Virus record (IMG/VR): IMGVR_UViG_2648501839_000008 | DNA: 64,000 bases | Direction: 5' to 3' (one strand) | Origin: a virus | Lineage: Duplodnaviria; Heunggongvirae; Uroviricota; Caudoviricetes | In this document: positions 1 to 64,000 of the stretch, one piece after another | How the letters are laid out: every line of letters starts with the position of its first letter | Position numbering within the stretch: the first letter of the stretch is position 1 | Notes under the pieces: model-generated | What the model was told of the DNA's origin: nothing | Database searches by the model: none | Seen by the model: the letters and a program-made list of their open reading frames with translations, nothing else | Translations under genes and position numbers: made by a program

Positions 1-19160: not shown

Positions 19161-19183
19161 AAAAAAGGCGACCGAAGTCGCCT
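19161..19183 (-). terminator. Rho-independent terminator (GGCGAC-CGAA-GTCGCC hairpin, T-run on minus strand)
   Basis: aaaaaaggcgaccgaagtcgcct just downstream of 19189..19941 gene end. Confidence 0.5.
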
Positions 19184-19188
19184 AATTG

Positions 19189-19941
19189 TTAATCTTTTAG
19201 ATATAAACCAACTGGGGTTCTTGTTTTGCGGGAGATGATAAGTACGATAAATTTCTCAACGTTAACTTGCACCTTATTTGGAAACCAAGAGCTTAATTCT
19301 GGATCAAGTAACAATCCTCTGTTCCACGGCAAAAAGCCGGTTTCTTTTCCCATCCCATATTCGCCTAACACATCCTCGAACGTCTCAGTTTTTGCGTTGT
19401 AAATTCTTACATCACCTGTTCGCATTAATGGACCGGCCCAGATTTTTGCGCCAGGAATGGTCTGATTGTAATCACAGACAAGATGTTCGTACCAATGAAG
19501 GAGGAAGCGATACGTGAGGTTGCACAGTCCCCTTTGCCTTATTGCTCTTTCTGTCTCAACACCTGCAATCTGATAGCAGTCAATCTCTACCCCATCCTCG
19601 ATGAATGTGTATTCACGCAATGCAATTCTGCCTGCTATCGTGTTTCTGCTCTGATCGAGCATGTCGGAACGCAGAATTGCTTGAATAATGTCCGAATCAG
19701 ACATTCCATCTTCGCCTCTGTCCAGAATGAAGTCCATCAGTTCACCCTGATCTCGTGCTCCAACTTTCTCCATCAGGATATACAGACAGATATCATCATC
19801 AGGCTCGATAATGGTTATTTCGGATATTTTGAAAAGCGATGCTTCGTTGATGAGGTAGCCAAAACGTGAAACGCGAGTTTCCCCACGGTGAGGAAACTCA
19901 TAAAGATTTTTAGAGTATGTGCGTTCTAGTGTAGGTGCCAT
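19189..19941 (-). CDS. Hypothetical protein
   Basis: 250-aa ORF. Confidence 0.45.
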   Translation of the reverse strand: MAPTLERTYSKNLYEFPHRGETRVSRFGYLINEASLFKISEITIIEPDDDICLYILMEKVGARDQGELMDFILDRGEDGMSDSDIIQAILRSDMLDQSRNTIAGRIALREYTFIEDGVEIDCYQIAGVETERAIRQRGLCNLTYRFLLHWYEHLVCDYNQTIPGAKIWAGPLMRTGDVRIYNAKTETFEDVLGEYGMGKETGFLPWNRGLLLDPELSSWFPNKVQVNVEKFIVLIISRKTRTPVGLYLKD

Positions 19942-20309
19942 CTTAGAGCAGTACCATCAGCAGTTGTATTGCTGACAATGCTACCATGAGTATTAAGAAA
20001 GCGGCGAATTGCACTCTCAATAATTTCAGAGAATTGGTCACTAAACCGTGCTAATTCAGGGTATTGTTTTGCTGGCTTCACAATGAAACGAACACGATCG
20101 TTCAGGAAAATCGCTTCAGCCAACGGTTTTACACTGGCACCAGCATTCTCAACATCGTCTTTGAAAGTTACGATGAAGCGAGTGTCTTTTGGCGCAGTCG
20201 CATCGTTGTTAAGTTTACGCACCTCAAGTTTGCGCTTATTCAGCACATGAGTTGCGATAACACTCGTGCAATCGCGAATTGTTTGTATAGAACGTTTTTC
20301 GTTCAGCAT
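19926..20309 (-). CDS. Hypothetical protein
   Basis: 127-aa ORF overlapping downstream gene by 16 nt. Confidence 0.4.
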   Translation of the reverse strand: MLNEKRSIQTIRDCTSVIATHVLNKRKLEVRKLNNDATAPKDTRFIVTFKDDVENAGASVKPLAEAIFLNDRVRFIVKPAKQYPELARFSDQFSEIIESAIRRFLNTHGSIVSNTTADGTALRWHLH

Positions 20310-20486
20310 GTGTCCACCTTAGCCGGTATTAACTTAATGTCATAGCGGCGACCCTTGTCAGGGTTTAGAGGCTACGAGTATGCGTCGCAGCATTAATGCA
20401 AGGGATGATTTACTTGACATCCATGTGCCAAATCTACCTTGTGCTCTAATAATATGCAAATTTTATGTTAGAAAACTCCTCTTCTG

Positions 20487-20717
20487 TTATGGTACTTTTC
20501 TGCCCCATCCACACAATCGCTCCCCTATCATATTGTGAAAAAGTACCTCTCTTTCAGTCTCTTCGGTCATGAGATCATCACGGCTGATGTATAGCGGTGT
20601 AGCCGCATCGCAGAAAAGCACACCAGCGGGTTGAGGCTTAATCACGCAACCACTTATTGTGCAACTCATGATGAACAGTAGAAGCATCCTTGCTCCGTAA
20701 CTCATCAAGTGTTTCAT
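20487..20717 (-). CDS. Putative o-spanin (outer-membrane lipoprotein, Rz1-like), overlapping i-spanin out of frame
   Basis: Lipobox-like LLFIMSCTISGC after internal Met (MKHLMSYG...); start trimmed from ORF-track 20795. Confidence 0.4.
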   Translation of the reverse strand: MKHLMSYGARMLLLFIMSCTISGCVIKPQPAGVLFCDAATPLYISRDDLMTEETEREVLFHNMIGERLCGWGRKVP

Positions 20718-20889
20718 TTTTGACGTCCAATGTGCTTTGAAGTCGTTTCCTGTCTTCCTGTTTTGCCTTCTCTTCCATTGCTCGTCGCGCCGCATTTCCG
20801 CCCATCGTGTAAGCGCCGACCAGAACGAAAAGAACGGCAGCCAGCGTAATCAAAGCAACTTTTAGCTTTGTCATCAGGCTGCCTAGCAT
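20638..20889 (-). CDS. Putative i-spanin (Rz-like: N-terminal TM, periplasmic coiled coil)
   Basis: N-terminal TM LKVALITLAAVLFVLVGAY followed by charged helical region; immediately after endolysin gene. Confidence 0.5.
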   Translation of the reverse strand: MLGSLMTKLKVALITLAAVLFVLVGAYTMGGNAARRAMEEKAKQEDRKRLQSTLDVKNETLDELRSKDASTVHHELHNKWLRD

Positions 20890-20890
20890 A

Positions 20891-21610
20891 TTAGACCATC
20901 CCTTTCTGGTGTCTTCTTACCTGCGACCAGGCAATGAATCCGGCCACAACAATAGTGGCAATGCCGAAGATGATGCGTACTGTATCCCCGCTAGAGATAT
21001 GACCTTGTGCCTTATCCATAGCAGCGGAAACCTGCGGCATAACATCGGCCAGCTGCGCCAGACCAATACCTGCTGTAACAGTTGCGCCTGCAGTTTCTTT
21101 AGTTACAGGAACAGCCTTCACGGTTTTCACCGGCTTAACGACGCCAGCTCGACGCAGACCTTCCTCAATAACTTCTGCCGCATACCAGGTGTTCAGCGTT
21201 TTTAGCGGACCTCGCCCATTCTCATGGCGAATGATTGCCTCAACCAAAGGTCGAAGAATGTCGTAATCATGCAGATCGATGATCATGTCTGCGGTTACAC
21301 CAACGGCTTTAGACACCTCATTAATGTAGGCGTCAGTGTTGTTTTCATTCGGCGGTGCCCAACGTTCAATAACTTCACGAATGGTATCGATACTTGAGCC
21401 GTCTTTTGCGCGACGTTTGTCGTGGTAGGTAATTAGAGTCACCGCCAGCGCACGAATCCCCCAAACAGGGTCTTTAAACGTGCAAAAGCGCGGTTCGTCT
21501 GGATTCGCAATCAGACCTTGCCACGGTGATCCTTTATCAAGATTACCGGGGTTATTATTACGAATGCCTCTCGGAGTCTTCATCCTTGATCTCCTGTTAT
21601 TGCAGTCCAT
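20891..21610 (-). CDS. Putative endolysin / peptidoglycan hydrolase with C-terminal hydrophobic segment
   Basis: Position in lysis cassette; N-terminal NNPGN motif region; C-terminal TM-like IIFGIATIVVAGFIAW. Confidence 0.5.
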   Translation of the reverse strand: MDCNNRRSRMKTPRGIRNNNPGNLDKGSPWQGLIANPDEPRFCTFKDPVWGIRALAVTLITYHDKRRAKDGSSIDTIREVIERWAPPNENNTDAYINEVSKAVGVTADMIIDLHDYDILRPLVEAIIRHENGRGPLKTLNTWYAAEVIEEGLRRAGVVKPVKTVKAVPVTKETAGATVTAGIGLAQLADVMPQVSAAMDKAQGHISSGDTVRIIFGIATIVVAGFIAWSQVRRHQKGMV

Positions 21611-21932
21611 TTTTTACGCCATACGCGGCTAACCCCAAAAGCAGTGCAGTAATAATGAACGACGTTATTTTAGAAACAATGCCGCCAAAGAACCCACTGG
21701 AGATGGAATCTAACCGGTTAAGGAGTTTGTCCAGGTTGGAGTGTTGAATACTATGTTGCGCCGGGGTCATATCACCAAAGTAGGTTTTCAGCTGATCATT
21801 GACCTCCTGGCCAATTTCTTCACGTAGCTCTTTACCTAATTTGCCAACAACCTCCCGAGCAACGATCGCGGCAATACGCTCAACTTGCTCTGTTGTAACG
21901 CCCGCCATCTCGTTCGACATGTTTTCCTCCAT
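21597..21932 (-). CDS. Putative holin / lysis membrane protein
   Basis: 111 aa with C-terminal TM ITSFIITALLLGLAAYGV; directly upstream of endolysin gene. Confidence 0.4.
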   Translation of the reverse strand: MEENMSNEMAGVTTEQVERIAAIVAREVVGKLGKELREEIGQEVNDQLKTYFGDMTPAQHSIQHSNLDKLLNRLDSISSGFFGGIVSKITSFIITALLLGLAAYGVKNGLQ

Positions 21933-22001
21933 GAAAAGTCAAATCGGGATGGCGGATTTATATCACATTTCACCTTCTTGTTGTAGGTGTGTACTTACTT
22001 A

Positions 22002-22232
22002 TCATTCAACATTGCAACGGACTGATGAGAAAGCACCTACTCCAACCCATCGCCAGTTATAGATGCTACCCGCTTTGTATAAGGTATAGTCGTTCACTTT
22101 TTTAACAGCATATATGGGTATGACTGTCTCCTGTCCACCAATGATAGCCTCACCATAACATATGGGTGTCGGCAATTTCTGACAGCCAGTAAGAGAGAGA
22201 ACAACAGCTATTGTTAGAAATAATCTTTTCAT
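22002..22232 (-). CDS. Small lipoprotein (possible superinfection exclusion / receptor-blocking protein)
   Basis: Signal peptide plus lipobox LSLTGC; 76 aa; sits between tail-fibre and lysis genes. Confidence 0.5.
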   Translation of the reverse strand: MKRLFLTIAVVLSLTGCQKLPTPICYGEAIIGGQETVIPIYAVKKVNDYTLYKAGSIYNWRWVGVGAFSSVRCNVE

Positions 22233-22242
22233 CGTTTACTCA

Positions 22243-22851
22243 TCAGTTATACAGATTTCTATTTATTACCGGTACTCTGCCATTTACGCTAAAACTATGG
22301 CCGCCATTAAGTTGGTTTACGAATATGGAACTAACAGTATTTCCATATGCCGCATATCCATAAACCATTGTCATGGCCCCGCCCGGTACTGGAACCGCGA
22401 ACACATTTGCATATGTTGGGATTATCGCTGGCGGGTAATCAAAAACATGCCCTCCAGAACTGTTCCACTCCGTATTATTAAGAAAGGTAAATGAAAGTGG
22501 GATATTTGCCGTATTATAGATCTCCTCTCCTCGCGCATTGAAAAAACTCATGCCCCAAGTTTCTTTTTTGGCTATACCTTTCGAAAATACGTATATCGTG
22601 GCACTAGAGTCGCTACCCTGACCTCCGAAACTGTAAATCACCTGGTTGTTACGCACTATTCTGTTGGCTATTAATGAAACAGCTTTCGAATAGGCAACAA
22701 AAATCATCGGTGAACGATCTGGAGATATTTGGGTGTTAAACTCTGTCCCGCCAGACAAAGAAACAACCTGCTTTCTCTGAAAAACGATAGGAGACAAAGA
22801 AGGAGACATCCAGACCTTCCCGTCAGATCGATATATCTTGCTTCCGTACAT
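22243..22851 (-). CDS. Tail fibre-associated protein (distal fibre or adhesin), tentative
   Basis: 202-aa ORF immediately downstream of tail-fibre genes. Confidence 0.35.
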   Translation of the reverse strand: MYGSKIYRSDGKVWMSPSLSPIVFQRKQVVSLSGGTEFNTQISPDRSPMIFVAYSKAVSLIANRIVRNNQVIYSFGGQGSDSSATIYVFSKGIAKKETWGMSFFNARGEEIYNTANIPLSFTFLNNTEWNSSGGHVFDYPPAIIPTYANVFAVPVPGGAMTMVYGYAAYGNTVSSIFVNQLNGGHSFSVNGRVPVINRNLYN

Positions 22852-23105
22852 TATTTTTGAAAAACCAATATGTTTAAATTGCCACTAGCTCCAGACCATG
22901 AAATGGTATTTCCAGAAACCGTAAGACTTGTGTATTTCCCATTGGTTACGTCCATTATGTAATAGTCGATTCCCAATCCCGCCTCAACCTCATATGTTCT
23001 ACTTCCAGAACCAGAGGGAGTAAAATAATCGAGGTAATAAACAGGGGCCAACGCATCGACCATCTCCTGTCTTGATGGCGACCATACCTGTGCACCATAG
23101 CTCAT
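22851..23105 (-). CDS. Hypothetical tail-associated protein
   Basis: 84-aa ORF abutting 22243..22851. Confidence 0.3.
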   Translation of the reverse strand: MSYGAQVWSPSRQEMVDALAPVYYLDYFTPSGSGSRTYEVEAGLGIDYYIMDVTNGKYTSLTVSGNTISWSGASGNLNILVFQK

Positions 23106-23165
23106 AAATATATCCTTATACTTTTAAGCAGGGGCTGGTTTAGTTCCAGCCCCGATTGAAGTTGT

Positions 23166-24788
23166 TTATTCTTTAGGTGAATTTAACTTCGTTTCAAGCT
23201 CCTCAACCCTTTTGGTCAATTGCTGAATATGATGAATGAGTGGTACAACCAAACGCTCATACATCACTCCTTCAGCGACCATACCATTTGAGGAAATATC
23301 TTCTGGAGAATCATTATTTGTTGGTTCACGCCAATGGACATATTGCGGGGCAATCTCACCAACCTCTTCAGCAATAAGGCCGTAATACCCCCAATCCTTT
23401 CGGTCACCTCGACAAATTGAACGATACCAAACAGGTCTTAATGACAAAAGTTCATCAGCATATCGATCTTGTAATGTTTCAATATCCTTTTTATAGCGCC
23501 TTGAAGATGTTGAACGCCAAACTGTATTGATACCTGGGTTTGGATCAATGTACATATTGGCACCGCTAGTAGTTGTGCCAATATCCCATATAGCAAACCC
23601 TCCACTACCGCCTGATTTGACAACCAGTGTTTCAGCAATAATATCCAGGTTGCCACTATAGCCTGTCAGTGATGATCTGCTTGCATAGGAACTTAGAAGG
23701 TTTGTTACCTCTGTTTTCGTATAAGCATTAAGGTTAGCCGCAGTCAAAGTAATATCGGCAGAGCCATCAAACGCCACACCAGCAATTTTCCTTGCTGTCT
23801 GCAATTTTGTGGCTGTTGCGGCATTACCAGTAGTATTCTGATTACCGGTTGTATTCACACCAGGGATTGAATCCTTAGCAGTATATACCTGCGCCCACGC
23901 TGACCATGCCGCATCTGTGGTATCTCTTCGTGAGCGAATGAAAACTGGCGCATGTGCACCGCTCGTACCACTCCAGCCAATAAGCAACTCGCCCTCACCA
24001 GCAGCACTCGCACCTTTCATGTGCAATACGTTGCCATACGTGGTCGGGTAGCTATTGTTGTACGCCTCGTACATTTGAATGCCAGCAGTGCCTTGAGTAG
24101 AGCCGCTTAATGCCGTAACTCGGCCACGAGATACCAGTGTATTAATGTTGATATCGCCTGAGCCATCAAACTTAACACCATTGATGTTTCTCGCTGTTTG
24201 CAACTTCGTAGCTGTTGAAGCATTACCGTTCAAACTACCATTTACGCCACCAGTCACATTTAGTCCATTACCAATTGATACCGCACCGCTGGTATTATTA
24301 ATTGTAATAGGTCGCAAACCGTTCCATGAACCTAATGTGTCTCCTGATGCTGTTAGCATGAAATATGTGTTCGATCCATCATTACGGATAAAGAACCCAA
24401 AGCTACCGTAAGCAATGCGGAAACCATTTGCATATTTTGAAATGATCTCGCCAGAAGATGTCAAACCTCCAGATAATGTACCACCGGTAAGAGGTAATGC
24501 ACCGACATCAGAGGCTGTTGGTTTGTTTTTCGTGTTATATACTCTTCGCCATCCCGGAGAATAATCTGTGCCATTAAATACATAGATAAACTCCGCATTA
24601 GTGAGAGCACCAGAGACACTCGTCGTTGTGGCCGTTGTTATACGGATCGTATAATTGTTTGAGCTACTACCGTTATTAAATACCTCTATAACAGCTCCTG
24701 CCAATGGAATAACGCCACAACCAGTTTCACTATTTGGTATGGTTGCACTATTGGCATAGGCCCACGCACTTTGTGTTAAATGCTCCAT
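23166..24788 (-). CDS. Tail fibre protein with C-terminal intramolecular chaperone (peptidase S74-like) domain
   Basis: C-terminal WRSTSSRRYKKDIE ... YGLIAEEV typical of auto-cleaving chaperone domains; shares GNAATATKLQTAR repeat modules with upstream fibre. Confidence 0.65.
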   Translation of the reverse strand: MEHLTQSAWAYANSATIPNSETGCGVIPLAGAVIEVFNNGSSSNNYTIRITTATTTSVSGALTNAEFIYVFNGTDYSPGWRRVYNTKNKPTASDVGALPLTGGTLSGGLTSSGEIISKYANGFRIAYGSFGFFIRNDGSNTYFMLTASGDTLGSWNGLRPITINNTSGAVSIGNGLNVTGGVNGSLNGNASTATKLQTARNINGVKFDGSGDININTLVSRGRVTALSGSTQGTAGIQMYEAYNNSYPTTYGNVLHMKGASAAGEGELLIGWSGTSGAHAPVFIRSRRDTTDAAWSAWAQVYTAKDSIPGVNTTGNQNTTGNAATATKLQTARKIAGVAFDGSADITLTAANLNAYTKTEVTNLLSSYASRSSLTGYSGNLDIIAETLVVKSGGSGGFAIWDIGTTTSGANMYIDPNPGINTVWRSTSSRRYKKDIETLQDRYADELLSLRPVWYRSICRGDRKDWGYYGLIAEEVGEIAPQYVHWREPTNNDSPEDISSNGMVAEGVMYERLVVPLIHHIQQLTKRVEELETKLNSPKE

Positions 24789-27306
24789 TATTTTGCAATA
24801 ACGTCACTAACTGTGCTGTTGTTATTGCTCCGCCATTACTTCCTGTAGTTAACCAACCAGTAGGAGATGCCGGGCAACCTATATTTGCTGGCGACAAGGA
24901 AATATTTGCCGAGCCGTCAAACGACACCCCATTGATAGTACGCGCAGTCTGCAACTTCGTTGCAGTAGCCGCGTTGCCCGTTGTATTCTGATTACCAGTC
25001 GTATTAACACCTGGCAAATTAATATTCGCAGTACCATCAAAGCTCACGCCGCCGATAGTTCTTGCCGTCTGAAGTTTTGTAGCAGTTGCAGCATTACCAG
25101 TGGTGTTCTGATTACCCGTAGTATTTACACCTGGAAGGTTGATATTTGCAGAACCGTCGAAACCAACTCCACCGATAGATCTTGCCGTCTGCAATTTCGT
25201 TGCTGTACTTGCATTACCATTTAATGTTCCGGTGATCCCACCAGTAACAGACAACGGACCTGAAACTGTTCCTCCGGTTGTTGGCAGTGCTCCAATATCT
25301 AACGGCGTCGGTTTCTGATGTGTGCTATACATCGTATAAACAACACCATCGGTAACGCTGGAAGGCTTACTCGCTGAATATGTTGGCGATGTATAAATAG
25401 AAACTGTCGCATTTGCAGTACAATCCCAATGGATATTTACACTAGTCGCATAATTGCCAATCTCAACGTAAATATCATATGTATCGCCGGATGTGTTGAT
25501 CCAGGCGAAATTCGTTAATCCGACGGCTGTACGCTTCCACAAAGCACCGGTAATCCCTTTGGGGTTTCCATTGCCTGCTCGTAGAACCAGTTCTGAAATG
25601 CCTGCCTGATGTGGGGAGCCGACGTTGTAACCAGCGCCACCAATCAATGCGATGTAAACGATGGAACTCGCTTGTGGCATGGTAACCGTAGCCAGTTTGA
25701 ACCACCCAGCCCCGCCAGAGAAAGACATCGTTACTGAATTTAAAGTACCAATATCTTTCGGCGTTAATGTGATATCCGCAGTCAGTGCTTTACCGTTAAC
25801 TTTTCGGTTAGATGGCACCCTGCTATTCGCATTGTCATTGGCTGCTTTAACTGCTTTTGGCGTTGCGGCCAGCGATTCACTGGTGCTGTCGACAGCACTG
25901 CTAAGTTTCACAACACCTTTGGTGGTAAGGCTTGCGTCTTCCATCGCAACGGCACCGGCAATCTCTTCAGCACGATCAGCGGCAGCTTCTGCACGGGTCG
26001 CAGCGGATTCAGCAGCAGCTTTGCTCTGAGATGCAGCCGTCGCACTGCCTGCCGCCTCTGTTGCTTTCGTGGATGCCGTTGAAGCACTCCCCTTCGCAGC
26101 TGATGCCTGCTTGGTCGCCTCATCTTTTGAAGCGGATGCCGAGGTGGCTGATGCAGACGCAGAACTTGCAGATTCAGCAGCTGCCTCTTTAGAGGAAGCG
26201 GCATTATCTTCAGAAGCCTTTGCATTTGTTTCAGAGGATTTTGCTGCCGATGCTGAATTTTTAGCGGCTGTAGCCTGATTCGTCGCCTCAGTCGCTTTTG
26301 CGGTAGCTGTTGTCGCTGACGACGACGCGCTTTCCGCAGATTTTCCTGCCGCAGTTGCACTTGATGAAGCACTATCCGCACTTGCTGAGGCTGCGCTTGC
26401 TGACGCTTCTGCCGCAGATTTCGAACTGTTTGCAGACGATGCACTCTGCCCGGCTGCCGTTTCAGATGCTTTTGCGTTTGTCTCTGACGCTTTTGCTGCC
26501 TTAGACGAATTTTCAGCTTCTGTTGCAAATGATGCAGCCGCGTTTGCACTCGATGAAGCGTTAGTCTCTGATGCTTTGGCTGCATCCTTAGATGCAGAGG
26601 CACTGGACGCAGATGTTGCTGCCTCCGATGCTTTGGTCGACGCTACAGACGCTGATTCTGCTGCCGCTAGATATGCTGATTCTGCGTTCGTTTCAGATTT
26701 TTTCGCAGCAGTTGCACTCGCACTTGCGGCACTTTGTGAGGATGCCGCAGCGGATGCACTTTGAGACGCTTGAGAGGCTTTTTCTCCAGCGGTATTGGCG
26801 CTTTCTGCTGCTGCGGCAGCACTGGCCGCCGCCTCACGAGCTTTGTCACCAGCGGCATCAATCGCGTCAGTGTTATTTTTATACCACTCAACGTTTTCGT
26901 TGTGCTCGTTGACGATCTGCATCAGCGGCTTAACGGTCACTTCTGTACCGTCTTCACGCTCGATTGTCACCTCATCCAGAGCAGTCAACCAACTACGCAT
27001 GGACTTGGAATCAGCCGACATACGCGACATTAGCGCGGTAAAGCGCGCGCTAAACTGTGTTAAGTCGCCTTCATAGGTAGTAATGATTCGGCACGGAACT
27101 TCAGACTGAGTTTCACCGGTATAAGGTTCTGAGAGAACAATGTTCGTATCGCTTGTTACGCGCTTGATCTCATACAGCTTATTGTCGGGGCCAATGACGA
27201 TCATCCCCGGCAACACACCATTAGCTGTTACGTTCCAGGCTGTCCCAACCCCAACCAGAGTATTACTACCCTGTGTAAATGTGATAGTACCTTCCCTGTA
27301 CCACAT
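24748..27306 (-). CDS. Side tail fibre protein, lambda Stf-like
   Basis: Ala/Ser-rich KASETNA repeats and segment AAGSATAASQSKAAAESAATRAEAAADRAEEIAGAVAMEDASLTTKGVVKLSSAVDSTSESLAATPKAVK closely resembling lambda Stf as recalled from memory. Confidence 0.8.
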   Translation of the reverse strand: MWYREGTITFTQGSNTLVGVGTAWNVTANGVLPGMIVIGPDNKLYEIKRVTSDTNIVLSEPYTGETQSEVPCRIITTYEGDLTQFSARFTALMSRMSADSKSMRSWLTALDEVTIEREDGTEVTVKPLMQIVNEHNENVEWYKNNTDAIDAAGDKAREAAASAAAAAESANTAGEKASQASQSASAAASSQSAASASATAAKKSETNAESAYLAAAESASVASTKASEAATSASSASASKDAAKASETNASSSANAAASFATEAENSSKAAKASETNAKASETAAGQSASSANSSKSAAEASASAASASADSASSSATAAGKSAESASSSATTATAKATEATNQATAAKNSASAAKSSETNAKASEDNAASSKEAAAESASSASASATSASASKDEATKQASAAKGSASTASTKATEAAGSATAASQSKAAAESAATRAEAAADRAEEIAGAVAMEDASLTTKGVVKLSSAVDSTSESLAATPKAVKAANDNANSRVPSNRKVNGKALTADITLTPKDIGTLNSVTMSFSGGAGWFKLATVTMPQASSIVYIALIGGAGYNVGSPHQAGISELVLRAGNGNPKGITGALWKRTAVGLTNFAWINTSGDTYDIYVEIGNYATSVNIHWDCTANATVSIYTSPTYSASKPSSVTDGVVYTMYSTHQKPTPLDIGALPTTGGTVSGPLSVTGGITGTLNGNASTATKLQTARSIGGVGFDGSANINLPGVNTTGNQNTTGNAATATKLQTARTIGGVSFDGTANINLPGVNTTGNQNTTGNAATATKLQTARTINGVSFDGSANISLSPANIGCPASPTGWLTTGSNGGAITTAQLVTLLQNNGAFNTKCVGLCQ

Positions 27307-27350
27307 GTTGAATATGCTCCTTGATTTGGTGGGCTATCCTTGCCCACCAT

Positions 27351-27370
27351 TAAGTAAGTACATACTTATT
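27351..27370. promoter_or_regulatory. O1 palindromic motif (GTAAGTA-N2-TACTTA) in intergenic gap upstream of Stf-like gene
   Basis: taagtaagtacatacttatt read directly. Confidence 0.4.
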
Positions 27371-27399
27371 TTTACCGATATAAATATTTTTTTCTACCA

Positions 27400-30300
27400 T
27401 CACAGAAGGCCAATTCTTACTCGTAAGACGTTGTTATCGTCATAAACGTCAATCCGCTGACCATTTATAACCAATCGCCCATTGCCGCCGCTATTACCGT
27501 TGATCTCAAGCGTTCCATTTTTGCCGAACCGCCATCCAGATCTACCGCTAACAAAATTGGTAGATTGCAGATCGCCTACTTTTGCATTGGTGATTGTGCC
27601 ATCCTTGATATACGCACCATTCATATAGGCGATACTGTTTTCGATAACAAATGGCGTGGTGATCTTCCCGTTAACAGAGTTGACCAAACCAAATCTGTCC
27701 GCCTGCACCAAAAACTGAGAAAGACCGGTGGTGTCGATACCAAGCGCAATACCGGCAACATACTTCTGCCCTCCGCTCGTTGAAGTCTCCATTTTCAACG
27801 TCCACGCGGTTGAGACTTTTTTGTTGGTATCAGCAATGGCTGTTGCCTGCTGTTGAATTGTCGCGGTATTTCCATCCACCTCTGCTTTCAGAGTATCGAT
27901 TCGCCCACTTAGAGCATTATCTGCCTGCGTTCTCGCTGTCGTTTCAGTTGTGACCGCCGCAGAAATGTTGGCTGCTGTTTGAGACTCTAAGTTTGTGATT
28001 TGAGTCGCCAATGCCGCATCTTGCTCTGTACGCGTTTTCGTTTCGGTTGCTACAGCCGCTTTAATATCCTCTTTGTATTGAGAGGTCAGCTTGGTGATCT
28101 GAGATGACAACGCCGAGTCAGCATCAGTTCGAGCCTGCGTTTCCACTGCAACGGCCGCACTAATATCTTTCGCAGTCTGTGCTTTTAAACTTGAAACCTC
28201 TTTTGTTAAAGCGGTATCGCCATCTGCACGAGCCGTTGTTTCTTTGGCAAGAGACGCCTCGAGATCATTAGCTTTTGCTGTAAGAGATGTAATCTGGCTG
28301 GACAATGCACTATCGGCGTCAGTCCTTGCCTTTGTCTCTACAGCAACGGCTGCGACAATGTCAGTTCCGGTCTGCGCCCGCAGGCTGTTAATTTCTCGTG
28401 AGAGCGCCTCGTCAGCACTTGCTCTAGCCTCCTGCTCCTGAGTGATGGCGGCGGATATATCACCGTCAACCTTTGCTTGAAGCTGGTTTATTTGTTTAGC
28501 TAACGCAGAGTCTCCGCTCGCACGCGCCTCCTGCTCACTGCGTATTGCAGCAGAAATATCATCATCAACTTTTGCCTGAAGTTGGGTGATCTGGCTTGCC
28601 AGAGCCGAATCTTCCGTTGCTCGGGCTTCTTGCTCTTCCTTAATGGCTGCGACAATATCGTTGCTTACTTTCGACTCAAGCTGAGTTATTTGTTTCGTCA
28701 AAGCTTCATCGGCAGATGTACGAGCCTCCTGTTCTGTACTAATCGCCGCGCTGATATCTCCTTCAAACTTAGATTGCAGCTGAGTGACACGCTTTGCCAA
28801 CGCTTCATCGCCATCGGCACGAGCGGTGGACTCTTCCAGAATACTGGCCTTAATGTCTTCGCCAATTTCTACGCGAATTTCCTCAACCTTCGTGGCCATT
28901 GCAGACATATCATCAGCAAAGGTTTTCTGTGTTGTTGCGATCTTCGCGTTATTGACCATCTGCTTGTGCTGGTCTTCATCTTGACGAAGAGCCAGGTCAA
29001 TATTTGTTTTAGCTAACGCCTCAATGTTCGTAGTCAGTTCTGCACTGGCACGATCGACCTCTGCAACCGTCTTTTTCATTTCTTCAACGGCTGCGGAACT
29101 TTCCTCTACCGTCGACTGCAACACTTCCAGTTGTTTAGCGTTTGCGGCATCACCTTCAACACGAGCCTCGCTTTCCTTAGCAATAAGAGCCGCCGCTTCG
29201 TCTCTTGCAGCCTTTATTGCCTCGACTGTATTAGCGAGAGCTTTATCGTGTTCAGATACGGTGTTTTCGATTTCAACAATTGCAGCATCAGTAGCATCAA
29301 TTTTTTCAAACGCTTCATTGACCTTGTCGATCGTTGCCGAAACCTCACCTTTAAGCTCGGTTTGTGCGTTCTCCAAAGCATCGCTACGCTCGTTGAATTT
29401 TATTTCAAAACCCGCGAGGTTATCGCTGAACTGCTTATCTAATTCAGCTATATCTTCCTTAACGTCGTTTACCGCCCCCTCCAAAGATTCGACGCTCTGG
29501 TTGATATGCTCATTTAACTCGTCAACTGCTTCTTGAGAGGCTTTGCTGTTGATGTCCTCAAGCAGAGCCTGACCAAGCTCGGAAGATGTAATTTTGCCAG
29601 CCAGGAACGACAGTACATCGCGAGTTGTCGCCTCTGTACCCAAGTTTGAGTTCGGAGGGCTTAACATACCTCGCTTGTTCGATGCTCGAACCCAGTAATA
29701 CCACGTTTCGCTATCCCCAAGACCAGCATGTGTAAAGGTGGTGCTTGCAGACTCTGCGATCAGTTTCGCCGTATCCAGATTGTTGGTCTGGGATGCGTAA
29801 ACATTAATGTGATCAAGGTCTACCGAATCTGGATTAACCCAATTCAGTATCACATTACGATAGTCTCCAACGGCCGTTAATGACGTTGGTGCATCCGGCG
29901 GTGTCATTGTGCCCAGCACCTGATAAACGGTACTGATAATTTCTGTTTTTTTACCGTTGAATGAAACCGCATACAGTTGGAAGTCGTAGCGTCCATTCTC
30001 CGCGACATTAACGATTTCGTATTGCTCTTCGGTTACACGCGCCGATTGCCAGTTCGATACATTGTTTTCATCAGAACGTCGCCAACTGATCCAATACTCT
30101 GGAGATTTCCCTTCCCATGTTGCAGTCAGTTTTACTGACAGGTTGCCCGGGCTTGAGAGGTAAGTCCCTTCAGTGATTTGCAAATTAGACGGCTTGGAGT
30201 AAGTCGGGTCCAATACCGTCGTATTCTGCGGGATAAGCGTTGCACCATTGTCGATCGCCTCATATTTAGACGGATTGTTTTCAACAGCGGTGATGTCAAA

Positions 30301-32130
30301 GCTACCCGACGTTTCCCCCTGAGCGATGTTAACGATGCGAACGCGCATAGGTTCGAGATCTGGTTCTGTAATTGTCCAGACACCGTTCAAAACAGGCGTT
30401 TCCGCTGACGACAGAGCTTTTGAAAACGTAACCTTTGTTATGTTTTCGCCAGTTTCAAGAACATCGCGCTCAACGATTTTGCCTTCCTGATTCAATATCC
30501 GAATAAAGCTGCCGCTTTTAGCTAACGACACAGGCGCATCGAGAGTGATGCTGTTTTTGGTAAACTCCACAATTCGACCGGAGTTACGTTTACCTGCACG
30601 ATATTTGTTCTGAATCAGAACGGTTTCACCGGGCATCAGAAATGAGGCGTCTAAGCCGGCAGTAAATGTAATTACATCCGACTCCATTCTGGCGGTATAC
30701 AAAAGCCACAAACCAACTCGGTGAGCCTGGCCTCGGCTTGTACATCCAAATGCTACGACTTCTGTTTTACGCTCACCATAACGGCGCATTGCGTCCTGAT
30801 CTTCAACGTACTCGATGTTTTGCTTATAACCGTCCTCCTTGTTGTTGTAGGTTACGAGCGCAACGGATGGGCGATCTTTACGCGCAGAACCTTTATAGGT
30901 AAACAGTCCATCTTTGACGTTGGAGTTGGTAAACATCATTACTGGATCTGATGGGCTATCCTGCATGATGTTAACCATGCCACCAGCCCAAAACACCATG
31001 CCGCGGAATGCACCGGCAATATCCTGAATTAATCGGTATGCGTCTTGTCGACTGGTGATCTGCGTATTGATTGCAAAGCGTTTCTCTTTACCCCCAAAGC
31101 CATCATCGACCTCTTCGTCACAATATCGACCAATCTGGTAGAGCTGGCCGAGGTCAATCATGGATTCCGACACAAATTGCCCAAGACCATACCGAGTATT
31201 GGTAAGCAAATCGTAGAGAATCCACGCAGGGTTTGAAGAAGACAACAGCTTAAAAGTACCGTCCCATACGCCGACATAAGTATTGGTGTATTCGTTGTAG
31301 TTTGACGGCACTCGAATTTTGATACCGCGCACCAAATACGAACGGGAAGGCATTGTGCTACCAAACTGCTCTGAATTGACCTTTAAGCCAACAAGTGCAG
31401 AGTTAGGGTAGTTCATGGGGGTATCTACAATCTCACCGATGGAATCAACCCAAGTATCGTTGTAGAGGTACTGGCTACTGTTATCATCCGTAAGACGAAT
31501 CACCCGAACCTTGTATGCACGGCCAGGTTTAGGCAGTTTCAGCTCATAGCTACGGTAATACACGCCGGTTTTCTTTGCCGTTAGCGTGATATCAACGCTT
31601 TTCTCACCTTCTGCCACTACATCAGAAAATGTTGCGTCTCCGTTGGCGATCTGGAATTTGTACTTCACCGTAGTGCCATTTGTATCGCCAGAGCTTTTAT
31701 CAACGCTACGTAAAGAGGGGAATTTCATGATGACACGAACGCGATCAGCTTCATCGTTATCGATTGAAACCGTAACGTCGTGTGTTTTTTTAAGCTGAAT
31801 ATTTACGGACTTAGGCGTTTCGACAAAATCAAAACCAGCCATTGGCGTCTGGTCTTGTGAGCCGTCACGAAAATCCCATGTAATACCGCTGAAGTTGGAA
31901 GAGCCATCTTCATTCAAGATCGGTAAATCGTCGATGAAGATCGACTTTGCGCCATTTACCAGGCCACCGATAACCCCCTCGCCAAGAAGGTCGAGGATGG
32001 CTGCCATAGCACGAGAATTTACAGTATCATCAGCTTCAACCGGGGTACGGCTGGAGCTTTTACTTTTCTTGCCACCAGCACCGGCAATAAGAAGCGGTAA
32101 TTTTTTCTTCTTGAACTGTTCCATGTCCAA
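27400..32130 (-). CDS. Tail tip / host specificity protein (lambda gpJ-like) with long coiled-coil repeat region
   Basis: N-terminal region with NPAWILYDLLTNTRYGLG characteristic of gpJ family; about 450 aa of periodic DISAAI...EQEARASADEAL repeats; 1576 aa. Confidence 0.85.
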   Translation of the reverse strand: MDMEQFKKKKLPLLIAGAGGKKSKSSSRTPVEADDTVNSRAMAAILDLLGEGVIGGLVNGAKSIFIDDLPILNEDGSSNFSGITWDFRDGSQDQTPMAGFDFVETPKSVNIQLKKTHDVTVSIDNDEADRVRVIMKFPSLRSVDKSSGDTNGTTVKYKFQIANGDATFSDVVAEGEKSVDITLTAKKTGVYYRSYELKLPKPGRAYKVRVIRLTDDNSSQYLYNDTWVDSIGEIVDTPMNYPNSALVGLKVNSEQFGSTMPSRSYLVRGIKIRVPSNYNEYTNTYVGVWDGTFKLLSSSNPAWILYDLLTNTRYGLGQFVSESMIDLGQLYQIGRYCDEEVDDGFGGKEKRFAINTQITSRQDAYRLIQDIAGAFRGMVFWAGGMVNIMQDSPSDPVMMFTNSNVKDGLFTYKGSARKDRPSVALVTYNNKEDGYKQNIEYVEDQDAMRRYGERKTEVVAFGCTSRGQAHRVGLWLLYTARMESDVITFTAGLDASFLMPGETVLIQNKYRAGKRNSGRIVEFTKNSITLDAPVSLAKSGSFIRILNQEGKIVERDVLETGENITKVTFSKALSSAETPVLNGVWTITEPDLEPMRVRIVNIAQGETSGSFDITAVENNPSKYEAIDNGATLIPQNTTVLDPTYSKPSNLQITEGTYLSSPGNLSVKLTATWEGKSPEYWISWRRSDENNVSNWQSARVTEEQYEIVNVAENGRYDFQLYAVSFNGKKTEIISTVYQVLGTMTPPDAPTSLTAVGDYRNVILNWVNPDSVDLDHINVYASQTNNLDTAKLIAESASTTFTHAGLGDSETWYYWVRASNKRGMLSPPNSNLGTEATTRDVLSFLAGKITSSELGQALLEDINSKASQEAVDELNEHINQSVESLEGAVNDVKEDIAELDKQFSDNLAGFEIKFNERSDALENAQTELKGEVSATIDKVNEAFEKIDATDAAIVEIENTVSEHDKALANTVEAIKAARDEAAALIAKESEARVEGDAANAKQLEVLQSTVEESSAAVEEMKKTVAEVDRASAELTTNIEALAKTNIDLALRQDEDQHKQMVNNAKIATTQKTFADDMSAMATKVEEIRVEIGEDIKASILEESTARADGDEALAKRVTQLQSKFEGDISAAISTEQEARTSADEALTKQITQLESKVSNDIVAAIKEEQEARATEDSALASQITQLQAKVDDDISAAIRSEQEARASGDSALAKQINQLQAKVDGDISAAITQEQEARASADEALSREINSLRAQTGTDIVAAVAVETKARTDADSALSSQITSLTAKANDLEASLAKETTARADGDTALTKEVSSLKAQTAKDISAAVAVETQARTDADSALSSQITKLTSQYKEDIKAAVATETKTRTEQDAALATQITNLESQTAANISAAVTTETTARTQADNALSGRIDTLKAEVDGNTATIQQQATAIADTNKKVSTAWTLKMETSTSGGQKYVAGIALGIDTTGLSQFLVQADRFGLVNSVNGKITTPFVIENSIAYMNGAYIKDGTITNAKVGDLQSTNFVSGRSGWRFGKNGTLEINGNSGGNGRLVINGQRIDVYDDNNVLRVRIGLL

Positions 32131-32141
32131 AAAATCCTTGA

Positions 32142-32732
32142 TTACATAAGCTGGTCGATGGTGATAGAAGAACTCACGACCTGTGAGCCAACTAAAATTT
32201 CCTCACCATAGATAAGCTGTACAGGGTTCCCCTGGTTTGTTGTGTTTTGAGGTCCATCGAAGTAATAAGAGTTCGAGTTATCCGCCTGCCTCACACTTTC
32301 GTTAGTGGCTTGCGGAGATATGATTTGCGCTATACCACCCATCATCAGTGACAAACCGAGAGGCGCAAGAGCGGGCACCCATATCGAGGCAACCATTAAT
32401 ACTGCTCCAACAACCGTCTGAAACCACCCAAAAGCAGATCCACCACTTCCTCGCGGAACAGGGGTAATGCGGATTTTGGCAATGTTGTCAGACTGCCCCA
32501 TCATCTGATATTCACTCTCGTCCACAGACCACTTGTGGCCCTGTTTATTGGTGATCTGGATGTGGTATCTGTCATAGGTTTTGATGTTGCGCTTCATCCA
32601 TGCTTTAAACCCAGGCTTGTTGGCCTCAATTAAATCCAGAGCCTGTTTTGTATTGCGCACCTTTAAATGCCAGTGGCGGCCAAAATGTTTGGCCATAGGG
32701 CCGCCAAGCTGCACATGAACTAACTCAGACAC
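32142..32732 (-). CDS. Tail assembly protein, lambda gpI-like
   Basis: Size, position after gpK-like gene, C-terminal hydrophobic segment. Confidence 0.65.
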   Translation of the reverse strand: MSELVHVQLGGPMAKHFGRHWHLKVRNTKQALDLIEANKPGFKAWMKRNIKTYDRYHIQITNKQGHKWSVDESEYQMMGQSDNIAKIRITPVPRGSGGSAFGWFQTVVGAVLMVASIWVPALAPLGLSLMMGGIAQIISPQATNESVRQADNSNSYYFDGPQNTTNQGNPVQLIYGEEILVGSQVVSSSITIDQLM

Positions 32733-33544
32733 GTCTCATCTCCCTTGAGCAAGTCTCTGTGACGCAAGTGATGCGTCGTATGTTTCTGATACATTCCGCC
32801 GTAATAAGCACGACAACTAAGGCGGTCGATCTGGTGATGAAGAATCATTCCATCGCCGATATAAACCGCGCAGTGGTCAGGCATTTTCCCGTATTGGATA
32901 AAGAAGATGTCCCCACGTTGAGGCTCTGTTCCGGGCGCAAGCCGTACCAATCCTTCGTTTCGGTAGTTCTGGTCGAGAATGTCGTTATCGCCGGTGTACC
33001 ACGATGGAATATGCAGGTGTGCGTTCGGGTTTAGTTCGACGTTAAACTCACGCTTCAAATAGTCCCGACACAACATCCAGCAATCGAATACGCCAAATAC
33101 ATACGGTCTGCCCAGGTATGGCATTTCGAAACCATCAGGTGTGATCACATTCATCTCGCTAAAATGGAAAGGGGCATCTCCCTCAACATTCTTGCGAATA
33201 GCCAGAATCATCCACGGAACTTCCGTCGCTTCGCAGCCTGCACGATCGGCATCAGATGCTTCTGCTGATTCATCAGTATGTGAATGCCAGATTGCGATAA
33301 CATCACCCGCATCCTCTGCCGCCATAATGTCGTCAACGTGCATTACAAAAGTGTTCTGCGGGTTCTCCGAAACATTCCGCGCTTCCATAAAGCGATATTT
33401 GTCGCCATTAGTTCTAACCAGAAAGCCACACGCTTCATTAGGGTAGCGATTTATGGCGCAGAGATAGATTTGCTGCATAACGTCAGAGCCAAGCTCAGGG
33501 ATTGCTTTATTACCCATACCGCGTAGCTCCAATAAATCCGCCAA
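32720..33544 (-). CDS. Tail assembly protein, lambda gpK-like (MPN/JAB plus NlpC/P60)
   Basis: JAB-like EACGF...HSH motif N-terminal; NlpC/P60-like Cys/His (FDCWMLCRDY ... HCAVYIG ... MILHH). Confidence 0.8.
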   Translation of the reverse strand: MADLLELRGMGNKAIPELGSDVMQQIYLCAINRYPNEACGFLVRTNGDKYRFMEARNVSENPQNTFVMHVDDIMAAEDAGDVIAIWHSHTDESAEASDADRAGCEATEVPWMILAIRKNVEGDAPFHFSEMNVITPDGFEMPYLGRPYVFGVFDCWMLCRDYLKREFNVELNPNAHLHIPSWYTGDNDILDQNYRNEGLVRLAPGTEPQRGDIFFIQYGKMPDHCAVYIGDGMILHHQIDRLSCRAYYGGMYQKHTTHHLRHRDLLKGDETCLS

Positions 33545-34241
33545 AATGGATCACACCGTCGGCAAAATAATTCCGACGCGCATTACAGGCGTCATAACGT
33601 TTTGTGCAGTAATCCGCACCAGACATAGACGTCTGCTGGTTATTTTTGTCGAAATATGGACCGGTATATCCGCATTCTGGCCCTCGGTATTTCCACGGGC
33701 AGGTGTTTTTAATGATCTGACGATACGGCAGTTGCACCCCCATCAAATCGAACACACTGGACAATTCAAACTCGACAACCTGATGAGTTTCGAGAGTTTT
33801 CTGTTCGATAAACCACATTTCATCAGGGAAATGTTGGTTTGGATCTGCTGTTGGGTTGCCGTCTTTAAAATTAACGGCATCGAGGAAGCGAGCCAGCGTC
33901 ATCTTGCGAATAATGCGGCAGCCAACAAGATCGTCGTTCGCCTGAACTTCCGCAGAGACGGTTCCGGCAAAGTTCGATACCTGAATTTTTGGACGTGGCA
34001 ACGTTCCCTGGCCCGTTTTGTCAAAGCCTGATGCTTTGATTGGCCACGGCTCGTATGTCACCCCTTGCCAGACGACCGGTTGCATCAGTTCGTTTGTTCC
34101 GGCGTGGAAGAATAGCTTCCCCCCTGAAGTTGTGTTCGACATATCCAGTACGAACAACTCAATGAGTGCAGAGGGAGATAAGCTCTGAATATCAGCTTTA
34201 ATTCCCATTGTTTCATCCTTGAAATAAGTAGGCGCTAACAT
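33510..34241 (-). CDS. Minor tail protein, lambda gpL-like
   Basis: 243 aa; C-terminal Cys cluster CPWKYRGPECGYTG; gene order. Confidence 0.7.
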   Translation of the reverse strand: MLAPTYFKDETMGIKADIQSLSPSALIELFVLDMSNTTSGGKLFFHAGTNELMQPVVWQGVTYEPWPIKASGFDKTGQGTLPRPKIQVSNFAGTVSAEVQANDDLVGCRIIRKMTLARFLDAVNFKDGNPTADPNQHFPDEMWFIEQKTLETHQVVEFELSSVFDLMGVQLPYRQIIKNTCPWKYRGPECGYTGPYFDKNNQQTSMSGADYCTKRYDACNARRNYFADGVIHFGGFIGATRYG

Positions 34242-34262
34242 CCTGTCAGCGCCACAATGATA

Positions 34263-34284
34263 GTAAATTAGTACTTACTTATCC
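34263..34284. promoter_or_regulatory. O1 palindromic motif
   Basis: gtaaattagtacttacttatcc between gpL-like and gpM-like genes. Confidence 0.35.
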
Positions 34285-34290
34285 AGATAC

Positions 34291-34626
34291 TTAAGCCTCA
34301 AATACTTGTCTGAATGTAGCAGTTAAGACACAGTGCCCCTGATATCGCTTGACCGTATGACTGTCACATACAACTACAATCTGCTTGCCTCTTGGATTAA
34401 CCCAATAGAACGATTCAACGCCTGATCGCTCAGTCAGGAAGTCATCGATTGCATTAATTTCGTTGTATGATCTGGTAAAGGTTAACGACCATTCTTCTTT
34501 AATACGATTAAGACCTTGAGCCTGTCGCTGCTCGTAGTCATCACCAAAATTAAGTACCGTTACATTCGGTTTTACGCTTTTTTCAGATTCGTAATCTGGA
34601 TACCAATTAAACGTTTGTCTTTCCAT
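34291..34626 (-). CDS. Minor tail protein, lambda gpM-like
   Basis: 111 aa, position between tape measure and gpL-like. Confidence 0.7.
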   Translation of the reverse strand: MERQTFNWYPDYESEKSVKPNVTVLNFGDDYEQRQAQGLNRIKEEWSLTFTRSYNEINAIDDFLTERSGVESFYWVNPRGKQIVVVCDSHTVKRYQGHCVLTATFRQVFEA

Positions 34627-34668
34627 CTCACATCCTTGTGAGACTGCCCCGACCGGGGCAGTCGATAG

Positions 34669-37600
34669 TTAGTTACGTTGAGTGTTTGGGTTGAGTGATC
34701 CGCCAGGGCGTTTCTCTTGAGCGATAGTCTCAAGCGCGATTGCTTTCATCCGTTGAGCGGCATTGTTCCATATGCTTTCTGTATCGCCGGATTCAGTTGT
34801 GCTACCGTCACTATGGACGTTGATCTCAATTGATACCGGAGAAAGAACATTTCCTCCTCCACTCATACCATCGGTACTGAGCGTTACAGGGATTGTTCGA
34901 CCATCAGGCAATGGAACATACGCCTCATTCATATCGCCTTCCCCAAACAACGCCAATTGAGGTGAGTTGGCGATACCGCCTTTCTGGTATGCCCGGAGCG
35001 GGATCACGCCGTCTTTTCCAAATATGCCACCATTTGCAAACTTCGGAATTGCAGGAATACCATTCGTGCCATCGGCAGCAGAACTGGTCAGATTGTTGAA
35101 GCCGGAAGTTGAGCCAGAAGAACCGGACATCAATCCATCGAATCCACCACCAGCCCATACTGAAACCAAACCAGATGCAACTGTCGCGCCGAAATTCAAC
35201 CACTTATTACCAGAGCCGGAAGCATTAGCTCCAAGCATTGCAAACGCGGCTGACAGAGCGCCGGTAACAGAGCTGAGATTCTGCATCGAGAAGATGGAGT
35301 CCTTCACTGCTTTTGTCTCAGCATCTTTGGCTTCGGTGCTATCAAATAGCCCCGATACCCAGCTACCAATCGCATTTGTTGCTGTGCCAATTGCGCTGGT
35401 GGTCTGCTGTGTTGTTTGCCCCAATCCAGTTACCGAACTGGACGTCTCCTTCGTGGCTTCTCCTACCGACTTGTCGCCATTAACAGTGTTGCCCATTCGT
35501 ACACCTTGATTGGCAACGGCAGAAGCAACCCCGGTCAGCAAATTGCCACTCTGTGAACTACCAGCTGCGGTGGTTCCCATCCCCAACATGTTCATTAGAG
35601 GCAGCGTGATTTGCGACTTCACGACCATATTGGTGATATCTTTCAAAATGGACTGAGATAGGCTGGAGAAGCTCATCTTCCCGTTAATAACGAAATCAGT
35701 CAGGACATCAGTTAAGCCACTAAACAAATCAGTCCAGGTGCTTTCAATCTGCTCTGCCAGGTTTTCGTATTCCAGTGCCAACTTCTGCGTCGCAGTCCCC
35801 GTCTCTTTAATAAGCGCGGTATTGCCAGCAGCAATAAGTTGATTGATTTTCTTTGTATAAAGCGCCACGACTTTAGGATCAGACGCCTTATCACGAAGTT
35901 CTATCAACGCTTTGAGATTGCGGTTGTAGGTGTCTTCGAAATCAGCAACTTTCTCTTCACGAGACGGCGTATAGCCAGCACTAATAATGGAATCCGCCTC
36001 CGGTGCCCAAGTGGAGATCATCTGCTCAACATTGCGGCGATTAAACATCTCGCGATATTCAGGTGTCGCATTTTTGAGGTCTTCAAGACGTTTTTTCGCC
36101 TTGTCGATCATCTCTTGAGTGATGAACTCGTTAGGAACCGCATTAGCCAAATCAGTTAGCGATTTCGTTGTATCGCGAAGAGACTGATCAAACGATACCG
36201 TAGCCTTAGAGCTTTCACCCATTTGCCCCATAAGCTGATCGGCTTTATCCAGAGCCTTCTGATATCCGGCCGCCAGTTTCTGTTGCGCTGCCTGTTCTTT
36301 CTTGGCCGCACGCTGCGAGGCATTAGCTGATCGTTGGGCTGCTTTCTCGGCGGCTGCGGCATCCTGTTCACGAGCTTTAGTCAGTGCGGCAATGGCTGCG
36401 GCACGCTCTTCATCGCTCATTTTCTCCAGAGAGCTGGCACTGGATGCTTTCTGCAAATTAAGCTGCGTCTTGAGTTGTTTAGGCCCAATAATCGGCTTAC
36501 CTTCGAAGTCCTTCATCGGAGTGCCATCAGGCAAAGTACGCTGATAAGTCGCAGAATCCATCTGGTTTCGCATATATTGCGCCAGCGCCTTCTGAGCAGC
36601 TTTATCAGTTGTACCTAACCCAAGAACCGTCCCCTGGTTTGACATTACGCCCTTACCAGTTTTGGCCGCGTTATCTCTCTCGAACTCTGCCTGTGTCAGT
36701 TCCTGAGCAACGGCTTCCAAATGCTCCTGATAACCACGAATACTGCCTTGCAGTTTCTGGATTTGCTCGGTATTGCCATCTTTTTTGGCTTTTTCAAGCT
36801 GATCATTAAGAGTCGCTATTTGCTTCTCGGTAGCATTCTTACGAGAAGAAAGTGAATCAACCAGTTTTTGCGCAGGCTCCAGATAGCTTTTGTTTACCGT
36901 TTCACGTAACGGTGCCAATAGCTTGTTCTTTTCGTCATCTGAAAGTGAACCGTCATCATTGATTTTCTGGATCTTATCCAGAGCCTCCTGCCGGGCTTTC
37001 ACGAATGTTGCCGCGAAAATCTGGTTTTCCGCTCGAATTTTCTCAATCTGAGATTCGGCAGCCTCTTTAGCCAAACGCTTTGCTACAGCGCCGTCACCAA
37101 GAGCTATCGTGCCGGTTATCTTTTGATACTCTTCCTGATTTTTTTTCAGGCGTGCTTCGATGTCAGCCTTCGACTCTTTGTGAGTAATAACACCGGCAGA
37201 GTTAGATACGTAATTAACACCCTCACCAGTTTTTAATGCTCGTTGATCAGCAAGAATCTGCTTTTCGAGCTTTTCTGCGCGGTCGGCCATTTGTGCACGT
37301 TTGGCCGCTGTCATCGCTTCTGGTATTTTCCTAATCTCGTCAACGACCTTTGAAGTTTCGCTGCGGAGCATGGTCATGTACGTGATTAGGCCAGCAACAG
37401 CTACAGTGGCAACTGTAAATGCTGCCCCTATAGGGTTTGCTGCAATGAACGCCGTTAATCCTGCAAAAGCGCCTTTCAGCCCCGTAATCGCCCCACGGAT
37501 GGCGAAAATGAGAGAGGGGATCGGAGCCAACCCCATACGTGCCGCACGATTGAATCGAGTTACTGCTGTAGCGCCGAGGTTAAATGGAGTCTGTATGGCG

Positions 37601-39258
37601 GTTGCCATCGTGGCGAAGGTACTAACCATCTGGCCGCCAGCACCAACTACGCCCATAATCCCTGCACGCATCAGTTTGAACGCAACCATCGCGGCCACGA
37701 CCTTACCGAGATTAATTACCAGCTCTTGGTTCTTTGCTAACCATTGAGCAAGCTGACGCAACCCATCGATTGCCGTCGTTAACCCCGAACCTAAAGAATT
37801 AGCAAACGAAATCCCTTCGGCGCTATTCATGATTGAAGCCAGTTCTTTCATCCCCTTCGATAGAGAATCCAGATATCCGGCCTGACCAACCCGATCAGCA
37901 AATAACGTGAATGACGTCTGAAGTTGCGCCAGCGCACCTGTGTAGGTTTGCATCATGTCTTTCGCTGCGTTCTCATTCTCCGCACGCAGACCAACAAACA
38001 TCAGAGACAACGCCTGTTTTGCCTCAACCGTACCGCTGGCAACGGCTTTAGTCAGTTCCCCCATAGTGATGCCTGCGGCGTCTGCCATTGCCTGCATCGC
38101 GTTAGGAACGGCTTCACCTAATTGCTGACGTAGCTCTTCCATTGACACGACGCCCTTACCGGACATCTGCTGAACGGCCACAGCCGCACGTTTCAACAGC
38201 TCACTATCACCACCAAAACGAGCAACGGAGTCCACCAGCGCCTTCAGAGAGCCATCGGTTGGATCTAAGCCAGCAGAACGAAACTTCACGAAGGAATCTG
38301 TTAACGCCTGCATCGCGAACGGCGCATTTTGAGCCATGTCTACGATGTACTTCATGTCATCGGCGGCAGCCTGGCCAGGGTTAGACTTCTCCTTATTCAA
38401 CCCACGAAGCATCACCCGCATACGTTCCATTTCGGCCGCAGCTTCAACAATAGGCTTCTGCCATCCAAACATGATGTCAGTAACCGTTCTGGCTGCATCT
38501 CCGATCTCGCCAAGCAGGAAAATGTTGCCACGAAGGCCAGAGAACATACCTCCTTCGTTACTTTTACCGCTATGGCCAGAGCCGCTACGCCGCCCGCTGC
38601 CACCATCGCCACTGCCAGATGTACGAACGCGTACCGGCTTGCTAATCAGTTGCTGACGTCCGATAACTTCGTCCATCTGCTCACGAACCTTTTTCAGTCC
38701 CTCGGCAGCCTGGCTCGTTGTGACACCCCAATTACTGAGTCGCTTCGTCGTGGTATTAAGGCGCGTATTCATGCCACTCACGGACGCAGAGGCCTCTTTG
38801 ACCTCCGTACCAAAGCGGCTTGCGCTTTTGCTTGCATAGGTCGACCAATCAGAGAAATCATTTAGCTCTGATTGCACTTTACGTAATGACGCGGTGAGTT
38901 TATCTACTGAAGAAGTTGTCGTATCGACGCGCTCAATCAGGGCTTTAAGACCAGAATTGAGGCTGGTGATGTTACCACGCATTTTACGCGTAGCATCTGA
39001 AGCAAGCTCAAAACCGGCAGCTACATCCTGTAGTTTATCTGCCGTAGAATCGAGCTTGCTTTCCAGAACGCGAATGATACGGGCGACCGAACCCAAAGAG
39101 CGTTCAAAGGTTTGGATTTTTTGAGCAGGCTTTGTTACCTGCTCACCAAATCGAGTAAGCAGTTTCCCCGCACGATCGATTGACGCTGTAAACTGTTTGT
39201 CTTCCAGCGACAGGATAAACTCTACGTTTTGTGACATTCCCTTGTCATCCTCTGCCAA
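34669..39258 (-). CDS. Tail tape measure protein
   Basis: 1529 aa, coiled-coil rich with Gly/Ala-rich hydrophobic central segments; downstream of G/T chaperone genes. Confidence 0.9.
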   Translation of the reverse strand: MAEDDKGMSQNVEFILSLEDKQFTASIDRAGKLLTRFGEQVTKPAQKIQTFERSLGSVARIIRVLESKLDSTADKLQDVAAGFELASDATRKMRGNITSLNSGLKALIERVDTTTSSVDKLTASLRKVQSELNDFSDWSTYASKSASRFGTEVKEASASVSGMNTRLNTTTKRLSNWGVTTSQAAEGLKKVREQMDEVIGRQQLISKPVRVRTSGSGDGGSGRRSGSGHSGKSNEGGMFSGLRGNIFLLGEIGDAARTVTDIMFGWQKPIVEAAAEMERMRVMLRGLNKEKSNPGQAAADDMKYIVDMAQNAPFAMQALTDSFVKFRSAGLDPTDGSLKALVDSVARFGGDSELLKRAAVAVQQMSGKGVVSMEELRQQLGEAVPNAMQAMADAAGITMGELTKAVASGTVEAKQALSLMFVGLRAENENAAKDMMQTYTGALAQLQTSFTLFADRVGQAGYLDSLSKGMKELASIMNSAEGISFANSLGSGLTTAIDGLRQLAQWLAKNQELVINLGKVVAAMVAFKLMRAGIMGVVGAGGQMVSTFATMATAIQTPFNLGATAVTRFNRAARMGLAPIPSLIFAIRGAITGLKGAFAGLTAFIAANPIGAAFTVATVAVAGLITYMTMLRSETSKVVDEIRKIPEAMTAAKRAQMADRAEKLEKQILADQRALKTGEGVNYVSNSAGVITHKESKADIEARLKKNQEEYQKITGTIALGDGAVAKRLAKEAAESQIEKIRAENQIFAATFVKARQEALDKIQKINDDGSLSDDEKNKLLAPLRETVNKSYLEPAQKLVDSLSSRKNATEKQIATLNDQLEKAKKDGNTEQIQKLQGSIRGYQEHLEAVAQELTQAEFERDNAAKTGKGVMSNQGTVLGLGTTDKAAQKALAQYMRNQMDSATYQRTLPDGTPMKDFEGKPIIGPKQLKTQLNLQKASSASSLEKMSDEERAAAIAALTKAREQDAAAAEKAAQRSANASQRAAKKEQAAQQKLAAGYQKALDKADQLMGQMGESSKATVSFDQSLRDTTKSLTDLANAVPNEFITQEMIDKAKKRLEDLKNATPEYREMFNRRNVEQMISTWAPEADSIISAGYTPSREEKVADFEDTYNRNLKALIELRDKASDPKVVALYTKKINQLIAAGNTALIKETGTATQKLALEYENLAEQIESTWTDLFSGLTDVLTDFVINGKMSFSSLSQSILKDITNMVVKSQITLPLMNMLGMGTTAAGSSQSGNLLTGVASAVANQGVRMGNTVNGDKSVGEATKETSSSVTGLGQTTQQTTSAIGTATNAIGSWVSGLFDSTEAKDAETKAVKDSIFSMQNLSSVTGALSAAFAMLGANASGSGNKWLNFGATVASGLVSVWAGGGFDGLMSGSSGSTSGFNNLTSSAADGTNGIPAIPKFANGGIFGKDGVIPLRAYQKGGIANSPQLALFGEGDMNEAYVPLPDGRTIPVTLSTDGMSGGGNVLSPVSIEINVHSDGSTTESGDTESIWNNAAQRMKAIALETIAQEKRPGGSLNPNTQRN

Positions 39259-39514
39259 ATATTTGCATCAGTTGCTCTTTGGCGTCAGGGTCTGCCTTAT
39301 CCTGGCTTGGATCGTAGACTTTATCTGTTACGACTGGTCTTCCAATCCTGAGTTGCAAACCCTCCATGAACGCCTTCACAGCCTCGCCATCCGCCTGGGA
39401 CGCACGAGCGACTTGTAAGTTGCGGACATCCTCTTCCGCACGCAGACGGTCTATATTGCGACTGAGCATCCAGAACATCGTGAGAGGAACGTTCAGTAGC
39501 TCTAATGGCGACAC
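39245..39514 (-). CDS. Tail assembly chaperone extension (gpT-like; possible frameshift product with upstream gpG-like)
   Basis: Small ORF between gpG-like gene and tape measure gene, overlapping tape measure start. Confidence 0.4.
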   Translation of the reverse strand: MSPLELLNVPLTMFWMLSRNIDRLRAEEDVRNLQVARASQADGEAVKAFMEGLQLRIGRPVVTDKVYDPSQDKADPDAKEQLMQIFGRG

Positions 39515-39594
39515 GGCGTAGTGAGCAACTACACGACTGAAATAGAATCCGAGATCTATTGAGACGGTCCTTGTCCCGGATTCATCACGGGAAA

Positions 39595-39912
39595 TTACTT
39601 TGCCCCTTCGCCAGCCGCTTTTTCGTTTTCTTCATCAATCACTTCCATAGCGAAGGTGAAGATCTGCTGGAGTTGCGGAACAGTCAGTTTTTCAAGAACT
39701 TCATCAGGCACTGAAGGGATAACCTTACGAACCAGATCTGCATAAGCTGTCACTTGCTCAACAGGAGACATGTTCATGAGATCTTTGCCTTCCATCTGCT
39801 TGATGGAAACGAACAAACCTACCGTCATTTCAACGATGGGATATTCCTGACCGCCAAATTTGATGCTTTTCTTCGGAGGCAGAATGGAATCGAGATCGAG
39901 TAATTTGGTCAT
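39595..39912 (-). CDS. Tail assembly chaperone, gpG-like
   Basis: 105 aa acidic protein immediately downstream of major tail gene. Confidence 0.55.
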   Translation of the reverse strand: MTKLLDLDSILPPKKSIKFGGQEYPIVEMTVGLFVSIKQMEGKDLMNMSPVEQVTAYADLVRKVIPSVPDEVLEKLTVPQLQQIFTFAMEVIDEENEKAAGEGAK

Positions 39913-39967
39913 TGGTTAAAATCCTTTTAAAAGAGAGGCTCATCCTGAGCCTCTGCTTAATTACTGA

Positions 39968-40750
39968 TTAACCTGCGGAGTTAATCGTTACTGACTTAGT
40001 AGCCTTCTTAGAACCGCTATTGCTGGTGAAGGAGATGTTTGCAGTACCCTGCGCCACACCGCGCACAAGACCCGTTTGATCTACCGTGGCCTTTTCCTGG
40101 TCTTCGGATTCCCAAACACCGGTTTTGTCTGCGGCATCAGCTGGAGTGATTTCGGCTGTCAGTTGCACAGTTTCTCCAGCTTTTACGGTTGGAGATTCCG
40201 GTGCGATCGACACAGTTTTTACCGGTTTAGGGCCGCTCATTCTTCCCAGAACGCCTTCGTCATCAGGGTATGCGCTGAACTGAACAGAGAACACACGAAC
40301 ATCATCAGACTGGTAGGTCATAGTGAAGTTGCCCGCGGTTGCCGCTTTCGGGATGGTCAACACATAGTCGGTGGTGTCCTGCGGAGTCAGAACCAGCTCC
40401 TTCGCCACATCAATCAGGTTAACGCCCTGTGCAGATGTGATCGTGACAGAGTTGTCATCTTCGCTCAGAGTAGAACCAGGCATCAGGTCAACCATGTTTT
40501 GGAGTACAGACTCAGCCAGAGGCGCGGTGATGGTAATGTTGCGCCCCTGAACTAATTCGGAAATTACGGTCTGCCCCAACTGATCGACGGTGACTTTCAG
40601 CGTTTCAGTGGCTACTTCAACCTGAACACCACCTTTGGTGTAACCCAAATCCACACCACCAAACGACACCTTACAGGCACCAAGTTTGATGTTTTTTACA
40701 TGGGTATTAGACATTGATGGAAAACTCCTTTTTCCGTTAATTCTACGCAT
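39968..40750 (-). CDS. Major tail protein (gpV-like) with C-terminal Big_2 Ig-like domain
   Basis: Position; C-terminal Ig-like segment VKAGETVQLTAEITPADAADKTGVWESEDQEKATVDQTGLVRGVAQGTANISF. Confidence 0.75.
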   Translation of the reverse strand: MRRINGKRSFPSMSNTHVKNIKLGACKVSFGGVDLGYTKGGVQVEVATETLKVTVDQLGQTVISELVQGRNITITAPLAESVLQNMVDLMPGSTLSEDDNSVTITSAQGVNLIDVAKELVLTPQDTTDYVLTIPKAATAGNFTMTYQSDDVRVFSVQFSAYPDDEGVLGRMSGPKPVKTVSIAPESPTVKAGETVQLTAEITPADAADKTGVWESEDQEKATVDQTGLVRGVAQGTANISFTSNSGSKKATKSVTINSAG

Positions 40751-40764
40751 TCATTGCGCTAATA

Positions 40765-40786
40765 GTAAGTATATACTTACTAATTG
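40765..40786. promoter_or_regulatory. O1 palindromic motif (perfect 16-bp palindrome GTAAGTATATACTTAC)
   Basis: Read directly in gap upstream of major tail gene. Confidence 0.45.
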
Positions 40787-40788
40787 AG

Positions 40789-41295
40789 TTAATTCAATAA
40801 ATAGCCAGCAAATTCAACAGGAATGCCTGCTTCTATTAATGCCCCATCATTTTTGGGATAAATGATTGGCATCGCCATCGGTCGTACAAGTCGAAAATAA
40901 ACACCACCAGATTCCGTTTCCTCTACTGGAAACATCTCAATGATTTTATTGGCTTTCTCAACCGTCGTAGTAATTGACGAACCACGCACAATGATTGTGA
41001 ATGATTCGAGATAAAAGCCCTGTAGCTCATGATCGATGCTGATACCGGTATTTGGGTTAATAAGCAGGACGCCAGATTTCACATTGGCAGGCAAGTAGTG
41101 ACAGAAAATGTCAGTCCCGACCGTGCCAATCTTTGCCTTCTGCATCAAACTTGCAAACGCTTCAATAAACACATTAACCTCTCGTAAATCCGGCTTTTCT
41201 GGCAGCCTCAAGAATCGCTTCTGAGAACTGCTTCTCGCTAATTTCCACCGCTCTTTCCAGAAAGTGTGGCCCAACACGGGGTTTAACACCGGCAA
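40789..41295 (-). CDS. Tail terminator (gpU-like), start uncertain
   Basis: Position upstream of major tail gene; overlaps upstream ORF so true start is probably an internal Met. Confidence 0.4.
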   Translation of the reverse strand: MPVLNPVLGHTFWKERWKLARSSSQKRFLRLPEKPDLREVNVFIEAFASLMQKAKIGTVGTDIFCHYLPANVKSGVLLINPNTGISIDHELQGFYLESFTIIVRGSSITTTVEKANKIIEMFPVEETESGGVYFRLVRPMAMPIIYPKNDGALIEAGIPVEFAGYLLN

Positions 41296-41647
41296 TTGGT
41301 GGGTTTGTCACGTTCTTCATTCGAGAAAGATAACCGAGTCGGTATTTACCCAGCTCCATGTACTTAGCATAGTCACCTACTTCTACGCCCGGATGCCCCT
41401 GACGTGGTTTTGCTCCAGACACAGAAAGCTCAATACGCAGCCCTGAATAACCTTCTTTAATCACCCTGGCAAAGATGGCTGTCTCCAGAGATCCGGTTTC
41501 CAGCGGGGCCATTGCACGGCTGAGACGCTCAACCAAACGCGCCAGCTTTTCCATGTCCCGAATAAGATATCGCTTAAATGCTTTCTGGCTGTTGTTGAGT
41601 CTATTCCCCGCACGTTTGAACTGATGCGCATCGTATTTCAGACCCAT
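41174..41647 (-). CDS. Tail completion / head-tail joining protein (gpZ-like)
   Basis: 157 aa, gene order. Confidence 0.4.
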   Translation of the reverse strand: MGLKYDAHQFKRAGNRLNNSQKAFKRYLIRDMEKLARLVERLSRAMAPLETGSLETAIFARVIKEGYSGLRIELSVSGAKPRQGHPGVEVGDYAKYMELGKYRLGYLSRMKNVTNPPIAGVKPRVGPHFLERAVEISEKQFSEAILEAARKAGFTRG

Positions 41648-42078
41648 ATATTCGCCCCTACTTCAAGATGCCCAGGTCTTCCTCGTAGCCCCCAGCGGCG
41701 ATGAACACTGGACACCTTTAATTTTTGACCTTCAAGGATCAGTACATCATCAAGTTGTACAGCCGCTTCCAAAGGGACAACTAACACAGCATCAAACAGC
41801 TCCAGACTCGCCTTACCACGACTACCAGAGCTATCAGCACGAACTGACGATTTCTCATTACTCTGTTCGAACTTAACCACGCCGACATTCGTCTTCCTGA
41901 CGAATTGTAATTGCGCCTCACCGTAAACGTTCTTTGCGCCAAAGCGGTAGATCGCAATTTCTGTTTGCCATGAAATATTCATGCTCTCTCCCTGTTGTTG
42001 TCGGTCGCTCTCATTACTGGCCAAAAACCCTTTAGACCAAAAGTAAATAATGCGACTGGCGTTACGCACGGCGAACAA
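41638..42078 (-). CDS. Head-tail connector protein (gpFII-like), tentative
   Basis: Gene order; start probably internal Met. Confidence 0.35.
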   Translation of the reverse strand: MFAVRNASRIIYFWSKGFLASNESDRQQQGESMNISWQTEIAIYRFGAKNVYGEAQLQFVRKTNVGVVKFEQSNEKSSVRADSSGSRGKASLELFDAVLVVPLEAAVQLDDVLILEGQKLKVSSVHRRWGLRGRPGHLEVGANIWV

Positions 42079-42895
42079 TCATACGGTTGTTGATGTAACT
42101 GACCAGCAAGCGCCAGGTACTACGAGCCACATGCACGTTTGCAGCTTTACCGGTACGGTACATGTTGGTTGTTTCACCGATGGACTCTGACAAAATGCCA
42201 TCCTCTCGTGCTGCGGCTACATCATTGCCATTTGCGATCTCACACGCTTCGTTGACAACGGCAAGCATCAACGCTTCTTTGAAGTAGTCAGGGAACTCTT
42301 CAAACTTCTCCTGCGTCATCTTTTCCCAATCGACTAAATCATGCCGGTACGCTCCATCTGCTCCCCACGGAATGTCATACACATTCAGCATATTTTGAGG
42401 GCGATCGTATCGGTCAAAGTCGATACGTAGAATTTTGCGGATTGAGAACGGTAAAGTTTTAATTCGTCTGGTAGCCTCAATGAGACGCTTGCGCATTAAG
42501 CCTTCACCATCCGACAGCAAAGTGTCCCCATTCAGCATATCGATCGCCTGCATTTGAGCATCAGCGACAGTTGCAAACGACTGTTCTGGTATCGACAGTT
42601 CAAAACTATTCAGCAGAACATACATTTGCCGCTCTTCATGCGTCAGACCCGATGCAACAGCCTTCACAATGACGTACCGCAGATCTCGCTCTTTCACAGA
42701 GAGCTGGTTATATTCAGCCGACACGACAACCGGAATCGACATTTGACCGCTGGTAATTTCTAGCGGCTCGCCATCAACGAGAATAGCCCCGGTGCTGTCC
42801 TTTACTGTGTAGGTGGCAGATTCGATATCCAGCACGTTGAAGGCAAATGAAAGAGAAACAGCTTCACCGCTACGATACGAGTCGATCTGCGCCAT
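42062..42895 (-). CDS. Hypothetical head/connector-associated protein
   Basis: 277-aa ORF in head-tail joining region. Confidence 0.4.
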   Translation of the reverse strand: MAQIDSYRSGEAVSLSFAFNVLDIESATYTVKDSTGAILVDGEPLEITSGQMSIPVVVSAEYNQLSVKERDLRYVIVKAVASGLTHEERQMYVLLNSFELSIPEQSFATVADAQMQAIDMLNGDTLLSDGEGLMRKRLIEATRRIKTLPFSIRKILRIDFDRYDRPQNMLNVYDIPWGADGAYRHDLVDWEKMTQEKFEEFPDYFKEALMLAVVNEACEIANGNDVAAAREDGILSESIGETTNMYRTGKAANVHVARSTWRLLVSYINNRMIVRRA

Positions 42896-43329
42896 TACTC
42901 ACCGCCTTGTGCTTTCAGGATGCCGTCAATCATTTCGACAATTCCTTTCGCTTTGACACCAACCTGATTACCAATAACTCGTAGACCGGCAATACCTTCG
43001 TTGTCTGCAATTGACTCCAGCTCTTCTCGTGTGAAAGTCTGGATCTGTTTGGCCGGTTCATCTGGTGTCCCACGTTTCATTGGCACAATGTCAGGCGCTG
43101 CTGGCTCGGTAATCAGGTCTGCTGTCAATTCACCACGATCACTGTATGCGGCAGACGGAGAAACATTTTTGCCCTCTACTGTTGACGCTCGCATTGAAGC
43201 ACAAATCCTCTGCTGATCGATAAAAGGCAACTCCGCTACGGATACCCCGTTCTCGAACTGAACGCCACACAGCATTCCCGAATAACCGGAAAATTGCGGT
43301 TCTAATAAAACAATTTTTGCTGGTTTCAT
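42895..43329 (-). CDS. Hypothetical head-associated protein
   Basis: 144-aa ORF; start overlaps stop of upstream gene. Confidence 0.4.
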   Translation of the reverse strand: MKPAKIVLLEPQFSGYSGMLCGVQFENGVSVAELPFIDQQRICASMRASTVEGKNVSPSAAYSDRGELTADLITEPAAPDIVPMKRGTPDEPAKQIQTFTREELESIADNEGIAGLRVIGNQVGVKAKGIVEMIDGILKAQGGE

Positions 43330-43373
43330 AACGCTTTCTCTCCACTTGGGCGGCGAAAGCCGCCCAATATCGG

Positions 43374-44294
43374 TTATTCCTGTGCGGCAGTAACTTCTAC
43401 AGTTGCTGTCGCTTTGTGGCTACCATCTTGGGTAGTAACCTCGATTGTGGCAGTACCAGCCGCAACACCAGTTACAACACCGGTTTCGCTGTCAACCGTT
43501 GCAAACTCGGTATTTTTGGATTCCCAAGTAACGGTTTTATTTGTGGCTCCTGCCGGCTCGACATTTGCTGTCAGCTGAACAGTTTTGTTTGCCTCAACGG
43601 TTGTGCTATTTGGGTCGATTTCGACGCCGGTAACAGCCACAACAGGCGCAGTTACTTCCACCGTTGCAGTTGCCTTTTTGCTGCCATCTTGGGAAACGAT
43701 CTCAATCGTCGCAGTGCCAACTTCTACACCAGTAACGTTCCCGCTCTGGTCTACCGTTGCCTTATCTTCATTTTTGGAAGACCAGGTAACAGCCTTATTC
43801 GTCGCATTTGACGGCTGAACATTCGCTTTCAGACTGACTGATTTCCCTTTCTCAACAGACGTTGATTCTGGCGTTACCGTTACGGATTGAACGGCTACCG
43901 GATTTACGGTGACTTCCACTGAAGCGGAAAGCTGGGTTTCCTGATCAGTTGCAGTAATTTTTACTTTGCCTGGTGCTACGCCAGTTACTAATCCAGTGCC
44001 GTTAACGGTTGCAATTTGGTCATTGGCTGACTTCCAGGTGAATGAACTGGCACTCTTACCCATACTAATACCTGCACTAAGTTGAACAGTTTTCCCAACC
44101 AAAACTGACGGTGAAGCCGGGGTTATGTTTACGGATTGGGAGAGGGGAACCGCCTGCAAACAAGCAGATAGCTGACTTTGTTGCCGCTCGGTTAAAGGTT
44201 CATCGGAGATAGAATTGGTAAATCCGGCACGGCACATATGCCCCGTAAAATCCGAAAATGCCTCTTCCGTAATCTTCATCTTTTGTTCTGGCAT
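43374..44294 (-). CDS. Ig-like (three tandem Big_2 domains) virion surface/decoration protein
   Basis: Three tandem repeats of about 85 aa (…VTGVAPGKVKITATDQ…, …VTGVEVGTATIEIVSQDGSKKATATVEVTA, …VTGVAAGTATIEVTTQDGSHKATATVEVTA); immediately downstream of major capsid gene. Confidence 0.7.
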   Translation of the reverse strand: MPEQKMKITEEAFSDFTGHMCRAGFTNSISDEPLTERQQSQLSACLQAVPLSQSVNITPASPSVLVGKTVQLSAGISMGKSASSFTWKSANDQIATVNGTGLVTGVAPGKVKITATDQETQLSASVEVTVNPVAVQSVTVTPESTSVEKGKSVSLKANVQPSNATNKAVTWSSKNEDKATVDQSGNVTGVEVGTATIEIVSQDGSKKATATVEVTAPVVAVTGVEIDPNSTTVEANKTVQLTANVEPAGATNKTVTWESKNTEFATVDSETGVVTGVAAGTATIEVTTQDGSHKATATVEVTAAQE

Positions 44295-44367
44295 TTCTCG
44301 CTCCTACAAAAAGGGTGGGCGTATAGCCCACCCTTTAACATAGATAACTACTTATCTACTGCACTGA

Positions 44368-45243
44368 TTAAATTTTTACATTGGTCAGTGCAGCGATAGC
44401 CTTATCGTGCTTATTCGCCAGAGAGCAGTACCACTTCACACGGGTACGTACTGCGTCTTTGTTCTGTACAGTACCAATGTTTTCAACAACGATACCTGCG
44501 TTATCGCCGCCATACAGACCAGTAACGCCGTTCTCTTCTGACAGATGCAAGCAGTAGATGCTTGCTTTGCCAGAATCAGTCGGGATGAAGTCGTTGATGA
44601 TGAACGGAACGCCGTTATGACACAGCATCGGACGACCGAAGTTCTCCATCATGATTTCAGACGGACCTACGTTTACTGTACGCAGCAGCGCACGGTAAGC
44701 ACGAAGGTGCTCTGAACGCATCATGATGCAGTCAGCACCAAGATCTTTCACCGCATCGACCAGTTCGTCGAACATAGAGAAAGTCATAGATGCACCGGCG
44801 ATATCGATCTTCTGATCTGCGTGCATCAGGCGTGGAATGCCGTCAAACGCTTTGTTGTTGGTGCTGGAGTCACCCAAAATCAGATTGCGACGGAACGCAC
44901 GAGCCAGACCTTTAACTTTCTGACGAACCTGAATAGCCAACTGGTTATTGGTGTCGGCCATAGTGGTTGCCAGGAATTTATCAACGTCTACGTCACCAGC
45001 CAGAATACGCAGTTTCGCAACGCATTCTTCGAAGGTTGCTGCACCTTCCGGGATGGTGTCGTTAACGTCGATGAAGGTAGCTTCACTCAGCGTTTTTTCA
45101 CGGTTGTACAGATATGCCTTTGAAGTAATTTTCATAAAAGGCAGGATGGCAAACAGGTCATCGCGATCGATGATGGTTTCAATCACGCCCTGTTCAAGTT
45201 CGTTGTTAGACAGCTTTTCAGCTTCTTCACGCAGTAATGGCAT
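44368..45243 (-). CDS. Major capsid protein (by position and size)
   Basis: 291 aa; follows scaffold and portal genes in canonical order. Confidence 0.6.
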   Translation of the reverse strand: MPLLREEAEKLSNNELEQGVIETIIDRDDLFAILPFMKITSKAYLYNREKTLSEATFIDVNDTIPEGAATFEECVAKLRILAGDVDVDKFLATTMADTNNQLAIQVRQKVKGLARAFRRNLILGDSSTNNKAFDGIPRLMHADQKIDIAGASMTFSMFDELVDAVKDLGADCIMMRSEHLRAYRALLRTVNVGPSEIMMENFGRPMLCHNGVPFIINDFIPTDSGKASIYCLHLSEENGVTGLYGGDNAGIVVENIGTVQNKDAVRTRVKWYCSLANKHDKAIAALTNVKI

Positions 45244-45268
45244 CTATCAATTCCCTTTGATTTAGATG

Positions 45269-46156
45269 TTACTTAAGTCCAATTTTCCCCAGACCGGAGG
45301 CCAACTTATCCATAGTCGACTTGTTCTTCGGTTGGGATATTGTGTAGGTCGATTTGGAATGTGAGCCTACACCCTGCTTGGCTTCGCTACGCATCAATGC
45401 GTCAGCTTCCGGATCTGCCCGCACAATGCGTTCAATCGCGGATTCAAACGGCAACGGCTTACCTTCACCGTCAACCAGAACAGCTCGTTCTTTATGACCT
45501 GCCGGTTTGTCATAACCCACTACGCTACCGTCTTCACCCACTTCAAAATGAGAACCGTAGATCACGCGGGCTTTTGCCGGAGTCATCAGAACTTTGTCAC
45601 GTAGGAAGAGAGAGTTACTGAAGGAAGCGCCCACGGTCATCTCGACTAATTGAGATTTCAGTGATGCGTTTTCACTTTCCAGTGCTGCATAACGTTCGTC
45701 ACGCTGTGCCAGCTCTGCCTGGTGTGCTTCGATCATCTGTTTTTTAACAGCATCGAACTCACCACGACGCTCCAGTTCAGCTTGCTCCGCCTCACGACGT
45801 GCGTTTTCTGCGGCCTGTTCAGCTTCTAAAAGCTGGCGAGCACGCGCCGGGTCGATTTCACCGTACTGAGCAAGCTGATCGGCCAATGTGCGCTCTTTCT
45901 CTTTGCGCTTCATGTTCTCTTTCAGCAGTTCAGCACCAGCTTTCTTGGTTTTGCGAAGTTCGGCCAGTAACTCTTCATGAGTCATGCCAGCGTATTCGTC
46001 ATCACCCTTCGGCTGCTCTTTTTGTTCACCCTGCTTGTCAGGATCTTGTGTACTCTGCTCATTATCAGCAGCTACACCGCCAGCGCCCCCACGCTCATGC
46101 GCTTCAGCAACATCCATCAGACCACGACGGGCCAAAAGCATTTGCCACAGTTTCAT
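45269..46156 (-). CDS. Scaffolding protein
   Basis: Highly charged coiled-coil sequence (ELLAELRKTKKAGAELLKENMKRKEKERTLADQLAQ...) between portal and capsid genes. Confidence 0.55.
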   Translation of the reverse strand: MKLWQMLLARRGLMDVAEAHERGGAGGVAADNEQSTQDPDKQGEQKEQPKGDDEYAGMTHEELLAELRKTKKAGAELLKENMKRKEKERTLADQLAQYGEIDPARARQLLEAEQAAENARREAEQAELERRGEFDAVKKQMIEAHQAELAQRDERYAALESENASLKSQLVEMTVGASFSNSLFLRDKVLMTPAKARVIYGSHFEVGEDGSVVGYDKPAGHKERAVLVDGEGKPLPFESAIERIVRADPEADALMRSEAKQGVGSHSKSTYTISQPKNKSTMDKLASGLGKIGLK

Positions 46157-46177
46157 AAAAATTCCCTTTGTTACTTA

Positions 46178-47752
46178 TCACTCGTTCTCTTGAGTAGATG
46201 AGTCCCCATTCCCTCGGGGTTGATCTTGCCCGCTTTCTTGGGCTGCACCACGATCATAAGTAAGTACTGACTTATTTTCAAGGGTATTTAGATCATTTTT
46301 TGGCGGAAAATTCAAGAGATCTTTATCAAATTCCTTTTTCATCGCCTCAGTAATGTTCGGGAAAATCTTCTCAATAAGCATTTCCATCTGGTGACGACGT
46401 ACAGAGTCCGGTGCCTGAAGTAATGACAGTTTCTCGGCAACAGAAAATTCATCTGTAAGGCCACGAATATCGAAACTTTCTGGATACGCAATTAAAGAGT
46501 GGTCTTCGTCCAGATCTACCCCCATCCATTTCGCAACCAGTAGCATGATTTGGCGTTCAGCCCTTTCCAGACGCTCTGCTTTTGTGACAAGCAAGCTATT
46601 TACACGCTGGAAGTCATACATTTTTGCGGCACCAGATGAGTTATCAATTCCCTGTGCGTTGTCCTGCTTCGTTCGCTCACCAGCGACACCAACTGAATGG
46701 TAGATTTCGTTAATCACCGTCTTAATCGTAGTGATGATCATCTGAGCTTGTTTCGGGTCTGGTGACAAATAAAACGGCTGGTTTCCACCTTCAGAATCGT
46801 AGGTGAAGACTCGCTTTGTGCCCATTTCAAGCACTTTAGTGTGGTTTTCATCACCAGGTAAAAGCGACTGTACCGGTATAGCCAACTGGCTAAATGTCTG
46901 ATCCTGAATAATGGCATCAAGGTTTGACAGATAGTTTGCAACCGCACGATCAAGATAAGCGATATCATCGATCAACGATGGGCTGAAATACGGTGATTCA
47001 CTTTCTCCAATACAATCAACAGGAAACACAGGAACTACGCCGAGATTATGCTCACCGCTATCCTCTAAAATAACTTTTGCCTGACGGCGACCTGCTCCAC
47101 CAGCGCCCTTCTTCACTTCCTCACGGAACAGATACCACTCGTTTTGTGTCCACAGACGATAACGTTGGTATTCCTGACCTGTAGAAGTAAAAGGATCTGC
47201 GTCATCACGAGCGACTTCCACAATTAACGCCCACAACATATTCCCGTCGTCGTCCCATGCCACATCCAGCATTTGCTGAGGTGAAATCCAGTAGGCGTAG
47301 GCGCGAGCATCTTTCTTTTTCTCGTCAGCTACTGACTCAACATCACCACTCATCGTGCTATCGACAACAACCCATATGCGACCGTAAATAGACGACTGCA
47401 AATCAATAGCGGCCATAAATGAGTCAATAGAGGCATTCTGGCGAGTCGCACGTTTCCAGAAATTGCGGATCTGCTCTGGTGCCTCTTCGATATTTCTATG
47501 AATGTCTTCTTTAAAGAGATATTTGTTGATGAGGTTTACCACCTCACGAGTGTGGTTGAAGCGATAAGCACGCTCAACTCGCTCCTTAAACTCCTGATCT
47601 CCCTCTTTAAAGTAACGAAAGATATTGTCTGTAAACCAACCACGCCCGCCAGCGTAAGTGCTGGCGAGGAAGTCCCAATGTTCTTTTTTCTTTTCGTATT
47701 CCGGGTGGCGTCGCGCCACCAGATCCTTAATTTGTTTGTCGTTCAATTCCAT
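46178..47752 (-). CDS. Portal protein
   Basis: 524 aa, directly downstream of large terminase. Confidence 0.7.
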   Translation of the reverse strand: MELNDKQIKDLVARRHPEYEKKKEHWDFLASTYAGGRGWFTDNIFRYFKEGDQEFKERVERAYRFNHTREVVNLINKYLFKEDIHRNIEEAPEQIRNFWKRATRQNASIDSFMAAIDLQSSIYGRIWVVVDSTMSGDVESVADEKKKDARAYAYWISPQQMLDVAWDDDGNMLWALIVEVARDDADPFTSTGQEYQRYRLWTQNEWYLFREEVKKGAGGAGRRQAKVILEDSGEHNLGVVPVFPVDCIGESESPYFSPSLIDDIAYLDRAVANYLSNLDAIIQDQTFSQLAIPVQSLLPGDENHTKVLEMGTKRVFTYDSEGGNQPFYLSPDPKQAQMIITTIKTVINEIYHSVGVAGERTKQDNAQGIDNSSGAAKMYDFQRVNSLLVTKAERLERAERQIMLLVAKWMGVDLDEDHSLIAYPESFDIRGLTDEFSVAEKLSLLQAPDSVRRHQMEMLIEKIFPNITEAMKKEFDKDLLNFPPKNDLNTLENKSVLTYDRGAAQESGQDQPRGNGDSSTQENE

Positions 47753-47778
47753 TTGAATAACCTTAGATAATTACTTAC

Positions 47779-49035
47779 CTATCTAGAACCACCAAGAATA
47801 ACACGGTTTTTGACTGGATACCTACGATGTACTGGATAGCCCAATGCGTCTGCACTATGCTCAATGCCACCTGTCTTATCCATATCTCGTGTTCCAGGCT
47901 TGTAGATGACTTTTTCCAGTGAATCAATCAAATGCTTGCACTTCGGATCGATATACAACCGGATATCTCCAGATGCGGTCATCAGCATTCGGTTAACAGC
48001 ATTAACACGATCCGCAATTGGCGGGTGCTTTTTCGAATAATCGACACGTAAGAATCCCTTCTCTTTGAATATGTCGACGTCAGACTCCCCGCGAGCATGT
48101 TGGCGATAAGCACCTGCCGGATCTGGAAATACCGTTATCTGTGATTTCCAGCGCCAGAAGCGTCTCTCAAGCTCATCACAAACCTCTGCCGTGTTAGAGG
48201 AAAAGAGCACCAATTCATCAATTGCCCATAGCTCACCATTTGGCTGAGGTTGCAAAATTACTGAAGACATCGGGTCAATGTTGAAGTCCTGCCCTACCCA
48301 TATAGGCAACCGAGGGTTGAACTGAAGCGGTTTTACATGCACGTTACGATCGAACGGGTAGTAAACGCGCCCGGACATGTTCTCAAAGCTCGCCAGGTAC
48401 TCCTGAGCGAACGATTTCGGGTCCATATCGTTCTTAGCAGCTTCAATTTCCGCCGTAGGCACAAACGGAGAATCGGCAGTTACAAACTGCCAGCTCTTCC
48501 ACTGTCCCTTTCTTTGCAGCTCTACGTTCTGGCCTATAGTCCACAGTTTGTGAAATTCCGAGAAACCTTTTGGCGTACCAATGATAAGTGCACCGCCGCG
48601 TGTCGATGAAAGAGTAGGTCGTAACACCTTGTACCAGGTGTCAGCCTTCATATCCTGAAATTCATCAAGCACTACAAAATGCAACGCTACGCCGCGCAGA
48701 GTGTCAGGCTTATCAGCACCTTTGAGGGCGATCTCCGAACCGTTCTTCAACACGATTGTCATCGTGGTGTCGTTCTTTTTCCTAACCCACTTACGAGGCA
48801 GAACTTCCTGTAGATCGTCCCACAAAATCTGGCGAGCCATCTGGTAAGTAGGAGCGACATACCAGACCCTTTGCTTTTTTTCCTTTGCCGCCGCACGAAT
48901 AATAGTGGAGATCGACAACCGGGATTTTCCCCAGCGTCGACCAGCACAAACAACTTTAAATCGATGCGGAGACTGGAAGACTTTCATCTGTCCAGAATGC
49001 AGTTGCACAAGACTGAGCGAGGACGGGATTGCCAT
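47779..49035 (-). CDS. Terminase large subunit
   Basis: Walker A VVCAGRRWGKS near N-terminus; 418 aa; position. Confidence 0.85.
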   Translation of the reverse strand: MAIPSSLSLVQLHSGQMKVFQSPHRFKVVCAGRRWGKSRLSISTIIRAAAKEKKQRVWYVAPTYQMARQILWDDLQEVLPRKWVRKKNDTTMTIVLKNGSEIALKGADKPDTLRGVALHFVVLDEFQDMKADTWYKVLRPTLSSTRGGALIIGTPKGFSEFHKLWTIGQNVELQRKGQWKSWQFVTADSPFVPTAEIEAAKNDMDPKSFAQEYLASFENMSGRVYYPFDRNVHVKPLQFNPRLPIWVGQDFNIDPMSSVILQPQPNGELWAIDELVLFSSNTAEVCDELERRFWRWKSQITVFPDPAGAYRQHARGESDVDIFKEKGFLRVDYSKKHPPIADRVNAVNRMLMTASGDIRLYIDPKCKHLIDSLEKVIYKPGTRDMDKTGGIEHSADALGYPVHRRYPVKNRVILGGSR

Positions 49036-49667
49036 TATTCGTCCTCCCCTTCACTTCCATCATCTGTCGCATCAAATTCGCTTAGAGCTTCTTCTTCCAA
49101 CGTCTCAAGCAATTCGTCATCGATGATTTCAGGCTCGTCGTCTTCCTGACGTAATTTCGCCACCTGGGAAGGCGTAAGCTCACCAAATACCAGGTTCGGA
49201 ATTTCTTCCTCGTCATTTTCCGCATGATCCATGCCCAATGCTTTGGACGAAACTTCAAAGCATTTTGCAAGGGTATTACTGGCTCTCTGTAAGCTCTTGA
49301 GAGAATCCTCAATCGCCCCTAAAGGCTTACCCTCACGTTTGGCCGTAGTGACTTCGACCATCACCATCTGCCCCAACGCATACGCCCAGCCGTCATAACG
49401 TGTACGACGTTCTTCTATCTTTTCCGCACGGGCTTTAGCGCGAAGCTCTGCGTCAGATTTAAGAGACTCACGAACCATCTTCCCAACAGAGTCCGCGCCT
49501 TTCTCTAATCCTCGCTTTTTGAAATGTCTGGAGAGTGTTTCACGACGAATGCCGTACTCTTCCTCCAGCTTTGAGAGTGTATATTCGCCTGACGTCCATT
49601 TGGCTTCAGCTTCGGCCCACTCCGCTGGTGTCAGGCGAGTTTTTACCTCGTCTTTTTCGACCGTCAT
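49035..49667 (-). CDS. Terminase small subunit (HTH N-terminus, acidic C-terminus)
   Basis: 210 aa; start/stop overlap with large terminase; acidic tail. Confidence 0.6.
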   Translation of the reverse strand: MTVEKDEVKTRLTPAEWAEAEAKWTSGEYTLSKLEEEYGIRRETLSRHFKKRGLEKGADSVGKMVRESLKSDAELRAKARAEKIEERRTRYDGWAYALGQMVMVEVTTAKREGKPLGAIEDSLKSLQRASNTLAKCFEVSSKALGMDHAENDEEEIPNLVFGELTPSQVAKLRQEDDEPEIIDDELLETLEEEALSEFDATDDGSEGEDE

Positions 49668-49704
49668 AGATCCCTCTAAAACACACAGAGCGCGTCCATG
49701 CGCT

Positions 49705-49746
49705 CTAAAACAACTTGTTTACTGCATTTTCTAACCAACTTGTTTT
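49705..49746. promoter_or_regulatory. Two O2 palindromic operators upstream of terminase operon
   Basis: aaaacaacttgtttac (49705-49720) and aaccaacttgttttct (49731-49746). Confidence 0.45.
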
Positions 49747-49781
49747 CTGGGTTGTTTAATTAGGTCTGGGCATGTCTTATT

Positions 49782-49839
49782 AAGCCTGCTTCCGTATATA
49801 TTTAATAAGTTACTTATTATTTATATATACAGAAGCAGG
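49782..49839. repeat. 58-bp nested-palindrome element, copy 2
   Basis: gcctgcttccgtatatatttaataagttacttattatttatatatacagaagcaggtc; near-identical to 16172-16230. Confidence 0.6.
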
Positions 49840-49863
49840 TCTTTAAATAAGCTCCCAGACCGA

Positions 49864-50130
49864 TTACATCACCAGTAACTTCGCTTTGGCTCGACCTAAA
49901 GTGGTTAACCCAAGAGTTCGGCGGTGATAGCGATTGTCACTGCGTTGGCGCGTATGCCCTTTCTCCACAAGCCCCTTTTTTATCAGAGCGCGAATTGAGA
50001 ACTGGATACTTTGCTTGGTTGTCTTGTACGGCAAAACTTCAAGCAATTCGTCCAGATCAAGTAGATGACCTCGCTCATAACCGAGATTGAGCGTTTTGAT
50101 GATGTCCTTTTGTTTATCGGTTAACGTCAT
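49864..50130 (-). CDS. Small winged-helix-type DNA-binding protein, tentative
   Basis: 88 aa basic protein. Confidence 0.4.
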   Translation of the reverse strand: MTLTDKQKDIIKTLNLGYERGHLLDLDELLEVLPYKTTKQSIQFSIRALIKKGLVEKGHTRQRSDNRYHRRTLGLTTLGRAKAKLLVM

Positions 50131-50139
50131 GGCAAATCC

Positions 50140-51030
50140 TTATGCCGGTAAAGCAATTTCTAACGGTTTATCCAAAGGTTGTTTGTCGAATGCCAGCAGT
50201 GGCAGCGTGTCAGGCAGTCGACGACCAAAGTCAGGGTTTCGATACACCCCATACAACGGAGACGTAAAGCTCAGGTTGTGAATGTCCTTGAGCAACTTCA
50301 CAATGCTGGCCTCGTCCACCAGACTGTCGGCAATGTCCTGAATCGTCGTGCCACGATTCCGCCCAGCTTTTGCCAGGGAACTGTTCTTGTGGTAGTCCGC
50401 CACCAGATCACGCAGTGCACGGCGACGACGAGACTCGCTCATTGCGAACAACTCTTTGACGATCGCCTCGTTATCACCCGGGTCGGAACGGAAATGGCGC
50501 TGGAATACACGCAGTGCACTTTCATAGCTCTTCGGTCGCTCAGGGCGGATGAACTTAAACCCTGCTTTCATGGCGAAGGGATTGTATTTACTCATCGAGG
50601 ACTGGATCTCAATGATTGGCCGGTCATGCATCCTGCTAACCAGGTTAATCATTCGATAAGAGACGCCTACGCCACGATACTGAGTATCCACAACTGAGCG
50701 ACTGATCACCGCAAAGTTGTTATTCACGTACCGACCCCAGTACTGGTTAGCCACGGTGGTATTAGTGGTTGGTTTCAACTTAGGAAACATGCGGTGGCGA
50801 GGTGCCAACAGTAGTTTCGGGTAAGCCATAACCACGACGCCCACCAGACGGTCATCAAGTTCGCAGCGATAGTAAGTTGGCGCGAAAGGTTTGCCGTCTG
50901 TTTTGTAGTGAAGCGACTTAAGAGCGTGCCAGTCCTCTACAGTTCCCTTTGTAACAGTCATTCGCTCCAGAAAGTCCAGATGACGCGGAAACTCTTCAGG
51001 GCGGTAGCGTTTAATGATGATGTCCGTCAT
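50140..51030 (-). CDS. GNAT-like acetyltransferase-fold protein with C-terminal extension, tentative
   Basis: VVDTQYRGVGVSYRMIN resembles GNAT acetyl-CoA-binding motif A; 4-nt overlap with upstream ATPase gene. Confidence 0.4.
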   Translation of the reverse strand: MTDIIIKRYRPEEFPRHLDFLERMTVTKGTVEDWHALKSLHYKTDGKPFAPTYYRCELDDRLVGVVVMAYPKLLLAPRHRMFPKLKPTTNTTVANQYWGRYVNNNFAVISRSVVDTQYRGVGVSYRMINLVSRMHDRPIIEIQSSMSKYNPFAMKAGFKFIRPERPKSYESALRVFQRHFRSDPGDNEAIVKELFAMSESRRRRALRDLVADYHKNSSLAKAGRNRGTTIQDIADSLVDEASIVKLLKDIHNLSFTSPLYGVYRNPDFGRRLPDTLPLLAFDKQPLDKPLEIALPA

Positions 51031-51692
51031 GAATGGACCTCATCGTGACTACCATTGTGATATTCCACCTTCACGCGTTCTTTGTAGTGCTTGGTGATCT
51101 GCATATCCGGGCGCAGCGCGTTCTTCAGGTCTTCGTGAGTCGTCGCCACCATTACCGTCGCACCAACCTTTCGAGCGGCACGCTGGAGGTTAGACGCCAC
51201 AACCTGAGCGGTTACACGGTCGAGAACAGCGCCGAACTCGTCAGCAGCCCACACTTTAGCGCCTGACTCAATCAGTTTGGCAATCTTGAGACGATATTTC
51301 TGGCCGTCTGACATTTCAGAAGGCTTGCGAACAAACAGATATGCATCGTTCAGACCAGCCATAGATAACAACCCAAGCGCATCACTGGTCGTTTTGCCCA
51401 ACTGATCGATGACGTTAACCTCATTATCGAAGGTAAAATCATCGATGGAGGCTACAGACAGCCCTTCATCCTTCATCTGTCGTTGCAACTCGCGCAGCAC
51501 AACGGATTTGCCGGAACCGGATTGGCCGGTGATGTACACCACATCGCCCTGCTTCACTTCCAGCTCCAGATTGTCGTAAAGCGTCCACTCTTTTTCGTCC
51601 AGGCCAAGCCCGAACGACTCAGCGATTTCCAACGTGCGCGTGGTTTTATTTACGCGTGTCTGAAACGATACGTTGATGATGTATTTGCTCAT
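51027..51692 (-). CDS. Compact ABC/SMC-type ATPase
   Basis: Walker A ITGQSGSGKS; signature-like SDGQKYR; Walker B VWAADEFGAVLD; H-loop-like TTHE; 221 aa. Confidence 0.6.
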   Translation of the reverse strand: MSKYIINVSFQTRVNKTTRTLEIAESFGLGLDEKEWTLYDNLELEVKQGDVVYITGQSGSGKSVVLRELQRQMKDEGLSVASIDDFTFDNEVNVIDQLGKTTSDALGLLSMAGLNDAYLFVRKPSEMSDGQKYRLKIAKLIESGAKVWAADEFGAVLDRVTAQVVASNLQRAARKVGATVMVATTHEDLKNALRPDMQITKHYKERVKVEYHNGSHDEVHS

Positions 51693-52390
51693 GCAGCCAT
51701 CTCCCCGGAAGAGATCTTCTCCGCATATGCCACAAATGCGTCTACCCCGCTTTCTCCCGTCATTTCTTCCATGTGGGCAAGCAAATCACCAACAACAATG
51801 GCAGAGCCAGCAGGGAGCGTTTTAAAGCCCAATACGTCGACAACACGTACTTCTTCCGCTGCAACTTCACGACTGATCTCGGTGTGTTCATCCTTCTGTC
51901 GTTTAGTTTCTTCGCCAAGATCGATAACTAGCGAGTCGGTGTCCATTTCTTCTGTCATACTGCCAACGAGAACATTCAACTCACGCTCTTCAAAGCCGAA
52001 AACCTCGATATCGTCCAGAACAAGCGACTCAAGCTCTTTCTGTAGCTTAATTGCATCGTAATCAATGCTGGCAAGTCGGTTATCTTCAAGGCGCTTCGCA
52101 CGAACCTCGTCATCACTGAGATCATCGCGAACAATAACCGGTACGCGCTCAAGTCCAGCAAAAATTGCAGCCTCACGGCGGCCGTGGCCAGTAATAATTA
52201 CGTCGTTCTTATCGACCGTAATTGGCTGGTCAAATCCGCGCTTTTTAATGGCTGCGGCTAGATCTCGGATCTGCTGTTCATCATGCTTTTTGGCATTCAT
52301 CTCATAGGGAATAAGATCTGCCGGGTCGCGATATACGATTTCAAACTTTTTGGTCATTACATACGCTCCTTGTAGTAGTCGACCAGCCAC
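51689..52390 (-). CDS. ParB/Sulfiredoxin-fold domain protein (second copy)
   Basis: ParB N-terminal-domain-like motif VIITGHGRREAA; acidic C-terminus. Confidence 0.6.
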   Translation of the reverse strand: MAGRLLQGAYVMTKKFEIVYRDPADLIPYEMNAKKHDEQQIRDLAAAIKKRGFDQPITVDKNDVIITGHGRREAAIFAGLERVPVIVRDDLSDDEVRAKRLEDNRLASIDYDAIKLQKELESLVLDDIEVFGFEERELNVLVGSMTEEMDTDSLVIDLGEETKRQKDEHTEISREVAAEEVRVVDVLGFKTLPAGSAIVVGDLLAHMEEMTGESGVDAFVAYAEKISSGEMAA

Positions 52391-53037
52391 ACCAGAGCCT
52401 CACCAGCGTTCTCCATTTCATTACCGGTGTTAATAGCCTGCTCTTTGATGATGTTTTTTATGGTTTCTGCAACACGATCTGACGCATCGAAAGTTACTTT
52501 GAAGCGCATGGTCTGATGTTCCGCACCCACACGTTCGGTTTTCTCTCGTTTGTCGGTATCGACAGGCTCATCACTACCACGAGACAACGCCTCCAGTGCT
52601 TCAAGGTCGATTGCCGCCTCTTTTGCTAAAACCATCGAGATTTCGTCGTCATACGGGGCGATTTCAGACAGTTGATAGTCAAGTTCTGACTGAATTTCTT
52701 CAATGAAGCGTTGCAATGCGATTTGGTCGTCTTCACCGTATCGCTCGTTGTCCACCAGTGACATCTGTTTAGCTACGACATCGCTAATTTTGCCCACAGA
52801 AAGCACCGGAACCGTTGAAATTCCTTGCTCAATAGCAGCACGCCAGCGATGTTCGCCGCCGAGGATTTCAAAAAATCCATCTTCAAGTTCACGAGCCAAA
52901 ATTGGCTTAAAAAAGCCCAATTTTTCGATAGAACCTTTCAGTTTTTCAAAATTCTGCGCACCAACCGAATTGGTGTTCCAGGTATTCGGGCGAAGGTTGG
53001 CAACATCAACCTGCAAAATCGTGATTTTTACATCCAT
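52357..53037 (-). CDS. ParB/Sulfiredoxin-fold domain protein
   Basis: ParB N-terminal-domain motif FFEILGGEHRWRAA. Confidence 0.65.
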   Translation of the reverse strand: MDVKITILQVDVANLRPNTWNTNSVGAQNFEKLKGSIEKLGFFKPILARELEDGFFEILGGEHRWRAAIEQGISTVPVLSVGKISDVVAKQMSLVDNERYGEDDQIALQRFIEEIQSELDYQLSEIAPYDDEISMVLAKEAAIDLEALEALSRGSDEPVDTDKREKTERVGAEHQTMRFKVTFDASDRVAETIKNIIKEQAINTGNEMENAGEALVWLVDYYKERM

Positions 53038-53054
53038 TTTATTGCTACAATCTA

Positions 53055-53076
53055 CTAGGTATTCACTTACTTATTA
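53055..53076. promoter_or_regulatory. O1 palindromic motif in divergent promoter region
   Basis: ctaggtattcacttacttatta between ParB-like gene start and helicase gene start. Confidence 0.35.
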
Positions 53077-53119
53077 TAATAGCCAAATAACATACAAAAG
53101 GCACTAAGGAAAGAGGTTT

Positions 53120-54679
53120 ATGACTGTTCGGATTGTATCTAACGCAGTAAATGCGCTTATTTCTGGCGCAGATGACAAGGTAAAGCAACTGGTGCAGCAA
53201 ATGTTGAGCTACGAAGTCGAGACTGGCGACTGGAAGGGCACAAGCACGATGTTCAACTGGAGTAAAAACTCGTTCCCTGCTGGCTTTGCCAAGCCTGTAG
53301 CGGCGAACTTGAACAAGGCGGGCATCAAATGTGTTCATATCCGCAAAGACAAAGCCCCGGCGCTTGGTAAACCAAATCCGGCGGTTAACCCATTCCCATA
53401 CAATCCTGATTATGCGTATCAGGATCAGACTGTGGAAACACTGGTTCGAGAGGGAATGATGATTGCGCAGATCGCTACTGGTGGCGGGAAATCTAACGTT
53501 GCCTGCAAAGCAGCTGCACGTATCGGTCGAATGACATTATTTTTAACAACCCGCTCTGTTCTGATGTTTCAAATGGCCGAAAACTTCCAGAGATCCATCG
53601 ACTACCGCGCCGAAAATGGCGAACCGTGGTTAAAAGACCAAAAGGTTGGAGTCATTGGCTCGGGTGAGTTCCAGGTATCACGACATATCAACGTCGCTAC
53701 AGTTCAAACTCTTGCAAGTTTCCTCGAAGAACCACCACGCGATGCAACACCAGATAAGAAAAGCTACCACCTCAAACGTCGGGAGTTGGTGAAACGCTTC
53801 CTTTCAAGTGTCTCTCTTCTTATTCTGGAAGAGGCGCATGAGTCTTCAGGCTCAAATTTCTATGACATCGCCAGATTATGTGTGAACGCGGACTATCGTC
53901 TGGCGCTTACAGCCACGCCGTTCATGAAGGATTCGACGGAAGCCAACATGCGCCTGATGGCGGTGGCCGGGCGAATTGAAATTAAAGTCACAGAAAAGTA
54001 CCTGATTGATCGAGGCATTCTGGCAAAGCCGTACTTCCTTTATCATAAAGTTGCCTACAAGCCAGACGAGGCCAGAATCAAGGCCGAACTTGCCAACAAA
54101 CACCTCAATTTTAGAGTTGGTATGAGCACCGCCTACCAAAAGGCTTATCAGTTGGGGATCGTGTATAATTTGGGACGTAACGAGGCCATTGTTCGCGAAG
54201 CATTGCTCTATAAGCAACATTCTCTCAATTGTATGACTCTGGTTCGTCTTAAACGCCACGGGCAAATCCTGATGGAAATGATGAAAGAGTCCGGCCTTAG
54301 AGTTGACTTCATCTATGGGGAATCTAACCAGGCGACAAGGCAAGCAAAGCTGAACAGTTTAGCGTCTGGAGAAATAGATGTTTTAATAGGCTCGACTATT
54401 CTGGATGTCGGTGTTGATGTGCCAAGCGTTGGTGCGGTCATTCTTGCTGGTGGTGGGAAAGCAGAAGTTGAAATGAGGCAGCGTGTCGGTCGTGGCTTAC
54501 GAGCCAAAAAAAATCAGGCAAACGTGTGTTTTATCACTGATTTCATTGACATTAGCAACAAATACCTGTTGTCTCACTCTTATGAGCGAAAACACATCAT
54601 CGACACCACACCTGGCTTTGCAGAAGGTGTATTGCCTATTGATGGAGCATTCGATTTTGGAGTTCTGAAACGAGATTAG
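53120..54679 (+). CDS. Superfamily 2 DNA/RNA helicase (DEAH-like)
   Basis: Walker A ATGGGKS, motif II LILEEAHES (DEAH-like), C-terminal helicase-domain-like region with arginine motif QRVGRGLR. Confidence 0.75.
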   Translation: MTVRIVSNAVNALISGADDKVKQLVQQMLSYEVETGDWKGTSTMFNWSKNSFPAGFAKPVAANLNKAGIKCVHIRKDKAPALGKPNPAVNPFPYNPDYAYQDQTVETLVREGMMIAQIATGGGKSNVACKAAARIGRMTLFLTTRSVLMFQMAENFQRSIDYRAENGEPWLKDQKVGVIGSGEFQVSRHINVATVQTLASFLEEPPRDATPDKKSYHLKRRELVKRFLSSVSLLILEEAHESSGSNFYDIARLCVNADYRLALTATPFMKDSTEANMRLMAVAGRIEIKVTEKYLIDRGILAKPYFLYHKVAYKPDEARIKAELANKHLNFRVGMSTAYQKAYQLGIVYNLGRNEAIVREALLYKQHSLNCMTLVRLKRHGQILMEMMKESGLRVDFIYGESNQATRQAKLNSLASGEIDVLIGSTILDVGVDVPSVGAVILAGGGKAEVEMRQRVGRGLRAKKNQANVCFITDFIDISNKYLLSHSYERKHIIDTTPGFAEGVLPIDGAFDFGVLKRD

Positions 54680-54681
54680 TT

Positions 54682-54960
54682 ATGAGCGAAAAGAAAACAA
54701 CTTATTGTCAGGTAGCATTGTCTGATAAGGCCAATGACAAACTTGGAAAGTTTCAAGTGAAACTAAAAGAAAAAAATATCAAAATGTCTAAGGCTGAAGT
54801 CATAAATACCATTCTGGAACAATTGACAATGGCCGACTTTGACAAGGTTATATCTTCTGTCGGGGCTTCCGCTAAGACTCGTGAGAAAATCATGCGTATC
54901 TATGAGAACTCTAATATGACAAAGGAAGATCTCGAAACGCTATTAAGCAGATTAAAATAA
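54682..54960 (+). CDS. Hypothetical small protein (possible ribbon-helix-helix DNA binding)
   Basis: 92-aa ORF immediately after helicase. Confidence 0.35.
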   Translation: MSEKKTTYCQVALSDKANDKLGKFQVKLKEKNIKMSKAEVINTILEQLTMADFDKVISSVGASAKTREKIMRIYENSNMTKEDLETLLSRLK

Positions 54961-54986
54961 TCACGCTATCAATTAGGGAGACAAAG

Positions 54987-55451
54987 ATGAAGTCTCCCAT
55001 ACTGTTCACTTTCTGTTCTAAAACTATCATGAAATACTCGCTTCTCCCTCTACTAACGTTACCAGTGTTGATGCTTACCGCGTGCCAATCACGCCCAATA
55101 TCAATCCATGACGCCAAACCAGCACCGCAGGCCAAAGTGTTCAAGTATCAAAGCGCAGCGCCAGCTACGTTGGTGGTAATGAGAGACACAGGTTTTGTAG
55201 GAGCTGGATGTGATGCTTCCATTTTCATCAACGGCGAAACTGTCGCAAAACTGGCTACAGGCGAAAAAGCGACTTTCCATTTAAATGCCGGAGAATTAAT
55301 TGTGGGTGCATCTCTTGAAGGTGCAGGTTTATGTGCTCTAAACCCCGCTCGTCAAGAGCGAGAAACGACTCTGAAGAATGGAGACACAAAAGCGTTCAGG
55401 GTGTTCACCAGCAATTCTGGTGACATCGACATTCTGCCAACAACTCTGTGA
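54987..55451 (+). CDS. Lipoprotein
   Basis: Signal peptide with lipobox LMLTAC; start may be internal Met (MKYSLL...). Confidence 0.5.
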   Translation: MKSPILFTFCSKTIMKYSLLPLLTLPVLMLTACQSRPISIHDAKPAPQAKVFKYQSAAPATLVVMRDTGFVGAGCDASIFINGETVAKLATGEKATFHLNAGELIVGASLEGAGLCALNPARQERETTLKNGDTKAFRVFTSNSGDIDILPTTL

Positions 55452-55455
55452 TGAC

Positions 55456-55980
55456 ATGACAACCAAAGATATTACCTACGGTATCCAAGCTGAACTCTGG
55501 CCGCGAGATTACACTAACGTTGAAAAACTACTGATGTTCTGGCGCAGAGAACAAATTCCTGTAAGGGTCACTCTCGAAGATGGCCAGGCGTTTTGCATGT
55601 ACGTTTATGGCCTCATGCCATCTCGTAACAAAGTTGACCTTTGCCCAGCCCCTTTTGACAAAGAAAATCGTATAAGGCTCCCACTTGAACGCATTAGTAC
55701 AATTGAATCAGGTGTGGTTGACAGTATCGCTCACGATTTCAAAGGTCGACTAACAGTTCACCCTGATTATGTCGATAATCGGCCATCACGCCGCGATTTT
55801 TTTGCAATTTGCAACCAAGCCTACAAAGCAAACAAATCTATAAGGGTGTACATGGCGGATGGCCGTGAAATTGAGGGGGTGTCAGCAGGCGCAGATGCTT
55901 GTCAGGTTACACTACGTGTCGAGAACGGTAGAAAAATAGTTGTTTTGTTCGATTGGGTTGAACGAATTTTGCCTTTTTGA
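55456..55980 (+). CDS. Hypothetical protein
   Basis: ORF-track 55378..55980 trimmed to internal ATG (MTTKDITYG...) right after lipoprotein stop. Confidence 0.4.
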   Translation: MTTKDITYGIQAELWPRDYTNVEKLLMFWRREQIPVRVTLEDGQAFCMYVYGLMPSRNKVDLCPAPFDKENRIRLPLERISTIESGVVDSIAHDFKGRLTVHPDYVDNRPSRRDFFAICNQAYKANKSIRVYMADGREIEGVSAGADACQVTLRVENGRKIVVLFDWVERILPF

Positions 55981-55983
55981 GTT

Positions 55984-56292
55984 ATGAAATCGATATTGTT
56001 ACCACCATTATTTTTACTTTGCTCAGTTGCGGCAAATGCAATGGACTATAAGCCTGTCATTCAGTCGCTGATGAATGACGTGTGCTCAACGTCTCAGAAT
56101 GTATCAGTTTGCATGTATCAATTTTCGGCAGCCGTAAAAGCAGGAAAAGCGATAGGTGAGAATGTGGAACTGTGTAAGAAAGTGGCAAATGAAGAAAGGG
56201 CAATGTTGGATTGCGAATCTAGCGAGTCATCGGCACAGTTCGTTGATGCGCTATTTGACACCAATCGTAAGGCTGTAGAGTCTGTTCAATAA
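55984..56292 (+). CDS. Small secreted protein
   Basis: Signal peptide MKSILLPPLFLLCSVAANA; 102 aa. Confidence 0.45.
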   Translation: MKSILLPPLFLLCSVAANAMDYKPVIQSLMNDVCSTSQNVSVCMYQFSAAVKAGKAIGENVELCKKVANEERAMLDCESSESSAQFVDALFDTNRKAVESVQ

Positions 56293-56304
56293 ATCTATAA
56301 GGTT

Positions 56305-56334
56305 AATAACCGGCTAAGTCCGGTTATTATTTTT
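56305..56334 (+). terminator. Rho-independent terminator
   Basis: taaccggctaagtccggtta hairpin followed by ttatttttc. Confidence 0.55.
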
Positions 56335-56576
56335 CACATCACTTCTTTATATCTACAAATCAAATAACCTAAATATATATAAGGTCTAAAGCCGCAATCG
56401 ATTATTTATTTAGGGAACACCTTCGACGATCTCGCTTTTATTTCTAGGACTTTCATCCCTGCAAAAAATTTTAAAAAAAACACTTGCAATCTTTTTTCGC
56501 GTATCGATAATTGAACTCGTCGAAAGCGAAGACGCTAACGACAATAAATTTTAAATTTACATAAGGAAAAATTATC

Positions 56577-57227
56577 ATGGCTAACATTATCATTTCTAAA
56601 AAATCCATCATTGAAGCTGCTTCCATTGTATCCGATGAACTGCGCGAAAAAGCAGATCTGGCAACTCAAACATATAACGAACATTATAAAAATGGTACGC
56701 ACACTAAAGCAGACAAAGCAAATATGCAAGCTGCGACCACTAAACTTGCTTACTTCATCAACAACGTCGTAAACGCAGTAGAAGACGAAAAATTATGCTC
56801 TGTTTTCTACTATGCGATTAAAGCAAGCAAACAAGCGCCAGAAGTATTTTTCCGTGATGCAATGACTAATAGTTATTCTCTGGAAAAACTGGTTTATCTG
56901 GTTAAATCAATTAAATCTGGTAAATGCGTTTATTCCATCGCTGATATGTCAGGATCTCGTGTATTCGCTTTAATCGATATGATTAACGACGAGATCGACA
57001 CGTTCACCAATGGCGCTGTTTTCGATTTAATGAATGAAGCTAAAAAAGCGTGTGAAATTAAATTGGACGCTGGCTATACTCAAGCCAACCAGTTGATCAA
57101 TCTTTGCGAACGTCTTGGACTTGTTGAAAAAGTCAAAGGAGCTGGGAGCGCGAAAGCTGGTACTCAGCAATATCGCTTCATTAAAAATGATTTCTACAAT
57201 TATTTAGCTGATGCTTTCAAAGCGTAA
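56577..57227 (+). CDS. Hypothetical protein
   Basis: 216-aa ORF preceded by AT-rich promoter-like region. Confidence 0.5.
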   Translation: MANIIISKKSIIEAASIVSDELREKADLATQTYNEHYKNGTHTKADKANMQAATTKLAYFINNVVNAVEDEKLCSVFYYAIKASKQAPEVFFRDAMTNSYSLEKLVYLVKSIKSGKCVYSIADMSGSRVFALIDMINDEIDTFTNGAVFDLMNEAKKACEIKLDAGYTQANQLINLCERLGLVEKVKGAGSAKAGTQQYRFIKNDFYNYLADAFKA

Positions 57228-57275
57228 TAAATGGAATCAAGCGCCCATAGTGGGCGCTTTAAAGGAGCTTTAAAG

Positions 57276-57479
57276 ATGGTCAGCTATGACAAGATCCGCG
57301 CGGAATATCGCGCAAAGTATCGCGCTTATAAACTGGAATTAATCGATGATTTGATCGCGCAACGCGACCAATTAAATTTTACGTTTTCTGATTTGCTTAA
57401 CAGCAAGCGAGATTGCAAGCGCAAACGTGAATACTTACGTTTAAGCGCATTAATCGGAAAACTTCAAAATTCTATTTAA
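57276..57479 (+). CDS. Hypothetical small basic protein
   Basis: Start placed at internal ATG after AAAGGAG RBS; ORF-track start 57231 overlaps an intergenic hairpin. Confidence 0.35.
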   Translation: MVSYDKIRAEYRAKYRAYKLELIDDLIAQRDQLNFTFSDLLNSKRDCKRKREYLRLSALIGKLQNSI

Positions 57480-57498
57480 TTTTTTAAGGAGCTTAATC

Positions 57499-57729
57499 AT
57501 GTTTGTTCTTATCGCTGGCGTTAACGTCCATAATGAATATTATGTTAATCGCATCGCTGGGATCGCTGGTTACGCTGGGCGCGCAGTCGAGCTTATAGAT
57601 GAAACGACGCGCAAAATTGACTTATTGAGCGACCAGGAGCGAAAAAAAGCAGACGTGAACGACGCTGATATATTTTTAATGTTAAAAGCGTTTGTAGAAA
57701 TGGGATTTAAAATCAGTTTACACAAATAA
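57499..57729 (+). CDS. Hypothetical small protein
   Basis: 76-aa ORF with AAGGAG RBS. Confidence 0.4.
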   Translation: MFVLIAGVNVHNEYYVNRIAGIAGYAGRAVELIDETTRKIDLLSDQERKKADVNDADIFLMLKAFVEMGFKISLHK

Positions 57730-57735
57730 AATCGA

Positions 57736-57758
57736 GCGCCCACTATGGGCGCTTTTTT
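57736..57758 (+). terminator. Rho-independent terminator (GCGCCCA-CTA-TGGGCGC plus T6)
   Basis: gcgcccactatgggcgctttttt; a near-identical hairpin without T-run lies at 57240-57256. Confidence 0.6.
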
Positions 57759-58047
57759 CGTTTCCAATACTCCCACCATAACGCGCCATCATTAGCGCGT
57801 TTTTTATTGTCTTTAACTCACTCCAACAACATAAAAATAAGCGCCAAAATAACGCCATAGACGCGCTTTTATATCCTTACCAGTACATACCCATTACTTA
57901 ACACATTAACGCGCTTAAAACGCGTTATATTGCGCTATAGAGTATGGTTAATCATTGGCTTTTAGTCTTGCTTTATGATCCGCGTTTATTTGTCGGCGCG
58001 GATCGGCATTTTGTTTTGTTCCGTATCCGCTCGCGTATTATGTGCGC

Positions 58048-58093
58048 GTGATTTTTCACATAATCACACCACTTAATCACGTATGTGATTATG
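58048..58093. promoter_or_regulatory. DnaA-box-like sequences and inverted repeat (TTTTTCACA; CATAATCACA...TGTGATTATG) in AT-rich region
   Basis: tttttcaca matches DnaA-box consensus TTWTNCACA; read directly. Confidence 0.3.
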
Positions 58094-58217
58094 CTACGAA
58101 AGAAATCTGGATGTCTCAGGCGACGAAAGTCATCATAATTTTCGCCGCTCACCTGTCCGACAACCGCTGGTTGGATTCCACCAGCTTCCCGATGTTTTTT
58201 CTACATAAAGGCGAATG

Positions 58218-58333
58218 CAGCCGTTTCCCGAAAAAATCCTGGCCGTTTCCCGTCGGCTCATGAATGCTTTCCTCGCCGTTTCTGAAAATTTCCCTGCGGC
58301 AGCTGGTGGCTATAGATAAAGGGCCGTTTCTGG
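58218..58333. repeat. Iteron-like direct repeats, cluster 1 (4 copies of GCCGTTTCCC/GCCGTTTCTG)
   Basis: Copies at about 58221, 58244, 58276 and 58323. Confidence 0.45.
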
Positions 58334-58345
58334 CCCTCTTCTCAG

Positions 58346-58828
58346 TTACACGCCATCAAGGATGTGGATGCGGTTGCTTGCGTATACATTCAGCATAAAG
58401 TTAGCGCAAAACAGTTTCCATGTGTCAACGCCAGCGGTATACGTAATGTTTTTGCATTTAATCGCATTGTTGGCGATCCGCATCCCCTGCGATACTGCTT
58501 CATCGTCGGAAAATTTGAACGACGATTGAGTTTTAATCCAGAAAGAAATCTGCGTAGCGAACTCAATCAGCTTGGACTGGCAGAATCGCCCGGAGCGCAC
58601 CGGAAAGACGAACGTTCCGAATCCAGAATTTACCACATACGCTTTCTCAAATACCCGCGAGTAACGACGATTGCCAATGATGTCGCGTGCAATAATGCAT
58701 TTTTCTTGTGCTGACAGTTCTACCGTCTCATTGTCGCGCCATGCACCAAGTACTCGTTTTTCAATGTCAGAGAACGTTACAGCGATATTGCCATGTGCGG
58801 GTGCGTTTACAGTAGCGATAAAATTCAT
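58346..58828 (-). CDS. Hypothetical protein
   Basis: 160-aa ORF; O2 operator and conserved TTAATTATCG box upstream. Confidence 0.45.
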   Translation of the reverse strand: MNFIATVNAPAHGNIAVTFSDIEKRVLGAWRDNETVELSAQEKCIIARDIIGNRRYSRVFEKAYVVNSGFGTFVFPVRSGRFCQSKLIEFATQISFWIKTQSSFKFSDDEAVSQGMRIANNAIKCKNITYTAGVDTWKLFCANFMLNVYASNRIHILDGV

Positions 58829-58847
58829 GATTAATTCCTTATCGTAA

Positions 58848-58867
58848 ATAACAAATTGTTTTCTTGT
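58848..58867. promoter_or_regulatory. O2 palindromic operator
   Basis: aataacaaattgttttcttg. Confidence 0.45.
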
Positions 58868-59032
58868 TTGTGTTAATTATCGTTGTACGAATAAGGCGTC
58901 AAAGTGGAAAGTTGCGGTAGCCGGACGGGAACAGGTGGGTTTGTCGGTTGCCTGGAGGTAAGAGGTTGGTGTTTTTAGCCTGAGGGAAGCAGGATGGTCA
59001 TTTAAGGCCACCAGCATTGGTGACCTTATTCT

Positions 59033-59320
59033 TCAGTGGAGCAGACCGATGTCGATGGTATCCCCTGAATCATCCACACGGATCATCAGCATGGCAAAGG
59101 CGTTTAGTGGATAGCTTGCGTGCCATTCAGGGAAGCGGTCATCTCGCATGAAGTCGGCAATGTCGTAAACGCATCCCTCAAAGTGGAAGAATCGCGTGCT
59201 TACCTGCTCATCATAATCCACATGATCCATTTCTTGCTGTTCTGTTTCCGGCAAGTCCAGCCATGATTCGAGGAATACATTTTGTGCTTTGGTGGTAATG
59301 GTGAAATCAGTCATGAGCAT
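59033..59320 (-). CDS. Hypothetical acidic small protein
   Basis: 95-aa ORF; paralogous upstream region. Confidence 0.45.
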   Translation of the reverse strand: MLMTDFTITTKAQNVFLESWLDLPETEQQEMDHVDYDEQVSTRFFHFEGCVYDIADFMRDDRFPEWHASYPLNAFAMLMIRVDDSGDTIDIGLLH

Positions 59321-59331
59321 ATCCTCACTGC

Positions 59332-59351
59332 GTAAACATGTTGTTTTCTTG
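59332..59351. promoter_or_regulatory. O2 palindromic operator
   Basis: gtaaacatgttgttttcttg. Confidence 0.45.
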
Positions 59352-59442
59352 TTGTTGTAATTATCGCAGCGAGATAAAGGCAGAAAACAAATTGTTATCG
59401 GGCATAAGAAAATGGCGCGGTTTACGCGCCATTCAAAGAGGA

Positions 59443-59838
59443 TTAAGCGAATACGCTTTCAGGGATTAAGGTGCCGGCAGGAATGCCAGAGGTAATGCGC
59501 AGACCGTACTGGCCAATCCAGGTGGTGCTGGTGTTCAGGCTGGAGGCGAATACGGTGTTAACCATATTCATCATGGTTTCAAACACCTCTTCATCAACCT
59601 GGCGGAAGTAGTTCTCGATTTTCAGCAGCAGCGGGTCAGTTGCATCGAGAATGGACTGGTATTGAGTCGCGTACTCGCCGCCGGAGGCATCACCTTTACG
59701 CACGATCGTACTGGCCTGGACTTCGGCACCAGTTTCGGTGTTGTACGTAACAACGGTGATTTTTGCCACATTCTTACCTTCGGCGGTTTCAGAGGCATAG
59801 TAAACATCAACTGTCAGTTTTTCGCGTTTAACGGTCAT
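59443..59838 (-). CDS. Hypothetical protein
   Basis: Start placed at internal Met (MTVKREKL...) with GGAGAG RBS; ORF-track start 59904 would include the O1 motif. Confidence 0.45.
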   Translation of the reverse strand: MTVKREKLTVDVYYASETAEGKNVAKITVVTYNTETGAEVQASTIVRKGDASGGEYATQYQSILDATDPLLLKIENYFRQVDEEVFETMMNMVNTVFASSLNTSTTWIGQYGLRITSGIPAGTLIPESVFA

Positions 59839-59964
59839 TTCACTCTCCGTAGTGTATTGGTTATTTTTATATTCTATGATCGTAAGTATGTACTTACAAT
59901 ACAAAAAAGCCCCGTAAGGATGGCGGGGCTGTCGTACTGTCGACTAATTACCACTTGCACATTA

Positions 59965-60276
59965 TCAGGCTATTGCCATCACTGATGCTCTCTGAATTTC
60001 TTGCTGGGCCACGCGGTTAACTTCCATCAAGGCCAGTTCGAGCTGATGTTCCGGCCACATTCTTTGAAATGCCACCCATCCTTTTCCACGCTGGCGACGA
60101 ACATTCATTACATAACGAGTAAAGGTGTTTTTATCGAAAGACACCGCTGTTTCACGGAACAGACGAATAGAAGTTCCATTGGCAACGATGTCTAGCAAAG
60201 TTAATTGAGCAACCAGTGCAGGCTTCTCTTTTCTCTTCTGGTCTTTGTCCAGACCAAGAACCAATGATTTTTTCAT
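59965..60276 (-). CDS. Hypothetical small basic protein
   Basis: Start at MKKSLVLG with GGAG RBS; O2 operator just upstream. Confidence 0.4.
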   Translation of the reverse strand: MKKSLVLGLDKDQKRKEKPALVAQLTLLDIVANGTSIRLFRETAVSFDKNTFTRYVMNVRRQRGKGWVAFQRMWPEHQLELALMEVNRVAQQEIQRASVMAIA

Positions 60277-60285
60277 CACAACTCC

Positions 60286-60304
60286 GTAAACAACTTGTTT
60301 TCTC
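60286..60304. promoter_or_regulatory. O2 palindromic operator
   Basis: gtaaacaacttgttttctc. Confidence 0.45.
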
Positions 60305-60429
60305 AATGGCGTAAATAATACCAGTAAGAAAACGGCTACAAAGCATAATGATCAGGTGCATGATCGATATGCAGGTTCCTCCCAGCGGCTATAGAGAAAT
60401 TAAGCCAGCAATGCTGGCTTTGGTTGGGA

Positions 60430-60780
60430 TTACGCGAATACCTCAAGAAACTCCTGAACGTCCCAATGCTGGACGAGGTGAAGATAGACCTTAGAAATCA
60501 CGTCATTTTCGCTATCGCATGTGAAGTAGTACTTCTGGCTGCGGTTGTATGTGTCCACACAAAATTCGCTCATATCCATAAAGTCAGCATCTTCACCCAT
60601 GTCGCAAATCATCAAAGCAGGTGCGTCATCACGAGTCATCAGCTCAAGCACCCACCGCGAATTGATCAGAGTGGAAGACCAACCTTCTAACTCATAAAAC
60701 TGATCAAACTCTTTTTGAGTTAATTTCTTGATTTGGTTGATGTCGATATTTGCAAACATAAAGCAATCCTTAAACAACAT
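60430..60780 (-). CDS. Hypothetical acidic small protein
   Basis: 116-aa ORF, strongly acidic. Confidence 0.45.
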   Translation of the reverse strand: MLFKDCFMFANIDINQIKKLTQKEFDQFYELEGWSSTLINSRWVLELMTRDDAPALMICDMGEDADFMDMSEFCVDTYNRSQKYYFTCDSENDVISKVYLHLVQHWDVQEFLEVFA

Positions 60781-60789
60781 GTTTTCTTG
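60770..60789. promoter_or_regulatory. O2 palindromic operator
   Basis: ttaaacaacatgttttcttg. Confidence 0.45.
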
Positions 60790-61109
60790 ATGGTGTTATT
60801 ATCGCAATAACGCACAGGCGAAAAAGGATTTTATTCCGGTGAATGTGGTTTTGGCAGTGAGTTTTCAGGTTCAGTACCGAGTACACTTTTTACATTATTC
60901 TGATTTAGTGGCTGGTGGGCAGAATAATCCTCTCCCCGAAAACCTACTGAAATCGATTGTGACCCGTTGGCTGTCTGGCACAATTACGCTGTAGCTGGGC
61001 ATTCAGAGGGAATCCAGCGGTAAGCAAGTCCGCCTACGTGAGCGCCTCTCTTCTTCCCGCACATTACAGGTGGGTAGCCGCAACTCTCCCTCTCGCTATA
61101 CCGGTACGC

Positions 61110-61246
61110 CACCTTTCCTGAACCGGCATCGAGCCTTCTCCCGAAATCCACACAGGCAACTCGACCGTTTCCCTGAAAACCTCCAGCCGTTCCCCGAAGG
61201 CAACCCAGCCGTTTCTGTAGCGGGATGCAGCCTTTTCCCTGTATGG
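61110..61246. repeat. Iteron-like direct repeats, cluster 2 (about 6 copies of AGCCGTTTCCC-GAA-type unit at 22-25 bp spacing)
   Basis: cacctttcctgaacc, agccttctcccgaaatcc, cgaccgtttccctgaaaacc, cagccgttccccgaagg, cagccgtttctgtagcg, cagccttttccctgtatgg. Confidence 0.45.
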
Positions 61247-61379
61247 ACCGAAGGCTGACCGTAGGGGTGTTACGGGGGATAAAATCAGGAGTTGAATAAA
61301 TACGAAAAAGGAGGCGACACCCCTCCTTCCCTCCCCACTTATACATACCTGGCTTCTTCGCTATGCATGTTGTGTTTTA

Positions 61380-62300
61380 TCTGTCTCAACCTCTCTATAG
61401 GCGTTAATGCTCACTCCTTCCAGAATGTTCTATACGGCGACTATTTCTGTTGGTGAATTGGGTGTGTTGTTTTCTCTGTCGGTGTATGTGGTTTCGTTCG
61501 TTTTGCGGTGGTTCTTCTATGGGGTGTTCTCGTCGTTTTGGTGATTGTTCTTCTCCATGTATGGAGTAATGGCAGGTGGGCGAATCCTTTCGTTATTGTG
61601 TTTGAGTTGTTTGTCTGGAGTGTGTGAAGGGCTTTTGTAGTTATTCGTGTATTGGGTAATGGCGTTTCCCGTGATTGTTATGTTTCGTGTCTTTTGGGAT
61701 TGAGAGAATCCTTGCGGTTACAGGCTTCGTTGGGTTTTCAGTGATTCTGGTGTTTCTTCGCTGTTTGGGGAATGGCGTGTCGTGGGTATCGCGCGTATGA
61801 ATGTTTTCGGATTGCCTGTGAAAGTTAGGTTGGCTGTCCGGTAGCCTGGGGAGAAGAGGTGGGTCTTTTCGGTAGCCTGCCATAAAGAGGTTGGTTGTTT
61901 TGGGGAATGGCATGTGTGTTATTTAGTTGTTTTGTTATAGCTGAAAATAAGTTGTTTATATAGTTATGTAACGCAATGGGAGTGATTTTGAGCGTGTGTT
62001 TTTTCTTGGTAGTGTGTTGGGTCGTCTGTGGTGAAAATTGGACGCTGTGGCGCTGTCTGCTGCGTAGAATTACGGGTATAAGAAGTGATGTGTGAATACG
62101 TCAATTTTTTAGACCAAATCGGGTGAAAGCGTTGACGTTTCGTTGATCTGTTATTTAGTTGTTTTCTTATTGGTATAAACAACGTTAACCTATTGATATT
62201 TAAAGGTGTGATTGCAGGTATGGAAGAAGAGTAGTGGCGATCAACGGATTCTTATAGAAAAGAATCAAATTGTGACCGCCATTATCAACTGATTGATTAA
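61380..62300. other. ORF-free, strongly GT-skewed region with imperfect repeats
   Basis: No ORF of 60 aa or more on either strand; repeated GGGTAATGGCG-like and GGTAGCCTGGGGAGAAGAGGTGGG-like units. Confidence 0.4.
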
Positions 62301-62311
62301 GCTAATTACAC

Positions 62312-63541
62312 TCAAACATCCCCGTTCTTAATCCACTGCCTGACTTGCTCGTCTTGTGCGACTTCTTTCTCATGTTTGGCAATATACAAGTCTGGCAATA
62401 GGGGTGGAGCGAATTCAGGCTCTGTCGCACGCCACTTTTCATATGCGTCACGCATGGATTTCTCAACATTCCAATGCTCCAACTCTTGGTATTCAATCGG
62501 CCAGTTATCCTGCAATCTCTTCACTGCATTAGCCAGGTCGTATCGGAAGTAAGGATTAAGACCAATGAAATTACCAGCCAGCATGTCATCAACCTCCTTC
62601 ACTCTGGCAATCTTAGAAAACTTACCAATAGCAATGTTGAGGTCCCAATCTGACACGAACAACAAAAGTGCTGCAAATGCCAGAAACTTAGCTTCCCCGT
62701 ATGCTCTGTCGCTAACCGTTTTTGTCTGAAACTCAATGTAATTGCCCATCACAAAACTAGTAAGCTTACAGGTATTACTTATCTCGTCCTCCAAATGCGA
62801 TGGATCGAGAATTGTGCGGTCACGATTATTGTTTATGTGTTCTAAGATTACAGCAATGTCTCTATGTGAGACTGAAATTTCACGCAATTGCTGGAGAGTC
62901 TTGATGTGAACTCTTAGCACCTCTTTGTCAATCGCACGCTTCCAAGAAAAACCAGGCACAGTAACCTGAATGGGCGCGAAAGGTAGAATATCAGGAGTTG
63001 TCCATGCTAGATATGCATCACGTAACCCACTAATATAATAAAGCCAGTCTAAATGCTCGCTTTCTAACCATATTTCAAATGTGGAATCCTTTCGCTTATT
63101 GAAGAACCATTCCCTCATCTGCCACATTTTTTCTTGAGTAAATATCCCTTCCTGTATGCCGGCACAGACCAGCTTTCGTATTACCTGCGAATACTTTGTT
63201 CGATCTTTTGTGAATGAGACAAGGTGCTGCTTCACCTCAGATGTTAGTCTATCTCCATAGAAATCACATGATGGATGATGGCCTTGACCATCTTCACCGG
63301 TAAATCTGAAATGCGCCTTCTTGTGATAGCCACCATTCCTAGTGGCTCTAACGAACGAACCACCTCCAACTTTGCAAATGGGGCAGATGATATCGTCACG
63401 GGCAATAGCATGAACCGAGCTGTCATCTAAATTCTTTAGCGCCAAGTACTGCTCAGGATCGACTTCTTTTTGTAACGATTTTGAAAAAGCGGTATCAGTC
63501 ATTCCAAGCTCCGAGCAAGGGGTTATTTGTTCAATTATCAT
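62312..63541 (-). CDS. Hypothetical protein with Cys/His zinc-binding-like motif
   Basis: 409-aa ORF; CPICKVGGGSF...HKKAHFRF...HHPSCDFY. Confidence 0.5.
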   Translation of the reverse strand: MIIEQITPCSELGMTDTAFSKSLQKEVDPEQYLALKNLDDSSVHAIARDDIICPICKVGGGSFVRATRNGGYHKKAHFRFTGEDGQGHHPSCDFYGDRLTSEVKQHLVSFTKDRTKYSQVIRKLVCAGIQEGIFTQEKMWQMREWFFNKRKDSTFEIWLESEHLDWLYYISGLRDAYLAWTTPDILPFAPIQVTVPGFSWKRAIDKEVLRVHIKTLQQLREISVSHRDIAVILEHINNNRDRTILDPSHLEDEISNTCKLTSFVMGNYIEFQTKTVSDRAYGEAKFLAFAALLLFVSDWDLNIAIGKFSKIARVKEVDDMLAGNFIGLNPYFRYDLANAVKRLQDNWPIEYQELEHWNVEKSMRDAYEKWRATEPEFAPPLLPDLYIAKHEKEVAQDEQVRQWIKNGDV

Positions 63542-63672
63542 TCGGAATTATTTACTGTCTCGCCCAGTTTCACGTCATTTTATTCCCTAGTCTAGCTTTT
63601 CTAGGGTATACAGCTTATTACAAGCTCCTCATTATTAACTGTTTCCGTAACTCATTGATCCGCTTATACACT

Positions 63673-63981
63673 CTACCAACACCAGCACTCAAGCCCTTCA
63701 ACGATCGGCGCACCACAATCAAAATGTACAGAGTCAAAGCCTACATCAAGTACTTTCTGAATGTTAGCAATCGCGCCTTCGGATATACCATATCGACGCA
63801 AGTCGTCTTTCCAGACATCATCCTGTAACCCGGCGTGGACAATACAACCGCCATCAATTTGTGAAACCCAATCCAGCTCATTGCTTGCGATCATGAATCG
63901 GCGAGCATCTTCCTCTGATGTATGAGATGAACTGATCAATGCCACCTGGTAGGCTTGGGTAATGTTCAACATTTCAACCAC
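63673..63981 (-). CDS. Hypothetical protein
   Basis: 102-aa ORF; O2 operator at 63985-64000 upstream. Confidence 0.4.
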   Translation of the reverse strand: MVEMLNITQAYQVALISSSHTSEEDARRFMIASNELDWVSQIDGGCIVHAGLQDDVWKDDLRRYGISEGAIANIQKVLDVGFDSVHFDCGAPIVEGLECWCW

Positions 63982-64000
63982 TCCGAAACAATTTGTTTTC

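Follow-up and report, generated by a model that had tools for sequence, protein, structure and literature searches.

The gene-free gap of an SSU5-type phage-plasmid

The window, by which we mean the whole 64,000-nt stretch of DNA analyzed, belongs to a phage-plasmid of the SSU5/pHCM2/pECOH89 type. Clinical Escherichia, Klebsiella, Enterobacter, and Salmonella commonly harbor phage-plasmids of the SSU5/pHCM2 type, which carry resistance genes, for example, CTX-M-15; to our knowledge, the regulation of these elements is almost unstudied. The region of interest is 94 to 98% identical to that of its relatives. Among these are three Escherichia phages (Cyrano, PhiR41_1, and CMS-2020a) and some 250 plasmids of ~110 kb, almost all of them non-mobilizable. 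In pECOH89, nearly all genes are carried by the minus strand, and the genes flanking the tract described here are all on that strand as well.

An earlier note on this DNA had pointed to an ORF-free region of ~0.9 kb at 61380 to 62300. The feature is real, but the gene-free gap that holds it is larger and extends over 1.5 kb, from 60781 to 62311. The neighbors of the gap encode small proteins of unknown function, and the tract borders a hot spot of exchanged cargo genes; the cargo gene on its right (62312 to 63541) is variable. Read along the minus strand from the right, the stop codon of the cargo gene (62312) is followed by an inverted repeat, an operator half-copy, a promoter-like block, a second operator half-copy, three R2 units, ~400 nt of CA-rich sequence with R1 units, a terminator-like hairpin, a G-rich left half with Chi, and finally the promoter of the gene at 60780 (Table 1).

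Table 1. Features of the gap, of the second R2 locus, and of the pECOH89 map (positions refer to the window unless given in kb of pECOH89)
Feature	Position	Strand	Basis or remark
C>G bubble, uninterrupted	61388..62311	-	begins directly after the stop codon of cargo gene 62312-63541
Invariant inverted repeat TGGCGATCA..29 nt..TGACCGCCA	62235..62281	-	alignment; consensus E -11.2 on the minus strand
AT-rich half-copy (second) of the operator/5'-UTR motif	62145..62181	-	repeat families, duplex stability
7-bp inverted repeat ACGTCAA..27 nt..TTGACGT with rightward promoter-like site	62098..62160	+	alignment, PWM
Sigma70-like promoter (predicted), into the tract	62075..62104	-	-35 TTGACG 62104-62099, 18-nt spacer, -10 TATACC 62080-62075
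AT-rich half-copy of the operator/5'-UTR motif of neighboring gene promoters (AAAACAACTAAATAACA)	61913..61949	-	repeat families
R2 iterons, three direct 31-bp units GTAGCCTG-N5-A.GAGGT.GG	61806..61896	+	first unit degenerate
R1 units (GGGnAAnGGC type)	61564, 61654, 61767, 61902 (range 61564..61911)	+	pattern search, alignment
Terminator-like hairpin with U-run, downstream end of the tract	61305..61331	-	strong in the E. coli lineage, weak elsewhere
Left half of the gap	60840..61300		C-rich plus strand; inverted R1-like units, Chi
R2 site B, second iteron cluster	58912..58990	+	repeat scan
RepB plasmid replicon	0.1-1.3 kb (pECOH89)
Replication genes	9-32 kb (pECOH89)
Structural and terminase genes	38-65 kb (pECOH89)
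Gap/tract locus	76.8-78.3 kb (pECOH89)

The inverted repeat lies at the right edge of the tract, adjoins the variable cargo genes, and has a sole mismatch, which is a G.U pair on the minus-strand RNA only. A sigma54 reading of it was rejected by eye since the spacing is wrong. Further into the tract, a conserved block has two -35-like hexamers back to back. The leftward site built on one of them had a median position weight matrix (PWM) score of 7.7 over the aligned lineages (minimum, 5.7), compared to 6.7 for the promoter of the neighboring gene at ~60805; both hexamers fall into invariant columns, and the -10 hexamer is without the usual final T. Judged by these sequence features, it is a candidate promoter. 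The rightward promoter-like site (-35 at 62132 to 62137, -10 at about 62154 to 62160) is conserved, too, with a median score of 9.4 and a minimum of 6.4. The 60-bp duplex stability at the half-copy 61913-61949 lies in the 99th percentile of the window; for the AT-rich segments that adjoin the iterons, 61913-61975 and 62145-62205, the 60-bp instability reaches the 99th percentile, and other parts of the window are less stable still.

In the left half of the gap, the inverted R1-like units (GGGAAAAGGC type) start at 61164, 61186, and 61230 on the minus strand, and the module of this half is repeated at 58210-58330. The Chi sequences (GCTGGTGG) nearest to the tract are at 60911-60918 and 58303, and none is present within 61380-62300. 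Inspection by eye of the sequence and the alignment for KOPS, matS, DnaA boxes, and GATC clusters revealed no conserved array.

Composition, repeats, and conservation of the tract

The plus strand has a G+T content of 67.8% at 61380-62300 and of 74.4% in the core (61440-61920), which is composed of 12.7% A, 12.9% C, 33.7% G, and 40.7% T; as minus-strand RNA, the core has 34% C, 41% A, 13% G, and 13% U. The top 480-nt interval starts at 61457 and has a G+T fraction of 0.75, compared to a window-wide mean of 0.501 with a standard deviation of 0.035 (z about 7). Elsewhere in the 64 kb the highest value is 0.59, and the tract is the only region of its kind. The richness in G+T that had been noted for the plus strand is therefore borne out, with 74% in the core against a mean of 50% for the 64-kb window. 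The GC skew flips its sign at about 61340. The cumulative GC skew of pECOH89 has no origin-type turn, and a periodicity of T-tracts or G-runs in the tract, helical or other, was not significant. Among the homologues, we looked for an excess of G<->T substitutions as a mark of purely compositional selection and did not see one. The two halves of the gap, C-rich on the left and G-rich on the right, are complementary or mirror-similar to a marginal degree only (z about 2.5 versus shuffles); long-range pairing or mirror symmetry of the two halves was dropped, being barely above shuffles. Shorter C-rich tracts are found behind the terminator hairpins of dnaE, grxA, and a DUF2971 gene in pECOH89.

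Imperfect repeats had also been reported, and these are real but degenerate; indeed, Tandem Repeats Finder detected no array in the tract, as the repeats are too degenerate. The sequence GGGTAATGGCG has a single exact occurrence at 61654, with variants at 61564, 61767, and 61902. The corresponding R1 pattern, GGGNAANGGC, has 7 matches in the 64-kb window versus 1.3 expected, all of them within 58220-61911. Four R1 copies lie on the plus strand of the tract, SSU5-type relatives have up to 7, and the TAATGGC of R1 is invariant in two copies across the aligned lineages. R1-type units have opposite orientations on either side of about 61340. R2 is a 31-bp unit, GGTAGCCTG-N5-AAGAGGTGGGT, with good copies at 61840 and 61871 and a degenerate third at ~61806. 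A scan allowing up to 3 mismatches gave 4 matches versus 0 expected. The related copy that the earlier note had placed at 58915-58990 was recovered as R2 copies at 58916 and 58946, part of three units spanning 58912-58990. This second locus, site B, lies between the hairpin after the gene 59033-59320(-) and the promoter of the gene 58346-58828(-). At both loci, three units are spaced by 30 to 31 bp, that is, about three helical turns. In 12 sequences from all lineages, the half-sites of R2 are invariant and the 5-nt spacer is variable; more generally, the R1 core and the R2 half-sites are near-invariant while the spacers vary. A boxA-like CUCUUUA in R2 was rejected as a Nus-factor site, as it occurs in the E. 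coli lineage only.

In PLSDB, a sensitive search recovered the 1.5-kb gap from 840 plasmids, whose hosts include Klebsiella, Escherichia, Enterobacter, Salmonella, Citrobacter, Cronobacter, and Shigella, and the gap is present in phage SSU5, in Klebsiella phages, and in Kluyvera and Buttiauxella genomes as well. It occurs in 239 of 5,426 complete E. coli genomes and is plasmid-borne every time. Position, length, and skew of the gap are kept across at least 7 genera. Between lineages, its identity is about 67 to 72% over the full length. This is at least as high as for the adjacent coding genes, of which several have been exchanged from one lineage to another, and the G+T skew is maintained in every diverged lineage. 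A search with the neighboring protein for more distant relatives returned the same lineages only, all at 67% identity or more. In Y. pestis pMT1 and a few other relatives, the tract is absent and the second R2 cluster is kept. A partial copy in large Klebsiella plasmids was considered as a mobile module and rejected, since it is an IS-truncated fragment. Lack of conservation in related genomes, together with the lack of a transcript, had been named as an outcome that would speak against the feature; instead, conservation is strong, and the tract is real and under selection.

The tract shows no sign of coding for a protein. The earlier note was wrong in stating that ORFs of at least 60 aa are absent, since the minus strand has ORFs of 90 aa (61641-61913) and 72 aa (61964-62182); the non-coding character of the region stands, however, as both are without family matches or a coding signature. 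Searches of Pfam and PHROGs with three ORFs of the gap gave no family match. In alignments of 12 and then 24 non-redundant homologues, no 90-column block had a three-base periodicity of substitutions, and indels in the tract were mostly not multiples of three. Indel lengths, codon phase, the conservation of ORFs, and the searches of Pfam and PHROGs all speak against a coding gene, also a frameshifted one as the earlier note had considered, and we rejected this reading. In plasmids of five genera, PGAP leaves the gap empty or nearly so, and the few calls made differ between pipelines. The tract is conserved like its flanking genes, yet PGAP and most annotations call no feature.

Nor is there a conserved fold. 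RNAalifold, run on 24 non-redundant homologues in 150-column windows of both strands, found no conserved structure or covariation (consensus energies of about 0 to -9 kcal/mol), except for one local hairpin on the minus strand at 61331-61305 and another formed by the right-end repeat at 62235-62281. Single-sequence folds of the whole tract had z scores of -2.15 (minus strand) and +1.78 (plus strand) versus shuffles and were judged no better than these. Rfam gave no match over the gap at E<=1, and the ARAGORN scan for tRNA and tmRNA found nothing. In sum, the tract is a conserved, non-coding, strand-asymmetric element of phage-plasmids for which we found no published description.

Transcript levels and a possible Rho-dependent termination zone

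Searches of the literature on the SSU5-type family found no origin and no noncoding RNA, and the one transcriptome that they found is a gene-level table for Escherichia coli LF82 carrying Cyrano (S1 Table of PMC9928086), which gives log2(5+fpkm) values for five conditions and does not state strand specificity. There, the upstream cargo gene CYRAN_102 reaches log2 values of 5.6 to 9.2, and the pseudo-ORF CYRAN_103, which corresponds to 62192-61836 of the window, is at the floor of 2.32 in LB and at most at 4.3 in any condition (PMC9928086). The drop from CYRAN_102 to CYRAN_103 amounts to about 80-fold in condition B6 (PMC9928086). CYRAN_104 (window 61346-60942) is low, and the downstream CYRAN_105 cassette is regulated independently and is up in macrophage conditions (PMC9928086). 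These gene-level values agree with transcription ending efficiently at the right edge and with silence of the tract in the lysogen, and they argue against an abundant lysogenic RNA from the tract. RNA-seq had been proposed as a check on a noncoding RNA; in the published gene-level data, the right part of the tract is at or near the detection floor in the lysogen, contrary to that idea.

What could stop transcription at this site? Rho needs no sequence-specific recognition, and a rut site needs about 80 nt only. In the work of Nadiras et al. (2018, PMC6144790), all tested templates with a C>G bubble of >78 bp or >700 %xbp terminated in a Rho-dependent manner, and terminator strength rose with %C, %CA, %AAC, %ACA, and %CAC and fell with %G, %GG, %GT, %GTG, and %GGT. 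Using the 78-nt sliding window of that method (PMC6144790), we found a minus-strand bubble in the tract of about 925 nt that covers 847 window starts; its area is 15,594 %xbp, and its mean %C-%G is 18.4. The runner-up in the 64 kb is site B, with an area smaller by a factor of 4.3. The two largest minus-strand bubbles are the two loci that share R2, and each is preceded by the stop codon of a gene and by a hairpin that lacks a U-tract. Of the ~57 related loci whose upstream sequence was long enough, nearly all have a bubble of 8,000 to 16,800 %xbp at the same place.

The descriptors of terminator strength are extreme in the tract, and all of them point toward strong termination. The minus strand of the tract has 30 to 34% C and 13% G; raised are CA (12.8 versus 6.7%), AAC (5.5 versus 2.0%), ACA (5.8 versus 1.8%), and CAC (4.5 versus 1.1%), and lowered are GG (1.8 versus 5.3%), GTG (0.1 versus 1.4%), and GGT (0.35 versus 1.5%). 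YC dimers number 113 in 851 nt of the tract compared to a median of 81, and the chain in the core has n=4. Chains of [(YC)N9-13] with at least 7 members are found in 0.4% of 101-nt windows; one lies at 62290-62180, in the first 110 nt past the stop codon of the cargo gene. A second, [(YC)N9-13]7, is part of site B, whose YC-dimer count is the highest of the window. The tract therefore has the bubble length (at least ~80 nt), the YC spacing (n of at least 4), and the unstructured and untranslated RNA that characterize rut sites.

Our leading but still tentative reading is that the tract is a zone of Rho-dependent termination or attenuation with a very large rut region. An RNA polymerase moving leftward would expose naked CA-rich RNA onto which Rho may load, and transcription would stop short of the repressor-controlled early gene cassettes at 60780 and beyond. 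The polymerase might come from the variable cargo gene on the right, which is expressed in the lysogen, or from the putative repressed promoter of the tract at ~62100. In this way, the tract would insulate or attenuate transcription at the border of the cargo hot spot, and R1 and R2 may be sites for a phage factor that modulates termination, comparable to lambda nut inside the rut of tR1. If the tract is a Rho-dependent insulator, this would explain how swapped cargo genes that are expressed in the lysogen can sit upstream of repressed early genes and not activate them; studies of Rho loading would then also have an exceptionally extreme natural rut region to work with.

Several observations do not sit well with termination by Rho. 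The length of 925 nt exceeds what is needed by roughly ten-fold and is unexplained. The YC chain of the core is ordinary (4), and most C residues of the core follow an A. Near-invariant bipartite motifs with variable spacers point to sequence-specific recognition, and there is no sign of a purely compositional constraint, since G/T identity is not preferentially kept. A conserved putative promoter firing into a terminator zone needs further explanation, and the tract is also kept in lineages with cargo on the opposite strand. Furthermore, the RNA-seq drop occurs at the very start of the tract, and the core may be dispensable for it.

Alternative readings and known systems

The near-invariant motifs, which Rho would not need, resemble an array of protein-binding sites. 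The tract could be cis-acting DNA that is bound by a protein of the phage-plasmid, either as a lytic origin or as a regulatory or centromere-like array, a reading that we consider less likely than Rho-dependent termination and its main rival. As a lytic origin, it would have iterons next to an AT-rich stretch at which the DNA unwinds and, under control of the repressor, divergent promoters whose transcription activates it; the second iteron cluster 2.9 kb away would act like crr of P4 or the second origin of SPP1. The spacing of the iterons at 30 to 31 bp, their invariant half-sites and variable spacers, the adjoining AT-rich segments, and the operator-like half-sites and the divergent promoter pair alongside agree with such a function, and so does the orientation switch of the R1-type units at the point where the GC skew changes sign. 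Silence of the tract in the lysogen is expected for a repressed lytic origin. Moreover, RepB and the tract are separated by ~77 kb in the numbering of pECOH89 (by about 34 kb along the shorter arc of the circle), a lytic origin of the SSU5-type family was not found in the literature, and pMT1 has kept its plasmid life without the tract. Should the tract be a lytic origin or a protein-binding array, it would locate a missing core function of the SSU5-type family.

On the other side, the depletion of A and C runs through the spacers, and double-stranded binding sites need no such depletion. No initiator is adjacent, and helicase, primase, and dnaE are about 45 to 65 kb away. Inspection by eye showed no conserved DnaA boxes or GATC clusters, the cumulative skew of pECOH89 makes no origin-type turn, the AT-rich segments are not the least stable of the window, and the similarity of the two halves of the gap is marginal. 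The earlier proposal that the region may be origin associated keeps some probability, with three 31-bp iterons next to AT-rich DNA and a second cluster 2.9 kb away.

It is also imaginable, though unlikely, that the tract is no passive terminator but a strand-asymmetric control element of a new kind for the lytic switch, being either a lytic origin or a gene for a CA-rich RNA that titrates Rho or Hfq. In its origin form, repressor-controlled transcription through the iterons would activate the element, and the skew would keep the unwound strands free of structure.

Taken alone, a trans-acting RNA is improbable. According to this idea, lytic transcription from the putative promoter at 62100 would yield a CA-rich RNA of about 750 nt that lacks structure and titrates a host protein binding single-stranded RNA, for instance, Rho or, by ARN-type triplets, Hfq. 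The conserved promoter-like site does face into the tract, a terminator-like hairpin is present at 61331-61305 in the E. coli lineage, and the RNA is predicted to be unstructured and is very rich in AAC, ACA, and CAC. However, the -10 hexamer (TATACC) is weak, the terminator is not conserved in lineages other than that of E. coli, and all five conditions have the first 235 nt at or near the floor, although neighboring early genes rise 8- to 30-fold in some of them; such an RNA would also be without precedent.

Very improbable, and largely refuted, is the view that the plus strand encodes small hydrophobic toxin-like or membrane peptides, the G/T-rich codons giving F, L, V, W, G, and C. The best candidate is the ORF 61407/61458-61544 (28 to 45 aa, hydrophobic, "GLFSLPAYVVSFFLRWFF..SSFW"), whose sequence and stop position recur in many lineages; the first three indels of the tract are in frame (3, 12, and 3 nt), and TAATGGC in several R1 units reads as a stop followed by a start. 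Against this, its variable columns are spread evenly across the codon positions (24/21/24), it has nonsense codons in two lineages and a frameshift in one, and its start codon is lost in SSU5 itself. The remaining small ORFs vary in length and frame among lineages, and no family matches were found.

The long structured noncoding RNA favored at the outset has the conservation and non-coding nature of the tract on its side and hardly any probability left, given the lack of conserved structure or covariation on either strand, fold energies not beyond those of shuffles, the empty Rfam search at E<=1, and a composition in which G and U (or, on the other strand, C and A) make up 13% each and leave few pairing partners; together with a hidden gene and a packaging or Chi site, it is effectively excluded. 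The recombination or packaging site that the earlier note had also considered is without support, as the tract has no Chi and, in pECOH89, about 12 kb separate it from the terminase genes.

Among known elements, the oriLyt of herpesviruses is similar: it, too, is non-coding, rich in repeats, and of kilobase scale, has a strong strand skew and bidirectional promoters, and belongs to an element with separate latent (episomal) and lytic modes of replication; this is an analogy only, as the biology is unrelated. Furthermore, oriLyt makes a G-rich, R-loop-forming RNA, whereas the better-supported direction of transcription in the tract would give a C-rich RNA. The iteron origins (lambda ori, P4 ori/crr, SPP1 oriL/oriR, and P1 oriL under C1 control) resemble the tract in their direct repeats, which are spaced by helical turns and adjoin AT-rich DNA, in a second cluster at a distance of a few kilobases, in operator-like sites and promoters nearby, and in the silence of the tract in the lysogen. 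Unlike these origins, the tract has no adjacent initiator gene and only three repeats per cluster, and its pervasive strand skew is without a counterpart there.

Rut sites, the comparison that belongs to our preferred reading of Rho-dependent termination, include attenuating leaders besides terminators such as lambda tR1. The tract is about ten times the normal rut length and differs by its iteron-like repeats and by promoter-like and operator-like modules of its own. As in rut sites, the transcribed strand gives an RNA that is rich in C and in CA, poor in G, unstructured, and untranslated; the tract likewise comes right behind a stop codon and a hairpin and lies between a promoter and early phage genes. 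The embedding of specific motifs in a rut-like tract also has a parallel in lambda tR1, where rutA and rutB flank the boxB of nutR.

Terminator hairpins and C-rich tracts beyond the gap

The combination of a terminator hairpin and a putative Rho-utilisation (rut) zone may not be confined to the G+T-rich tract. In the related phage-plasmid pECOH89, an intrinsic-terminator hairpin is followed by a C-rich, G-poor tract at 11540-11660, 20850-21060 and 32575-32770, and the genes ahead of these three sites are dnaE, grxA and a DUF2971 gene. Because C-rich, G-poor tracts follow terminator hairpins at all three sites, the pECOH89 sequence suggests that a hairpin-plus-rut design recurs in this element. 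Two further strong hairpins are present in the window. The repeat cluster at 58210-58330 (see the table) and the left half of the gene-free gap (60990-61260, with Chi at 60911) are paralogues.

Features of the window and of pECOH89 by position
Feature	Element	Position	Strand	Setting
Two strong terminator hairpins with T-runs	window	57735-57810		junction of short plus-strand gene block with minus-strand block
Cluster of GCCGTTTCCC-type units and Chi site (58303-58310)	window	58210-58330		behind last minus-strand gene
AAGAAAACAA-nn-TTGTTTA motif	window	60788, 60304, 59350, 58865, 49749, 19064, 15308, 259	minus	
AAGAAAACAA-nn-TTGTTTA motif	pECOH89	3432, 31811, 34632, 74636, 76302, 80018, 92787, 93516		

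Coding potential and lysogenic expression

A hydrophobic small ORF (..GLFSLSVYVVSFVLRWFFYGVFSSFW) lies on the plus strand at 61407-61544. It was found again in many lineages, with in-frame indels, but four lineages have a disrupted version, owing to a nonsense mutation, a frameshift or loss of the start codon; a codon-phase signal was absent from this ORF. Outside the tract region, the related phage-plasmid Cyrano (OV696614) carries a small hypothetical gene, CYRAN_43, between its glutaredoxin and integrase genes. In the LF82 transcriptome, CYRAN_43 was expressed in lysogeny at ~720-fold over the prophage background.

Variable cargo and a truncated tract in large plasmids

The gene or genes directly right of the tract (62312-63541 and the equivalent position in the relatives at loci L001-L015) vary, the examples being a 409-amino-acid phrog_12525 protein, which gave no match to any defence family, a coiled-coil protein, a DUF4145 protein and a DUF262 protein with a type I restriction-modification system; in some of these relatives, the genes lie on the opposite strand. 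This position is a cargo hot spot, and its boundary is the invariant repeat at 62235-62281. In the 190-kb plasmid p3IncF of K. pneumoniae (L014, 2717-3466) and about eight similar large plasmids, the Klebsiella-type tract is truncated by an IS element halfway through its G+T-rich core. What is left of it has moved into these large plasmids, which are not phage-derived, along with the cargo of DUF262 and type I restriction-modification genes. Sequence from this enterobacterial phage-plasmid was also present in assemblies labelled as unrelated phyla, one a "Bacillota MAG" (L138) and the other Catenulispora yoronensis (L158); both occurrences are probably due to contamination or mis-binning.

A dispersed operator-like motif

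Throughout the element, many minus-strand genes are preceded by the palindromic motif AAGAAAACAA-nn-TTGTTTA, with a GATAAT/TATAAT −10 box roughly 9 nt upstream of the motif. The motif looks like a dispersed repressor operator, and in this respect we liken it to the C1 operators of P1.
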